NCBI GenBank assembly: GCA_964645535.1
Contig: CAZYCQ010000031.1
Span: 1 to 41,142, forward strand
DNA from: an uncultured archaeon
Lineage (GTDB): Archaea; Asgardarchaeota; Heimdallarchaeia; Heimdallarchaeales; Kariarchaeaceae
Length of the DNA: 41,142 bases
Direction of reading: 5' to 3'
Shown: positions 1-41,142 of the stretch, piece by piece
Layout: every line of letters starts with the position of its first letter
Numbering within the stretch: the first letter of the stretch is position 1
The notes under the pieces: generated by a model
Databases searched by the model: none
The model's input: the letters and a program-made list of their open reading frames with translations, nothing else
Told to the model about the DNA's origin: nothing
Made by a program: the position numbers and the translations under genes

Positions 1-21
1 AATAAGGAAACCAACCATTAT

Positions 22-942
22 ATGACGGAATTTTACTGTCTTTCGTTAAAGGTGATTTCAAAAAAATATGTTCTTGAAGATGATCTTTTAAAGCTAAGCA
101 GACTCATTTATACCTTTGCAATCCCTCCAATTTTTCTTGTATTAAATCTTCCAATCCTGATAGTTGAACTTATGAACCAATTTCTGCTGACACCGGATTT
201 GACCATGGTACATTTGGTCAACACCATTTCAATGATTTCTGACTTGGATGAAAGAATGAAGAGAGAATCTTCAATTTTTCTTAAAATTGCAGTTCATCTC
301 CTGAAATTTCGATTGTATTACCTCTTGAGAAATACCGGAATAGGAAATCTTCATCTAGATTTGGCTCAAAACTTCATCAACAGTTTCAATCTAAGATTTT
401 TTGAAGATATTTTTCATATCTACGTCAAGCCAGAAAATATAGAAGAAAATCATTTTCGAATTGATCTTTTCGATTTTTTTGAGGAGGATTTCAGATTAAT
501 CTTTACAGTTGAAGAATTGGAAGATGGACCTATTGGTTTTTTTGTAATTACCAATTATGGCTTGGAAATTTATCGGAAATATTTCCAAAAGAATTATGAC
601 ATGTTTCTGGGTGGATGGCTGTCAGGTTTTCTCTTTCTTCTTCAAACACTCAATGAAGTGGAATTGACAGCCATTTCAATTGCGGATTGTGTTTTTCTCA
701 ATAAAAAGAAACAAGGACTGCACTTTTGGTTAATGTTGAAAAATCCTCCTTCTGAACTAGATTACTATAAATTCTCTTCATTTATTTCAAATCTGGAAAT
801 TCCAAATATCACCAAGTCTGCCGTTATTGAAAGTGACCTATTTGAAGAAATCAGTCAATCATTGCAGGAATTTCTGAAAGATTACAATTTTTCTTTGAAT
901 TCAGGGGAGAACCGACAATCAAGCTTCAATTCCAAAGCTTGA
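22..942 (+). CDS. Hypothetical protein; C-terminal half possibly a degenerate longin/uDENN-like domain
   Basis: 306-aa ORF with one N-terminal hydrophobic stretch. The motif IFTVEELEDGPIGFF resembles the beta-strand-xx-GP motif of the proteins at 2469 and 24252. Overlaps the convergent amidase by 61 bp. Confidence 0.55.
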   Translation: MTEFYCLSLKVISKKYVLEDDLLKLSRLIYTFAIPPIFLVLNLPILIVELMNQFLLTPDLTMVHLVNTISMISDLDERMKRESSIFLKIAVHLLKFRLYYLLRNTGIGNLHLDLAQNFINSFNLRFFEDIFHIYVKPENIEENHFRIDLFDFFEEDFRLIFTVEELEDGPIGFFVITNYGLEIYRKYFQKNYDMFLGGWLSGFLFLLQTLNEVELTAISIADCVFLNKKKQGLHFWLMLKNPPSELDYYKFSSFISNLEIPNITKSAVIESDLFEEISQSLQEFLKDYNFSLNSGENRQSSFNSKA

Positions 943-2345
943 GCAAGAGAAAACAAAGTCTTTTCTGAGAAAGGAAGACCCAAAAGAGTTCCTCCCACAG
1001 GTAACCCTTGGATTTCACCTATGGGAAGAGTAATTGAAGGAAAGCCTGTAACAGCTGCAAGAAATGAGGTACTTCCTGATGAACAGTCCCCGTTGACTAC
1101 ATCAATTGGCCACGCAGGACTTCCTGTAGGAAGGAAGATCGCATCAAGGTGATGTTCAGCAAATAGGTTTCTCAGATTTGTTCGTAGTTTTTCATAATTG
1201 GTCATTGCCTTTTGGTAAATCTCTGAACCTATGCCTTCAGATTCCAATGCAAGTTCCAGCCATTCCTGTCCAAAAAACGGCATAGTTTCTTCAGAGTGTT
1301 TCTTGTTGAATTCAATAAGATCATTTATGGAGTTTATTCCGATTTTTTCATCTACGGATTGCAAGTACAGGTTCAAATCTTGCTTATAGTCCGCTAAAAG
1401 CACATCGACCTCAAAGAGTCCATCTTCTGGAATCTCGATTTCTACTGGGTCAATTAAATTTGTCCCTTCAGTTTCCATTAATTTAACAGTCTGATTGAGA
1501 ATTCTCTCAACTTTGGGAGCAAAAGAAAAAAACTTCCTTCCTATGCCGACAGTAAATGAATCCAAATTCCGTTCCTCAAAATTCGAAAAATCGGTCTCTA
1601 CATTTTCAGATCTTTTTGTAATCTCATCTTCAGGATCAGAGCCAGATATTGCCTGAAGAAGAATGGCCGCATCCTTCACAGATCGTGCCATCGGTCCTGC
1701 CGTATCTTGAGTATGCGAGATCGGAATAATGCCTTTTCTACTGACCAATCCCATTGTGGGTTTGACCCCTACAATTCCATTGACATGTGAAGGACAAACT
1801 ATTGAGCCATCGGTTTCCGTCCCAATTGCCACAGTACAATAATCTGCGGCCACTGCCACAGCTGAACCCGAACTTGATCCACAAGGGGTTCTATTTAGGA
1901 AAAAAGGGTTACGGGTTTGACCCCTTCTGGAAGACCATCCACTAATCGATTTTTTTCCTCTGAAATTTGCCCATTCACTCAGGTTTGCTTTGGCTAAAAT
2001 TATGGCACCTTCTTGTTTCAATCTTGATATGACTGTAGCATCCTCTTTTGCATAATGGTTCTTCAGAGCGATTGAACCTGCCGAAGTTGCCATTTCTCCT
2101 GCAGTATCAATATTGTCCTTAACGATGACAGGAATTCCAAAAAGAAGTTCTAGATGATCCTTTTTCTTTAATTCCGCATCTTTACTTTTTGCAATATCCA
2201 ATGCCTTTGGATTGAGTTCGATGATTGCTTTTGTTTTGTCATCAAATTGATGAATTTTATCAAGATAGTATTGCACAAGTTGGGAAGGTAAAAGTGATCC
2301 TTCCTTGTATTTCTTATGAATTTGCATGATTGAAAGTTCAAACAT
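882..2345 (-). CDS. Amidase signature family protein
   Basis: GIPVIVKDNI (catalytic Lys), GSSSGSAVAVAA and IGTETDGSIVCP signature; ANLSEWANFR is typical of non-GatA amidases. Confidence 0.92.
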   Translation of the reverse strand: MFELSIMQIHKKYKEGSLLPSQLVQYYLDKIHQFDDKTKAIIELNPKALDIAKSKDAELKKKDHLELLFGIPVIVKDNIDTAGEMATSAGSIALKNHYAKEDATVISRLKQEGAIILAKANLSEWANFRGKKSISGWSSRRGQTRNPFFLNRTPCGSSSGSAVAVAADYCTVAIGTETDGSIVCPSHVNGIVGVKPTMGLVSRKGIIPISHTQDTAGPMARSVKDAAILLQAISGSDPEDEITKRSENVETDFSNFEERNLDSFTVGIGRKFFSFAPKVERILNQTVKLMETEGTNLIDPVEIEIPEDGLFEVDVLLADYKQDLNLYLQSVDEKIGINSINDLIEFNKKHSEETMPFFGQEWLELALESEGIGSEIYQKAMTNYEKLRTNLRNLFAEHHLDAIFLPTGSPAWPIDVVNGDCSSGSTSFLAAVTGFPSITLPIGEIQGLPVGGTLLGLPFSEKTLFSLAQALELKLDCRFSPEFKEKL

Positions 2346-2468
2346 AGTTGGGATGAATTTAGAAACTTCTTATCTGTTTCAATTCGGGAAAAAAACAACC
2401 CGGCAAAAATGTTAAGTTTTTAGTGTAAAAATTTAACATCATTCTTTCATTCCACAAATCATATTTAA

Positions 2469-3650
2469 ATGACAATTATTTTCATCTTTTTAATGAACAT
2501 TTTTCTGGTACTTTTCCACTTACTGATCGTTTGCATTCAAATAATTTTGTGGATAGAATTTACCAGAAATGTTTTTCCGTGGATCAATCGATCCCCCTTG
2601 AATGGGTATGTTCTCATTGGCATTGGTGCATATCTATTTAACCTCAACTATTATTTGGATCAAAGAATTCTCGAATTGGAATTGACTGGAACCATTTTGG
2701 GAATAATAGGAATACAATTGCTTTTCGGAAATAATTGGATTAATTTATACGGGGATATGATGACCTTTTTGTGGGAATTGACAAAATATATTGCGGGATT
2801 TATTGTTGGCATCTCGGTATTTACAGGTCTCTATGACCAAGCTGGAATATCCAATAAAGTTACGGAATTAAGATTTCTTGCAATACTTTCATGGTTTGCT
2901 TTGATTTTTGTGCTTTTGATCAAAACCCATAATCTTACTACACTGTTCAAAGGAGAAACTGTGATATTGGTAATAGTAAAATTCCTTGTATTGATAGGTG
3001 TGTTTTCTATAATTGGTTCTCTCCTGTTCTTCATAGTTTCATCTATTTGGTTAGGAATGTATCCAATTTTATTTGGCAATTTCACGGTCTCAATTGCAAT
3101 TGCAATTTACCTTTATTCGGTAAACCAAAATCCAGAAAACAAATTTAGTTTAAAAACTCAATTCAAATTCATAGAAAGAAAGGGTTCTTTGGGCATGGCC
3201 TTGTTCAGCTATCAACCTATTGGTCCTAAACTTGAATTGGAAACTGGGTTTGATTTCCTTGGAGAAAATAAAGAAAAGCTTCTCATGAACTTGGGATTGA
3301 CCAGTATGGTTCTTTTAGGAAGAGGAGAGGATTATATTGAAGGATCTGTTATCCTCCCTGTAGATCCAAAAGGTAAAATTACATGTTTAGGGGTTTCATT
3401 TTGGGTAAAAGATGCCAATCAGGCAGATAAGCGGTTTAATGATCAGACATACTATTTAGTTTTGATTTCAGTCAAAAGAAATTTTGATCAAATTTTTGAA
3501 AACAGATCATATTGGGAAAAAAGAATTCAAGAGAAAATCAAGCCGTTGATTGAACGCAAGGAATTTAATCCAGAAATTGCCAAGGAATTCATTGAAACCA
3601 CTATTAAAGAGATTCTTCTTATTTCTAACGGGTTAAAAGGTTCAAGTTGA
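2469..3650 (+). CDS. ~7TM membrane protein with C-terminal longin/uDENN-like domain
   Basis: About seven hydrophobic segments in aa 1-217, then a soluble domain with ALFSYQPIGPK and SFWVKDANQADKR. Aligns by eye with the C-terminus of 24252..25478. Confidence 0.65.
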   Translation: MTIIFIFLMNIFLVLFHLLIVCIQIILWIEFTRNVFPWINRSPLNGYVLIGIGAYLFNLNYYLDQRILELELTGTILGIIGIQLLFGNNWINLYGDMMTFLWELTKYIAGFIVGISVFTGLYDQAGISNKVTELRFLAILSWFALIFVLLIKTHNLTTLFKGETVILVIVKFLVLIGVFSIIGSLLFFIVSSIWLGMYPILFGNFTVSIAIAIYLYSVNQNPENKFSLKTQFKFIERKGSLGMALFSYQPIGPKLELETGFDFLGENKEKLLMNLGLTSMVLLGRGEDYIEGSVILPVDPKGKITCLGVSFWVKDANQADKRFNDQTYYLVLISVKRNFDQIFENRSYWEKRIQEKIKPLIERKEFNPEIAKEFIETTIKEILLISNGLKGSS

Positions 3651-3667
3651 TTGAAAAATCCCAACAC

Positions 3668-3824
3668 TTAAATACTGCCAAACCTCTTTTCAAATGCTAA
3701 GTGAGTAGCATGAGGAATTACGTTCTACAACACTTCCACAACTAAAAACAAACGAGCAACAACAATAACTACTTCAAGGTTCGGGTCAGATGAACAATTG
3801 ACTGAGCCGTACGGAGGTATTTCT
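3668..3824 (+). promoter_or_regulatory. leuS promoter and structured 5' leader
   Basis: TATA-like TTAAATA at 3668-3674; C/A-rich tract ~3725-3772; stem 3778-3788/3799-3808; Shine-Dalgarno GGAGGT at 3813-3818 ahead of ATG 3825. Confidence 0.5.
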
Positions 3825-6692
3825 ATGTATGATCAAATCCAAATAGAGAAGAAATGGCAAACCAAATGGAATGAAGATCATGTTTTCGAAAGTGACAGGA
3901 AGGAAGGTGTTTCCAAATTTTTTGGAAACTTTCCCTTTCCTTACATTAACGGGAAACTGCATTTGGGTCACGGATACAGCATGATGAAATTGGAAGCGAC
4001 CATTCGTTTTCAGAGAATGATGGGAAAGAATACATTGTGGCCATTCGGGTTTCATGCAACCGGGGAACCTATCGCTGGAATGGCCAAGCGAGTTGCAGAT
4101 GGAGATGAAAGTCAGATCCGTGCCCTTGAACTGTCCGGTATCCCTAAGGAACAGATGGATCAATTCAGAGACCCATACAATATCATTCGCTATTTCATGA
4201 AAACCACTGAGGAAACCTGCCGGAGGCTCGGTATTGCAGTTGATTGGAGACGAAAATTTGTCACCACTCAATTGACACCTACCTTTTCAAAGTTTATCGA
4301 ATGGCAATATCGCAAATTGCATTCAATGGGCTATGTGATTCAGGATTCCCATCCTGTCATCTGGTGTCCATCCTGTAAGTCACCTACTGGTGAACATGAC
4401 CGGTTGGAAGGTGATGATGCAAGGATAGTCGATTTCGTCCTGATCAAATTCTATGTTCCGGAGATTGATGCCTATCTTGTTCCCGGTACCTTGAGACCTG
4501 AAACCACATTCGGAGTGACCAATATTTTCCTGCATCCGGATGCAGATTATGTAGTGACCAAAGTTGATGGTCAGAAATTGATCTTTGCCAAAAAGGATCT
4601 TCCAAAATTCAGGGATCAAGAACATGAGGTTACAGAGGTTCAAGACATTGATGTTCGGAATCTGTTTGGAAAATATGCCACCAATCCATTGACCGAGAAT
4701 CAAGTCATCATCCTTCCTGCAACTTTTATTGATCCAGAAGGAGCTACGGGAGTTGTCATGTCAGTTCCTGCCCATGCTCCTGTAGATTATGCCACTTTGG
4801 TTGAGTTGCAGGAAAATCCGGAGACTGTTGCAAGGTACGGAATCGATCCTCAGGAAGTCAAGAAAATCGTTCCCATTTCACTGATCAAGATCGAGGGATA
4901 TTCAGAATTTCCTGCAAAGGATGTGGTTGAGGAATTCGGTATCAAAGGACAGAACGATTCAAAATTGAAAGAAGCAACGAAGTTGGTATATCGGAAGGAA
5001 GCAACCCATGGCATTACCAAGGAAATCACAGGAAAATACCAAGGTAAACCAGTGGAAGAAGTCAAAGAAGAATTGACAAATGACATGGTCAGAGAAGGGA
5101 AGGCTCTGATTCTCAAGGAACCAAGTGAACCTGTGATATGCCGGTGTGGTACCCGCAATTATGTCAAATTCCTTGAAGACCAGTGGTTCCTGAAATTCAG
5201 TGATAAAAACTGGAAGAAAAAAGTCTACAAGATGATCGACCAAATGACCTTCTATCCTCCCGAAGCCAAAAATGGGTTTATCAGAACAGTTGATTGGCTG
5301 GAAAACAGAGCCTGTGTCAGAAAAAGTGGATTGGGTACCCCTGCACCTTGGGATCCTGAATGGATCATTGAGACCCTTTCAGACAGTGTTATCTATATGG
5401 CCTATTACATTGTTTCAAAATATGTCAATGAAGGATCTTTCAAAGAAGAATGGGCTGTTGATGAAATTTTTGACTATATCTATTTGGGCAAGGGAAATGC
5501 AAAGAGCTTGGCGCAAAAGTACGGTGCAGATGAAAAACTGTTGAGGGAAATAAAGAAGGATTTCCAGTATTGGTATGGTTTTGAATTAAGATCATCAGGA
5601 AAGGATTTGGTCAACAATCATTTGACGTTCATGCTTTTCCACCACGCAGCCATATTCCCTGAGAAGTATTGGCCTAAAGCAGTTCATGTGAACGGTTACG
5701 TCAAGGTTGCAAAGAAAACTGCGAACAACCAGATTATTGAGGAAAAGATGTCCAAAAGAAAAGGCAACTTCAAGACTTTGGATGACCTCATTGATGCATA
5801 TGGTGCGGATGTTACAAGATTGACCATGTTGACGGCAGGAGAGGGAATGGAAGATGCTTCAATCATGCCTGAAGAAATCCCCAGTTATTCAAAATGGTTA
5901 GTAAACCTCTGGAGTATGTCCACCGATACGGATATTGATGAGGAAATGCGTCATATTGACAAATGGCTTATCTCCAAAATGCAGTCGCAAATAAGAGAAA
6001 CCATTGACCATTATAGCAACGTTCGAACACGCAGCGCCTTTCAAACAGCCTATCATGAAACCATGCATTTGATCAAGTGGTACTTGAACCGCAGAAACGG
6101 AACCAAAGGACCGGGATATAGATATAGTGTTGAAGTTTTGGTTCGAATGGTTGCTCCTATGATTCCTCATTTGGCTGAAGAAATTTGGAATTATTGGGGA
6201 AATGACGGCTTTATCAGTGAGGCACCGTTCCCAACGCCTGATGACTCAAAAGTTGATGAAGAGGCCGAGCATGCAGAAAAGTATCTGGGAGAGGTCCTTG
6301 ATGACTTAAAAGGGTTAATTTCATTTTTGACATCCAGGAACAACCCTCCCCCCAAGAAAATCACTCTCTTAGTGGCACCTGAATGGAAATACACCATTTA
6401 TGAGGAGGCACGGAAAAACGGAATAAAAACGCTGCTTAAGAATATAATGCAAGAACCTGAAATGAAAAAGAGAGGAAAAGCCGCTGTTTCATATGCGCAA
6501 TCATTAATGAAGAGAGGCGCTCCTCCTGACATCCCAATGAGTTTCAGCATGGAGATGAAAACATTGGAAGAAGCAATTCCATTCCTTGAAAGACAATTCG
6601 AAGCTACCGTCAGAGTTGAACCGGCTGAAGGTAATAAACATGAAAAGGCAAAGGTCGCAATTCCGAGAAGGCCAGGGATCATCCTTGAGTAG
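3825..6692 (+). CDS. leuS: Leucine--tRNA ligase, archaeal/eukaryotic type
   Basis: FPYINGKLHLGH (HIGH), KMSKR (KMSKS), TLRPET editing-domain motif, GKDLVNNHL, C-terminal AIPRRPGI. Start moved from TTG 3798 to ATG 3825 because of the SD GGAGGT. Confidence 0.96.
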   Translation: MYDQIQIEKKWQTKWNEDHVFESDRKEGVSKFFGNFPFPYINGKLHLGHGYSMMKLEATIRFQRMMGKNTLWPFGFHATGEPIAGMAKRVADGDESQIRALELSGIPKEQMDQFRDPYNIIRYFMKTTEETCRRLGIAVDWRRKFVTTQLTPTFSKFIEWQYRKLHSMGYVIQDSHPVIWCPSCKSPTGEHDRLEGDDARIVDFVLIKFYVPEIDAYLVPGTLRPETTFGVTNIFLHPDADYVVTKVDGQKLIFAKKDLPKFRDQEHEVTEVQDIDVRNLFGKYATNPLTENQVIILPATFIDPEGATGVVMSVPAHAPVDYATLVELQENPETVARYGIDPQEVKKIVPISLIKIEGYSEFPAKDVVEEFGIKGQNDSKLKEATKLVYRKEATHGITKEITGKYQGKPVEEVKEELTNDMVREGKALILKEPSEPVICRCGTRNYVKFLEDQWFLKFSDKNWKKKVYKMIDQMTFYPPEAKNGFIRTVDWLENRACVRKSGLGTPAPWDPEWIIETLSDSVIYMAYYIVSKYVNEGSFKEEWAVDEIFDYIYLGKGNAKSLAQKYGADEKLLREIKKDFQYWYGFELRSSGKDLVNNHLTFMLFHHAAIFPEKYWPKAVHVNGYVKVAKKTANNQIIEEKMSKRKGNFKTLDDLIDAYGADVTRLTMLTAGEGMEDASIMPEEIPSYSKWLVNLWSMSTDTDIDEEMRHIDKWLISKMQSQIRETIDHYSNVRTRSAFQTAYHETMHLIKWYLNRRNGTKGPGYRYSVEVLVRMVAPMIPHLAEEIWNYWGNDGFISEAPFPTPDDSKVDEEAEHAEKYLGEVLDDLKGLISFLTSRNNPPPKKITLLVAPEWKYTIYEEARKNGIKTLLKNIMQEPEMKKRGKAAVSYAQSLMKRGAPPDIPMSFSMEMKTLEEAIPFLERQFEATVRVEPAEGNKHEKAKVAIPRRPGIILE

Positions 6693-7491
6693 AATTCAGA
6701 GCTGAAGGAAGAACCATCGTAAAATTGGTCTTAGGAATTACATACGCATCAAGGTATTCATCATATTCAGTCTCAGAAAACTCTGGATTCAACACACCAA
6801 GTTCAAAAATTAGTTCTTGGATTACTTCTAAAGCGAGATCATACTCCTCATGACCTGGATAAAGCCTCCCTTTTTCCATGAACCCCTCAACCTCGTCAAA
6901 AAGCTCCTGCAGCATCTCATTATAATCTTCAATGTAAACACCTTCTGGGTAATAAAAGGCACCAAAATGAACTGTATCCCCAGTGAAAATTTCTCCTTCA
7001 GAAGTATAAAGGACAATAGAACCAGGAGTATGACCATCTGCATGAAAGACGGTAAGAGTTAGTCCTCCGAGATCAAATATTTCACCTCCCACCAATGGGT
7101 TCACCTTTGAGGCTACAGGAATCTTGTAATTTCGTTTTTTAAATTCCTCACCCTTGAGTGAACCTGCCAAAAAGGACACATCAATGGGTTTTGAAATTTT
7201 CTTGTAATCTAATTTATGGATGTGAATTTCATCGAATTCAAAATTGCCACCGACGTGGTCAAAATGATTATGAGTATTAAAAACCAATAATTCACGGTCC
7301 CCAATTATCGATTCAACTATTGGACGCAAAGGGTACAGTCCAGAACCGGTATCGATCAGGGCTGCAAGAGTATCTCCAAGCACGACGTACATGTTTGTAT
7401 ATATTGTTCTGTACCGCGGTTCGATAAGATCTAACCTCTCACGGATCACATAAAGATGGTCATTTAATTGGCGTACCTCAAACCAGTCCAT
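6679..7491 (-). CDS. MBL-fold metallo-hydrolase
   Basis: LIDTG, THNHFDHVGG (HxHxDH), GHTPGS, FTGD and YPGH motifs. Confidence 0.92.
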   Translation of the reverse strand: MDWFEVRQLNDHLYVIRERLDLIEPRYRTIYTNMYVVLGDTLAALIDTGSGLYPLRPIVESIIGDRELLVFNTHNHFDHVGGNFEFDEIHIHKLDYKKISKPIDVSFLAGSLKGEEFKKRNYKIPVASKVNPLVGGEIFDLGGLTLTVFHADGHTPGSIVLYTSEGEIFTGDTVHFGAFYYPEGVYIEDYNEMLQELFDEVEGFMEKGRLYPGHEEYDLALEVIQELIFELGVLNPEFSETEYDEYLDAYVIPKTNFTMVLPSALNSTQG

Positions 7492-7526
7492 ATGCGACTT
7501 AACTGTTGAAATATAAAGAATATTTG

Positions 7527-8324
7527 TTAGAAGGCATTGATAATTCCGTCAGGATCAGGTTTTGAAGAAGCCCGGATTTTATTTTTCAATGAATTCCATC
7601 TCTCTCTTGATCTTACATCAATAAGGAGAAAAAAGCCATTTATCACCAAAACATTCGTAACGAGAAAAAATAAGATCTCTTCCAGAGGAAGTATTCCAAA
7701 AAACAAAATTGAGAGAGATTTATCTGGATTGATTGTCCACACCCCGTCAGCAATGGCCAACATATCAGCCAATGACAAATAGATCGTTGTAAGAGATATT
7801 GTCAATCCAATTTTTAGCCAATTTGTAGTTAATAGGTCTAAGCCATAAAATAGTTGGAGAGATATGGGAATGAAGGCCCAACTAATTATTAAAGCCAAGT
7901 ATATCCAATTTGGAGATTGGGTCAATAACAACACAAAACCGAGGATGGATACGCCCAATGCAAGTGTTCCTCCCACCGCATTCCAAATTGTTGGAATTTT
8001 TGGTGGAATTTTTATTGATCCAACTGCCTTCTCGATCAGCAAAAAGACCGAAATTGAAAAAAATGGTTGGAGGATAAAAAAGAGATATTCTTCTAACGGA
8101 ACAAAACCAATTGTAATGCCCAAGACTTTTTCATTGTCATAGTACCAGACCCTGTTTTCAACTAGGTAATTATCCCATGGTGTAGTATAGATTAGGGCAA
8201 TGAGAGCCAAAATTGGAGCAAAAATCAACTTTTCAAAAAAATTATCTATTGAGAGTCCTAAGAACAATATTGCAACCAATGGGACTACAAGAAACAACAC
8301 AAGAAACAACGCATAGGAAAGCAA
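7527..8324 (-). CDS. crtY: Lycopene beta-cyclase, membrane CrtYc/CrtYd-fused type
   Basis: Two tandem cyclase repeats (YTTPWDNYL...VWYY...VPLEEYLFF and LADMLAIADGVW...LPLEEILFF). TTG start 2 bp after the crtI stop. Confidence 0.88.
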   Translation of the reverse strand: MLSYALFLVLFLVVPLVAILFLGLSIDNFFEKLIFAPILALIALIYTTPWDNYLVENRVWYYDNEKVLGITIGFVPLEEYLFFILQPFFSISVFLLIEKAVGSIKIPPKIPTIWNAVGGTLALGVSILGFVLLLTQSPNWIYLALIISWAFIPISLQLFYGLDLLTTNWLKIGLTISLTTIYLSLADMLAIADGVWTINPDKSLSILFFGILPLEEILFFLVTNVLVINGFFLLIDVRSRERWNSLKNKIRASSKPDPDGIINAF

Positions 8325-8326
8325 AC

Positions 8327-9850
8327 TTAACCCTCCGCCTTTAAATCTTCAACTATGAGATCGGTTGTAATCTTCGCTGAAGCAACAACTCCAGGAAGGC
8401 CTGCTCCCGGATGAGTTCCCGCTCCAACAAAATATAATTTTTTGATGTCTTCGGATCGATTGTGAGGTCGAAAATAAGCAGATTGACGGAGGGTTGGCTC
8501 TAGAGAGAAACCAGTTCCTTTGTAAGCCATATAATTTTTCTCGAAATCCTTTGGAGTAAGAATTTTTGTTGCGACTAAGTTTTCATTCAAGCCACTTAGG
8601 TAGTTTTCCTCAAGAAAATCCATTACTTTGTCCTTAAACTTTGGGCCTTCAACTTCCCAATCAATATTTGCATCCAAATTCGGGACAGGAATGAGAATGT
8701 AAAATGCTTCAACCCCTTCAGGAGCCAAAGTTCTGTCAGTTCTTGTTGGGACATGAAGGTAAGCCGAAAAATCATCCGCCAAGATTTTATTCTTAAATAT
8801 ATCTTCCAGGAGCTCCTTGTAACGAGGTCCGAGAATAATCGTATGATGTTTCATGTCAGGATAGAGCTTTTTTGTCGCAAAGTAAATCAGAAACAGTCCC
8901 ATGCTATATTTTGCCTTTTCATACCTCTTGTTCGAATTCTTCTTTCTCCACTTTGAATCAATCAATTTTGTGTAAGTCGTTGCTACATCGGCATTCGATA
9001 CGATAACATCCGCCTCCATTTTTCCCGTATTGGTCACCACACCCCTTGCTTCACCGTCAATAACTTCAATCTTCTCAACGCCTTGGTTCAACAAAATTTT
9101 GCCTCCCATTTCTTCGAAAATCTTAGCTAGGGCTGAAACTAGAGCGTTTGTACCCCCTTGTGCAAACCATACCCCATACTCTTTTTCAAGAAACTGTATT
9201 AGTGAGTAGATGGACGGGACACTGAACGGGTTACCGCCAATAAGGAGAGGATGGAAAGAAAAGACTTGGCGGAGTTTTTCATTCTTAATGTACTTACTAA
9301 TGAGTCCGTAGTTTGAGCGATAAGATTGGAGTTTAATCATATCGGGTACTATTTTAAGCATGCTCCTCAACGAAAGGAACGGAGTGAAAGCAAGCTCTTC
9401 AAAACCCTTGAAGTAAATCTTTTCAACATGTTCAAGCATTTTCGGATAGTTTTCTGCGTCTTTCTTTGAAAATTCCAGAATTTGCTTTACATTATCTTCA
9501 GGTTCTCCATAATCGAATGAAGAACCATCATCAAAAAGAACACGATAATAAGGATAAACTGGAAGCAATTTGACATAATCATCCATCTTCTTTCCCGCAG
9601 TCCTGAACAGTTCTTCAAAGACAAAGGGGGCTGTAATGACAGTAGGTCCTGCATCAAAAGTTACTCCATTGATATTGAATGAAACTGCTCGTCCACCAAT
9701 CTGGCTTTGGCGTTCAAGAATGGTTGTCGAAACGCCTTGTGCTTGTAATCGAATTGCAGCAGCCAAACCACCAAATCCAGATCCAATAACGATAGCTGTT
9801 GGAGACCCCTCTTTCTGCTTTTCTAATGGCGATAGTTGTGAACTAATCAT
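8327..9850 (-). CDS. crtI: Phytoene desaturase
   Basis: GSGFGG FAD-binding motif, GGRA, FDAGPT, FHPLLIGGNP, YFRPHNR, GAGTHPGAGLPGV. ATG at 9850 preferred over 9862 for TATA spacing; start uncertain. Confidence 0.93.
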   Translation of the reverse strand: MISSQLSPLEKQKEGSPTAIVIGSGFGGLAAAIRLQAQGVSTTILERQSQIGGRAVSFNINGVTFDAGPTVITAPFVFEELFRTAGKKMDDYVKLLPVYPYYRVLFDDGSSFDYGEPEDNVKQILEFSKKDAENYPKMLEHVEKIYFKGFEELAFTPFLSLRSMLKIVPDMIKLQSYRSNYGLISKYIKNEKLRQVFSFHPLLIGGNPFSVPSIYSLIQFLEKEYGVWFAQGGTNALVSALAKIFEEMGGKILLNQGVEKIEVIDGEARGVVTNTGKMEADVIVSNADVATTYTKLIDSKWRKKNSNKRYEKAKYSMGLFLIYFATKKLYPDMKHHTIILGPRYKELLEDIFKNKILADDFSAYLHVPTRTDRTLAPEGVEAFYILIPVPNLDANIDWEVEGPKFKDKVMDFLEENYLSGLNENLVATKILTPKDFEKNYMAYKGTGFSLEPTLRQSAYFRPHNRSEDIKKLYFVGAGTHPGAGLPGVVASAKITTDLIVEDLKAEG

Positions 9851-9914
9851 TATTATGTTCATGAACAGAAAATTATTTAAGTTTATTCATGAATAAATGA
9901 TTTGTTCATAAAAA
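9851..9914. promoter_or_regulatory. Divergent crtI/crtB promoter with palindromic operator candidates
   Basis: Perfect palindromes TGTTCATGAACA (9856-9867) and TTTATTCATGAATAAA (9882-9897), a partial site TGTTCATAAAAA (9903-9914), and a minus-strand TATA TTAAATAA (9880-9873). Confidence 0.7.
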
Positions 9915-10928
9915 GTGACTCGTATGACTCTTAACCTTCAAAAAAATGGGCATGAGACAATTCACCTCACAGCGCCCCTAAAAACGTCAAACCTCATGGA
10001 TCAATACATTAGATGTGATCTTCATGGAATTTGTATCCCTGAAGATGATTCACAAGAATTCGCCTACAAAATCCTCCACGAGAAAAGCAAATCATTTTAT
10101 TTTGCCACAATGAGACTCCCTGAGAAATGGCGGACCCCAACTGCAATACTTTATGCTATTTGCAGAATTATTGATGACATAGCAGATGAACCAACTGACC
10201 AAGCCGACGAACAAATTAGTCAACTCAAAGAGCTCTCGGAATTTTTCCGGAACATCAACAGTAAATTTCCATGTCCTAATGAAAATCAGATTTTATTCCA
10301 GACGAAAAATGTAATTCTAGAACATGAGATTCCTGTTTCTCTTTTTGTGGACTTAATTAATGGTGCTCTTTCAGATTTAAAGAAAGTTCAGTACAAAACC
10401 ACTCTTGATCTAATGGACTATTGTTACAGAGTGGCAGGAACAGTGGGTTTAATGATGACTCACCTATTTGTTTCTGATCCCTCTGAGGAAATTCTCATAA
10501 AAGCGAGAAGGTTAGGAGAAGCCCTCCAACTTATCAATATCCTAAGAGATGTAAAAGAAGACTTTCTGATGGAGAGAATCTACTTACCTTCTACCCTTTT
10601 GAAAAGGTTCAATGTAGATCTTAAATCAGTTATCTCAGGATATCTTGATTCAAATTATGTCTCCCTGTTGAAGAGTATTGAATCTATTGCAAAGGATTTG
10701 TTCAGAGAGGGCATGGAAGGAATTTACCTTCTTCCAGAATTTGCAAGGTATCCAATTGGCCTGGCAGCAAATGTATATCTCGGAATTCTTGAAGAAATTG
10801 CGGGTTCAGGATATGACAATATTTCAGCACGTCGTTTTGTCCCAAAATGGAAGAAAATGGTCATTGCCGTTAGATGGAAGTTTACTCTATTATTCAAGAA
10901 TAGTTTTAAACTTTGGAATAGTTCATGA
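9915..10928 (+). CDS. crtB: Phytoene synthase
   Basis: SKSFYFA, RIIDDIADE (DDxxD), YCYRVAGTVG, LQLINILRDVKED and RIYLP motifs; lies next to crtI. Exact start uncertain. Confidence 0.92.
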   Translation: MTRMTLNLQKNGHETIHLTAPLKTSNLMDQYIRCDLHGICIPEDDSQEFAYKILHEKSKSFYFATMRLPEKWRTPTAILYAICRIIDDIADEPTDQADEQISQLKELSEFFRNINSKFPCPNENQILFQTKNVILEHEIPVSLFVDLINGALSDLKKVQYKTTLDLMDYCYRVAGTVGLMMTHLFVSDPSEEILIKARRLGEALQLINILRDVKEDFLMERIYLPSTLLKRFNVDLKSVISGYLDSNYVSLLKSIESIAKDLFREGMEGIYLLPEFARYPIGLAANVYLGILEEIAGSGYDNISARRFVPKWKKMVIAVRWKFTLLFKNSFKLWNSS

Positions 10929-10945
10929 TCATAGGAGATTAAAAT

Positions 10946-11863
10946 ATGGCAACTACCGACCCATCTAATTTGAGCTCAAAAGAAATGATCCTTAACTATC
11001 TCATAGAAAAAAAAGGTCAGAAGGTAGAATTGAGAAAAGTAAGGGAAGATTTAGGACTCAAAAAATCCACATTGTCAAACGCAATCAAGGAATTAAGATT
11101 GCTGGAAAAAATTGAGCTTGAACGAGACAATAATTCAAAGGGGAGACCCACGAGAATTTGGTTAAAAGGAAGTATTGAACAACCAATCCACGAGGGTCCC
11201 ACCATTAAAGATGCAAGTCAGCTTGTCCCCATATATAATATCGATTCTCCAGCTGAGATGATTGATTTTCTTCGATCTAGTAGGTACAATTTTATTGCAA
11301 TGACCGATTGGCTTGAAAAAAACTTCAAAGACAAAATCGACTTAGCCATCAATTTCTTCCTTCCCGTATTGCAGGCAACTGGAAGATTTTGGTATAATGA
11401 AAAAATAACCTCGGCGGATGAACATGCGATTTCCTCTAGATTGGAAGCTTTAATGTATCACTTTTCTGAGTTATTGTCTTCTCCAAATCAAGACATTATT
11501 GTCTTAGCTCCAGTTGAGGGCGACCAACATTATTTAAGCCTAGTTCTTCTGGAAATGATAGTTAGCCCTAAATTTCATTGCATAAATCTGAAGAAGCCTC
11601 TTTCTGTGCAGGACCTTGTTGAATTTATCCGAAATTTAGATCAAGTCCCAAAATACTTATTGGTTAACACAACTATGAATATCTTTCACGGCACCCTGAT
11701 ACGAGAAGTTACTATCCTAAGAAGGGTATTTAAAGATGAATTGAAGATTGTTGTTGCAGGTGCTGGCTTGGAGAGGATGGATTTAACTCCACTAATTGAC
11801 GCTGATAGATTCCTTGTTACACAAGGTGATTGGTTGAACTTTGTCAAAGACCTGATCAATTAA
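10946..11863 (+). CDS. Winged-helix regulator with CarH/LitR-type cobalamin-binding photosensor module
   Basis: N-terminal wHTH (LGLKKSTLSNAIKEL...KGRP); FFLPVLQATGRFWYNEKITSADEH (W149-x9-E159-H160); LAPVEGDQHYLS (D193-x-H195); KIVVAGAG. SD AGGAG at 10933-10937. Confidence 0.8.
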   Translation: MATTDPSNLSSKEMILNYLIEKKGQKVELRKVREDLGLKKSTLSNAIKELRLLEKIELERDNNSKGRPTRIWLKGSIEQPIHEGPTIKDASQLVPIYNIDSPAEMIDFLRSSRYNFIAMTDWLEKNFKDKIDLAINFFLPVLQATGRFWYNEKITSADEHAISSRLEALMYHFSELLSSPNQDIIVLAPVEGDQHYLSLVLLEMIVSPKFHCINLKKPLSVQDLVEFIRNLDQVPKYLLVNTTMNIFHGTLIREVTILRRVFKDELKIVVAGAGLERMDLTPLIDADRFLVTQGDWLNFVKDLIN

Positions 11864-13191
11864 GAGGAAATTGTAATGCGTTTTTTCCAAGGCATTTTTT
11901 CTGCATAAACTTCAGCTTCCTGAAATGCAGATGAAAGATCCATGTGGAACTTCCCATTAGAAATAAGTAACTTGCCATCACAAAACACATGCTGCACCTC
12001 CCGTTTTGTAGCAGAATAGACTACATATGAAAATTCGTTGTAAAGAGGATAGGAATTTGGAAAGGTTGGATTGAGAACTACGATATCTGCTTTCTTACCA
12101 ACCTTTATGCTTCCGATTTCATTTTCCATCCCTAAGGCTTTAGCGCCACCTAAAGTCGCTAAATGGAACACTGTCTTTGCGTCCATAATTTTTGGATCAT
12201 TGGTTGATGCCTTTTGGTAGTAGGAAGCAAGCTTCATTTCGAGGAACATATCATGTCCACCAGTAGCAGGGGAGCCGTCGGTTGCCAGTCCGACATCAAT
12301 TGTTGCTGTGAGAAACTTTGGGACGGGAGAAATGCCAGAGGCGAGCTTTCCATTAGAAGAGGGGTTGTGAGAGATTGAAGTTCCAGATTGCTTAATGAGA
12401 GAAATATCTTTGTCATCAACCCACACACAATGGGCAAGGATTGTTCCTTTACCAAGGACCTTGAGCTCCTGATGGGCTTTGATATAATCGTTTCCTGTCA
12501 TGGTTTTTACAGTTCTGCACTCTTCCAAATTTTCCGCGGCATGGGTATGGTATATTAAACCCCGAGCTGTGGCTTCCTCCTTGGCCCTCTTCATCAGCTC
12601 TTCAGAGCAAGTTATAATGAAACGGGGAGTGTATGCGTATTGCACTCTTCCACCTTTGGGGTTTTGGGAGGCAAGGTAATTGGCTTCTTTGATTGCTTCT
12701 TCTGTTTCTTGGAGAAGTCCAGAGGGTGCGTTCCTGTCCATTAGCATTTTACCGACATGTGCCCGAATTCCAGAATCCCATGCTGCTTTGATAGTTTTGT
12801 CAGCATGGTGAACTGTTGCCATGTCATTTGTTGTGGTAATACCACTGTACAACATCTCAGCGTATCCAATGAGAGAAGATGAATAAGCTTCTTCAGCGTT
12901 TAGAGTAGCCTCCCCTGGAAGAATAACCTCTTGTAACCAATCAAGTAACTCTCTGTCGTCAGCGGCACCTCTGAAAAAGGTCTGAACCGCATGTGAATGT
13001 GTATTCACGAATCCAGGAATAACAATTGAATTTCTATCTCCGTATATGGTATATGAATAGTCCTTTCGTATTCTTTCAAACGGACCGATTTCGATGATAG
13101 ATCCATCTTCAACAACAACCGCGTGATCCTTCAAAACTGGGTTGAATACATCTTGAACTATTCTTCCTCGGATAATGTATCCGTTTGTCAC
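11860..13191 (-). CDS. Amidohydrolase, MTA/SAH/5'-deoxyadenosine deaminase-like
   Basis: PGFVNTHSH, RGAADDRELLDWL, HTHAAE, LAHCVW, HNPSSN, GLATDG and GKKAD motifs; GTG start. Confidence 0.88.
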   Translation of the reverse strand: MTNGYIIRGRIVQDVFNPVLKDHAVVVEDGSIIEIGPFERIRKDYSYTIYGDRNSIVIPGFVNTHSHAVQTFFRGAADDRELLDWLQEVILPGEATLNAEEAYSSSLIGYAEMLYSGITTTNDMATVHHADKTIKAAWDSGIRAHVGKMLMDRNAPSGLLQETEEAIKEANYLASQNPKGGRVQYAYTPRFIITCSEELMKRAKEEATARGLIYHTHAAENLEECRTVKTMTGNDYIKAHQELKVLGKGTILAHCVWVDDKDISLIKQSGTSISHNPSSNGKLASGISPVPKFLTATIDVGLATDGSPATGGHDMFLEMKLASYYQKASTNDPKIMDAKTVFHLATLGGAKALGMENEIGSIKVGKKADIVVLNPTFPNSYPLYNEFSYVVYSATKREVQHVFCDGKLLISNGKFHMDLSSAFQEAEVYAEKMPWKKRITISS

Positions 13192-13291
13192 CTAATTAGC
13201 TTCACATTTCCCCTATATAAAAGCTGTAATCGATCTCAGGGATTTGAAGTGGAAGTGTTAAGTTTTTAACAATGCGAGTTAGAAAGAGCAC

Positions 13292-13786
13292 ATGAAGATT
13301 CTTCCAATTGTAGGCGGCTTGAGTATCCTATTTGCTCCAATCGTGCTTAGTATTAGTACGTTTGGGACCAATAATTCAGAGACAACAGTTTTTGGTTTCT
13401 TTTACATAATGACCAGGGTAAAAGTCCTAGGTATCGAAAGTGAATCCCAAGAAATGATACAAGGAGACTGGTTCAGTCAAAATGGTATTTACAACTCTTT
13501 TTTTGGGGATTATATCTTATTTGCCATGATAAGTCTAGTATTGGCAGTAGCCTCAATTTTCATTGGCTTTAGATTCAAGAGGAATCAGTCTGGAAGAATT
13601 GGCGGCCTTACTACTTTGTTGAGTGGGATCATTCTTCTGGTCATTCGATTTCAAGAACTATCCTCAAGAGATAGGTCCTTTTTCTATAGAGATTCGATTT
13701 TCGGGGTAGAGTTTGTCTATACAGAATATCCGATTGCTGCCATAACATCAATCCTTTTAGGGATTTTTGCTTTGCTGAAGGATTAA
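13292..13786 (+). CDS. Hypothetical 4-TM membrane protein
   Basis: 164 aa with four hydrophobic segments and a long first loop; TATA-like TTTTTAA about 25 bp upstream. Confidence 0.7.
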   Translation: MKILPIVGGLSILFAPIVLSISTFGTNNSETTVFGFFYIMTRVKVLGIESESQEMIQGDWFSQNGIYNSFFGDYILFAMISLVLAVASIFIGFRFKRNQSGRIGGLTTLLSGIILLVIRFQELSSRDRSFFYRDSIFGVEFVYTEYPIAAITSILLGIFALLKD

Positions 13787-14229
13787 TAAAGAACCGCGAT
13801 CAGTAAAAGCATCCAACCTAGGAAAATGGCGATTGGCAGCAATTTTTTCCATAATGGCTCGTTTTCTTTCATGGCTCTTGTTCTCAACCTTTCTTCTTCT
13901 TTTATTTTTTTGAGCTGTTCCTTCTTCAATTTCTCGAAATATTGTTTGTTCTTTTTCTTGGCTATGGTTTCTAGTGTGGCTAAATCCTGCTTGAACTTTG
14001 TTTGTATATAGTTGTAAAATTTAGTCATGTCCTCTGCTTCTTGCTGGGTTTTTGGAGCAAGTTCAGTCAATATTCTGGAAGGCATCTCATTTCTGCAAAC
14101 TGGACAGTGAGGTTGCATAAATAACCACGCAGCAAGATGTTCTTTATGAAATCCTGAACTACAAAAGGGACACAAGTAAGGTTTAGTTTCGACCTTGCCG
14201 AAGCAAACATTACAGACTTCGTCTTCCAC
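13783..14229 (-). CDS. RING-finger protein with C-terminal transmembrane anchor (putative E3 ligase)
   Basis: C6,C9,C20,C23,H28,H31,W35,C42,C45 (FHKEHLAAWL...CPVCR); Lys/Glu-rich helix; hydrophobic C-terminal tail. Confidence 0.85.
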   Translation of the reverse strand: MEDEVCNVCFGKVETKPYLCPFCSSGFHKEHLAAWLFMQPHCPVCRNEMPSRILTELAPKTQQEAEDMTKFYNYIQTKFKQDLATLETIAKKKNKQYFEKLKKEQLKKIKEEERLRTRAMKENEPLWKKLLPIAIFLGWMLLLIAVLY

Positions 14230-14358
14230 GATTGGTTTTAGATTACATGTTTAAATAATTGTTCGAATCCTGATGCAAATTTGTTATGAGTAGAAAGAAA
14301 ATGGTTGTTCAATTAATCACTGATTTTGCGAATGCATTAAAGGATTTTAATATGTGGA

Positions 14359-15252
14359 TTGCTTAAACAAATTGTGGTTAAAAAGGCAGTCTCTGATGAG
14401 AGATCATCAGAAGCAAAAGAGGAATCGCCTGAGGTTATTGGAACCTATTTCAAAGTTCTCCGTGATCGAATCCCAAAAGACTATAAAGTTCTGATCGGAT
14501 TTTCGGGCTACGGCAATGTTGGTTTCCTTGCTATCAATCACTTAATTGAACAATTGGATCTTGAGACAGTTGGGATGTGGGGAAATACCATTTGGTATTA
14601 TAAAGGAAGGCTTGAATCACTTGTTACTCTTTACGCTCACCATGAAAGCAAAACCCTCATCCTTGCTTCAAGATATCCCATGCATGTTACCCGAATCCCA
14701 CACGAAGAATGGGAGGAACTTGCTCTTGAAGTGCTATCTTGGAATTGTAAAGCCTATTACATCATTGCCGGATTGAGGGAGGAAACGAGGTCACCAGGTT
14801 CAACTAATTGGGTGGCATACGCACCTACTGCGGAATTTACCAAGAAATTCGGGATTACTCCATCAATGGAGGAAAAGTTGACAATGATCGGACCATTGGC
14901 GACATTCCTTTCTTATGGCACCTCACTCAACCAAAGGGTTCTCGGTCTTTTAATTTACTGCAATTTCGATGAAGATCCAGAAGCGGCACTCTTAAGCCTT
15001 TCAGAAATAGAGAAATTCACGGAAATTCAAGTTCCAAACAAGGAGAAATTACTTTATTTTGATTTCCGTTTTCTTGAAGGTTTGATTAGGGGTCCTAGCA
15101 ATTCGGGGATACAGGACATCATCCAGACATTCTCTGACATGGATCCAGATGATATCGACATCTTGACGGGACAGTTACTTGATGAGGATGAAGATGATGA
15201 TGACGATTTTGAAGATGAAGACGATTACTTCGATTATGAAAACTTGAAGTAG
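14359..15252 (+). CDS. PAC2 family proteasome assembly chaperone with acidic tail
   Basis: LIGFSGYGNVGFLAINHLIEQL and DPEAA motifs of the PAC2 family; C-terminal DEDEDDDDDFEDEDD. Confidence 0.8.
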   Translation: MLKQIVVKKAVSDERSSEAKEESPEVIGTYFKVLRDRIPKDYKVLIGFSGYGNVGFLAINHLIEQLDLETVGMWGNTIWYYKGRLESLVTLYAHHESKTLILASRYPMHVTRIPHEEWEELALEVLSWNCKAYYIIAGLREETRSPGSTNWVAYAPTAEFTKKFGITPSMEEKLTMIGPLATFLSYGTSLNQRVLGLLIYCNFDEDPEAALLSLSEIEKFTEIQVPNKEKLLYFDFRFLEGLIRGPSNSGIQDIIQTFSDMDPDDIDILTGQLLDEDEDDDDDFEDEDDYFDYENLK

Positions 15253-15253
15253 C

Positions 15254-17710
15254 TCAATTTCCAGATTTTAACCCGAGTTTTTCTTGGGCGCCTTCTATAT
15301 TATAATGGTGGTATTTTCCTTTAATCCAAGTAGAAGCGATGTCTGAGAAATGCTTACTGGCGATGTTTTCTGATTGACCTAGAGTGGCGGTAAACATCGA
15401 ATTTACAAGATCGCCTCCTTTAGATAACATCCTGAAACTTATACTCCAAGCATTATTATCAAATGGTTGGTCAGCATGGAAAGCTGTTTGATATGGTGTA
15501 TCAGTATTTCCGTTTATTGGGATGGGTTTGGCATTGAAAATAGGAACCATCATAGGTTCAAGGGAAAGTGCATGTGGAAAGACAGCTTTGTGGATTCTTC
15601 CGTAAGTCCATCTTGAAGGCTTAGCGCCTAAATGTTGCTTCAACCAACGTGAGGTGTTCGCTAAAGAAGTTTTTACCAAATGTAATTTTGCTTTTGATGG
15701 ATCAATGGTTTTGGCTTGTGAATAGATTTTTAGCGTTTCAGAAGCTTCGCTTCTGAGGATACGAAGAAGAATTACTGTGTCATGCCCGAAAAATTCTGAA
15801 GAGGGTAAGAGAACGGGGTGAAATCCCAATCCCATAAGTTTGTAACTCGTTTCCATCCCCAAGATGGATGAAAAAAGTTCAGTGACCATTTCATAGCGTA
15901 AAACCTCATATATTGTTGGGGCAATTAAATCCTTGTCCATTGAAAAATCCCAATTTTTTAGGGTTTCAACCAGAACCACCTGGTCATTCGTTAACTTTGT
16001 TGAACCTGCTAGATTTGAGATTTCTTGTACGAATTCCTTTGCCGGAATGCAATAGATATCCATCATTACCTTGTTGAGGATCTGAGGAGTAATTTTGCCA
16101 TTTTTTATTTCGTCGGTGAGTAGTTTCTTGATTCTAGTAGCCCTATAGCCATTCATCCAAACGTTACCAAGATAATGCGGGTAATCTTCATTGACTACCC
16201 TATTATTGGCTGTGACAATAAAACCCTCCTTGGGATTGAGAGCATGTGGCATTTCTTCGAAAGGAACGATTTCATTGAAATCATACGTGCTAACCCAACC
16301 TGGCAAAGGATATCGTTCGATTCCGGGTGGATCACGCTTTGGGACTTGTCCAGTACACCAATATCCTATGTTTTGTTCATCCGCATAGACAAAATTCAAT
16401 TGGGGTGCTGTAATCATTTCCATTGCCTTTACAAATTCATTCCAATTAGTGGCTTTGTTGAGCCTATACCATCCTGAGATAGCCTTGGTTTCTCTAAGGG
16501 CAAAATCCCTTATTGAAAAGGCAACCGTCCAATTTCCTTCAAGACGGGGAATTTCCAACCATTTAAGGTTGTTAGGGGTTATCTCCTCCAAATCAAATTG
16601 TGTTGGATCAAGGATCACTCCTCGATGATTTTTGTAGAATGAATATTCTTCATATTCAATTTTGCCTTTCTTCCGTTTAATTGGGATTTTTGTGTTAACC
16701 ACTCTCATTGGTTTTTCCTTGTCGTCAACAAAATACGCTCCCGCATCAATGTTTACCAATTCAAGATATACATCTGCTGCGTCTGTATACGCCAAGGTGA
16801 TTCCCCATGAGATTTTACGATTTTGACCAATTAATACCATGGGTAATCCAGGAATACTGGCACCTGCAACTAGAATATCGGGAGCATCTAACACAATTTC
16901 ATACCATAGAGATGGTGTTGAAAGTGCTAAATGTACATCATTTGCCAATAGAGGTTTCCCATCTTCTGTCAGGTGTCCGGCAACAACAATTGAATTCGAG
17001 GAAGCTGATTTTGAAAGAAACGGACCTTTCAAGGCTTTCAAGATACCTCCAACATATTCCTGAAATTGAACCCCATGAGGGAGGATGACTTCATTTTCAG
17101 GGGGTGCGTTAATCTCCCATTCATCAACAATTTTTGAATCCAAATCTTTCAGAAGGGCAAATTTAACAATTTTTGAAAACCAGGCGTGAGACATTTGCCA
17201 AATCATGAAACGGGAAAAGGCCATCACATCCTCGACGGTCCATTGTTTAGGAGTCGATCCAATCAGAGAATATTCAATGGGTTTTTTGAAATTTTCCAAG
17301 GTCAGATACGCATTGATGCCCTTTACGTACGCCTTAATCATTGCACGTTCATTGGTTTCCATTGATTCAAAATCCGCGATCCCAAGTTTGGAAAACTCAA
17401 ACTGCCGAGCCAATTTATCGGTTTCAACACTGATTTCCCCCAAAATTTCACTAAGGGTACCTGTTGCCACTCGACGATTCAAGTCCATCTGAAAGAGCCT
17501 ATCCTGGGCATGGACAAACCCTTGAGCAAAAAACAAATCCTCTTGAGTTGAGGCCTTAACATGGGGTATTCCTAAACCATCTCGATCAATTTCAACAGGT
17601 TCCACCAATCCCTGCACTTCTAGCGAACCATTCGTTTGAGGAAGAGACCTTTTGGCTAGTTGTTTGAAGGCTGGTTTCAAAACCATGCCCACATATTTCT
17701 TGAATGACAT
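15254..17710 (-). CDS. Penicillin acylase family Ntn-hydrolase (peptidase S45)
   Basis: RDGLGIPHV, AQGFVHAQDRLFQMD, SNSIVVAG...LLANDVH (Ser nucleophile), TANN, GYRA. Confidence 0.92.
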   Translation of the reverse strand: MSFKKYVGMVLKPAFKQLAKRSLPQTNGSLEVQGLVEPVEIDRDGLGIPHVKASTQEDLFFAQGFVHAQDRLFQMDLNRRVATGTLSEILGEISVETDKLARQFEFSKLGIADFESMETNERAMIKAYVKGINAYLTLENFKKPIEYSLIGSTPKQWTVEDVMAFSRFMIWQMSHAWFSKIVKFALLKDLDSKIVDEWEINAPPENEVILPHGVQFQEYVGGILKALKGPFLSKSASSNSIVVAGHLTEDGKPLLANDVHLALSTPSLWYEIVLDAPDILVAGASIPGLPMVLIGQNRKISWGITLAYTDAADVYLELVNIDAGAYFVDDKEKPMRVVNTKIPIKRKKGKIEYEEYSFYKNHRGVILDPTQFDLEEITPNNLKWLEIPRLEGNWTVAFSIRDFALRETKAISGWYRLNKATNWNEFVKAMEMITAPQLNFVYADEQNIGYWCTGQVPKRDPPGIERYPLPGWVSTYDFNEIVPFEEMPHALNPKEGFIVTANNRVVNEDYPHYLGNVWMNGYRATRIKKLLTDEIKNGKITPQILNKVMMDIYCIPAKEFVQEISNLAGSTKLTNDQVVLVETLKNWDFSMDKDLIAPTIYEVLRYEMVTELFSSILGMETSYKLMGLGFHPVLLPSSEFFGHDTVILLRILRSEASETLKIYSQAKTIDPSKAKLHLVKTSLANTSRWLKQHLGAKPSRWTYGRIHKAVFPHALSLEPMMVPIFNAKPIPINGNTDTPYQTAFHADQPFDNNAWSISFRMLSKGGDLVNSMFTATLGQSENIASKHFSDIASTWIKGKYHHYNIEGAQEKLGLKSGN

Positions 17711-17814
17711 ACATTGTCAATGTCTGTCGAAAATAAATCCCTTTCGCGGAAATCTGATAAAGTCAGATATGGTCTTAGAATATAGTATATATACTGAAAA
17801 AACAATTCAGGAGT

Positions 17815-18486
17815 ATGTTCAGACAGGCATATTCAACATCTTATCAACAAAGACCGATTGATGTTACTGCACAAAAGGCAGTTCTTGATAAAGTGACTGC
17901 AGGCATACTCTATGCAACAATTATTAGTGCAATAATGACTCTGTTACCAATTTCCATTCAATTCATAATGGCAATAATCGCTTTTGTGGTAGAGATTGTC
18001 GCAATTATTGGTTACTTCTTTGCAAGAAAGGAATCCACTATTGAGAAACTGTACTACGCCTTTGTTGCGTCTAGTGCGGTATTACTTGGGTTTACCTTTA
18101 CCTTTGTCTTGGCAATGTCAAATGGCATGTTTATCATCGCTTCAACCTTTGGAATCACTGTCCTTATTGTTGGGTTCATCTATCAAAGAGTCCTTTCCAC
18201 CCTTCCTGATGTGATGCAACATGCCAACAAGCTTTTCGCTTTCGGTATTGGATTTATTTTCCTCTCAATTGGCATGATGTTCTTCGGCTACGGATCCTTG
18301 GGTGAACTTATTGTTTCTGTTCTTGGAGCAATTCTTTTCTCATTCTATCTTTGGTTCGATTTTGGAAGATTGATGCGAGGCCAATACACTAGTCCTGCCA
18401 GAATGGCTTGGAACATTTATTGGGACATTCTTTTGATTTTCAAATACATTCTCAGAATCATGATGGCATTAAGCAGAGATCGATAA
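17815..18486 (+). CDS. Bax inhibitor-1/YccA family membrane protein
   Basis: About 7 TM segments; FSFYLWFDFGRL and AWNIYWDILLIF carry the di-aspartate pattern of the TMBIM family. Confidence 0.8.
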   Translation: MFRQAYSTSYQQRPIDVTAQKAVLDKVTAGILYATIISAIMTLLPISIQFIMAIIAFVVEIVAIIGYFFARKESTIEKLYYAFVASSAVLLGFTFTFVLAMSNGMFIIASTFGITVLIVGFIYQRVLSTLPDVMQHANKLFAFGIGFIFLSIGMMFFGYGSLGELIVSVLGAILFSFYLWFDFGRLMRGQYTSPARMAWNIYWDILLIFKYILRIMMALSRDR

Positions 18487-19014
18487 GGTTTGACCAAGAG
18501 AATTAAGAAGAGAATCAATCATCTGATCAATTTTATTCAGGACATATTCAGATTCGAGACGGGTTTTGGTCTCATCAAAATGACTTGAATAGGAATAGAC
18601 GGTAGGTTGGACAAAAACAGTTCCAACCTCAAAATTCATGGAATTGATAAGATCCCTGCTTGCAAGATAGCAGTTTGATCCTCCTGCATTCATGACAATT
18701 CCACAGATTTTTCTTTCGAAATAACTTGAAAAAATATCGAGAAAATTCTTGACAACGCCAGAAAAGGTATACATGTAAACAGGAAAGCCAATGATAAATG
18801 CATCCGCAGATTCCAAAATCGGTCGTATCCTTTGAACTGATTCTGGATATTCATCCAAAGATCTTCCGTCACAAAATGGGATATCATAATCTCTCAAATC
18901 CAAGATTTCAGCTTCTGTACCACGTTCCACAAGTTTTTTCCGGGTTTCCTCCAGAACAATTGCGGTTCTTGATCTTGGGTTCAAACTACTCTGGATCAAT
19001 ACTATCTTTGGCAT
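18469..19014 (-). CDS. NADPH-dependent FMN reductase
   Basis: SSLNPRSRT and ADAFIIGFPVYMYTFSGVVKNFLD flavodoxin-like motifs. Confidence 0.9.
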   Translation of the reverse strand: MPKIVLIQSSLNPRSRTAIVLEETRKKLVERGTEAEILDLRDYDIPFCDGRSLDEYPESVQRIRPILESADAFIIGFPVYMYTFSGVVKNFLDIFSSYFERKICGIVMNAGGSNCYLASRDLINSMNFEVGTVFVQPTVYSYSSHFDETKTRLESEYVLNKIDQMIDSLLNSLGQTLSISA

Positions 19015-19111
19015 AAGTTTTTTTTCCTTTGGGATTACTTAATATCTTAGTAATGGGCAAGGGAAAACTTTTCTGCCGAAAGAATATTTAGAGAGGATTC
19101 CATTCTTACCT

Positions 19112-19738
19112 ATGGATTTCCAAACGGTAATCAACAAAAGAAAAATGGTAAGATCCTTCAAGCCGGACAAAATTCCAAAAGAAAAGCTGGACAGAATCAT
19201 CAGAAATATGTTCAAAGGTCCTTCAGCAGGTTTTTCCCAAGGAACAGAGGTACTTGTGATTGATGATGCAGATCAAAAAGAAAAAATCTTCCAGCAATGG
19301 GGGTCAAAAGAGAAAAGGAAAGCAACATTCACAAGATGGCCACATATGGAGGATGCTCCCGTAGTTCTTGTTGTACTTTCAAATAAAGAAGCCTATCTGG
19401 AACGATATGCTGAACCGGATAAAGGTTGGACAGACAAGGATGAAAGCAGATGGCCTGTACCTTTCTGGCATATCGATGCAGGGATGGCCGCCCTTCTTGC
19501 CCTTCTCACAGTTGTCGATGAAGAATTGGCAGCAGTATTTACAGGAGTCCCAGATCCTCAAAAATTTCGAGATGATTTTGGTGTTCCAGAAAATTACACT
19601 CCCATTGGTGCCATCCTCTTGGGGTATCCCAGAAAAAAGGATCCAAAATCTCCCTCCTTGAAAAGAGGTCGTCGTCCAATTGAGGAAATCGCCCATTACA
19701 ATTTTTGGACAGTTCCCTATTCTTTGGATTTGAAGTAG
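19112..19738 (+). CDS. Nitroreductase family protein
   Basis: KRKMVRSF, GPSAGFSQ, IDAGMAAL and LLGYP motifs. Confidence 0.9.
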   Translation: MDFQTVINKRKMVRSFKPDKIPKEKLDRIIRNMFKGPSAGFSQGTEVLVIDDADQKEKIFQQWGSKEKRKATFTRWPHMEDAPVVLVVLSNKEAYLERYAEPDKGWTDKDESRWPVPFWHIDAGMAALLALLTVVDEELAAVFTGVPDPQKFRDDFGVPENYTPIGAILLGYPRKKDPKSPSLKRGRRPIEEIAHYNFWTVPYSLDLK

Positions 19739-19850
19739 TTTTTTGAACAACAAAAATCAGTGGGTTTCTACTAACTAAATTTTATAGGTTATGGCTACAT
19801 CCAATTACCTCGAAACCTGATTTTATATGGCTCCATAAATTCCTTGGATT

Positions 19851-20744
19851 GTGGAATCGTTTTATTTCTCCATAGGATTGGCAGTCCTTGCGGCAATTGC
19901 TTGGGGCATCAACTCCCATATAGTTAAGCATGGAATGATAAATGCCAACCCATATTTTGCAATGCTTGCAAGATCATCCGTTTCATTTCCCATTCTATTC
20001 TTGATTGCGGGTTTCAGCTTCGGTTATGCAAGTCTGACCCAATACTTCTCACCCACAAAGCTGCCTTTGGTAATGGCCAGTGCTTTTTTGATTGTTCTTG
20101 GTGATGGGCTTTTCATGCTTGCCTTAAAGTATTATCCCGTAAAACTAATTGTTCCGATTTCTTCAGTCTATCCATTGGTAACAGCATTCATTCTCATTGT
20201 AGGAAGAGTCGAACAAGTTAGATTCCAAATCCTGGTTGGTACCTTCTTGACAGTCATAGGGATTTATCTTGTTACTCGAGGTGAAGGGAATGGTTCCATA
20301 ACTCTTCGTCCATTGATTTTGGGTTTAACAACTTCTGTTTTCTGGGGTTCATCAATTGTTATCGTACGGCTTATCCTTCAAGATCCAAACACTGAAGCTA
20401 TCGGTTTAACAGGAGCCAGAACTTTTTTCATGGGATTATTTTCCTTGATTCTCCTTGTGACCATCCCAAAATTCAGAGAAGAAATCAGAAATGCGGAAAA
20501 ACAGAATCTGTTGCATACCATCAAATACTTGGCAATGAGTGGAATAATTGGTTGGGTAATCGGAGCAAGTGCATTTTTCTTTGCAGTCCAGAAAATCGGT
20601 GCGTCAATTGCTACACCGATTACAAGTACCAATCCAATCATTGCCTCAATTTTGGGTGTAATCTTGGGAACTGAAAATATTTCAGCAATTCAACTTTATG
20701 GGATTATAATTACAGTAATTGGAACAATTATCATTGTCATATGA
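19851..20744 (+). CDS. DMT/EamA family transporter
   Basis: About 10 TM segments in two repeats (AIAWG...PISSVYP and SVFWG...PITSTNP). Confidence 0.9.
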   Translation: MESFYFSIGLAVLAAIAWGINSHIVKHGMINANPYFAMLARSSVSFPILFLIAGFSFGYASLTQYFSPTKLPLVMASAFLIVLGDGLFMLALKYYPVKLIVPISSVYPLVTAFILIVGRVEQVRFQILVGTFLTVIGIYLVTRGEGNGSITLRPLILGLTTSVFWGSSIVIVRLILQDPNTEAIGLTGARTFFMGLFSLILLVTIPKFREEIRNAEKQNLLHTIKYLAMSGIIGWVIGASAFFFAVQKIGASIATPITSTNPIIASILGVILGTENISAIQLYGIIITVIGTIIIVI

Positions 20745-20910
20745 TATTTTGACCAACACCATCCTTCCGAAATTCGAACCAGTATTTTCATCCATTCGAA
20801 CTTTTCGGAAATTTTTCCAAATCTCGTCAATTTCAAAAATATTTGAATATAGTAGGCTATTTTTTCATTTTTTTCAGATTTACCAGAGGTTCCATACTTC
20901 GCGTGAGTTG

Positions 20911-21033
20911 CGAAAAAGTTTAATAATGCACAAAAATTCGTACCTTACACTCAAAAAAAATACCATCTGTGACGAATTTCCCATTCAGGAAAATGGAAAA
21001 TTTCGTACATTTCGATGGATATTTGGTGATTAA
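20911..21033 (+). promoter_or_regulatory. BRE/TATA promoter and hairpin-containing 5' UTR of the subtilase
   Basis: CGAAAAAG-TTTAATAA (20911-20926); inverted repeat 20972-20985/20992-21006; SD GGTGA at 21025-21029. Confidence 0.5.
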
Positions 21034-23919
21034 ATGAAGAAAAACAGTGCAATTGTTATGATTATTGCAGTCGCGATCGGTTTTGGATTGACAGTTGGTA
21101 GCTTAAATTACATCACAGATGTTAATTCAAACCACGTTGACTTGTTGGTTGGCTTTGAACCTAGTTCAAACCAGAACCAATTGATTTCTACTATCGCAGA
21201 TTATGGTGGAAAAATCCTCAAAAAATTCGACATGATTTCTGCGATGGAGATCAGTTTGCCCTCATCAATGATCGCTAAAATCTCTCAACTTAACGGAATC
21301 CGTTATGTTGAAGAGAATCAGCGATATTATCCAGATGTGATCCCCAATGATCCACAGTGGAGCTCTCTTTGGGGTATGCAGAGAATACAGGCAGATAAGG
21401 CTTGGGACATCACGACAGGTTCCAATACTGTTGTTGTTGCAGTGATTGATGAAGGAATTGATATCAACCATCCAGATCTTGCAGCAAATATCTGGGTAAA
21501 TCCAAATGAGATCCCGGGTAATGGTATTGATGATGATGGTAACGGTTTCGTTGATGATGTCAATGGTTGGAATTTTGTGGACAATACTGGTCAAGTCTAT
21601 GGAGGAGACCCAACTCAAGACACACATGGTACCCATGTAGCAGGTACAATCGGTGCTGTCGGAAATAACGGTATTGGTGTTGTGGGTGTCAACTGGAACG
21701 TTAAAATCATGTCCCTGAAATTCTTGGGACCTCAGGGAGGGTCCACTGCTGACGGTATCAGTGCCATCCAATACGCAACCCAAATGGGTGCAGATATCAT
21801 CTCAGCATCCTGGGGTGGCGGTGGCTTTTCACAAGCCATGAAAGATGCCATTGATGCGTTTCCAGGTCTGTTTGTTGCAGCAGCAGGAAATTCCGGTACT
21901 GACAATGATGCATCACCGCATTATCCATCTTCTTACACATCCGCAAATCTGATTGCTGTTGCTTCCTCCACAAGTACTGACGCAATGTCTTCATTCTCCA
22001 ATTATGGTGCTACATCTGTTGATATTGCAGCACCTGGTTCAAGTATTTTAAGTACTTACCCCAACAACAATTACAACACCATTTCAGGAACGTCAATGGC
22101 AACACCTCATGTTTCAGGAGCTGCTGCATTGCTTTTGGCAAATGATCCTACCCTTACACCACTTCAACTGAAACAGAAGCTTATGGATAATGTTGATCCT
22201 GTTCCTGCATTCAACGGAAAGATTGTAAGTGGAGGCATTCTGAATGTATATCGTGCACTGACTGGTGCTGCACCTCCACCACCACCTCCAACACAAACTG
22301 ACACATTCACAGGAACAGTTTCATCAGGATCACCCGATCAAGTTCATTATTTCGATGTGACAGATACAACATCAAATATTGACGCTACACTCAGTTGGGG
22401 AACATCAGCAGACTTGGACATGTACTTGTATGCACCAGGAGCAAATGTATATGGAACTGGGTATGTTGTTAGAGCTTACACCACTGCAAATCCTGAATCC
22501 TTGACTTATACCCCAACCCAGACGGGAACTTGGGCAATCAGGGTCAATCACTATAGCGGTGTTTCAAGCTCATATACATTGGATGTCACTTATCCAGTTT
22601 CTGGAGCACCCCCAGCAGATACAACTGCACCTACAGTGACCATCAACTCCCCGACAGGAACCGTCTCAGGTACTGTTACAGTTGATGCAACCATCACCGA
22701 TAATGTAGGTGTGGTTTCAGCAGATTACAGAGTCGATGGAGGCGCATGGGTTGCCATGACCAATTCCGCAGGGTCTTCATGGACTGCCTCGTTGGATACC
22801 ACAACCCTTGCCGATGGAACCCATACCCTTGAAGTAAGAGGTCTAGATGCCGCCGGAAATGTAGGAACCAGCTCAGGCTCATTCACTTCAAGCAATGCTC
22901 CTCCCGCAGACACGACTGCACCTACAGTGACCATCAACTCCCCGACAGGAACCGTCTCAGGTACTGTTACGGTTGATGCAACCATCACCGATAATGTGGG
23001 TGTGGTTTCAGCAGATTACAGAGTCGATGGAGGTGCATGGGTTACCATGACCAATTCCGCAGGGTCTTCATGGACCGCCTCGTTGGATACCACGACCCTT
23101 GCCGATGGAGCCCATACCCTTGAGGTAAGAGGCTTGGATGCCGCCGGAAATGTAGGAACCAGCTCAGGCTCATTCACTTCGAGCAATGCACCTCCCCCAT
23201 CTTCAGGACATGATGTATTTACTGGATCCGTAAGTTCAACATCTCCTAACCAGATCTTCTACTTTGATGTCACTGCAACAGGTGACATCGTAGCCACCCT
23301 CTCATGGGCAAGCGGTCCTGATCTGGACATGTACCTCTATGCTCCTGGATCAGATCCAAACGGCAATGGTTGGGTTGTCAGGGCTTACACCCTCAACAAT
23401 CCTGAAACCTTCACCTATGCTGCCACCCAAACGGGAACCTGGGCAATCAGGGTCAACCACTATAGCGGAAGCGCAGCTTCATTCACCCTTGATGTCACAT
23501 ATCCTGTCTCAGGTGGAGGAACTGGCACGGGATCACAAACATTTACTGGATCCGTAAGTTCAACATCTCCTAACCAGATCTTCTACTTTGATGTCACTGC
23601 AACAGGTGACATCGTAGCCACCCTCTCATGGGCAAGCGGTCCTGATCTGGACATGTACCTCTATGCTCCTGGATCAGATCCAAACGGCAATGGTTGGGTT
23701 GTCAGGGCTTACACCCTCAACAATCCTGAAACCTTCACCTATGCTGCCACCCAAACGGGAACCTGGGCAATCAGGGTCAACCACTATAGCGGAAGCGCAG
23801 CTTCATTCACCCTTGATGTCACATTCCCGATCACCTTGGCAGGAAATAATCAACAGGTTCAAACTGAAGCCTTTGAGATCACTACACCAGTAGTTTCAAC
23901 CGTTTTCGATATTATTTGA
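21034..23919 (+). CDS. Secreted S8 subtilase with three PPC-like and two Ig-like C-terminal domains
   Basis: Signal peptide and propeptide; triad VIDEG / HGTHVAG / GTSMATP; oxyanion AAGNS; poly-Pro linker; repeated C-terminal modules. Confidence 0.93.
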   Translation: MKKNSAIVMIIAVAIGFGLTVGSLNYITDVNSNHVDLLVGFEPSSNQNQLISTIADYGGKILKKFDMISAMEISLPSSMIAKISQLNGIRYVEENQRYYPDVIPNDPQWSSLWGMQRIQADKAWDITTGSNTVVVAVIDEGIDINHPDLAANIWVNPNEIPGNGIDDDGNGFVDDVNGWNFVDNTGQVYGGDPTQDTHGTHVAGTIGAVGNNGIGVVGVNWNVKIMSLKFLGPQGGSTADGISAIQYATQMGADIISASWGGGGFSQAMKDAIDAFPGLFVAAAGNSGTDNDASPHYPSSYTSANLIAVASSTSTDAMSSFSNYGATSVDIAAPGSSILSTYPNNNYNTISGTSMATPHVSGAAALLLANDPTLTPLQLKQKLMDNVDPVPAFNGKIVSGGILNVYRALTGAAPPPPPPTQTDTFTGTVSSGSPDQVHYFDVTDTTSNIDATLSWGTSADLDMYLYAPGANVYGTGYVVRAYTTANPESLTYTPTQTGTWAIRVNHYSGVSSSYTLDVTYPVSGAPPADTTAPTVTINSPTGTVSGTVTVDATITDNVGVVSADYRVDGGAWVAMTNSAGSSWTASLDTTTLADGTHTLEVRGLDAAGNVGTSSGSFTSSNAPPADTTAPTVTINSPTGTVSGTVTVDATITDNVGVVSADYRVDGGAWVTMTNSAGSSWTASLDTTTLADGAHTLEVRGLDAAGNVGTSSGSFTSSNAPPPSSGHDVFTGSVSSTSPNQIFYFDVTATGDIVATLSWASGPDLDMYLYAPGSDPNGNGWVVRAYTLNNPETFTYAATQTGTWAIRVNHYSGSAASFTLDVTYPVSGGGTGTGSQTFTGSVSSTSPNQIFYFDVTATGDIVATLSWASGPDLDMYLYAPGSDPNGNGWVVRAYTLNNPETFTYAATQTGTWAIRVNHYSGSAASFTLDVTFPITLAGNNQQVQTEAFEITTPVVSTVFDII
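22606..23196 (+). repeat. Tandem 291-bp duplication encoding Ig-like domains
   Basis: Two copies (period 291 bp = 97 aa) with about 14 substitutions counted by eye, only 2 of them non-synonymous. Confidence 0.95.
23217..23824 (+). repeat. Identical 284-bp direct repeat encoding PPC-like domains
   Basis: 23217-23500 equals 23541-23824 (period 324 bp); no mismatch seen. A diverged third copy lies at ~22300-22600. Confidence 0.95.
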
Positions 23920-23976
23920 TAAGAGAACTTTCCCATTCACAATAAATTTTAATAATTAAAAAAAAATTAGATTTCA

Positions 23977-24255
23977 GTGCCTATTGTAAACAAGCATCCA
24001 ATATCAGGTAAAAGAGAAATCATTTGTAAATCATGCGGTAATTTTTTAGTGTATAATTATTCAGAGACGGTCTACGTTTGCGAAGTATGTGGTAAGCAAT
24101 ATGATCCTAGGAATATATTGTCGGAACTTCATGATCAAAAGAAGCAAAAAAAGAATATTGTCCAAACTAAGGTTCTTCCAACGAAGAAACAGGAACTTCA
24201 AAATGAATGGGCAGAAATTATTGCTCATTTTGAACAAAAAGGAGATCATACATGA
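23977..24255 (+). CDS. Small zinc-ribbon protein (TFIIB-ribbon-like)
   Basis: CKSCG...VYVCEVCG; stop overlaps the next start (ATGA). Confidence 0.7.
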   Translation: MPIVNKHPISGKREIICKSCGNFLVYNYSETVYVCEVCGKQYDPRNILSELHDQKKQKKNIVQTKVLPTKKQELQNEWAEIIAHFEQKGDHT

Positions 24256-25478
24256 TCTCACTGCTCTTTTTTGGATTTTTTGTTATAACTTCAATCTATG
24301 TCTTGACAATGGGATTTGCCCTCCATAGGTTTTTCAAACTTAGGAACGCAACATTTGGGAGAATATTTGTCATCTTGATGTTGGCCTATGTGAAGGTAGC
24401 TTCTGATTATATTTGGCTTGGAACATTCAAAACAAGCTGGAATTTGAATCAAATATTCTCGATCGGGAATTTTTTTGGAGCTTTGGCACTTTATTATTTC
24501 ACAAGCTTATTGGCAAAAGAATGGTTCCCCTTACACATCAAAATTATTCGAACAGCATTGAATATTGTTGTTTTTCTGGCACTATTGGGTTTTGGAATTG
24601 AGTTTCTTTCTCCGGACAATCCAAGATTTCTGTATCTGATGCAAACTTCCAATGGTCTGTCATTTGCAGGGAATCCATTTTTTGCTATGCTAATTTTTGT
24701 TTTTTTTGCCTTATTGACTCTAATGTTTTCCAATCTTTATCTAGAACTTAAGAAGTTTCCAAGTAAAATAATAGATTCAGATACAAGAAGATCCTACAAA
24801 TGGATTTTCGGAAATCTTGCCTTAGGACTGACCCTTGGGTTTTCTGCAATCATGATCATTCCAAGCAATCATTATTTGTTTCAACCCTCACTGATGCTTG
24901 CTCATTTCCTGATTTCATTGTCAATACTTATTATCTTTCGACAAATGGTTTCAAATCCATTTATGATTTTAAATTCAAAATCCAACCTATCAGAACTGGT
25001 AACCTCTGGATTGATCGGATGGGCACTTTTCGGGTTTGTGGATGAAGGTCCTAAAGTTTTCAGTATTTCCGAAGCCTTAATGAATCAGTACAAAATTTCC
25101 GAATCTGAAATTCTTGCCCTTTCAGTCAGTCTGATGACAGTATCCGGCTTAAACCAATCATTTGGCGAAATCACTTTCATAGTACCATTTCCTGCCAGTC
25201 AAGAAAAAGGAATAATTGAGGAAAAGGGAGAGCTATTCATCCTCTGTACTTCGTTCGTGCATCTAGATCCATCAGTAAAGGATGAAAGAATGGATGGCAA
25301 AGTCTTGGCGGTCTATACCATTTTCCTTCCAAAGTTTTTCCTGGTGATGCTGAGAAATGTAGACAAGATTACTGCCTTGGTTAAGGATACAGTTGAAAAA
25401 ACTCGTGATATTCATGATTTCAATACTGAAAAAACATTGTCTGATCTTACAGTCAAGGTTCTCGATCTCCTTCTCTAG
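24252..25478 (+). CDS. ~7TM membrane protein with C-terminal longin/uDENN-like domain
   Basis: Seven hydrophobic segments, then ALFGFVDEGPK and SFVHLDPSVKDER; paralogous to 2469..3650. Confidence 0.7.
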   Translation: MISLLFFGFFVITSIYVLTMGFALHRFFKLRNATFGRIFVILMLAYVKVASDYIWLGTFKTSWNLNQIFSIGNFFGALALYYFTSLLAKEWFPLHIKIIRTALNIVVFLALLGFGIEFLSPDNPRFLYLMQTSNGLSFAGNPFFAMLIFVFFALLTLMFSNLYLELKKFPSKIIDSDTRRSYKWIFGNLALGLTLGFSAIMIIPSNHYLFQPSLMLAHFLISLSILIIFRQMVSNPFMILNSKSNLSELVTSGLIGWALFGFVDEGPKVFSISEALMNQYKISESEILALSVSLMTVSGLNQSFGEITFIVPFPASQEKGIIEEKGELFILCTSFVHLDPSVKDERMDGKVLAVYTIFLPKFFLVMLRNVDKITALVKDTVEKTRDIHDFNTEKTLSDLTVKVLDLLL

Positions 25479-25525
25479 AAATAGGCGAAAAGACCTATAA
25501 AGTGTGAACATCAGGCTCATTCAGC

Positions 25526-26230
25526 ATGAAGCTCACAAAACTGTATTTCACCTTGGTCTTCCTTGTGATTATTGCAGGATTGCAGATGCCAGCATCCGCA
25601 CAGAATTCAACACCAGTTGTTGTGGAATATGATGTTCTCAACAACCAAAATGCAACAGTGACATGGTATGATGAAAACTTCAATCCGATCCACTACCAAT
25701 TTTCAGAGGATGACAACCTAACAGTTTCAATTTATGATTTGAATAATTCAGAAACAAACATTGACATCACTCTTGGCAATCTTACCTTAACAAATATCCC
25801 AGATAGCGTTGCTTCAAACAATCTCATACTCTCCTATTGGAAATTGGGATACAGTCTGGGATTTGTTGCAAATGCATCCAATTGGGAGAATATCAAAATT
25901 GGTGTTGAAAATCTGACAATGTCAGTCCATACTTTTACTGAGAAATCAACCACTGATTTCTTTGGAGTTACATTGTCAATTATAGAAATCGTATTTGAGG
26001 ATGGAGTGCAAGCCACCACTCTTGTCTATGAAAAAGAGACGGGACTGTTGCTTTCTGCTGAGACGGGAGCATTTGGTTTTACCCTGAAATTCAGGATCAA
26101 TACTATCAATGGTGGAACCACCTTTTTTGGAGAACCTAAAACATCTACCACATCATCATCGGAAAATGCCGTTCCAATTGCCATAATTGGTATAATCATG
26201 GGGTTTGCAGTTCGGCGAAGAAAGCTCTAG
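25526..26230 (+). CDS. Cell-surface glycoprotein with C-terminal sorting signal
   Basis: Signal peptide; several NxS/T sequons; tail TSTTSSSENAVP-hydrophobic-RRRKL. Confidence 0.8.
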   Translation: MKLTKLYFTLVFLVIIAGLQMPASAQNSTPVVVEYDVLNNQNATVTWYDENFNPIHYQFSEDDNLTVSIYDLNNSETNIDITLGNLTLTNIPDSVASNNLILSYWKLGYSLGFVANASNWENIKIGVENLTMSVHTFTEKSTTDFFGVTLSIIEIVFEDGVQATTLVYEKETGLLLSAETGAFGFTLKFRINTINGGTTFFGEPKTSTTSSSENAVPIAIIGIIMGFAVRRRKL

Positions 26231-27951
26231 AAACGAACCAATTTTGATATCTCAGATATATAATCCAAGATTTGCGCTTTTTCGATTCGATCCACAAATG
26301 ATGGGTTGCTTTTCATGGCATCATACCATTTCAGAAATTCCTCTTCCATTTTCGCCTCTTCTTGGTCAATATAGTTCAATAAATACCTGTTGTTTTCTTT
26401 GGACACCAGTTCCTTTAAATTTGTAAGGATCTCTTTTGAGCGGTTGATGTCAAAATTGACAAGAGCTATTTTGGCTCGAAGAATGGAAAGAAATGATTTG
26501 AGAAGAAGAGAATTTTCTCTGACAGCAATTTCGTCGATTATTTTTGACGCCTGGTTCAGATCCTCCAAAAGTTCCTGACTTTCTGAAAGCTTGAGCTCCA
26601 TAATCAACAGCTGAGATAACCGAAGGGCAGAATTGATCTTGATTTCAGGATCCGTGTCCTTTGAATAAAGAAGACGCATGAATCCTTGCTTCGCAATTTC
26701 CTTATCGATAAAACGGGGTTTATGGAAATAATCCAAGGAATGCAAATATGTTACATAGGTCAGGACGTTTGGACTTTTTGTTTCCTCAAAAATTTTCTGC
26801 AATTCAGAAACTATCTTTCTTCCTTTTTCTTTTTCGCCCCTGACAAAAAGGATAGTTCCCAAATGAAACATTGTTTTTGCCTTGACCAATACGAAGTTTG
26901 TATTTCCAATGATTTTCAATGCATTCCAGAGATAATCCTCTGCAATTCGAAGGTTACCTTGGAATTGGATGATTTTGGCAATTTCCGTTATAGTCAATAC
27001 TTTTGCTTTGTCATTCTCCAACTGGGTTGCATAACTAAGAGCTTTTTGAAAATTCTCCATTGCTGAAGCAAAATTCCCGATTTGAAAATTGATTTCTCCC
27101 TTGGTTTGATAAATTTGAAATTGGAAATATTTATACCCTTGTTTTTCAAAGAAATCCTGGGCACGAGAAAGATAGGCCAAAGCTTGATTGAACTTACCTT
27201 TCTTTTTGTTGATGTTTCCCAACATCTGGAAGATCAGACCATTGAGAAAATCATAATCCATATCCCTGATTTTTGCCTCAATTTGTTGAACAATGGTTTC
27301 GGCTTCCGTAAGATTTGAAAGTTCCAAATGAATTTGTGCAATTAACAGATTGATTTCCATTTTTTCAAGGTAGGATAATGTTGGAAGCTGCTCTGCTGTG
27401 GAAACTATGGAAAAGGATTGTTTAAAATCTCCTTTATTCAAGGCAATTTTGGCAAGGGATACATAAATACGGCCAAGACCTTCCGTCAAATGGTTCTTTA
27501 GAAGAAAAGATTTGGCATCAGACAAGAAATTCTCTGCCTTTTCAAGATCACCCATATAATAATTCAGTTTTCCGAGAGTTAGCAACAATCTGGATGAAAC
27601 CTGCGACTTCAGCTTTTTTTCCTCGAGAAGACTTCCCTTAATTTTCCGGATTAACCGTTGAGCCTCTTTGAACTCTCCTCGATCAGTCAATATTTCCGCC
27701 TTCATTATCTCAAGCTGGATTCTGTGTTTGGCTTCCAAATATTCTTTTTCAAGGATATTGTCAATTAAATTGAGGCTATCACAAATATTTCCCTTGTCCA
27801 AAAGGATTTCTGCATACAAAACCCCATATTCATTGTTCGGGAGATTGTTGTCCAGATTATTTTTGATATGATTCAAAACGAGCTTTGATTTTCCTTCCCG
27901 ATGAAAAGCCCGAAGTTGATCAAGGGACAAGGACATTATGATTGCTATCAT
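26227..27951 (-). CDS. Tetratricopeptide repeat protein
   Basis: Repeated TPR-like helices (LGKLNYYMGDLEKA, LGNINKKKGKFNQA, KGEINFQIGNFASA). Start may be 27936. Confidence 0.85.
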   Translation of the reverse strand: MIAIIMSLSLDQLRAFHREGKSKLVLNHIKNNLDNNLPNNEYGVLYAEILLDKGNICDSLNLIDNILEKEYLEAKHRIQLEIMKAEILTDRGEFKEAQRLIRKIKGSLLEEKKLKSQVSSRLLLTLGKLNYYMGDLEKAENFLSDAKSFLLKNHLTEGLGRIYVSLAKIALNKGDFKQSFSIVSTAEQLPTLSYLEKMEINLLIAQIHLELSNLTEAETIVQQIEAKIRDMDYDFLNGLIFQMLGNINKKKGKFNQALAYLSRAQDFFEKQGYKYFQFQIYQTKGEINFQIGNFASAMENFQKALSYATQLENDKAKVLTITEIAKIIQFQGNLRIAEDYLWNALKIIGNTNFVLVKAKTMFHLGTILFVRGEKEKGRKIVSELQKIFEETKSPNVLTYVTYLHSLDYFHKPRFIDKEIAKQGFMRLLYSKDTDPEIKINSALRLSQLLIMELKLSESQELLEDLNQASKIIDEIAVRENSLLLKSFLSILRAKIALVNFDINRSKEILTNLKELVSKENNRYLLNYIDQEEAKMEEEFLKWYDAMKSNPSFVDRIEKAQILDYISEISKLVRF

Positions 27952-27995
27952 TTGTAGGTTTAAAGCCTTTTCTGAGTCATCTACATTTCAAAATC

Positions 27996-28394
27996 CTATA
28001 TATAATCCAAAATTTTCTTGGCGGTTTTTTTCTGGTTGTCAAATTGAAAATATGTTTCCAATTTGTCTGGTTTTACCCATTTCCCTTCAGAATGTTCAAC
28101 CAACTTTATGTCAAAATTTGAAGCAGTACAAAGGTATGAAAGTATAATGGCAGGGACACCATTCCGAAGAATTTTGTAGGCATCAACAATTCGGATTGGA
28201 TTGATGTCAATTCCCAGTTCCTCTTTCATTTCCCTTTTCAGACCATTTTCCGGATCTTCATTCTCTTCAAGTCTTCCACTGGGAAATTCCCAGATTGCAT
28301 AGGGAACATCCTCTCGTGGTTTTCTTTTTGCGATGAATACCTTACCCTCATTGAGCAATATACATGAAACTGCTACAATAAACCTTCCACACAT
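27996..28394 (-). CDS. NUDIX hydrolase (MutT-like)
   Basis: Nudix box GRLEENEDPENGLKREMKEELG. Start set at ATG 28394 to avoid overlap with the divergent HAD gene. Confidence 0.88.
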   Translation of the reverse strand: MCGRFIVAVSCILLNEGKVFIAKRKPREDVPYAIWEFPSGRLEENEDPENGLKREMKEELGIDINPIRIVDAYKILRNGVPAIILSYLCTASNFDIKLVEHSEGKWVKPDKLETYFQFDNQKKTAKKILDYI

Positions 28395-28451
28395 TCTAGA
28401 CAAATCAGAAACAATCCTACATCTATTAAACCGTTTCCAAAACCTAAACAT

Positions 28452-29240
28452 GTGGATTATCAAACTTGGTTATTTGATGGGGACGGGGTACTTTATGTTG
28501 ATGGTAAGGTTCAACCTGATGCCCCAGATTTCATACGAACGTTAAGATCTTTCAAGTTAAACTATGCATTGGTCAGCAACAATTCCACTAAAACCTTGAA
28601 TCAATACTTAATGATGCTTCAATCCATGAATCTTCCTTTCAGGAAAGAGCAAATTTTTACATCTGCATATGTGTCTCCCAGATTTCTTAAAGGTGAATCC
28701 GTATATATCATAGGGGAAGAAGGAATATTCGATGCATGTTCAGAAGCAGGATTCAAGATCAAAAACAGCACACCCAATGAACCCGTAGATAATGTAATTG
28801 TAGGCATGGATCGAAATTTCAATTACACAAAGATGACCTATGCCATGAGACATATCATGAATGGAAGTCACTTTGTAGGTACAAATCCCGATGTTAATTT
28901 TCCTGCACGAGATGGTTTTACTCCTGGTGCAGGGACAATGATTGCTGCCCTCGAAACAGCAAGTGAAAGAAAGGTAAACATAATCGTGGGGAAACCACAA
29001 AAATATCTGTTTGAAACTGCATTGAAAGGGACTCCAAAGGAAAACACAATCATGGTTGGCGATCGATTTGAAACAGACATTCTAGGAGCACATAACTTTG
29101 GCATAGACACAGTTCTGGTTCGTACCGGAATTGGATCAAGATACAGCTCGCAACAAATAGAACAATTCAGGAAAGAATTCGGCTGTCCAAGATATGTTGT
29201 CAATAACCTGAACGAATTGAGAAAAGAGTTTATATCTTGA
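28452..29240 (+). CDS. HAD-IIA family hydrolase (NagD-like)
   Basis: FDGDGVL, SNNS, TNPD, GKP and MVGDRFETDI motifs. Confidence 0.92.
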   Translation: MDYQTWLFDGDGVLYVDGKVQPDAPDFIRTLRSFKLNYALVSNNSTKTLNQYLMMLQSMNLPFRKEQIFTSAYVSPRFLKGESVYIIGEEGIFDACSEAGFKIKNSTPNEPVDNVIVGMDRNFNYTKMTYAMRHIMNGSHFVGTNPDVNFPARDGFTPGAGTMIAALETASERKVNIIVGKPQKYLFETALKGTPKENTIMVGDRFETDILGAHNFGIDTVLVRTGIGSRYSSQQIEQFRKEFGCPRYVVNNLNELRKEFIS

Positions 29241-29286
29241 AAAACTAAGAGAAGTATATTTAGAGGAGTTTGTTAGAATAGCTTTT

Positions 29287-30795
29287 TTGTATTGGAAAAT
29301 TGATCGGACTGAAAATCGTTCCATCTTCGTTGCAACAACCCTAGTTGCATTTACGGTCGTCATTCTCATGCAGGAGATTCTGATCCCATTGTTTGATAGA
29401 ACCGGTTCACAAAATCTAGCTATTATCGGCATTCTATTGGCAATCATGATCACCCCATTTTTCTGGCAGGGAATTGAAAGAACTTGGAAGAGTTTTCGGG
29501 ATCAAGCACGAATTATTTTCATTTTTCAACTTGTAGCATTTATCATCTATATTTTGTTATTAAGGGAAAACAGCTCAGACGGATTTTTTGGTTTTCTGAT
29601 ATTCATTGGATACAATAACCTTGTTTTGGGTATGAATTTGTTGGGAAAGATTCGATATACACTTGGAATTATGGATGATGAAAGACCAATTTACAAAGGA
29701 TTCGTTGCTGTTCTCATTTTTTGGTCAGGATATAATGGACTTGGTTTGGTCTTTCCATTTTTGAACAGCAAAATCCTGATTTTTCAAATTTTCATCATTT
29801 TGCAATTGCTGGGATGGGTTTTTCTGACAAAAGACCTAGAAAGAAAAGAAATAATATTCAATTTAAGAACAGGATCGAAATCATTTGATTTCTCGAAATT
29901 TGCCATTATTCTCTTTGTATCATACTTCTTCATATTTGGAATCAATTCAACAACTTTGATCTATACATTAAAACAAGTTCCGAACCCAATTTATCTTTTC
30001 ACTTTTGCAAATATTGTTGCAGGAATCTTAATAATAATGATTAATTTACGTATCCTACGTCCTGCCAACTGGTTTTTTCTTACAATAAGCCTTCAATTAT
30101 TCCTTCTTTCCCTTGTGAGCTTTTTCTTTTTTGATCAGAACATTACGGCATTTTTTTCGATAGTTTCCCAAATTCTGCTCATTGTCTTTGGATTAATGGA
30201 GTTTCAAGTCCACAATCAAAATTCCTTGAAAAAACCTAACCTGGTTTTCTCTCTAAGCTTAGCCGGAATTTTTCTGGGTCCAGCAATTTTTGCTTTGAGT
30301 GAAATGGATCATTCAACAGTCAATATTGGAGGTTTCATAATCTATATCGTTTCAATGATTTCCTTGATTGGATCATTGAAAAGATACAAGGAAAACATTT
30401 CCAGAATTGACATCAAATCAAACAAGTTTCCCGATGATAAGCTTATGTTCAATCTTGAAAATCCGGATTTGTTGCCTGAAAAGGATAAGGAACTTTCTGA
30501 AATCATGGATACATTGCAACAAGATGTAAAAGGCTATGTGAAACGGGATGACGAGAAAAACGCCATCCTCTATAAAGCTGAAGATTTGGAATTACGCATT
30601 CACCTGAAAAAATTCCACAAACATCATGACAAACTCATTCAGCAATTGATTGCAACCATTCAACAATTTGAAAAAGACAACACTGCCCAAGGAAATACAT
30701 TTTTCCATCCAGAAGAAATCGAAGCCTTGAAAAACAGAATAAAGGACGATATTGCCAAACTTAGCTACGGAAAAGGTCCCCGATTTATTATCTAA
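29287..30795 (+). CDS. Hypothetical polytopic membrane protein with soluble C-terminal domain
   Basis: About 11-12 hydrophobic segments over the first ~365 aa, then a charged helical ~135-aa tail. Confidence 0.7.
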   Translation: MYWKIDRTENRSIFVATTLVAFTVVILMQEILIPLFDRTGSQNLAIIGILLAIMITPFFWQGIERTWKSFRDQARIIFIFQLVAFIIYILLLRENSSDGFFGFLIFIGYNNLVLGMNLLGKIRYTLGIMDDERPIYKGFVAVLIFWSGYNGLGLVFPFLNSKILIFQIFIILQLLGWVFLTKDLERKEIIFNLRTGSKSFDFSKFAIILFVSYFFIFGINSTTLIYTLKQVPNPIYLFTFANIVAGILIIMINLRILRPANWFFLTISLQLFLLSLVSFFFFDQNITAFFSIVSQILLIVFGLMEFQVHNQNSLKKPNLVFSLSLAGIFLGPAIFALSEMDHSTVNIGGFIIYIVSMISLIGSLKRYKENISRIDIKSNKFPDDKLMFNLENPDLLPEKDKELSEIMDTLQQDVKGYVKRDDEKNAILYKAEDLELRIHLKKFHKHHDKLIQQLIATIQQFEKDNTAQGNTFFHPEEIEALKNRIKDDIAKLSYGKGPRFII

Positions 30796-31226
30796 TGAAA
30801 GCATTTTTTGTCTTGCCTGAACTCCCCAATTTCCACAACCCTGAAATTTCCAGTCTCCGAATCATAGAAAAAGGTACGTTCAACTTCTCCATGTCGGAAA
30901 AGATGATAATAATTTCCATTCTTGTAGATTTCAATTCCAAATCCACTGATACTCTGCAGTTCTATCAATTCCTGAATGGTCATTTTTGGGGAAAGCTTGA
31001 TGGCTCCAAAGAAATATGTATCCTCAAGCAGTTTTGGAAGAAGAAATGGTCCATCCTTCAATAATGAACTAGTCTTCATTGAATGAAGGATTTCTGTCAA
31101 ATCTTGGCCAATCACTAATAATATTTCAATCAGTCCACTATTTAAATTGAGACGGGCATTTTGTAGGGAGACACCATTGCGAAAGTATTCCAGTGTAGTG
31201 AAAATTTCAGTGTGTGTTGAAAACAA
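30792..31226 (-). CDS. Hypothetical protein
   Basis: 144-aa ORF filling the gap, with a 4-bp convergent overlap; no recognisable motif. Confidence 0.45.
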   Translation of the reverse strand: MFSTHTEIFTTLEYFRNGVSLQNARLNLNSGLIEILLVIGQDLTEILHSMKTSSLLKDGPFLLPKLLEDTYFFGAIKLSPKMTIQELIELQSISGFGIEIYKNGNYYHLFRHGEVERTFFYDSETGNFRVVEIGEFRQDKKCFH

Positions 31227-31352
31227 AAAACATTTTACATTCAGTCATTCGAATCCCGTACCTGCTCAATTTTATCTGGTTTTTTTCGCTTTTTTGTACT
31301 TCCGTATTTCCTGTTCAACAAAAGGTAAATAGGAACTTCCAGATTTTGCATT

Positions 31353-32477
31353 ATGGAACCTGTCATTGAACTTATGCAAAATCTGGTGCAAACAGATACA
31401 ACCGTCGGTCATTCAGAAGATGGGGCAAGGATTCTCAAGGAATTTTTTGGTGACAATGGAATTTCTGCTCAATTGGACAATTATGAAAAAGGAGAAGCAA
31501 ATGTCATTGCATCGATCGGACCAAAGGAAGCACCTTCAATAATCATTTCAGGTCATATTGATACAGTTCCGTTCGGAAACATCGAAGATTGGAAATACCA
31601 TCCACTTTCCGGAAAAATCGTTGAAGGAAACATGTGGGGCAGAGGTACTGTTGACATGAAAGGAGGTACTTCAGCTCTTGCTCAGGCTCTTGTTGATTTG
31701 GTGAACGTGGAAGATCAATTGCAATACAGGATAGTTTTTGCCGGAACTGCACAAGAAGAAGTTGGTTTACTTGGTGCCAAGGTTCTAGAGCGCCAAGGGA
31801 TAATGAAGGATGCAACCCACCTCATCATAGGAGAACCGACAGATCTTGAACCCAAATCATTCGAAAAGGGAATCATCTGGTTTGACATCATTGCCATTGG
31901 GAAACAGGCACATGCATCAAGACCGGATCTTGGAAACAATGCCATTGAGGCTTTGGGACGATTGATGCCGAAACTCAAGAAGATTCTTCCAGATCATTCC
32001 ATTCCTGAAGTTGGAAAGACCACAATCAATTTTGGCAAGATTTCCGGAGGAACAGCATACAATGTTGTTGCTGAAGAGGCAAGACTGTCATGCGACATCA
32101 GAACCACTCCAGGAGTTGACAATCAGGAAGTTATCGATAGGGTGAAACAACTGCTTTCTTCAATGGATGACGGAATTGATTACAGATTTGAATTTGTTCA
32201 AGAGGATAGGGCAGTTCAAAGCCAGACCAAGGATTTTCCCCTGATGGTTAAGAAAGTAACCGAGGAAATTAGAGGAACTCAGGTTGAAATTGGAGGAACA
32301 TATTATGCAACTGATGCTGCTGCCTTCATGGCAAACAAGGACTTGCCAATGGTCATTTTCGGACCGGGTTCAACAAAATTGCTTCACCAAAGAAATGAAC
32401 ATTGCCCTATTGAACAAGTTCTACAAGCTCGAAAGATCTATACCCAAATACTCCGGAATCTGAATGATCTTAGCTGA
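31353..32477 (+). CDS. M20 family metallo-hydrolase (ArgE/DapE-like)
   Basis: SGHIDTVP, GRGTVDMKGG, QEEVG, IGEPT, GKQAHAS, TDA, GPG...H motifs. Confidence 0.92.
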   Translation: MEPVIELMQNLVQTDTTVGHSEDGARILKEFFGDNGISAQLDNYEKGEANVIASIGPKEAPSIIISGHIDTVPFGNIEDWKYHPLSGKIVEGNMWGRGTVDMKGGTSALAQALVDLVNVEDQLQYRIVFAGTAQEEVGLLGAKVLERQGIMKDATHLIIGEPTDLEPKSFEKGIIWFDIIAIGKQAHASRPDLGNNAIEALGRLMPKLKKILPDHSIPEVGKTTINFGKISGGTAYNVVAEEARLSCDIRTTPGVDNQEVIDRVKQLLSSMDDGIDYRFEFVQEDRAVQSQTKDFPLMVKKVTEEIRGTQVEIGGTYYATDAAAFMANKDLPMVIFGPGSTKLLHQRNEHCPIEQVLQARKIYTQILRNLNDLS

Positions 32478-33078
32478 AAATCTCATTTTCTATTTCTGAT
32501 GTATTTATCATGAGTAATCCAGTTTCCGTTGCACTGACAATGGCATTTCCATTGTCACTTCCAAATGTAATGATCAAGACCCTGTCAGGATCGGTTGATT
32601 TTGGTTTCGGACTTACATTGGCTATTGAGCCATCATTGGGGAAAATCCATCTGTCATTGCCATTGATTAGAATTAACGCACCTGTGGCACCAGATCTAAT
32701 TGCACTGTCTCTTTCGAAAATCCCTCCAACCATATTCAGATCAAGGGTCGGATCTCGTATGGCAACAATTGCATGATGATCATCCAAACGGTATTCATCT
32801 GGGATGGAATATTTTGGTTGAAGATAGACCTTAAGTTTCTTTTCAATTTGGTGAAGCAGGTCCATACCTTTGCTTGTCAGAGTAGTGCCTCTTCTTCCAG
32901 ACGATTTTCCAGGCGGTCTTACAATATCCATATCGGCAAATTCCATAAAAATTCTTCTGATTTTTGCTTTGGTTGTACCGATGCGTTCAGCCAAGGTGTA
33001 TCTCCCAATGGATCCTTCACCTAGATAAGTGAGAGCAAGAACATAATATGACAAGGGAATCTTTTCAGCCTTCACCAA
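32470..33078 (-). CDS. Winged-helix protein, DUF4443-like
   Basis: IGRYTLAERIG...RRGTTLTSKG wHTH and ERDSAIRSGATGA motif. Confidence 0.7.
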   Translation of the reverse strand: MVKAEKIPLSYYVLALTYLGEGSIGRYTLAERIGTTKAKIRRIFMEFADMDIVRPPGKSSGRRGTTLTSKGMDLLHQIEKKLKVYLQPKYSIPDEYRLDDHHAIVAIRDPTLDLNMVGGIFERDSAIRSGATGALILINGNDRWIFPNDGSIANVSPKPKSTDPDRVLIITFGSDNGNAIVSATETGLLMINTSEIENEIFS

Positions 33079-33182
33079 AATCTCATCAAAATCTAAGTTT
33101 TAGTGTTTTCGGACGGATTTATTTCAAAACCACAATTTTCCTCTTGCATAATGTATTTGAGCTTGAGTACTACAATCCATTG

Positions 33183-34238
33183 ATGGCAGACAAAATTAGG
33201 ATAGGTATCATCGGTACTGGTTTCGGTGCCAAAGTTCATGCCCCTGCAATGATCTACCACGACAATTTCGAAGTTGTTGCAATAGCGGGGAGAAATCCCG
33301 AAAAGACAGAGAAAATTGCCAAGGATTTGGAAATTCCCCATTTCTATACCGATTGGCGAACAATGCTCAAGGATGAAACATTTGATGCAGTCAGTGTATC
33401 CACACCTCCTTATCTCCACTTCACGATGGCAAAGGCGGTACTTGAAAACAATTTTCACCTTCTTTTGGAGAAGCCAACAACTGAAACCGCTCTTGAGGCC
33501 AAAAAACTCGTAAGATTGGCAGAGGAAAACTCATTGGTGGGAATGATGTGCCATGAGTTCCGTTATCTTCCCCATTTTCATTTCTCACATGATCTGATCA
33601 ACCAAGGAAAAATCGGAACTATCAGGGAAATTTATATGCAGACGTTTTTTGGATCCTTCTCTAATGTTTCAAGATTGCAGGGTCATTGGTTGCTTGACAG
33701 CAAATATGAAGGAGGAATGCTTGGTGCCATCGGTTCTCATATGATCGACCGCATTCGATTTTTGACAGGAAAAGAATTCAAGGAAGTTGCGGGTCGAGTC
33801 ACAAGAAAGATTCAAATTCCGGGATTTTCTTCTGATGACGGATTCAGTGCCGTCTTGAAAATGGAGGATGAAATAATCGTCAATATGGCGGTAAGTGCTA
33901 CAGTTTCACCTCCCCCACCCTCTACCCTAATCATTGGGGGCTCAGAAGGAACATTGCTGATTTCAAACAGAGACGTCATGTTTGCGGGTTCGGAAGACCA
34001 GACTTATGACAAGCTTGACATTCCCACCTCCTATTCGATGGACATGAATCTTGCAGAAAAAGATCAAAGAATTCCTCCGTTCCTCAAGCTTCTTGATCGC
34101 TTTGCCAATGCTATTGAAACAGGTGAAATGAAAACGCCGTCACTACATGATGGATGGTTGAATCAAGTAACCCTTGACGGAATCAAATCAAGTCAAAAAA
34201 CCAACAATTTCATCAAGCTTGATTCAAGCCTGTATTGA
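33183..34238 (+). CDS. Gfo/Idh/MocA family oxidoreductase
   Basis: GIIGTGFG, STPPYLH, LLEKP and GGMLGAIGSHMID motifs. Start set at ATG 33183. Confidence 0.92.
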   Translation: MADKIRIGIIGTGFGAKVHAPAMIYHDNFEVVAIAGRNPEKTEKIAKDLEIPHFYTDWRTMLKDETFDAVSVSTPPYLHFTMAKAVLENNFHLLLEKPTTETALEAKKLVRLAEENSLVGMMCHEFRYLPHFHFSHDLINQGKIGTIREIYMQTFFGSFSNVSRLQGHWLLDSKYEGGMLGAIGSHMIDRIRFLTGKEFKEVAGRVTRKIQIPGFSSDDGFSAVLKMEDEIIVNMAVSATVSPPPPSTLIIGGSEGTLLISNRDVMFAGSEDQTYDKLDIPTSYSMDMNLAEKDQRIPPFLKLLDRFANAIETGEMKTPSLHDGWLNQVTLDGIKSSQKTNNFIKLDSSLY

Positions 34239-34301
34239 ATTTTTCCACTTTTCCCATGTGGCAACAACATACAATTAAACCCACCAACGATTGATGATTT
34301 G

Positions 34302-35384
34302 ATGGCTGAAGATAGCGGAATGGTGATCCGCAACCGTAAGGAAGACCATGTGAATCTGGCTCTCACGGAAAATGTAACGGTTTCCGGTGTCACCAACGGT
34401 TTTGAAGATTTTGAATTTGTTCCTACAGCGATTCCAGACATTGATTTTGATGAAATCACAACAGAAGTAAATTTTCTCGGATCTACCTTCAATGCACCAA
34501 TAATGGTGGCAGGAATGACAGGAGGATATCCAAAGGCCAAAGACCTAAACACCAGACTTGCAGAGATCTGTGCCAAATTAGGAATCCCGATGGGGGTCGG
34601 TAGCCAGAGAGCCATGCTAGTAAGACCTGAAACAATAGATACTTTTGCCGTCAAAAAAACAGTTCCGGATGTATTTCTTGTTGGAAATCTCGGATTAGTT
34701 CAATTTAGCTATGATTTCACAATTGACCATTATCATCAGGCTGCAGAACTGATTGAGGCAAATGCAATGGCAATCCATGTCAATTCCTTTCAGGAATTGT
34801 GTCAACCTGAGGGAGATCTGAATTGGAAAGGCTCATGGGACAATCTCCGGAAGATTTGCAAGGAATCCAAAGTTCCAGTCATTGCCAAAGAAGTGGGAAC
34901 TGGCATTGCATTTGATGAAGCTCAACGGTTAAAAGAAATCGGATGCGATGCAATAGATGTAGGAGGCGCCGGAGGAACCAGTTGGCCTAAACTTGAACTG
35001 TTCCGAAACCAAAAGGATGATGCACTCTCGTTGACCGATGAAACTCTCAAATGGGGCATACCCACAGCCTTTGCTACATGGGAAGCGACTAGAGTCCCTG
35101 AAATAGAAATTATTGCAACAGGAGGAATGTATCATGGGTTGATGGCGGCAAAAGCCTTGGCAATGGGGGCAAAAATGGTGGGAATTGCTCGTCCGGTTCT
35201 CAAGGCATTGGTCGATTACGGTTCGGAAGGTGCTGAAAAATGGTTGCGACACTATATTTTGAACATCAAAAGAGTCATGTTTCTGTTGGGAGTAGACAGC
35301 GTTGAAACCCTCCGAAAGCAGAGAGCAAAGCTCATTCCCCTCAGAAAAGCAAGAGAATGGCTAACCTACAGGAACATGCTTTGA
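34302..35384 (+). CDS. fni: Type 2 isopentenyl-diphosphate delta-isomerase (FMN-dependent)
   Basis: RKEDH, GMTGG, GVGSQR, QPEGD, KEVGTG, GGAGGTSW and WGIPT motifs. Confidence 0.95.
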   Translation: MAEDSGMVIRNRKEDHVNLALTENVTVSGVTNGFEDFEFVPTAIPDIDFDEITTEVNFLGSTFNAPIMVAGMTGGYPKAKDLNTRLAEICAKLGIPMGVGSQRAMLVRPETIDTFAVKKTVPDVFLVGNLGLVQFSYDFTIDHYHQAAELIEANAMAIHVNSFQELCQPEGDLNWKGSWDNLRKICKESKVPVIAKEVGTGIAFDEAQRLKEIGCDAIDVGGAGGTSWPKLELFRNQKDDALSLTDETLKWGIPTAFATWEATRVPEIEIIATGGMYHGLMAAKALAMGAKMVGIARPVLKALVDYGSEGAEKWLRHYILNIKRVMFLLGVDSVETLRKQRAKLIPLRKAREWLTYRNML

Positions 35385-35420
35385 ATTAAGTATTAATACA
35401 ACTTCTTCCAAATACACCAT

Positions 35421-35768
35421 ATGGAAAATCAGAAAGAAAGATTGGAAAAGCTGAAGAAGAAAATGGAAACTGCAAAAACCATTGTTGAGCAATTGCAGGA
35501 AGTGGCGGAAATAGATGGAGAATTAACTGTTGAGGAAACAAGACTGATCAACAGCATTGCCATGAATGTCAACGAATTCTACAATCTTGTTGAAGCTGCC
35601 ATGGCCGACAATACCATTACTGATGAAGAATTAGAAGAAATACATGTGTATGAAAAACGAATCATTCAAGAAGCAAGTTCAGAAGCATTCAAGGATGGCA
35701 AAATTTCACCGGAAGAACGTGCACTTTTGACTAAACTCATTTTTATCATGGAAACAATGGAAGAATAA
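35421..35768 (+). CDS. Small acidic helical protein with three TerB/EF-hand-like loops
   Basis: AEIDGELTVEE, AMADNTITDEE, AFKDGKISPEE. Confidence 0.75.
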   Translation: MENQKERLEKLKKKMETAKTIVEQLQEVAEIDGELTVEETRLINSIAMNVNEFYNLVEAAMADNTITDEELEEIHVYEKRIIQEASSEAFKDGKISPEERALLTKLIFIMETMEE

Positions 35769-35825
35769 GAAATTTGGTTTTTCACTCGAAGAGTAAATTT
35801 ATATCTCCTTCAGAAAAACTGAATT

Positions 35826-38800
35826 ATGCACCAAATGGTGAAAAAAGGAAATATTTGCCTATTTTTAGGAGTATTACTTATTGGCAGCTTGTTTTTCTTT
35901 ACATCCACAAGTCTGGTCAATGTAAATGCATCTCCCAAAATATTGCAGGAAGATCATTTTATATCTCCAGACTGGGATCAAACCAATCAGCAAATTCAAA
36001 CGCAGTTGAAACAAGCAGTTGAAAAACAAGATGCTTGGAAGAATCTAATCGAAAACTATGGATCCGGAAAGATTCAAGATCGGTACCTGATATTTGCAGC
36101 CAATGAACGAGAATTGGAAATGCTTCAGATGTTGCAGGTGGATACCCTCTATCCAAATCTCAGAGCTGCAAAGGTTTTCCTTTCTCCAGAAGAAGCCTCT
36201 CTTGCAAGAACTGTATTCACAAGAGGGGTCTTCAATGCAGAGGCCGTGGAAAATACTATCATGTACACACAGGCATACCGGCAGGTAGAGGTTCCACCCA
36301 CCTTCAGAACCAATGCCTATGAAGATGCCGACCTGATGAATGTTGTTCCACTTTGGGAAATGGGATACAATGGCACTGGCGTTTTGGTCGGTGTTGTTGA
36401 CAATGGTGTTAACTTTGATCATCCAGCACTTGCTCACGCATTCCACTCCTATGAAGTTTTTGCCCCGCCAGAATATCCGGGAACTAAAGGTCATGGAACC
36501 CCTGTTGCCGGAACCATTGCAGCAGACGGAACAGGTGCAGAACCCAATGCCACTGTTGGACTTGGTACTGCATTTGGTGCAAAAATTGCAGCCGCAGAAT
36601 TGGGAAGTATAGGAACAAATGGAGTCATTGGTGACTTTGTCGGTGCATTTGATTACATGATTGGATTGGGAGAAGTGGATGTAATCAATTTCTCAATTGG
36701 AGGTCCTATCAATTGGCTCGAACCAGTTCTTATCAGAATGGAGGAAGCAAACATTGTTTTTGTAACCTCCGCTGGAAACAGTGGAACTGGTGGCTCAGCA
36801 GTTTTGGATCCTTATACCGTAGGTGGTCCAGGTTCCAGCAATCATGCAATTGCCGTAGGAGCAACCACCCATTCACTGACTCTTGCCAGTTTTTCATCTG
36901 AGGGACCGGGAGACCTTGGCGTTCAGAAACCAGATGTAGTTGCACCAGGAGTGAATATTTACTCAACTTCTGCAAGCGGTGGATGGAACTTGAACAGTGG
37001 AACCTCATTTTCCTCACCACTTACCGCAGGTGCCATAGCTACCGTCATTTCCGGATTGGAAGCAAATGGCGTCAATTGGACAGTTGGTGTAATCAAGGCA
37101 GCATTGAGAAAAACTGCAACTGACATTGGTCTTCGAACAACACAACAAGGCGAAGGATTTGTCAATGCAAAAGCAATGTTTGACTATCTTATGTCTCTTC
37201 CAAGAGATGCCAATGGAGTACCGAAAGCCTTTGATGTGGGACCAAAAGAAGGTCCTTTAACAACCTACACAAAGATTCCTCTCGATGTTGTCACATCAGT
37301 TCCCCTTCTCGCCTATACATCATTCATAGATGAGATAAACTTCACATTGAGCGGAAATGTTACGCAATTCCTAACTTTGGACATCCCTTCACCAACCGAT
37401 GAAGGTTCCTACAAGATTTGGTTGAACGCGGATACATTGAACAACAATATCACAGAAGGGACATATGTTGGCACCCTTTATGCAACTCTTGAAAATGATA
37501 CCATTACCATACCCTTGGAATTCACTATTCTTCCACCACCTAAAGGAAGAATCTACATTGACAATTACTATACCGTTTTTGATGAATATGAGGCAATTGG
37601 TCAGTCCTCATTGTTCATGGGAACCGCAATCTCCAACTTAATTCTTGATGGCTTTTGGGTTCAAGAATTCAATGTCCCATTCAATGCAACAACTGCCAGC
37701 AATTTTGATGTGGTCTGGTTCTTCAGCCCATTTGGTGATGATGCAGGTTCTGGCTTCTTTTCTGGAACTTTGGATCAAACAGCAATTAATGAATACCAAT
37801 CCTACATCAATGGTGGAGGATCAGTATTTATCACTCTTCTCTCACCCAAAGAACCAGATGAATTGGAATATGATGGAACCGATGAAGACGTTGCGTCTGT
37901 CAATTCCTTAATTGAACCCTTTGGTATTACAATGCCTTCAACCATTGACGATGATGCAGCAGATGTACAACGAACTGCAAATATTGTAGATGGAAACAGA
38001 ACCATCTTGGGAAGACATGCTACTGAAATCTCCACGAAAGGATTTCCATTGACACTTAGTGGAAATGCACGACCGATAGCAGCAGATGAAGACGGCAATG
38101 TCATCATTGCAGCCAACAGTGCACCAGGAAGAGGTAGAGTAGTTGTCACAAGCAGTAATGATTGGTTCAGTTCAGAATACCTATCAAGCTCAAACAAAGC
38201 ACCAAACGCGGTGGATTTTGTCAAAGACTTGTTCGACTACCTTGTTCTGGATGCACAGGTGGAACTAATATCTGAGACCAATACACATGACTTGCTCGAT
38301 GTTACTGTCCAAGTCTTCGAGAATAATACCCCAGTTTCAAGTCAACCCTCAATCAAGATTCTGGACAATGATTTGGTCAGTGGAATCACACCGAATGTAA
38401 CTGATCTAGGGAATGGTACCTTCAGAATAGTGGTTGAATTCACTGTTGAAGGAATTTATACACTTCAAATTGCATTAGGAAATGAATACCTTGTAATACG
38501 GGGAATGAAAGATGTAACCGGTCCTGAAATCACAACTCAAAGAGCACAGGATCTGAACTTTTCAAGACAAACCTCAATCATTCTTTATAGGTTCAGTGTC
38601 CAAGATCCCCTTTCAGGAGTTGATCTCAACTCTATTGAGGTTACCATTGACAACATGACCAATGGGTTCACCGTTTCCATCGACGACAAAACCAACCAAG
38701 TTTTTGTAACCTTCTCTGCATCAATTGTTGATTTGTCACTACCTGAACACCATCTTGTGGTCAGAGCGAAGGATCTGTATGGCAATCTCTCAGAACTTGA

Positions 38801-38999
38801 CATGAGGTTCTATGTGTATGGCCAAGATACAACAACGGAATCTTCGACCTCAACCACCACAACAACGACGACAACATCCACGGAAACAAACACAACATCG
38901 AGTGAAACAGAAAGCAGTCCGGTTTCAATCGAAATTGTCCTTTTGGCATTTGCCTTTACTGTTTTTGCAATTCCTCGATTCAGAAAAAATCGTCATTAG
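35826..38999 (+). CDS. Membrane-anchored S8 subtilase with site-1-protease-like architecture
   Basis: Signal peptide; triad VVDNG / GHGT / GTSFSSP; SAGNSG; GIFT/DUF4350-like domain ~37530-38250; Ig-like region; Thr-rich linker; TM plus basic tail. Confidence 0.88.
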   Translation: MHQMVKKGNICLFLGVLLIGSLFFFTSTSLVNVNASPKILQEDHFISPDWDQTNQQIQTQLKQAVEKQDAWKNLIENYGSGKIQDRYLIFAANERELEMLQMLQVDTLYPNLRAAKVFLSPEEASLARTVFTRGVFNAEAVENTIMYTQAYRQVEVPPTFRTNAYEDADLMNVVPLWEMGYNGTGVLVGVVDNGVNFDHPALAHAFHSYEVFAPPEYPGTKGHGTPVAGTIAADGTGAEPNATVGLGTAFGAKIAAAELGSIGTNGVIGDFVGAFDYMIGLGEVDVINFSIGGPINWLEPVLIRMEEANIVFVTSAGNSGTGGSAVLDPYTVGGPGSSNHAIAVGATTHSLTLASFSSEGPGDLGVQKPDVVAPGVNIYSTSASGGWNLNSGTSFSSPLTAGAIATVISGLEANGVNWTVGVIKAALRKTATDIGLRTTQQGEGFVNAKAMFDYLMSLPRDANGVPKAFDVGPKEGPLTTYTKIPLDVVTSVPLLAYTSFIDEINFTLSGNVTQFLTLDIPSPTDEGSYKIWLNADTLNNNITEGTYVGTLYATLENDTITIPLEFTILPPPKGRIYIDNYYTVFDEYEAIGQSSLFMGTAISNLILDGFWVQEFNVPFNATTASNFDVVWFFSPFGDDAGSGFFSGTLDQTAINEYQSYINGGGSVFITLLSPKEPDELEYDGTDEDVASVNSLIEPFGITMPSTIDDDAADVQRTANIVDGNRTILGRHATEISTKGFPLTLSGNARPIAADEDGNVIIAANSAPGRGRVVVTSSNDWFSSEYLSSSNKAPNAVDFVKDLFDYLVLDAQVELISETNTHDLLDVTVQVFENNTPVSSQPSIKILDNDLVSGITPNVTDLGNGTFRIVVEFTVEGIYTLQIALGNEYLVIRGMKDVTGPEITTQRAQDLNFSRQTSIILYRFSVQDPLSGVDLNSIEVTIDNMTNGFTVSIDDKTNQVFVTFSASIVDLSLPEHHLVVRAKDLYGNLSELDMRFYVYGQDTTTESSTSTTTTTTTTSTETNTTSSETESSPVSIEIVLLAFAFTVFAIPRFRKNRH

Positions 39000-39069
39000 T
39001 TTGCTAAAATAATCCCTTTAAGTTCTACAATCATCAAAAAAACTTCTCAAAGAAGAAAAACAATCAATT

Positions 39070-39106
39070 TCTTTGATATGAAATCCGATCTTTGATATGA
39101 AATACA
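39070..39106. repeat. Short tandem repeat, 19-bp period, two copies
   Basis: TCTTTGATATGAAAT at 39070-39084 and 39089-39103. Confidence 0.7.
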
Positions 39107-39278
39107 ATCTGAAACCCTCATTCAAATTGTGAATGGCAAGCGACATTTTTTGCGTTTAGTGTGGATTAAGCGCAGAAATGACCACATCTCAAATTTCTTT
39201 GGAAACAAGGCAGATCAAGAAAAATTTTGCACACCACTAATGACATTGCCTATGGTTCCAATGCAACTGATATCTCCA

Positions 39279-40427
39279 TTAGTCCTTTCGGATATCTGAA
39301 GAGGAAACAAGAGCGAGAATGAAGAACACCACTGCAAGACCTAAAATCACTGAAAATTCCAACCATAATTGTTCAATTCCCCAGCCGCGTAGCATGATCC
39401 CTTCAAAAATTCGGATTCCGTAGGTTAACGGAATGAATTTTGAAATGAAGGCAATTGATGGAGGAAATGTAGATACAGGAAGTATCATTCCTGAAAGCGC
39501 CAATGATGGTATTGCTATAAGAACAGCCATTTGAACCGATTGAAACTCATTCTTGGCAAAATTAGAAAGAAGGAATGCGAGGAAGATATGTGAAATACCG
39601 TATAAAAATCCAGCAACGAAGAGAAGTCCCAAACTCCCATGGATTGTCGCACCAAACACATAAATTGCGATGGTCAGGACAATGATCGTTTCAATCAATG
39701 CCAAAAAAGTCAGTGCAATGACATATCCCAATATTCGTTCAATGGGGGTCAATGGAGTCGTGAACAGACGTGTTTTCGTATGACTCACATCCTCCCGTAT
39801 TGCAGTCAGGACAGAGATGAGCAAAATCAGAAATGTAAGGATATAGCCCATCACAGCAGGAATGGAAACATCCAACCCCGACAATTCCCCGACACCATAT
39901 GCAGGATGCTCCTCAAATTGCACACCTCCCTCTGCAAGATCTCCCAAAGCATCTGCAATTGCCTGATAGACCGCGGCCTTCAACTGGGGTTTTGTTCCAT
40001 CAAAATAGACAATTATTGTTGCATTGCCTGTTGCAAGGAGATCTTCGGTGAAATTTTCAGGAATAAGAATTGAAGCCTCAATCTCAGCTTTTTCAACCAA
40101 ATCAATACCCTCCTGATAATTGTCGCCAACGATATTCACATTCTCATGACCTTCCAACCCATCCACAATTGTATCGCCGAAAACCGTGACCTTATTCGTA
40201 AAAGGGTTGGTTACCCCCTTATCCTGATTTTCAACCACTATAGGAACATTGTTGATATCCCCAGAGAGAACAATCCCAAAGATGAGCATGAAGAGAATGG
40301 GAAATATGACAAGCATGGCCACTGTCCTATGATCCCGACGGAACTGTTTCAGAACACGGGTTGCCAAAGCTGTAACCCGATATAGTGCAAAATGACGATG
40401 TCTAGTTTTCATTGGTACCATCTCCAC
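39279..40427 (-). CDS. ABC-2 type transporter permease
   Basis: QFRRDHRT, an extracellular loop, RED...RLFTTP, LSGMILPV and FIPLTY; about 6 TM segments. Confidence 0.92.
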   Translation of the reverse strand: MEMVPMKTRHRHFALYRVTALATRVLKQFRRDHRTVAMLVIFPILFMLIFGIVLSGDINNVPIVVENQDKGVTNPFTNKVTVFGDTIVDGLEGHENVNIVGDNYQEGIDLVEKAEIEASILIPENFTEDLLATGNATIIVYFDGTKPQLKAAVYQAIADALGDLAEGGVQFEEHPAYGVGELSGLDVSIPAVMGYILTFLILLISVLTAIREDVSHTKTRLFTTPLTPIERILGYVIALTFLALIETIIVLTIAIYVFGATIHGSLGLLFVAGFLYGISHIFLAFLLSNFAKNEFQSVQMAVLIAIPSLALSGMILPVSTFPPSIAFISKFIPLTYGIRIFEGIMLRGWGIEQLWLEFSVILGLAVVFFILALVSSSDIRKD

Positions 40428-41142
40428 TGAGTTTTATGAAAAGTTCCTCAACATTTTTCACCTGATGCCTTTGCAGAAGTTCAGAAGGAGTTCCTTCCTC
40501 GATGAGCCGTCCTTCACGCATCAGACCAATCCTGTCTGCTTTCTCTGCTTCGTCCATCACATGGCTTGTTACCAGAATGGTCTTACCTTCATTTCTCAGC
40601 GATTTGAAAAAATCCCAGAAATAAGCCCGTAAGATCGGATCAACACCCACCGTTGCCTCATCGAAGAGAATCAATTCTGGAGAATGGATCAAAGCACATG
40701 CAATACTGACACGACGTTTCATCCCACCTGAAAGATGTTCACAGGTTGTATCGCGTTTCTCCTCCAGTTTCAAGATCTTGAGCAATCTGGATCCTTCATC
40801 CTCGATCTCCTGCTTGCTCATCCCGTACAGTCGTCCAAAAAAGCTGATATTTTCCCAGACACTCAAGTCAAGATATATGGAGTATTCCTGTGGGGCAACC
40901 CCTATCAATTGGGAAAGTTTCCTCCTTTCCTTCGGAATATCAAGTCCCAATACTTTCACCCGTCCTGATGTGGGCCTCAGCACTCCGCTAATGATATCAA
41001 TCGTAGTTGACTTTCCGCTTCCATTTGCTCCAATAAAGGCATAGATCTCTCCCTTACGAACCTTAAGATCAATTCCACGAACTGCCTTTACGGTACCTTT
41101 CAAATAATTCTTGACAAGATTATGGGTTTCGATGGCATATTC
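40402..41142 (-). CDS. ABC transporter ATP-binding protein (5' end beyond the window)
   Basis: GANGSGKS, LSGGMKRR, ILFDE and TSH motifs. The frame stays open to the window edge (EYAIETHNLVKNYLKG...). Confidence 0.95.
   Translation of the reverse strand, partial: EYAIETHNLVKNYLKGTVKAVRGIDLKVRKGEIYAFIGANGSGKSTTIDIISGVLRPTSGRVKVLGLDIPKERRKLSQLIGVAPQEYSIYLDLSVWENISFFGRLYGMSKQEIEDEGSRLLKILKLEEKRDTTCEHLSGGMKRRVSIACALIHSPELILFDEATVGVDPILRAYFWDFFKSLRNEGKTILVTSHVMDEAEKADRIGLMREGRLIEEGTPSELLQRHQVKNVEELFIKLSGDGTNEN

Follow-up and report, generated by a model that had tools for sequence, protein, structure and literature searches.

The window analysed here, a stretch of 41,142 nucleotides, comes from a hot-spring Asgard archaeon. 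All four open reading frames (cyclase, crtI, crtB and regulator) are present at the locus, where crtI and crtY on the minus strand point away from crtB and the regulator on the plus strand:

7527–8324, minus strand: lycopene cyclase, membrane type, 265 aa (TIGR03462 in two stretches, 115.7 bits; cut-off 39.4)
8327–9862, minus strand: phytoene desaturase CrtI, up to 511 aa (TIGR02734, 593 bits; cut-off 238)
9915–10928, plus strand: phytoene synthase CrtB (Pfam SQS_PSY, 211 bits)
10946–11863, plus strand: regulator, 305 aa (winged helix, flexible linker and CarH-type cobalamin-binding domain)
10976–11164, plus strand: winged-helix DNA-binding domain, residues 11–73 (MarR/HTH_11-like fold)
11234–11860, plus strand: cobalamin-binding domain, residues 97–305 (four-helix cap and Rossmann fold)

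The cyclase has two CarR-like domains of the fused CrtYc/Yd type and a Pfam Lycopene_cyc match, and we infer beta-carotene as the pathway end product from the combination of CrtB, CrtI and cyclase. One copy of crtB was found in the genome. The regulator has a Shine-Dalgarno sequence at 10933.

We observe the regulator family in 16 of 400 Asgard genomes, all of one class, and the Asgard origin proposed from the sequence is upheld; the family genomes are Heimdallarchaeia, mostly Hodarchaeales-titled. The suggested linkage to carotenoid genes, a hallmark of CarH/LitR, is likewise met: crtB lies directly upstream of the regulator in all 16 genomes of the class that carry it (in a 17th crtB genome the sequence stops 14 bp after crtB), the regulator follows crtB in seven of eight further members looked up, and the crtY-crtI/crtB cassette recurs in relatives within unrelated surroundings. 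These counts are not independent, as close kin inherit the cassette by descent. In one relative (G055), uvdE, photolyase and msrA lie co-directionally downstream of crtI-crtY. Photolyase, heliorhodopsin and carotenoid oxygenase were not found in the window's genome (G000), which at 89% completeness does not prove them absent. A convergent amidohydrolase at 11860–13191 has 5'-deoxyadenosine deaminase as its best match, below cut-off; it was considered as a photoproduct scavenger and rejected, not being kept beside the cassette in relatives.

The two domains of the regulator

The peptides quoted in the first-pass annotation occur in the regulator translation, in which the positions of W149, E159, H160, E191 and H195 were verified. 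G146, W149, E159 and H160 are cap residues, with cap helices at residues 130–150 and 156–173 of the AlphaFold model, and G192 and H195 belong to the Rossmann fold. Across the 25 non-redundant family members used for motif counts, the proposed W149-x9-E159-H160 adenosyl-cap motif, in its four-helix bundle as in CarH/LitR, and the predicted Co ligand H195 are invariant, as is G146 (25/25). Aligned to Thermus CarH (5C8A), residues 136–202 run without a gap, so that the His-His spacing of 35 is indeed the same; we take the Thermus cap residues to be W131, E141 and H142, while H132 and H177 agree with the published numbering. D193-Q-H195 provides the lower axial His motif (D/E-x-H) of CarH/LitR. 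The classic motif D/ExHx2G/P-x41-SxT/V-x22-27-GG is not met in full by the window copy, which has S198, N241-T-T and A271-G272 at the correct spacing; relatives keep S-x-T and GG in 22–23 of 25 cases and G/P at +3 in just 7 of 25.

No family member has a His after the Trp. The Tyr at this position and the Ser at the motif Gly, pointed out earlier as peculiarities, are present but not distinctive, since the photocobilin AbDPcob (8J2Y) has both. The GxxW-EH-GxxH-GxxxP (SignatureFinder) signature has been validated for light response (PMC11796333). The window copy meets its GxxW (G146-W149), EH (E159-H160) and GxxH (G192-H195) elements but not the GxxxP loop, carried by photocobilins and CtMerR, where it reads K216-K-P-L-S220; the complete signature is found in 16 of 25 family members.

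Taken alone, the window regulator has no Pfam B12 match, scores 23 bits against a cut-off of 400 with the NCBIfam CarH model (which covers residues 136–227 only), and reaches E 0.003–0.01 in PDB phmmer. The missing Pfam match is due to divergence: homologues exceed the cut-offs for both B12-binding and B12-binding_2, so that the expected Pfam result is obtained for relatives and not for the window copy itself. Homologue searches by word index returned in one case only the regulator itself and in another two relatives, and the homologue set needed genome searches and full HMMER searches. The predicted structure (pLDDT 87) matches B12 photoreceptors, CarH included, in line with the superposition that had been anticipated. 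Best Foldseek matches are 8J2Y (E 3e-9), 8JBT, AerR and CarH 5C8D, and VIA gives Z 20.2 for 8J2W (rmsd 2.8, 199 aligned), 19.2 for 8J2Y, 16.7 for CarH 5C8D (rmsd 2.8, 193 aligned), 16.6 for MetH 1BMT and 17.1 for the heme sensor AppA. Fold scores of this model thus fail to distinguish photoreceptors from AppA or MetH. Sequence profiles match corrinoid proteins, MetH, photocobilins and CarH, with AppA absent among the matches listed. Judged on homologue Pfam passes, motifs in 25/25 members and model-based fold matches together, the likeness to B12 domains is more than chance.

A homodimer modelled without cobalamin scores 0.63 (best control 0.25), above a threshold that 20 of 30 solved pairs and 1 of 23 single chains also pass; runs share at least 48% of contacts with pLDDT of at least 73, and the predicted interface joins cap helix to Rossmann loop, as in CarH. 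This pass may be owed to likeness to the solved CarH and CtMerR dimers.

A flexible linker (residues 79–93) joins this domain to the N-terminal head. Pfam matches of the head are MarR_2, HTH_11 and other winged helices, with MerR absent among those listed, and the recognition helix, conserved across the family (consensus TISNAIKEL), lacks the RxWERRY of CarH/LitR; the earlier claim of a non-MerR head therefore stands, as a generic winged helix. We do not name one winged-helix subfamily, as fold matches are tied at Z 9–10.5. The GRP wing described earlier is present in the window copy but peculiar to it, the family wing being mostly RGRY or KGKY. The head had also been called "swapped": it does differ from MerR, but descent from MerR-CarH is not shown by the tree, in which the Asgard domain forms one clade (100) separate from the MerR-headed clade, near a Nitrososphaerota clade with weak support (87), with direction unresolved. 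We therefore dropped a domain swap from MerR-CarH; the tree is a quick one with SH-aLRT support only and no one-clade test.

Candidate operators at the divergent promoter

Between crtI and crtB, and at the end of crtB, we identify the following elements:

9856–9867: candidate operator O1, perfect 12-bp palindrome, core TTCATGAA at 9858–9865
9867–9881: candidate BRE and TATA box (TATTTAAG at 9874–9881), a conserved TATTTAAATA block in aligned homologous promoters
9882–9897: candidate operator O2, perfect 16-bp palindrome, core TTCATGAA at 9886–9893
9905–9912: candidate operator O3 (TTCATAAA, one mismatch), with 18–19 bp spacing kept in homologues
10922–10929: possible autoregulatory site (TTCATGAT) overlapping the crtB stop, immediately ahead of the regulator's Shine-Dalgarno; weak when taken alone

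O1 lies on the crtI side of the TATA box, ahead of where that gene is expected to start; the core of O2 follows four bases beyond the TATA box, and O3, at a distance of 19 bp from O2, falls where transcription of crtB is expected to begin. The TATA box is readable both ways, from which we infer that this is possibly one bidirectional promoter, and crtI may in fact begin with the ATG at 9850, ~25 nt past the TATA box and without a leader. Sites at the same crtB-regulator junction also occur in six homologous loci (L013–L016, L042 and L044).

At least two copies of TTCATGAA (up to one mismatch) are present in 22 of 22 crtI/crtB promoters examined, against shuffled-sequence means of ~0.01–0.04 exact sites. 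The paired-site pattern is confined to the crt promoter in the genomes of four relatives (reversed control, 0), and the motif is tied to the regulator by the single family member without crt linkage, in which TTCATGAA stands 44 bp ahead of the regulator's start. For the window's genome we rejected a wider regulon (242 exact 8-mers versus 245 expected by chance); no second paired-site promoter stood out there, and no RNA element was listed. The tandem 11-bp direct repeats of CarH/LitR are not found; the palindrome, with its 18–19 bp spacing, overlaps the promoter. Three copies bracketing the TATA box are in keeping with a repressor, and the repression at a TBP/TFB promoter put forward in the first-pass annotation is supported by this conserved operator-like palindrome, in the absence of binding data.

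A probable light-released repressor and its alternatives

What is computed is a two-domain fold, cap and ligand residues, a fixed cassette, palindromes at the TATA box, and genes for making and using AdoCbl. With a probability of roughly two in three, we read the gene as encoding an AdoCbl-dependent repressor that acts on two divergent units, crtI-crtY and crtB-regulator, and is released by light, binding and light response being inferred. By inference from CarH-type domains, AdoCbl would be bound base-off/His-on via H195, with W149, E159 and H160 capping the adenosyl group. In the dark, head-to-tail oligomers would set pairs of winged helices on TTCATGAA sites 18–19 bp apart. Since these sites separate the TATA box from the start sites on both sides, the bound protein would keep the TBP/TFB/RNA polymerase complex from being completed. 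This last step is inferred from archaeal repressors in general; a literature search on this geometry gave no paper. Light would cleave the Co-C bond, shift the cap and release the protein from DNA, whereupon phytoene, lycopene and probably beta-carotene would be made for photoprotection; the regulator, inferred to be co-transcribed with crtB, would probably repress itself. Lack of a His behind the Trp rules out the bis-His light state of Thermus; a water-ligated state like that of CtMerR or AbDPcob would be expected instead. As Thermus CarH H132A mostly remains tetrameric after light (PMC10442372), DNA release without that His needs another route.

It is conceivable, if unlikely, that the regulator reads cobalamin supply or oxidative adenosyl loss and not primarily light, with oxidative stress or a lack of B12 inducing the carotenoids. 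Since apo-CarH is a poor DNA binder, derepression would follow from B12 shortage alone (PMC8156234), and CarH switching requires oxygen as well (PMC10442372). AdoCbl supply, a check suggested earlier, comes out in favour of the light-released repressor: the genome encodes a PduO-type adenosyltransferase, methylmalonyl-CoA mutases and a BtuF-like binding protein. Given no CobS match in this 89% complete genome, the host may depend on cobalamin uptake. Neither did we find the operator at the separate photolyase/heliorhodopsin operons of two relatives (G059 and G068). Nevertheless, AdoCbl in its bound form has a photolabile Co-C bond, tested proteins with the signature responded to green light (PMC11796333), and the target genes serve photoprotection and are followed in G055 by UV-repair genes in the same direction.

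Just as doubtful is a family of B12 photoreceptors in which the window copy has drifted to resemble CarA, using its B12 domain mainly for oligomerisation and being released by another signal or partner. Counting also against the main reading, the window copy is the most divergent family member (mean identity 0.30 versus 0.35–0.45), has the longest branch in the regulator tree, and departs from the family at four conserved pocket or interface residues: N241 replaces Ser and A271 Gly in the nucleotide-tail motif, and K216 and S220 (the lost GxxxP) fall within the predicted dimer interface. CarA of Myxococcus, a B12-independent paralogue that shares the B12-binding fold and acts as a crt repressor, as is proposed for the Asgard regulator, evolved from CarH along this path; CarH is told from CarA by the Trp together with the B12 motif, CarA lacking the cap Trp and needing an antirepressor (PMC9304148). 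The window copy retains G146, W149 (invariant in the family), E159, H160, G192 and H195, GxxxP is missing in other members too, and no antirepressor candidate is seen in the cassette. Furthermore, CrtB of the window shows strong divergence too (mean identity 0.35), indicating that much of the drift is lineage-wide.

AerR (7TE2) and AppA SCHIC (4HH0) of Rhodobacter have the same two-subdomain fold (Z 17–18); both lack a DNA-binding domain and serve as antirepressors acting on CrtJ/PpsR, and AppA SCHIC binds heme. That the Asgard domain binds heme or another tetrapyrrole in this manner and senses oxygen is very hard to sustain: AppA is tied with AerR and CtMerR in VIA, but W-x9-EH, invariant in the family, forms the adenosyl cap in CarH, and no AppA is among the profile matches listed. 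No more credible is an activator, or palindromes belonging to another regulator: protein-motif binding is inferred from co-occurrence only, but the sites are found on the downstream side of the TATA box and not upstream of BRE, the motif accompanies the regulator into a crt-free locus, and recognition helix and motif are both conserved across the family.

The proposed light-released repressor is closest in plan to the AdoCbl photoreceptor-repressors CarH/LitR (Thermus thermophilus 5C8D/5C8E, Myxococcus xanthus, Bacillus megaterium; PMC8156234), with which it shares the helix-cap and Rossmann B12 domain, W-x9-EH, the His ligand at equal spacing, an N-terminal DNA-binding domain on a flexible linker, the carotenoid-cluster location and a predicted head-to-tail dimer. 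It differs in its MarR/HTH_11-like winged helix in place of a MerR head, its 8-bp palindrome at an archaeal TATA box in place of 11-bp direct repeats at a sigma-A promoter, its lack of the His after Trp found in Thermus CarH, its archaeal host and its low NCBIfam CarH score. With light response and binding inferred, the regulator acts in the manner of CarH without belonging to the CarH family. The best sequence and structure matches of its B12 domain are the photocobilins AbDPcob (8J2Y) and SasPcob (8J2W) and CtMerR (8JBS), all light-responsive without a His132 equivalent (PMC11796333); these are all bacterial, with biliverdin-binding and/or diguanylate cyclase domains in photocobilins and a MerR head in CtMerR. 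Among Archaea, Halobacterium Bat and Brz regulate bop and crtB1, placing phytoene synthase transcription under light and oxygen cues, Bat being a PAS/GAF/HTH activator and Brz a zinc-finger protein, with cobalamin not involved (PMC2253796). Uncharacterised Nitrososphaerota W-x9-EH proteins (~285 aa; e.g. MCH2404249.1) share the cap and ligand motifs (hhalign probability 99% against the Asgard B12 domain), but have another N-terminal domain, form a separate clade and, which counts against the main reading, lack crt linkage in the two loci inspected.

In the literature searched, every B12 photoreceptor described is bacterial (PMC8156234, PMC11796333), with no archaeal example among them. A little less firmly than the repressor function itself, we favour a cobalamin photoreceptor transcription factor of Archaea, confined to Heimdallarchaeia, that arose as an independent fusion of B12 domain and winged helix, with a palindromic operator at a TBP/TFB promoter and release without a bis-His switch. 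The surprise is limited, in that neither the sensing chemistry nor the fusion of B12 domains to many output domains is new. A working archaeal case would show that the B12 module couples to the eukaryote-like TBP/TFB machinery, and the protein, as a green-light repressor of hot-spring origin that recognises an 8-bp palindrome, could be used as an optogenetic part. Heimdallarchaeia are an Asgard lineage placed near eukaryotes. Their use of light has so far been argued from rhodopsin and pigment genes (PMC11193907, PMC12137139); with protein, cofactor and short operator named, light regulation of their genes would become testable in vitro without a cultured Asgard archaeon and, if true, would be direct regulatory evidence that Heimdallarchaeia encounter and respond to light.

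A regulator with a cobalamin-binding fold in the carotenoid cassette

The window carries a real regulatory gene, downstream of crtB in a divergent carotenoid cassette:

7527-8324, minus strand: lycopene cyclase, crtY (TIGR03462)
8327-9862, minus strand: phytoene desaturase-type gene crtI (TIGR02734)
9915-10928, plus strand: crtB (Pfam SQS_PSY)
10946-11863, plus strand: regulator, 305-aa open reading frame

We read its product, with a probability of roughly two in three, as an adenosylcobalamin (AdoCbl)-dependent dark repressor of the crt genes that is released by light; what has been computed is the fold, the motifs, the gene cassette, the operator and the cofactor genes, and binding, repression and light release are inferred. 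W149, E159, H160, E191 and H195 lie in the translation where the first-pass annotation placed them, and the 35-residue His-His spacing that it ascribed to Thermus CarH is the same in both proteins (gapless alignment). The best sequence matches among solved structures, the photocobilin 8J2Y (AbDPcob) and Thermus CarH, are weak (E 0.003-0.01). The AlphaFold model, built from 27 sequences (mean pLDDT 87), comprises a winged helix (residues 11-73) joined by a disordered linker (79-93) to a four-helix cap and then a Rossmann fold. Foldseek ranks 8J2Y, CtMerR, AerR and CarH first, and VIA Z scores are 20.2 for 8J2W (SasPcob), 19.2 for 8J2Y, 16.7 for CarH and 16.6 for MetH. The head alone is matched equally well by many winged helices and contains no MerR motif, as the annotation had held.

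Motifs, predicted dimer and cofactor supply

CarH proteins are defined by W-x9-EH plus D/ExHx2G/P-x41-SxT/V-x22-27-GG (PMC8156234, PMC9304148), and light-responsive B12 domains by GxxW, EH, GxxH and GxxxP (PMC11796333). Across 25 non-redundant family members, G146, W149, E159, H160 and H195 are invariant, the whole four-part signature is present in 16, and His at position 150 is found in none. AbDPcob, shown to be light-responsive, shares both the Tyr after Trp and the Ser at the motif Gly, indicating that neither argues against function. The missing His132 equivalent still counts, because the Thermus CarH H132A variant largely fails to dissociate (PMC10442372).

The window copy has K216, S220, N241 and A271 in place of the family's G, P, S and G, a combination found in no other of the 25 members; it is the most divergent member, and its CrtB has likewise diverged. 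Drift of this copy to a CarA-like state can be entertained, though we consider it unlikely. In the predicted homodimer, helix 155-172 packs against loop 213-227, as in CarH-type head-to-tail dimers. This model scored 0.63 (best control, 0.25), with contact agreement of at least 48% and pLDDT of at least 73, passing a mark that 20 of 30 solved pairs and 1 of 23 single chains also pass; resemblance to dimers of known structure may account for this.

The window's genome (G000; 3.6 Mb, 89% complete, same genus as G003) encodes a PduO-type cobalamin adenosyltransferase, an activity that the annotation had wanted sought; three relatives have a CobA-type enzyme instead. It also encodes methylmalonyl-CoA mutase together with a longer mutase fusion, and its class III binding protein matches BtuF below threshold. 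CobS was not found in this 89% complete genome, which makes uptake the likelier source of cobalamin. An open frame of 1158 aa (G000:C3:105066-106748) contains a methylmalonyl-CoA mutase domain and would fit an IcmF-type fusion, adding to the AdoCbl users of this genome. The regulator might instead sense B12 supply or oxidation, for which we see only a slim chance, and a heme or oxygen sensor is very improbable.

Candidate operator and gene neighborhood

In aligned crtI/crtB intergenic regions, a conserved TATA block is followed by two TTCATGAA palindromes spaced 18-19 bp. Exact copies occur in 21 of 22 promoters, and all 22 have two or more copies when one mismatch is allowed; dinucleotide shuffles yield 0.00-0.04 exact copies per region. 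In the whole genomes of four relatives the paired pattern is confined to the crtI/crtB promoter (reversed control, 0). The window copies at 9858, 9886 and 9905 flank both sides of the TATA box (9874-9881), and genome-wide, exact sites form a close pair at only two places besides this promoter. At the junction between crtB and the regulator gene, a weaker site is found repeatedly. One exact copy (L029:4215) also lies 44 bp before the start of P0014 (L029:4259-5194), a family member without crt neighbors, indicating that the palindrome follows the regulator. That the regulator binds these sites is inferred, without binding data, and we give very little credence to an activator or to a different protein on the palindromes. 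P0014 has the full signature; the gene divergent from it encodes 304 aa and matches phosphoribosyltransferases only weakly.

The proposed crt linkage holds in relatives: crtB adjoins the regulator in all 16 genomes of the class that carry it, and in one further genome with such a crtB the contig ends 14 bp from crtB. These genomes are kin, and the counts are not independent tests. The order crtY-crtI/crtB-regulator is constant in the loci read, with variable flanks, and among the 8 members looked up at greater evolutionary distance, 7 sit after crtB, P0014 being the exception.

In the Asgard genome G055, the crtI strand continues behind the operator with short gaps (L008:3-8329) through crtI, crtY, a 399-aa unknown, a flavin-binding-like protein, a Rieske oxygenase, a 139-aa unknown, uvdE, photolyase and msrA, possibly a light-stress operon. 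In Hodarchaeota-type genomes (L052:3046-10514, L053:4554-8305, L054:9024-9833), heliorhodopsin is either close to uvdE and photolyase or some 8 kb away from the crt cassette; the separate photolyase/heliorhodopsin operons showed no paired operator. Some relatives have second crtI-like and crtB-like genes downstream of the regulator (L055:9415-11917, L021:4149-6055). In the window, an amidohydrolase gene (11860-13191, minus strand) overlaps the regulator stop by 4 bp; its best match is 5'-deoxyadenosine deaminase (441 bits versus a cut-off of 522), and it is not conserved beside the cassette. Farther on, the genes for a RING-finger protein with a hydrophobic C-terminal tail (13783-14229, minus strand) and for an acidic-tailed PAC2 proteasome assembly chaperone (14359-15252, plus strand) point away from each other.

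Distribution, origin and relation to CarH

The window DNA is present in hot-spring metagenomes, and a strain from a second study shows 114 differences and no gaps across the whole cassette. When 1.84 billion representatives were searched with a profile, a tight family of 16 proteins emerged (E <1e-30), below which the matches drop to B12-domain proteins of about 290 aa with MerR, XRE or thaumarchaeal heads. Of 400 Asgard genomes, 16 carry the family, and all of these are Heimdallarchaeia (14 of the 22 genomes of one genus, and two in the window's genus). Among longer variants (L026:4158-5303, L031:3252-4352, L043:4222-5364, L045:2388-3479, L017, L019 and L021-L023), some gain a further winged-helix-like domain at the N-terminus, and in others about 70 aa are inserted between head and B12 domain.

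We infer, without light or binding data, that the regulator acts in the manner of CarH. It nevertheless falls outside CarH: its head is not of the MerR type, its candidate operator is not a direct repeat, and it does not match the lower motif in full. The annotation's "swapped" head stands as a non-MerR head but not as descent from a MerR-headed CarH: a quick tree groups the Asgard B12 domains as a single clade (SH-aLRT 100) separate from the MerR-headed one, so that, as far as sequences can tell, independent fusion would be as likely as a domain swap. A separate W-x9-EH family with another head in Nitrososphaerota indicates that archaeal CarH-type domains are not limited to the Asgard lineage. 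That family, which has both the cap and the ligand motifs of the CarH type, is widespread (L034:398-1246; L035:2437-3285, P0025; relatives P0037 and P0041), with argininosuccinate lyase and succinate dehydrogenase genes adjoining at the loci seen. Other Heimdallarchaeia (L050:1302-2372 in G040, L051:2278-3333 in G022) encode 352-357 aa W-x9-EH and B12-domain proteins with a different N-terminal region and no crt linkage, of a size reminiscent of globin-like/photocobilin fusions; the L050 protein scores 57.6 bits on the CarH model.

No archaeal B12 photoreceptor was found in the literature searched (subscription papers outside scope), and archaea are absent from the SignatureFinder text (PMC11796333; its online network outside scope). 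Known archaeal control of crtB is by Bat and Brz (PMC2253796). Under the light-released repressor reading, the AdoCbl-bound regulator would repress in the dark by occupying the palindromes that separate the TATA box from the start site on either side; light would break the Co-C bond, the regulator would leave the DNA, and phytoene, lycopene and probably beta-carotene would be produced.
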